Shown here: one piece after another, positions 1 through 6,273 of the stretch
Position numbering within the stretch: the first letter of the stretch is position 1
Layout: every line of letters begins with the position of its first letter
Origin: Candidatus Odinarchaeota archaeon
GTDB taxonomy: Archaea > Asgardarchaeota > Odinarchaeia > Odinarchaeales > Odinarchaeaceae
NCBI GenBank assembly: GCA_038826135.1
Contig: JAWBON010000068.1
Span: forward strand, 1 to 6,273
Length of the DNA stretch: 6,273 nucleotides
Direction of reading: 5' to 3'
Notes under the pieces: generated by a model
Told to the model about the DNA's origin: nothing
Database searches by the model: none
What the model saw: the letters and a program-made list of their open reading frames with translations, nothing else
Program-made: the position numbers and the translations under genes

Positions 1-1
1 T

Positions 2-1180
2 AGGGAGTGGCTTTCTGCTCTTATTAGAAAATTAAATTTCAATAATTGTTTAACTTTATTGGAAGAGTTCCCTTTCACTAATCCTGAAGATGTATCTAGA
101 AACCCGATGAGTTTTCTCTCCGTCCCTTTAACTGATATAGTGGGCTTCCACTTCACGGCGGGTACAACCGGTAAAAGGAAGCTTTTATATGTTACAAAAG
201 AGGATTTGGATTTAATCGTGTATAATTATTCTCTGGGTTTTTTATGGAGCGGTATTGGTCAAAGTGATATAGCTCAGATAATGTATTCTTTTGATATTTG
301 GCAGCTCGGATTACTGTTTCAAGACGCTTTTAGAAGGCTTGGAGTTAAAACTATACCTACAGGTAACTTGATTACTTTTCGTGAACAGCAGAATTTTATA
401 GAGGAGTATAATGTCAGTGTTTTAGCTGGGACTCCATCCTATATTTACCAGTTGGCAAGAGCAATTGACTTACAAAATTCTGTTAGGGAGCGCGTTAAAG
501 CTGTTATGCTGGGCGGGGAGGGGCTTCCTAAAACTAGAAGGGAGTATATTCAGGATAGGTTAGGGGGGGAGGTGTTTTTAGGCTATGGTTTAATGGAGAT
601 AGGGGGAGGTGTAGCTTCAGAGTGTAGTATGCATAATGGTTTACATATTTCAACCACGGTGATACCTGAAATAGTTGATATTAAAACAGGTGAACGGGTC
701 GGTGTAGAGGAATATGGGGAGCTGGTTTTAACCTCCTTGGATAGATATGGAATGCCATTTATCCGTTACAGGACGGGGGATGTTACTAGGTTCATAGACG
801 GTGTCTGTGATTGCGGTTTAATTCTTCCAAGAATAGATTATATTAAAGGCCGGCTTGATGACAGGGTGACTCTTGGAACCGCTGAGAAATATTATCCAAT
901 AGTTTTTGAAGAGCTTTTTGAATCCATAGAAGAGGTTATTGACTTTCAAATAGAGGTAACAGGTGTGGACGGCAGGGATGGTTTGAAAATACTGGTTAAA
1001 GCTGATAAGCCTTCAAAGGATTTGGAAAGAAAAATCATTGGGAAATTATATAGTGTAAGCGGTCTTAGAAATGATATTGAAAAAACTAAGACGATTAATC
1101 GTCCTAAAATCGTTTTTACAAATCAGTTAGAGAACTATCCTAAGAGAAAAATTATAATTGATAAGAGGCGGGCTGGTTAG
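2..1180 (+). CDS. Phenylacetate-CoA ligase (PaaK) / coenzyme F390 synthetase-like adenylate-forming enzyme, 5'-truncated by the window edge
   Basis: The frame is open from position 2 (AGG GAG TGG CTT ... TTA TTG GAA), so the TTG at 59 in the ORF track is probably an internal Leu and the true start lies upstream. ANL/PaaK-family motifs: P-loop FHFTAGTTGK (usually H-x-SSGTTG), GTPSY, GGE, YGLMEIGGG, PEIVD-x-KTGE, GELVLTSL...PFIRYRTGD, C-x-CG...GRLDD, and C-terminal KRKIIIDKR. The substrate cannot be assigned. Confidence 0.85.
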   Translation, partial: REWLSALIRKLNFNNCLTLLEEFPFTNPEDVSRNPMSFLSVPLTDIVGFHFTAGTTGKRKLLYVTKEDLDLIVYNYSLGFLWSGIGQSDIAQIMYSFDIWQLGLLFQDAFRRLGVKTIPTGNLITFREQQNFIEEYNVSVLAGTPSYIYQLARAIDLQNSVRERVKAVMLGGEGLPKTRREYIQDRLGGEVFLGYGLMEIGGGVASECSMHNGLHISTTVIPEIVDIKTGERVGVEEYGELVLTSLDRYGMPFIRYRTGDVTRFIDGVCDCGLILPRIDYIKGRLDDRVTLGTAEKYYPIVFEELFESIEEVIDFQIEVTGVDGRDGLKILVKADKPSKDLERKIIGKLYSVSGLRNDIEKTKTINRPKIVFTNQLENYPKRKIIIDKRRAG

Positions 1181-1611
1181 ACCAGTGTTATTTTATGCGT
1201 GAAAGTAGTTTTTATCTGGGGTGTAATCGCTCTTGTTAGGTGGCAGTAGTGAATAGCCAGCTCCAAGCATTCTTTTAACTTATCCTCTTGGCTTTTAAGT
1301 CCGGTTATTTCGAATTGAAATAATAATTCTTTAATATAGTATCCGTCCCTTGTAGACTGAACTTTACTGGTTGCCGCTACATTCAGCTGTGTCAGTTTTA
1401 ACCTCATCTTCTTACTTATGTATAAGTATGTTTCTAGTAAGCATCCTGAAATAGCTGCTAGAAAGATTTCATCGGAGCAATAATGTTTTCCTTCACCGCC
1501 GAATTCTTTTGACATGTCAAATTTTAAAGGCGGATTCTCTTTAAAATAAGCTTGACCACCAGTTTTTTTATCCCATTCTAATTTAACATTATACTCTAAG
1601 TTCTCAGACAA
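1177..1611 (-). CDS. OsmC/Ohr-family protein
   Basis: 144 aa, TTG start with GGTG 6 nt upstream. Family pattern: N-terminal V-x-L-x-W strand, 'D...EFGGEG', 'DEIFLAAISGC' (first conserved Cys) and 'HYCHLTRAI' (second conserved Cys). Confidence 0.8.
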   Translation of the reverse strand: MSENLEYNVKLEWDKKTGGQAYFKENPPLKFDMSKEFGGEGKHYCSDEIFLAAISGCLLETYLYISKKMRLKLTQLNVAATSKVQSTRDGYYIKELLFQFEITGLKSQEDKLKECLELAIHYCHLTRAITPQIKTTFTHKITLV

Positions 1612-1617
1612 TTAAAA

Positions 1618-1621
1618 CACC
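1618..1621 (-). promoter_or_regulatory. Shine-Dalgarno-like GGTG for the OsmC-like gene
   Basis: The minus strand reads CGGTG-TTTTAA-TTG. The same core and 6-nt spacing occur before ileS (CGGTG-TTAAAA-ATG). Confidence 0.6.
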
Positions 1622-1636
1622 GTTACATATTTTCAG

Positions 1637-3061
1637 CTAAGAGGGTGCGGATAGTTTGAATTCATCATGTATTGCTTGAAGTGCTTTTGAAATATCCAGT
1701 CTGGGTATTACTAGGGAGATGTTCATTTCACTACTGCCCTGCGCGATAGCTATAATGTTAATGTTTCTTTCAGCTAGGGATTTGAATATTCTTGCAGCTA
1801 TTCCAGGCGTGTTCAACATGCCCGCTCCAACTACAGCTATAAGGCTTACATCGTTTACAGCGTTAATTTTTATCCATCTGCGACCGAAGAAATCTGAGGC
1901 TTTTAGCACGGCTTCGGATCTATCTTTATCAGCACGGTCAACTACCAGGGTTATGTTATTCTCTGAAGAGGCTTGACTGATCATTATTATGTTAATATTA
2001 TTATTTCCGAGTATTTCGAAAAGTTTAGCGGCTGTTCCTGGAAGTGAAACCATAGCCGCCCCTTCAACGGTGATCAATGCAACATCTTCCTTAGCTGTTA
2101 AAGCTTTAACAATATCTCTTTTAACCTGCCTTTCAGTTGTAAAAGTCGTGTAGTCTGAACTGAGAGGTTTTGAAAAATTTCTTATCTCCATAGGGATTTT
2201 CTTCTCTTCAAGTGGGATAAGGCACATTGGATGAATTATCTTAGATCCGAAGAAGGCGAGTTCCTTAGCCTCCCTGTAGGAGATATTCTTTATAAGTTTC
2301 GCGTTAGGGACGTATTTCGGATTAGCTGTTAGAAGACCGTCTACATCCTTCCAGAGTATAACTTTAGTTTGCTTGAATGATTCAACTATACTGTAGGCTA
2401 TAAGGGTGGCTGTGAAATCGCTTCCGCCTCTACCCAAGGTGGTCACGAACCCGTCTTCACTTTTAGCTAAAAACCCTGTCACTACAGGTATTTCACCGTT
2501 TTTTATAACTGGTATCAGCTGGCTTTCTATAAGCTTTTTTGTCTTATCTAGTTTAGGAAGAGCGTTAGTGTAGTTGCTATCTGTTATTATCAGGTTGTCA
2601 GCTTGAAAGAATCTTACAGGGTGACCCTTAGACTTCAGATAATAGTATAAGATTGAGGTTGAGAAGCGTTCACCGAATGCGATTACTTGATCTGTTAGCT
2701 GCGGGTTTATCAAGCAGAGATCATATATTTTCGTTAACGCTTCTTTTAACTGAGTGGATAGATCGGATAGAAAAGATGAGACTAAATTAAGATTCGCCTC
2801 GTCTTTTATCACTTCGCCTGCAATCTTTAAATGTTTATCTTTCAGTTCTTTAATAACATCTTCAGGCTTTATTGAATGAGTGTTACAGTCTTGCATGAAC
2901 TTTATAAGCTGGTTTGTAACCCCTTGCATAGCGGAAGCTACTAAAATTAAACCACCGTTCTTATAGTTGTCTACTATAGTCAGTATTTTCTCAAAGCTTT
3001 TCTCATCTATAAGACAGCTTCCGCCTAGTTTATGGACTGTTACATTGCTTATCTGGCTCAT
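1637..3061 (-). CDS. lysC: Monofunctional aspartate kinase with two C-terminal ACT domains, resembling the threonine-sensitive Methanocaldococcus-type enzyme
   Basis: 474 aa. Kinase motifs: HKLGGS (KFGG motif), VASAMQGVTNQL, D-x-x-x-x-x-GER, VVTGF...TTLGRGGSDFTA, WKDVDG...ANP, SY-x-EA-x-ELA-x-FGSKIIHP. Two ACT repeats: PGTAAKLFEIL...INIIMISQASSE and PGIAARIFKSL...INIIAIAQGSSE. No homoserine dehydrogenase domain. The allosteric effector is inferred. Confidence 0.95.
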   Translation of the reverse strand: MSQISNVTVHKLGGSCLIDEKSFEKILTIVDNYKNGGLILVASAMQGVTNQLIKFMQDCNTHSIKPEDVIKELKDKHLKIAGEVIKDEANLNLVSSFLSDLSTQLKEALTKIYDLCLINPQLTDQVIAFGERFSTSILYYYLKSKGHPVRFFQADNLIITDSNYTNALPKLDKTKKLIESQLIPVIKNGEIPVVTGFLAKSEDGFVTTLGRGGSDFTATLIAYSIVESFKQTKVILWKDVDGLLTANPKYVPNAKLIKNISYREAKELAFFGSKIIHPMCLIPLEEKKIPMEIRNFSKPLSSDYTTFTTERQVKRDIVKALTAKEDVALITVEGAAMVSLPGTAAKLFEILGNNNINIIMISQASSENNITLVVDRADKDRSEAVLKASDFFGRRWIKINAVNDVSLIAVVGAGMLNTPGIAARIFKSLAERNINIIAIAQGSSEMNISLVIPRLDISKALQAIHDEFKLSAPS

Positions 3062-3080
3062 ACAATCACATCGGATAGTG

Positions 3081-3099
3081 TTAAAAAGCTGTTTTTTAA
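3081..3099. promoter_or_regulatory. AT-rich palindrome TTAAAAA-N5-TTTTTAA between the tRNA 3' end and the aspartate kinase start; could be a TATA element, oligo-T terminator or operator
   Basis: The + strand 3081-3099 is ttaaaaa gctgt tttttaa. On the minus strand it supplies TTTTTAA 26-20 nt upstream of the kinase ATG and a T5 run 14 nt after the tRNA CCA. Function not established. Confidence 0.35.
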
Positions 3100-3131
3100 A
3101 TGGTGGGAGCGATGGGATTCGGACCCATGAC

Positions 3132-3151
3132 CTCCGGTTGATATCTTTAAT
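3132..3151 (-). other. tRNA intron 3 (20 nt, non-canonical position 45/46, variable loop)
   Basis: CCGG AA|A TT AAAGATATC AA CCGG AG|G TC. Central helix CCGG/CCGG, 3-nt bulges AAA and AGG, inner helix TT/AA. The outer helix is only a G-U pair, so this is a relaxed BHB. Confidence 0.85.
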
Positions 3152-3159
3152 TTCCGGCT

Positions 3160-3194
3160 TTCTCAGAGTGTTGCTCTTGTGAAGAGCGCGGTCG
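3160..3194 (-). other. tRNA intron 2 (35 nt, canonical position 37/38)
   Basis: Strict BHB. Outer helix CCGGC/GCCGG, central helix CUUA/UGAG (one U-G pair), bulges UA|C and AA|A, inner helix GA/UC, plus internal hairpin GCUCUU-CAC-AAGAGC. Confidence 0.9.
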
Positions 3195-3211
3195 TATAAG
3201 GCCGGCGCTCT

Positions 3212-3228
3212 TTCTGGATCTCTATGTT
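3212..3228 (-). other. tRNA intron 1 (17 nt, non-canonical position 20a/21, D-loop)
   Basis: CTGG TT|A ACATAGAGAT CCAG AA|A GAGC. Central helix CUGG/CCAG with 3-nt bulges UUA and AAA. The flanking helices are weak (relaxed BHB or bulge-helix-loop). Removal restores GCUC-AGCCUGGUUA-GAGC. Confidence 0.87.
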
Positions 3229-3278
3229 AACCAGGCTGAGCTACGCTCCCACACTATTACTAATGGTTATCTAAACAT

Positions 3279-3293
3279 TTTTTAAATATTTAG
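3279..3293 (-). promoter_or_regulatory. Putative archaeal BRE/TATA promoter of the tRNA gene
   Basis: The minus strand reads CTAAATA-TTTAAAAA, with the TATA-like octamer 36-29 nt upstream of tRNA G1. This implies a leader of about 5-8 nt. The AT-rich background lowers specificity. Confidence 0.45.
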
Positions 3294-3298
3294 GTATA

Positions 3299-6256
3299 TT
3301 AACTTGCCCGTTTAAAGAACACTGTCACGTCTTCCCCACTGATATTAAATTTGCTATTAGTATATTCTTCTAGCTTGTTTTCAGCTTCGCTTAATATTTT
3401 CAAGGATACTGCGTTGACTTTGCCTAGTAGCTGGTCTTGAAAAGCCTGAACAGATTCAACTATTAGATTGCTCTTAGTTACTATTTGAAGGATGATTTTC
3501 TCGCTGACATGGTAATTGTTTTGTTTACGAGCGAATTGTATTCTTCTTACAAGTTCTCTTAATATTCTCTCTTTGGCAAGATCCTGGTCTTCGGTTATGT
3601 CTAAATATATTTTATACTCTTTCAAATCCTTTGATTTAAGCCCCTTCCCACTTATCTGCTGATCTGAGACGATAACTTCTTTAACATTCACCATGGATTT
3701 TATGATAGACAATACCTCTTCATTGAATTGAATATTCTGAGATACGATTATTAATTTTCTACATGGCCATCTCAACTTAACATTGTTTTCCTGTCTTAAA
3801 GCTAGACTGTTTTCAATTATCTGTTCAGCTTTCTCCATATTCTGTTCAAGCAGTGTGTCTATTAATTTTTCATCCACATTAGGCCAATCGTTAAGGTGAA
3901 TACTTTCAGGAGCTTCAGGGTTCACGGTTTTAACAAGATAATTATAGATGTAATCTGTTATGAACGGTGTTATTGGTGCCATAATTCTTAGAAGACGCTC
4001 TAATACATAGTAGAGTGTTGATAAAGCGACTGTTTTAGATTCTAAATTCTCCGGGGTTGTCACTCTGTCACGTATGATCTTAATATACCAGTGGCTTAGA
4101 TCATCCATTATAAACTTTTGAAGAAGCCTAGGTATCTGCGGTATAGAGTAGTCTTTGAACACGTCGTTTATTTTTTTAATTAGACTGTTTATTCTTGAAA
4201 TAATCCATTTATCTTCAATCCTTAAAGATAATGTATTCAATGTTTTTGCAGGTTTGAAACCGACTATCTTCATAAAGGTTGTAGCGTAAATATAAGTGTT
4301 ATAGAATATGTTTATTATTCGATCCACGTCACCGATCTCTTTCCAATTGAATTTCATATCTAATCCTGGCTCAGCTGAGCCTAAACAGTAGAATCTAAAG
4401 GTGTCAACGCCGTATTTTTCTGTAACTGTTTCTGGTAGTATAATGTTTCCCAGAGACTTACTCATTGGTTTACCCTCAGGGTCGTTTACGAATCCGTGCA
4501 TGTAAACCGCGTTATAAGGGCATTTTTTGAAGGCGGCTGCGCCTAGACTCATCATCGTGTTAAACCAGCCTCTTATCTGGTCTTTACCTTCTAAAACAAG
4601 GTCGGCGCTTCTCCATTCACTATATGCGGAAGTATCTAACATTGCGGGCAGTGAAGCCCATACAACTGAGCCGCTGTCCACCCACACGTCTAAAACATCC
4701 GGGACTCTTTTCTTCCAGCCACCGCATTCACAACACCATTTTAATTCATCAACCCATGGACGATGCAAGTCATCTGGATGAATACCTGTCTTCTCCTCTA
4801 ATTCTTTAATCGAACCTATAACATCCACACTACCGCATTTATCGCATACCCATACTGGTAGAGGCGTACCCCAATATCTTTGTCTTGAAATACACCAGTC
4901 TTGAACACTTTCCAACCATTTATCAAACCATGGGTTACCAGCCCATTTAGGCGTCCACTCAACTTTAGAGTTTAGAGCACGCATTTCATCAGATAATTTA
5001 CTTATATTAATAAACCACTGTTCAACAGCACGATATATTAGAGGGTTTTTACATCTCCAGCAGTGTGCGTACTCGTGTTCAATCTCACCCTCGTATAAAA
5101 GCAGGTTTTTCCTTCTAAGATCCTTCAGTATTTCTATACTCGCATCTTTAACATGCATTCCAGCATATTTACCTGCTTCAACGGTCATTTTACCTGACTC
5201 GTCTACTGGGGAAAACGCGGGTAAACCGTATTTTGAACCTACTATGAAGTCTTCAGGTCCGTGGCCTGGTGCTGTGTGAACACAGCCTGTGCCCTGCTCC
5301 AGAGTTACGTATTCGTCGCTTAAAATTATTTTATGAGCGTTACTGTAAACTTTACCGAGCTCTTTTTGAAATGGGACCTCTTCTAATAGGCAGTGAACAT
5401 AAGATAAGCCTTGCAGTTTATCTCCTGGAAGCTCCTCCAGAATTTCAAAATTTTTTCCGAGCAGACCTTGTATGATGGATACAGCCATTCCCTTAGCTAG
5501 GATCCAGGTTTCATCCCCCACCTTCGCTCTTATATATGTGTAGAAGGGGTTAACCATTACCGCTATATTAGCTGGCAGCGTCCAGGGTGTTGTAGTCCAG
5601 ATCAATATGTATGTGTTTTTTTCACCGGCTAGTTTAAACTTTACAAAAATAGAGTAATCTGACACAGTCTTATACTCGTATTCGTGTTTAGCTAAAGCAG
5701 TCTCACAACGAGGGCAGAAGGCTAAAGGTCTTAGCCCCTTGTATAAGAGGTTGTTATCATATATTTTTTTTAATCCAAACCAGACCCCTTCAATATACTC
5801 GTTTGTGAGCGTCATGTAAGGTTTATTCCAGTTCATCGCCACGCCGAGTTTTTTAAACTGCTCTGTCATTTTATCTAGATTTTTTAAAGCAAATTCTCTA
5901 CATTTTGAAGTGAATTCGGCTATTCCCTTAGATTCGATGCTTTTCTTATCTTGAATTTTCAATTCCTTTTCAACTTTCACCTCTATCGGTAGTCCATGCA
6001 TATCAAAACCCGGTGTATCCATTACACGGTGACCCGCCATTCTTTTATACCTTAAAATAACGTCTTTCAAAATTTTATTCCAGGCAGTACCTAAGTGTAT
6101 CACACCAGTTGTATAGGGCGGGCCGTCTATAAATAAAAATTCAGGCTTATTCCTAGTGCGCTTACACAGCTTATCATATACTTTGTTTTCCTCCCAGAAA
6201 CTGTATATTTGCTGTTCAATTATTTTTTTCGAATATGTTTTAGGAAGCTCTTCCAT
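3299..6256 (-). CDS. ileS: Isoleucyl-tRNA synthetase, archaeal/eukaryal (type 2)
   Basis: Motifs: DGPPY-x-x-G-x-x-HLGT (HIGH), GFDMHGLPIE, CPRC zinc knuckle, CP1 editing motifs WTTTPWTLPAN and GTGCVHTAPGHG-x-EDF, DWCISRQRYWG, DVW-x-DSG, EGKDQ-x-RGWF, PMSKSLGN (KMSKS) and anticodon-binding LSHWYIKIIRDR. The ATG at 6256 is preferred (985 aa), because the GTG at 6265 used by the ORF track is part of a GGTG SD spaced 6 nt from this ATG. Confidence 0.97.
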   Translation of the reverse strand: MEELPKTYSKKIIEQQIYSFWEENKVYDKLCKRTRNKPEFLFIDGPPYTTGVIHLGTAWNKILKDVILRYKRMAGHRVMDTPGFDMHGLPIEVKVEKELKIQDKKSIESKGIAEFTSKCREFALKNLDKMTEQFKKLGVAMNWNKPYMTLTNEYIEGVWFGLKKIYDNNLLYKGLRPLAFCPRCETALAKHEYEYKTVSDYSIFVKFKLAGEKNTYILIWTTTPWTLPANIAVMVNPFYTYIRAKVGDETWILAKGMAVSIIQGLLGKNFEILEELPGDKLQGLSYVHCLLEEVPFQKELGKVYSNAHKIILSDEYVTLEQGTGCVHTAPGHGPEDFIVGSKYGLPAFSPVDESGKMTVEAGKYAGMHVKDASIEILKDLRRKNLLLYEGEIEHEYAHCWRCKNPLIYRAVEQWFINISKLSDEMRALNSKVEWTPKWAGNPWFDKWLESVQDWCISRQRYWGTPLPVWVCDKCGSVDVIGSIKELEEKTGIHPDDLHRPWVDELKWCCECGGWKKRVPDVLDVWVDSGSVVWASLPAMLDTSAYSEWRSADLVLEGKDQIRGWFNTMMSLGAAAFKKCPYNAVYMHGFVNDPEGKPMSKSLGNIILPETVTEKYGVDTFRFYCLGSAEPGLDMKFNWKEIGDVDRIINIFYNTYIYATTFMKIVGFKPAKTLNTLSLRIEDKWIISRINSLIKKINDVFKDYSIPQIPRLLQKFIMDDLSHWYIKIIRDRVTTPENLESKTVALSTLYYVLERLLRIMAPITPFITDYIYNYLVKTVNPEAPESIHLNDWPNVDEKLIDTLLEQNMEKAEQIIENSLALRQENNVKLRWPCRKLIIVSQNIQFNEEVLSIIKSMVNVKEVIVSDQQISGKGLKSKDLKEYKIYLDITEDQDLAKERILRELVRRIQFARKQNNYHVSEKIILQIVTKSNLIVESVQAFQDQLLGKVNAVSLKILSEAENKLEEYTNSKFNISGEDVTVFFKRAS

Positions 6257-6262
6257 TTTTAA

Positions 6263-6266
6263 CACC
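6263..6266 (-). promoter_or_regulatory. Shine-Dalgarno-like GGTG for ileS
   Basis: The minus strand reads CGGTG-TTAAAA-ATG, matching the geometry seen before the OsmC-like gene. Confidence 0.6.
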
Positions 6267-6273
6267 GCTACCG

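Follow-up and report, generated by a model that had tools for sequence, protein, structure and literature searches.

A tRNA-Ile(UAU) gene with three BHB-type introns behind ileS in an Odinarchaeia archaeon

Introduction

In archaea, the splicing endonuclease cleaves two 3-nt bulges, which flank a 4-bp helix, each behind its second base; a known instance of this cutting rule is the anticodon-intron pair located three bases ahead of the 3′ site. In Thermoproteales, the enzyme (EndA) belongs to the (alpha-beta)2 class and carries a Crenarchaea-specific loop; Sugahara et al. reportedly described in 2008 that tRNAs of this group contain up to three bulge-helix-bulge (BHB) introns, at non-canonical sites and with relaxed motifs. 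The AUA decoder of most archaea is an agmatidine-CAU tRNA, the modification being made by TiaS.

An encoded UAU anticodon represents another solution to AUA reading. tRNA-Ile(UAU) without TiaS has been found in Nanoarchaeum equitans, Korarchaeum cryptofilum and ARMAN-2, -4 and -5; the genes of Korarchaeum and ARMAN-2 contain a 37/38 intron, and the ARMAN-2 precursor is cut in vitro by its own EndA (PMC3239211, PMC6000648). The nuclear tRNA-Ile(UAU) of Cyanidioschyzon merolae has three introns, situated in its D-arm, anticodon arm and T-arm, and the 37/38 intron of yeast tRNA-Ile(UAU) is required to form pseudouridines 34 and 36 and prevents Elongator from making ncm5U34 (PMC9602550). In the Asgard lineages Atabey- and Freyarchaeia, 92–95% of tRNA genes are interrupted, and more than half of all tRNA genes contain several introns (PMC11291895). 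Asgard tRNAs can carry up to five introns per gene, and their D-arm introns are missed by tRNAscan-SE; the name Odinarchaeia is absent from the main text of the 2026 preprint that reports this (bioRxiv 10.64898/2026.10.13.758758).

Here, we analyse a stretch of 6,273 nt (the window) that constitutes an entire 6.3-kb contig of a MAG of 1.26 Mb (105 contigs, 38% G+C, 93% complete). It contains a real and complete tRNA-Ile(UAU) gene with three BHB-type introns. The observations taken together are very probably explained by a functional AUA-tRNA gene, transcribed as a precursor of ~150 nt, whose three protein-spliced introns are removed stepwise and whose product is probably the sole AUA decoder of the cell.

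Results

Structure of the gene and its splice junctions

The coordinates of all features are collected in Table 1. On the unspliced DNA, the Rfam tRNA model matches positions 3250 to 3104 of the minus strand with 43.6 bits (E 5.7e-07) and requires insertions of 24 and 56 nt, and ARAGORN calls no tRNA, with or without its intron mode. Excision of 17 + 35 + 20 nt (72 nt in total) leaves 78 nt, in which ARAGORN recognizes tRNA-Ile(tat) with a full cloverleaf and four perfect stems. The spliced 78-mer has a 10-nt D-loop, a 7-nt anticodon loop CUUAUAA that includes U33 and A37, a 5-nt variable loop and A73.

Table 1 Features of the tRNA-Ile(UAU) locus in the window. Cuts predicted after the second bulge base are marked by ^
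Feature	Position	Strand	Length	Description
tRNA-Ile(UAU) gene, complete	3101–3250	minus	150 nt	Four exons and three introns; Rfam RF00005, ARAGORN on spliced 78-mer, blind intron search
Exon 1	3229–3250	minus		nt 1–20a: acceptor and D-stem 5′ strands, most of D-loop; invariant in four Odinarchaeia genomes
Intron 1	3212–3228 (gene positions 23–39)	minus	17 nt	D-loop, 20a/21; helix CTGG/CCAG, bulges TT^A and AA^A; flanking helices of 1 bp each; relaxed
Exon 2	3195–3211	minus		nt 21–37: D-stem 3′ strand, anticodon-stem 5′ strand; anticodon UAU at 3196–3198
Intron 2	3160–3194 (gene positions 57–91)	minus	35 nt	Canonical position 37/38; helix CTTA/TGAG with one G-U, bulges TA^C and AA^A; outer helix formed by the anticodon stem, inner one of 2 bp; strict hBHBh′
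Exon 3	3152–3159	minus	8 nt	AGCCGGAA; nt 38–45: anticodon-stem 3′ strand and first two variable-loop bases
Intron 3	3132–3151 (gene positions 100–119)	minus	20 nt	Variable loop, 45/46; helix CCGG/CCGG, bulges AA^A and AG^G; flanking helices of 1–2 bp; relaxed
Exon 4	3101–3131	minus		nt 46–76: variable-loop end, T-arm (T-loop UCCGAAU, C55 at 3122), acceptor 3′ strand, A73, CCA
Encoded 3′ CCA	3101–3103	minus		
ileS (isoleucyl-tRNA synthetase)	3299–6271	minus		Directly upstream; 5′ end off contig; Pfam tRNA-synt_1 (1.8e-124) and Anticodon_1
Intergenic block (presumed promoter)	3261–3300	minus		ileS stop to tRNA; A/T-rich TATA-like box at 3278–3291, ~34 nt upstream of tRNA nt 1
T5 run (presumed terminator)	3083–3087	minus		14 nt past CCA; T6 run at the same place in orthologues

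The intron boundaries were also searched by a blind procedure, in which all BHB candidates within the 150 nt were enumerated, up to three to four of them were excised, and the products were judged by ARAGORN or by a cloverleaf score. The top solution consists of exactly these three introns, and the same search on the two exon-identical orthologues (L001 and L073) returns the identical three introns and the same 78-mer. Blind search and ARAGORN thus agree with the original prediction of a 78-nt cloverleaf interrupted at 20a/21, 37/38 and 45/46 by introns that make up 72 of the 150 nt, including the 8-nt exon between the second and the third of them.

At each of the three junctions, a central helix of 4 bp separates two 3-nt bulges, with the predicted cuts after the second bulge base; this geometry, also part of the original prediction, is identical in four genomes. 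When the introns were shuffled (20,000 trials), the helix core was retained in 0.9%, 0.6% and 0.3% of cases for introns 1, 2 and 3, respectively, and all three cores together in none (chance below 1e-6). Since introns 1 and 3 are flanked by helices of only 1–2 bp, their motifs are relaxed and their cleavage hinges on an assumed broad-specificity enzyme.

An alternative parsing of the same DNA has two introns, the D-loop intron and a single insert of ~56 nt after A37, so that the second CCGG (3134–3137) forms the anticodon-stem 3′ strand and AGGUC the variable loop. This arrangement matches the cmscan alignment, and the Hermodarchaeia orthologue has AGGUC as its variable loop. It creates, however, a C31-A39 mismatch that is flagged as non-canonical in cmscan, its junctions possess neither a 4-bp helix nor a pair of 3-nt bulges when checked by hand, the blind search does not rank it, and the 8-nt block AGCCGGAA is conserved next to intron loops that vary. 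Because of the mismatch and the lack of a BHB motif, we reject this parsing as very unlikely and retain three introns.

The tRNA gene starts 48 nt downstream of the ileS stop. All 40 bases of the block from 3261 to 3300 are identical across three Odinarchaeia genomes, the introns being less conserved; judged by this sequence and its TATA-like box, the block is presumed to be the promoter of tRNA-Ile(UAU), and the T5 run on the other side is presumed to be an archaeal terminator.

The D-arm and the unusual C55 T-loop of tRNA-Ile(UAU) are common to the tRNA-Ile(GAU) of the same genome (C16:21581-21684). C55 is present in both isoleucine tRNAs (UCCGAAU in the UAU and UCCAAAU in the GAU isoacceptor), and all other framed tRNAs of this genome have the universal U55. 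In the Hermodarchaeia orthologue, U56 occurs together with A19, which resembles tertiary-pair covariation.

Host and conservation of the gene

The closest relatives of the window's ileS are those of Candidatus Odinarchaeota MAGs (79–80% identity), which places the host in Odinarchaeia (Asgard) and not in Thermoproteales; it is a hot-spring archaeon and probably thermophilic. Of the original proposal that the host might lie outside Thermoproteales and thereby extend the range of triple-intron tRNAs, the first part stands and the second had been established before, by published multi-intron Asgard tRNAs.

Two further Odinarchaeota MAGs and a closed congeneric genome of 1,418,269 bp contain this gene in the same ileS context, interrupted by the same three introns. 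Comparison of the four genomes reveals 1 variable column among the 78 of the exons vs 20 among the 72 of the introns (Fisher p = 1.4e-6, a value that overstates independence because the genomes are close kin). The only variable exon column is an A45 to U change in exon 3 of one genome (G001). Within the introns, the helix and bulge cores vary in 1 of 21 columns and the remainder in 19 of 51 (p = 0.004, with independence likewise overstated by kinship); in intron 1, for instance, the core is fixed and the loop part varies. Near-invariant exons and drifting introns in several assemblies are the pattern expected of spliced introns, and they rule out that chimeric inserts arose by misassembly or misbinning. 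The setting of the window, a whole short contig from a MAG of 105 contigs, would be compatible with such an artefact, but three further assemblies, among them a genome closed into one contig, carry this three-intron gene in its ileS context, so that we assign this explanation a negligible probability.

Insertions at these three sites also occur in a second Odinarchaeia family of the same order (G034; ileS 56% identical). The automated junction search was unsuccessful on this genome; checked by hand, its introns 1 and 2 form helices with 4/4 pairs, and no helix was found at the third junction.

At least five Asgard families keep tRNA-Ile(UAU) directly behind ileS; outside Odinarchaeia, this arrangement is found in Hermod-, Atabey- and Borrarchaeia, with intron sets that partly differ. 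The Hermodarchaeia-type orthologue contains two introns, at 29/30 and 37/38. In the Borrarchaeia orthologue, four inserts are seen by eye, including one of 29 nt in the T-loop (L012/L105). The Atabeyarchaeia-1 orthologue (L093/L108; G012:C1, ~36840-37100) apparently contains at least five inserts, of which two lie in the D-loop region. A search for BHB junctions in the Borr- and Atabeyarchaeia orthologues gave no solution, and their extra inserts are described by eye only. For Atabeyarchaeota_2, tRNA 1 (Ile TAT, 35441-35652) is listed with two introns and designated ‘possible pseudo’ by tRNAscan-SE (PMC11291895, Supplementary Data 4). This entry is a direct orthologue (our locus L002), in which we see by eye additional inserts in the D-loop and variable region beyond the two published introns.

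Mutually exclusive splice motifs and alternative precursor folds

The 5′ strand of the intron 3 helix consists of tRNA nt 40–43, i.e. of the anticodon-stem 3′ strand. Because the anticodon stem at the same time represents the outer helix of the intron 2 motif, the motifs of introns 2 and 3 are mutually exclusive and the three cannot form at once. Calculated at 37 °C for a host that is probably thermophilic, the minimum-free-energy fold of the precursor has −47.5 kcal/mol and the fold with an enforced cloverleaf −46.1 kcal/mol. The former (fold A) contains the intron 1 and intron 3 motifs together with a hairpin in which exon 2 pairs with intron 2 nt 1–12; the latter (fold B), which is nearly isoenergetic, combines the cloverleaf with the intron 1 and intron 2 motifs. 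Given two folds with mutually exclusive motifs, we infer that splicing proceeds stepwise and through at least two folds. That introns 1 and 3 are spliced ahead of intron 2 is only suggested by this modelling.

The pairing of exon 2 with intron 2 can be followed in other genomes. Intron 2 nt 6–12 (3183–3189) are complementary to tRNA nt 27–21 (3205–3211) on the minus strand. Within this stretch, tRNA nt 21–26 comprise the D-stem 3′ strand together with nt 21 and 26. We counted the intron-exon pairs by script, MAFFT having left the Hermodarchaeia exon segment out of register: nt 21–26 pair with intron nt 12–7 in 71 of 72 cells from 12 distinct orthologues, compared to 28–44 of 72 at registers shifted by 1–3 nt. 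Across the Odin-, Hermod-, Atabey- and Borrarchaeia orthologues, the helix is maintained by compensatory changes, with double changes at 21:12 (A-U to G-C), 22:11 (G-C to A-U) and 23:10 (A-U to G-C), and Atabeyarchaeia-1 as well as the second family of Odinarchaeia show the same pairing of nt 21–26 with intron nt 12–7. RNAalifold, applied to six sequences, prefers the hairpin of exon 2 with intron 2 over the anticodon stem. Six other canonical introns of the same genome have no comparable exon-intron pairing.

A possible, though rather doubtful, interpretation is that this ‘anti-exon’ helix of intron 2 directs the precursor into an alternative fold that would serve at least one of the following roles: (i) introns 1 and 3 would be spliced first and the canonical intron last, (ii) the unfinished tRNA would be kept out of its L-shape until splicing is complete, or (iii) U34 would be presented or shielded, as it is by the yeast tRNA-Ile(UAU) intron against Elongator. 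Elp3 is encoded in the host genome. Intron 2 was also considered as a box C/D guide and rejected; it has a CUGA but lacks a C box, and its 35 nt are too few.

Splicing machinery of the host

Both subunits of a splicing endonuclease are encoded in the genome. The gene of EndA alpha, which retains the catalytic Tyr and His, is split across two contigs (C48:1-420 and C72:2-274). The two translations overlap by ~43 residues, which indicates that the contigs abut in the real genome. The best solved relative of EndA alpha is the alpha subunit of Aeropyrum pernix (3P1Z_B), with an alignment that spans the Crenarchaea-specific (L1) loop; other solved relatives are the catalytic alphas of Sulfolobus tokodaii and Pyrobaculum aerophilum. 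A second EndA protein of 185 aa, encoded on contig C45, has Ala where the M. jannaschii enzyme has its catalytic His and is therefore assigned as the structural beta subunit. A catalytic alpha with L1 loop and a beta without this His point to an (alpha-beta)2 splicing endonuclease, an assignment in line with the L1-loop-containing (alpha-beta)2 EndA described for Asgard archaea, Odinarchaeota LCB_4 included (PMC5829648). The original prediction had called for a broad-specificity endonuclease, and classification of the EndA subunits yields a type that, by the substrate range of its relatives (PMC5829648), should be able to cut relaxed motifs.

The ligase RtcB is encoded at C16:2586-5357 as one open frame of 995 aa. 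Its Pfam match is broken by ~470 residues between model positions 50 and 49, which looks like an intein.

With these components, maturation could proceed as follows. Transcription from the gene's own promoter just behind ileS would yield the ~150-nt precursor, the (alpha-beta)2 endonuclease would cleave all six 3-nt bulges behind their second base, and RtcB would ligate the four exons to a 78-nt tRNA that already bears CCA.

AUA decoding and the distribution of TiaS

Of the 177 Ile codons in the window's four ORFs, 95 are AUA, which is the commonest Ile codon there. TiaS (PF08489) was not found in the host genome (93% complete) or in three congeners, one of which is closed; control genomes were positive in the same search. 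Nor did the draft genome, whose tRNA inventory is incomplete, reveal a credible gene for a tRNA with CAU anticodon, the Met tRNAs included. The designation of tRNA-Ile(UAU) as the only AUA decoder of the cell, which we consider probable, follows from the missing TiaS; it is the lack of TiaS, and not the tRNA inventory, that speaks against a hidden tRNA-Ile2(CAU). On contig C11 (~26802, minus strand), a candidate CAU anticodon arm is preceded by the T-arm-like GGAGATTCGAATACTCC, which may represent a permuted or disrupted tRNA or a chance match.

In a decaying, non-functional pseudogene the inserts would never be excised. Such a reading could appeal to the ‘possible pseudo’ call for the Atabeyarchaeia-2 orthologue by tRNAscan-SE (PMC11291895) and to the low score or missing call given by standard tools. 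It conflicts with essentially invariant exons beside drifting introns, with a place behind ileS that is held across Asgard families, and with a codon usage dominated by AUA where TiaS is not found; we consider a pseudogene highly improbable and a functional tRNA-Ile(UAU) gene the appropriate description.

We sampled 121 Asgard genomes and searched for tRNA-Ile(UAU) by a pattern of UAU loop and canonical-intron start, by a covariance model and by direct inspection. TiaS is present in 70 of the 121 genomes, with a patchy distribution by family, and is missing from whole families. tRNA-Ile(UAU) was found in 17 genomes from five families, all of them TiaS-negative, and in none of the 70 TiaS-positive genomes. 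Every tRNA-Ile(UAU) found in this sample contains the 37/38 intron. The same searches detected no UAU gene in the TiaS-negative families f9 (26 genomes) and f19; in one f9 genome (G038), ileS itself gave no match at 1e-50. Matches of the pattern CCTTATAYGRNNNCGCT in three TiaS-positive genomes lie in coding DNA and were discarded as tRNAs.

Detection by annotation tools

Standard finders overlook the gene, as had been anticipated: next to the missing ARAGORN call, a whole-genome Rfam pass lists 29 tRNAs without tRNA-Ile(UAU), and cmscan misses it in both exon-identical orthologues (L001 and L073). The tRNA for AUA, the main Ile codon, is thus invisible to common finders in an AT-rich genome, and an essential decoder would seem to be missing from routinely annotated Odinarchaeia.

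In a rough genome-wide census, 6 of 35 framed tRNA genes are of uninterrupted length and ~29 exceed the length of a mature tRNA; almost all encode CCA. Four of the other genes have clean two-intron solutions. About 10 genes have no clean intron solution, including the long ones at C7:10222-10389, C75:2840-3018 and C11:25651-25779, and we therefore do not claim that tRNA-Ile(UAU) is the only three-intron tRNA of this genome. In several tRNA genes of the genome, the canonical intron is accompanied by another insert within or close to the variable loop (~45/46).

Discussion

The gene described here is a clean example of the published phenomenon of multi-intron tRNAs in Asgard archaea and not a new kind of element. 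Like those tRNAs, whose genes frequently have two or more introns, it is interrupted by BHB introns at the canonical position and elsewhere, among them a D-arm intron of the kind that annotators miss; what distinguishes the Odinarchaeia copy is that its three introns are cleanly resolved. Its main value lies in annotation, and the intron-exon helix constitutes a modestly novel structural lead: mutually exclusive splice motifs together with a covarying intron-exon helix provide a concrete and testable case of stepwise tRNA splicing.

With the triple-intron tRNAs of Thermoproteales, the gene shares intron number, non-canonical sites, relaxed motifs and EndA type; the phylum differs (Asgard vs Thermoproteota). 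The encoded UAU anticodon is shared with the TiaS-less archaea, whose genes have one intron where the Odinarchaeia gene has three. Unlike the genes of Nanoarchaeum, Korarchaeum and ARMAN, the Odinarchaeia tRNA-Ile(UAU) is linked to ileS and common to several Asgard families.

The gene of C. merolae encodes the same isoacceptor and also has three introns, but its third intron is located in the T-arm and that of Odinarchaeia in the variable loop, and we do not claim homology of the introns. In both C. merolae and yeast, tRNA-Ile(UAU) is a eukaryotic gene that is matured by eukaryotic processing enzymes. The Asgard tRNA-Ile(UAU) genes found in our sample have a 37/38 intron, as in eukaryotes, and this comparison bears on the origin of eukaryotic AUA reading.

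Follow-up and report, generated by a model that had tools for sequence, protein, structure and literature searches.

In the Odinarchaeia lineage represented by the Candidatus Odinarchaeota archaeon MAG (assembly GCA_038826135.1), AUA codons are very probably read by one tRNA alone, a tRNA-Ile with a genomically encoded UAU anticodon, which is predicted from sequence to be specified by positions 3250-3101 of contig JAWBON010000068.1 (the whole contig of 6,273 nt was analysed and is called the window below) and to be interrupted by three BHB introns. This tRNA would replace the agmatidine route, because the lineage lacks both TiaS and tRNA-Ile2(CAU). The gene is real and is predicted to be essential, and its product would be expressed, spliced and charged. 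The evidence comes from the structure and conservation of the gene, from the census of CAU and isoleucine tRNAs in a closed congener, from searches for TiaS and from the use of AUA in the genome.

Structure of the tRNA-Ile(UAU) gene

The first-pass annotation had placed the anticodon at 3198-3196 and had given C-U-UAU-A-A as the spliced loop. Both statements were borne out, since the minus strand reads C-T-T-A-T-A at 3200-3195, with TAT as claimed, and excision of the 35-nt intron (3194-3160) yields this loop. Position 34 carries the same base in four genus assemblies (the MAG and its congeners, one of which is closed).

The precursor was searched exhaustively for BHB motifs, defined as a 4-bp helix flanked by bulges of 3 nt that are cleaved behind their second base, and each of the three introns listed in Table 1 has a central helix paired at 4/4 positions and 3-nt bulges. 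Intron 2 has the strict hBHBh' motif, the outer helix of which is the 5-bp anticodon stem and the inner helix of which has 2 bp; the motifs in the D-loop and the variable region are relaxed, with flanking helices of 1-2 bp. Removal of Intron 1, which carries substitutions and a 2-nt indel among the congeners, leaves the canonical D-loop AGCCUGGUUA. The junction of Intron 3 is ambiguous because CCGG is repeated, and the variable loop is read as AAGUC by the BHB rule or as AGGUC in the alternative; both junctions lead to tRNA-Ile(tat), the anticodon being untouched by the choice. The spliced molecule of 75 nt plus CCA was recognized by ARAGORN as tRNA-Ile(tat), with a clean cloverleaf and all four stems fully paired.

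Table 1 Coordinates of the tRNA-Ile(UAU) gene, its exons and introns, and the upstream ileS region in the window
Feature	Position	Strand	Remarks
Complete tRNA-Ile(UAU) gene	3101..3250	-	CCA encoded at 3103-3101; discriminator A at 3104
Exon 1	3229..3250	-	GGGAGCG acceptor 5' strand, U8 A9, D-stem GCTC, D-loop AGCCUGGUU
Intron 1 (17 nt)	3212..3228	-	D-loop, just 5' of A21; CUGG/CCAG helix, bulges UUA and AAA
Exon 2	3195..3211	-	A21, D-stem GAGC, G26, CCGGC anticodon stem, C32 U33 U34 A35 U36 A37
Anticodon UAU (positions 34-36)	3196..3198	-	
Intron 2 (35 nt)	3160..3194	-	Canonical 37/38 site; CUUA/UGAG helix, bulges UAC and AAA
Exon 3	3152..3159	-	A38, GCCGG (anticodon stem 3' strand), start of variable region
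Intron 3 (20 nt)	3132..3151	-	Variable region; CCGG/CCGG central helix
Exon 4	3104..3131	-	Variable-loop end, T-arm AUGGG-UCCGAAU-CCCAU, CGCUCCC acceptor 3' strand, A73
A/T-rich TATA-like stretch	3275..3290	-	About 30 nt upstream of the tRNA 5' end; found by eye
ileS, archaeal/eukaryotic-type IleRS	3299..6273	-	5' end cut by the contig end

In its unspliced form, the gene scored 43.6 bits as a tRNA against RF00005 (Infernal, E-value mode). It was missed by ARAGORN with and without the intron mode and by Rfam at the gathering threshold, and a genome-wide Infernal search recovered neither this gene nor that of the initiator tRNA. The anticodon call depends on the splice-site positions, because Infernal reaches this score by passing over 24 nt of the D-loop and a further 56 nt behind CUUAUA. 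Infernal's own alignment, which has a single 56-nt insert and a mismatch at A39, was rejected, as its junction is without a BHB and the three-intron solution has BHBs. For the splicing endonuclease, the EndA catalytic domain gave three matches in the genome (two of them at contig ends), i.e., at least two genes, which is consistent with a heteromeric enzyme.

The T-loop UCCGAAU (window 3116-3122) has C at position 55 instead of the near-universal U. The tRNA-Ile(GAU) of the MAG (contig C16, 21581-21683) likewise has C55, in the T-loop UCCAAAU; a T-arm scan found C55 in 0 of roughly 35 other tRNAs of the genome, and U55, the usual base, is present in the UAU tRNAs from other Asgard families.

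Conservation of the gene

Orthologues with 88-91% identity were found in three congeners (species-level genomes). When the four genus genomes were aligned, 1 of the 78 exon columns was variable against 20 of the 72 intron columns (Fisher p = 1.4e-6), and the sole variable exon column is located at the ambiguous third junction; the whole anticodon arm is identical in the four genomes, and Exon 1 is invariant too. The exons are under purifying selection. The same three intron sites are occupied in the sister family, where the helix at 37/38 is CUUA/UAAG, a G.U pair having been exchanged for A-U with the pairing kept. Across six Asgard lineages, the CUUAUAA loop is invariant in the spliced UAU tRNAs, and compensatory pairs are seen in the acceptor, anticodon and T stems (GGGAGCG/CGCTCCC, GCTCCCA/TGGGAGC, GGTCCAT/ATGGACC).

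Census of CAU and isoleucine tRNAs

As the absence of a gene cannot be established from a draft MAG, and as many tRNAs here escape the usual finders, the census was performed in the closed congener (1.42 Mb). An intron-aware caller was used, in which pairing of the acceptor served as the anchor, all BHB combinations were spliced and the products were judged by ARAGORN, and a scan for orphan 3' ends was added. Every standard archaeal anticodon was recovered. Only two CAU tRNAs were found in the closed congener, the initiator (701761) and the elongator Met (581477), each on the minus strand, and the MAG has both orthologues (the initiator at C25:7153-7308 and the elongator Met at C5:12805-12989, minus strand). 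This is the CAU set that had been predicted for a genome in which Ile2 was replaced, and it was thus obtained in the closed congener as well as in the MAG. The isoleucine tRNAs of the closed-congener census are GAU and UAU alone. With both CAU tRNAs assigned to Met, it follows that tRNA-Ile2(CAU) was replaced by the UAU tRNA.

The elongator tRNA-Met(CAU) gene of the closed congener (581301-581477, 177 nt) carries four introns, of which one lies at 38/39 and the others interrupt the anticodon stem, the variable region and the T-loop, and all 485 of its 485 admissible splice variants are called tRNA-Met. This gene was missed by ARAGORN and by genome-wide Infernal, so automated annotation would report the genus as being without an elongator tRNA-Met. 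The initiator tRNA of the MAG begins with AGCGGGG, has the arm GGGG-CUCAUAA-CCCC and contains several introns; its A1 apparently faces A72 and not U72 in the acceptor pair, and its CCA is not encoded, unlike in most tRNA genes here. In the closed congener, tRNA-Pro(CGG) and tRNA-Pro(UGG) (548398-548507 and 592573-592698) have T-loop introns, GGTTCAAA|...|AATCC, because of which these genes are missed by scans anchored on an intact T-arm.

Search for TiaS

Loss of tiaS had also been suggested in the first-pass annotation, and the searches agree with this suggestion. The TiaS_FLD domain (PF08489) gave no match in this MAG, which is 93% complete, nor in the three congeners (one of them closed, 1,418,269 bp) or the sister family. 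The positive controls responded: the same domain was detected in 4/4 archaeal control genomes and in 30/61 genomes of the phylum. A full-length Asgard TiaS query, taken from a relative in the phylum, scored 1015 bits on its own genome and yielded no credible match in the MAG, the three congeners or the sister family (best E = 0.04, over a short stretch only).

Use and meaning of AUA

ATA is the commonest isoleucine codon of the genome (52.9% of Ile codons), with a frequency of 49.9 per 1000 codons vs 17.8 per 1000 for ATG. The hand count made earlier for the ORF at 59-1180 (15 of 35 Ile codons being AUA) proved to be exact, with 15 ATA, 16 ATT and 4 ATC. In the alignment with nine IleRS homologues, the ATA positions of ileS align with I/V/L (37/21/16%), like the ATT and ATC positions, and do not align with M, which makes up 44% of the residues opposite ATG; therefore, AUA means isoleucine.

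The neighbouring ileS gene

The product of ileS was identified by TIGR00392 (934 bits vs the cut-off of 621) and by the Pfam domains tRNA-synt_1, Anticodon_1 and DUF5915. The tRNA-Ile(UAU) gene starts 48 nt past the ileS stop codon on the same strand (spacer 3251-3298), and the TATA-like stretch lying in this spacer may possibly be the tRNA's own promoter. Two named Odinarchaeia MAGs and the genome of Candidatus Borrarchaeum weybense share the order ileS, then tRNA-Ile(UAU); the linkage was not seen in the other IleRS loci compared. The rest of the window contains an AMP-dependent (PaaK-like) ligase truncated at the start of the contig (2-1180, plus strand), an OsmC-like protein (1177-1611, minus strand) and an aspartate kinase that has a pair of ACT domains (1637-3061, minus strand), and no link was seen between the tRNA and these three genes.

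In the archaeal/eukaryotic-type IleRS, one arginine (Arg999 in yeast) bonds the carbonyl or imine at N34 of G, I, U/Psi or agm2C (PMC11685878). The C-terminal RIQFARK of the IleRS encoded here aligns with RIQKLRK of human IleRS, and the Q-x-x-R motif (Q996, R999) is kept. As this wobble-reading arginine is retained, the enzyme would, judging by homology, need no special adaptation for U34. The tRNA itself has A37, A38 and A73, and its D-arm is near-identical to that of the genome's tRNA-Ile(GAU).

The following route from gene to codon is proposed. A transcript with three BHB introns (one at 37/38 and the others in the D-loop and the variable region) would be processed by the archaeal splicing endonuclease, which would excise the introns, and by a ligase, which would rejoin the exons. 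The mature tRNA would have the loop C-U-UAU-A-A and would be charged with isoleucine by the IleRS of the adjacent gene, the conserved arginine of which could, by homology, bond the O4 carbonyl of U34; U34 would then pair with the A of AUA.

Occurrence among Asgard archaea

The closest IleRS loci (79-80% identity) come from genomes named Candidatus Odinarchaeota or Odinarchaeia, and the next tier comprises Atabeyarchaeum and Hermod-, Thor-, Borr-, Sif-, Hod- and Promethearchaeota, all of which are Asgard archaea. Among genomes at least 85% complete, TiaS was found in 0/40 genomes of seven families (0/22 in the largest one) vs 64/70 in the others. The UAU tRNA genes were inspected in five families, namely the two families f1 and f2 of this genome's order, f13, which includes the closed Atabeyarchaeum chromosome, f16, which is Borrarchaeum, and f9, where the gene was detected with a degenerate arm pattern; the 37/38 intron is present in every Asgard UAU gene inspected. 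In f12, the exact 14-mer of the arm is present, by match alone. In total, at least one genome in 6/7 TiaS-less families has the UAU arm. The absence of TiaS and the presence of UAU genes thus recur together in other Asgard families.

No genuine UAU arm was found in the TiaS-positive families, which, the pattern being lineage-specific, means not found rather than absent; the few arm-pattern matches in these families occurred at the control rate. The matches in three TiaS-positive genomes were rejected as chance occurrences inside coding sequence, as were the second CTTATA-arm matches in the three congeners, and one more match, in another genome, turned out to be part of a different tRNA. The Infernal inventory of one f9 genome contained just 25 confident tRNAs, with Ile tRNAs of any kind missing, and was too sparse to bear on the AUA decoder of this family. 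Neither TiaS nor the arm pattern was found in three genomes labelled Hodarchaeota or in the named genomes of Thorarchaeota and Hermodarchaeum, which are all without a completeness figure.

Discrimination against AUG

An unmodified U34 is expected to wobble onto AUG. Comparison of the TruA/Pus1 family and Elp3 identified no enzyme that would stop U34 from reading this codon: the TruA/Pus1 family is represented by one gene each in three TiaS-less and two TiaS-positive Asgard genomes, and Elp3 (752 bits in the closed congener) is found in all five Asgard genomes tested, TiaS-positive ones included, and does not track the trait. On balance, we lean towards the view that AUG is avoided via some modification of U34; the first-pass annotation had suggested an uncharacterised one that may depend on the intron.

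A serious but less favoured possibility is that U34 is left unmodified, that competition from tRNA-Met together with the ribosome limits misreading of AUG, and that IleRS simply accepts U34. For Mycoplasma mobile, experiments have shown that U34 bears no modification and that AUG is kept out by the ribosome (PMC3575796). The same could hold in Odinarchaeum, where no trait-specific modification enzyme was found in the TruA/Pus1 family or for Elp3, and where the IleRS keeps the arginine that can bond O4 of an unmodified U34 (PMC11685878). However, AUA makes up about 5% of the codons and AUG is a third as frequent, so even a low level of misreading would be costly, and the unmodified yeast transcript was charged 40-fold less well (PMC11685878).

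It is rather doubtful that the pairing of U34 is restricted to A by a modification other than pseudouridine, for example an xm5U-type base made through Elp3, whether 2-thiolated or not, or a modification not yet described. In archaea, the U34 of tRNAs for split codon boxes is mostly regarded as modified, and Elp3 occurs in every Asgard genome tested, the closed congener among them, but it is equally present in the TiaS-positive genomes, and a review argues that UAU with a cm5U-type modification would read both AUA and AUG (PMC8879553).

A eukaryote-like solution, which we consider unlikely, would be the pseudouridylation of U34 and U36 on the intron-containing precursor, in which the intron pairs with the anticodon; the resulting PsiAPsi would read AUA and not AUG and would be charged better by IleRS. 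Yeast forms PsiAPsi while the intron is still in the precursor. In every Asgard UAU gene inspected, the 3' end of the 37/38 intron pairs with C32-A35, leaving U36 and A37 bulged, and the IleRS encoded here also retains Q996, the glutamine proposed to bond N1 of Psi34; the modified yeast tRNA was 40-fold more active with an IleRS of this class (PMC11685878). At the same time, there is a single TruA/Pus1-family gene regardless of TiaS and no dedicated Pus1-like enzyme tracks the trait, and introns interrupt nearly all tRNAs of the genus and hence do not set tRNA-Ile(UAU) apart (preprint 10.64898/2026.10.13.758758).

Whichever way AUG is avoided, it is highly improbable that we are dealing with a pseudogene or with an artefact of assembly, or that AUA is reassigned, AUA being read otherwise: the gene escapes the standard tRNA finders, C55 is unusual for a functional tRNA (though tRNA-Ile(GAU) has it too) and the genome is a MAG, but the exons are invariant against diverging introns in four genomes, one of them closed, the stems show compensatory covariation across families, the other Ile tRNA is GAU alone, with two CAU tRNAs and TiaS absent, and ATA aligns with I/V/L.

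Known systems and implications

The separation of AUA from AUG relies on lysidine in bacteria, on agmatidine in archaea and on IAU or PsiAPsi in eukaryotes, and is one of the few points where the chemistry of the three domains differs. According to the original TiaS papers, Nanoarchaeum equitans and Korarchaeum cryptofilum reportedly lack TiaS. In both of these archaea, tRNA-Ile3(UAU) is present in place of tRNA-Ile2(CAU) (tRNAscan-SE 2.0 paper), and a UAU anticodon was recorded in 2/167 archaeal genomes (PMC6000648). The list of precedents in the first-pass annotation (Nanoarchaeum, Korarchaeum and M. mobile) omitted the ARMAN archaea (PMC3239211).

The replacement of tRNA-Ile2(CAU) by a genomically encoded UAU tRNA is common to N. 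equitans, K. cryptofilum and the lineage studied here, and the Korarchaeum gene, like that of Odinarchaeum, has an intron and resembles its own genome's tRNA-Ile(GAU). The differences are that the present gene belongs to another phylum (Asgard, class Odinarchaeia) and is linked to ileS, that it has three introns, not one or none, so that standard finders miss it, and that the trait is common to whole families, in other Asgard classes too, and not to a single species.

ARMAN-2, -4 and -5, which belong to DPANN, are without TiaS and without tRNA-Ile(CAU) (Fujishima et al. 2011; PMC3239211). Their pre-tRNA-Ile(UAU) has the strict hBHBh' intron at 37/38, as here, and was cleaved in vitro by an endonuclease of broad specificity, and the likeness to eukaryotes was already pointed out by these authors (PMC3239211). 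The ARMAN gene has a single intron of 25 nt, whereas that of Odinarchaeum has two more, non-canonical ones, in the D-loop and the variable region; moreover, the Odinarchaeum lineage, unlike DPANN, is a close relative of eukaryotes.

In M. mobile, the enzyme modifying C34 was likewise lost and tRNA-Ile2(UAU) is the sole AUA decoder, but this organism is bacterial, and its IleRS became adapted by the exchange of Trp for Arg in its zinc-binding domain, which archaeal/eukaryotic IleRS lacks (PMC3575796). The eukaryotic cytosolic tRNA-Ile(UAU) shares with the present one the UAU anticodon and the anticodon-pairing intron at 37/38, and eukaryotic IleRS has the same C-terminal wobble-reading arginine as the Odinarchaeum enzyme (PMC11685878). 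In contrast, eukaryotic PsiAPsi is Pus1-dependent (yeast, S. pombe) and no extra Pus1-like gene was found in Odinarchaeum; eukaryotes also read AUA with IAU, while the Odinarchaeum genome has GAU.

The reading of AUA by a UAU anticodon is therefore known in a few other archaea, and its occurrence in Asgard archaea is apparently unreported, as no report of UAU-dependent or TiaS-less AUA decoding in this group was found in the literature outside subscription journals. An October 2026 preprint describes Asgard tRNA genes as intron-heavy, with D-arm introns missed by tRNAscan-SE, and does not mention UAU, isoleucine or TiaS (10.64898/2026.10.13.758758). A review of 2022 treated the UAU anticodon as rescued in eukaryotes only (PMC8879553). 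As the standard finders miss these UAU genes, Asgard genomes will seem to be without an AUA decoder.

Whole Asgard families thus have an AUA decoder that is eukaryote-like in its UAU anticodon and in the intron beside it. Since the TiaS-less families carry intron-bearing UAU genes, the origin of the eukaryotic AUA decoder can be tested by mapping the trait on the Asgard tree. It is a speculative suggestion, and one that we regard as quite unlikely, that the UAU tRNA with the 37/38 intron and the absence of TiaS are ancestral to much of the Asgard phylum, the lineage that founded the eukaryotes included. If this were true, Asgard archaea would already modify U34 and U36 in an intron-dependent manner, and the eukaryotic AUA decoder, with its UAU anticodon and intron-dependent PsiAPsi, would be an archaeal inheritance and not a eukaryotic invention.
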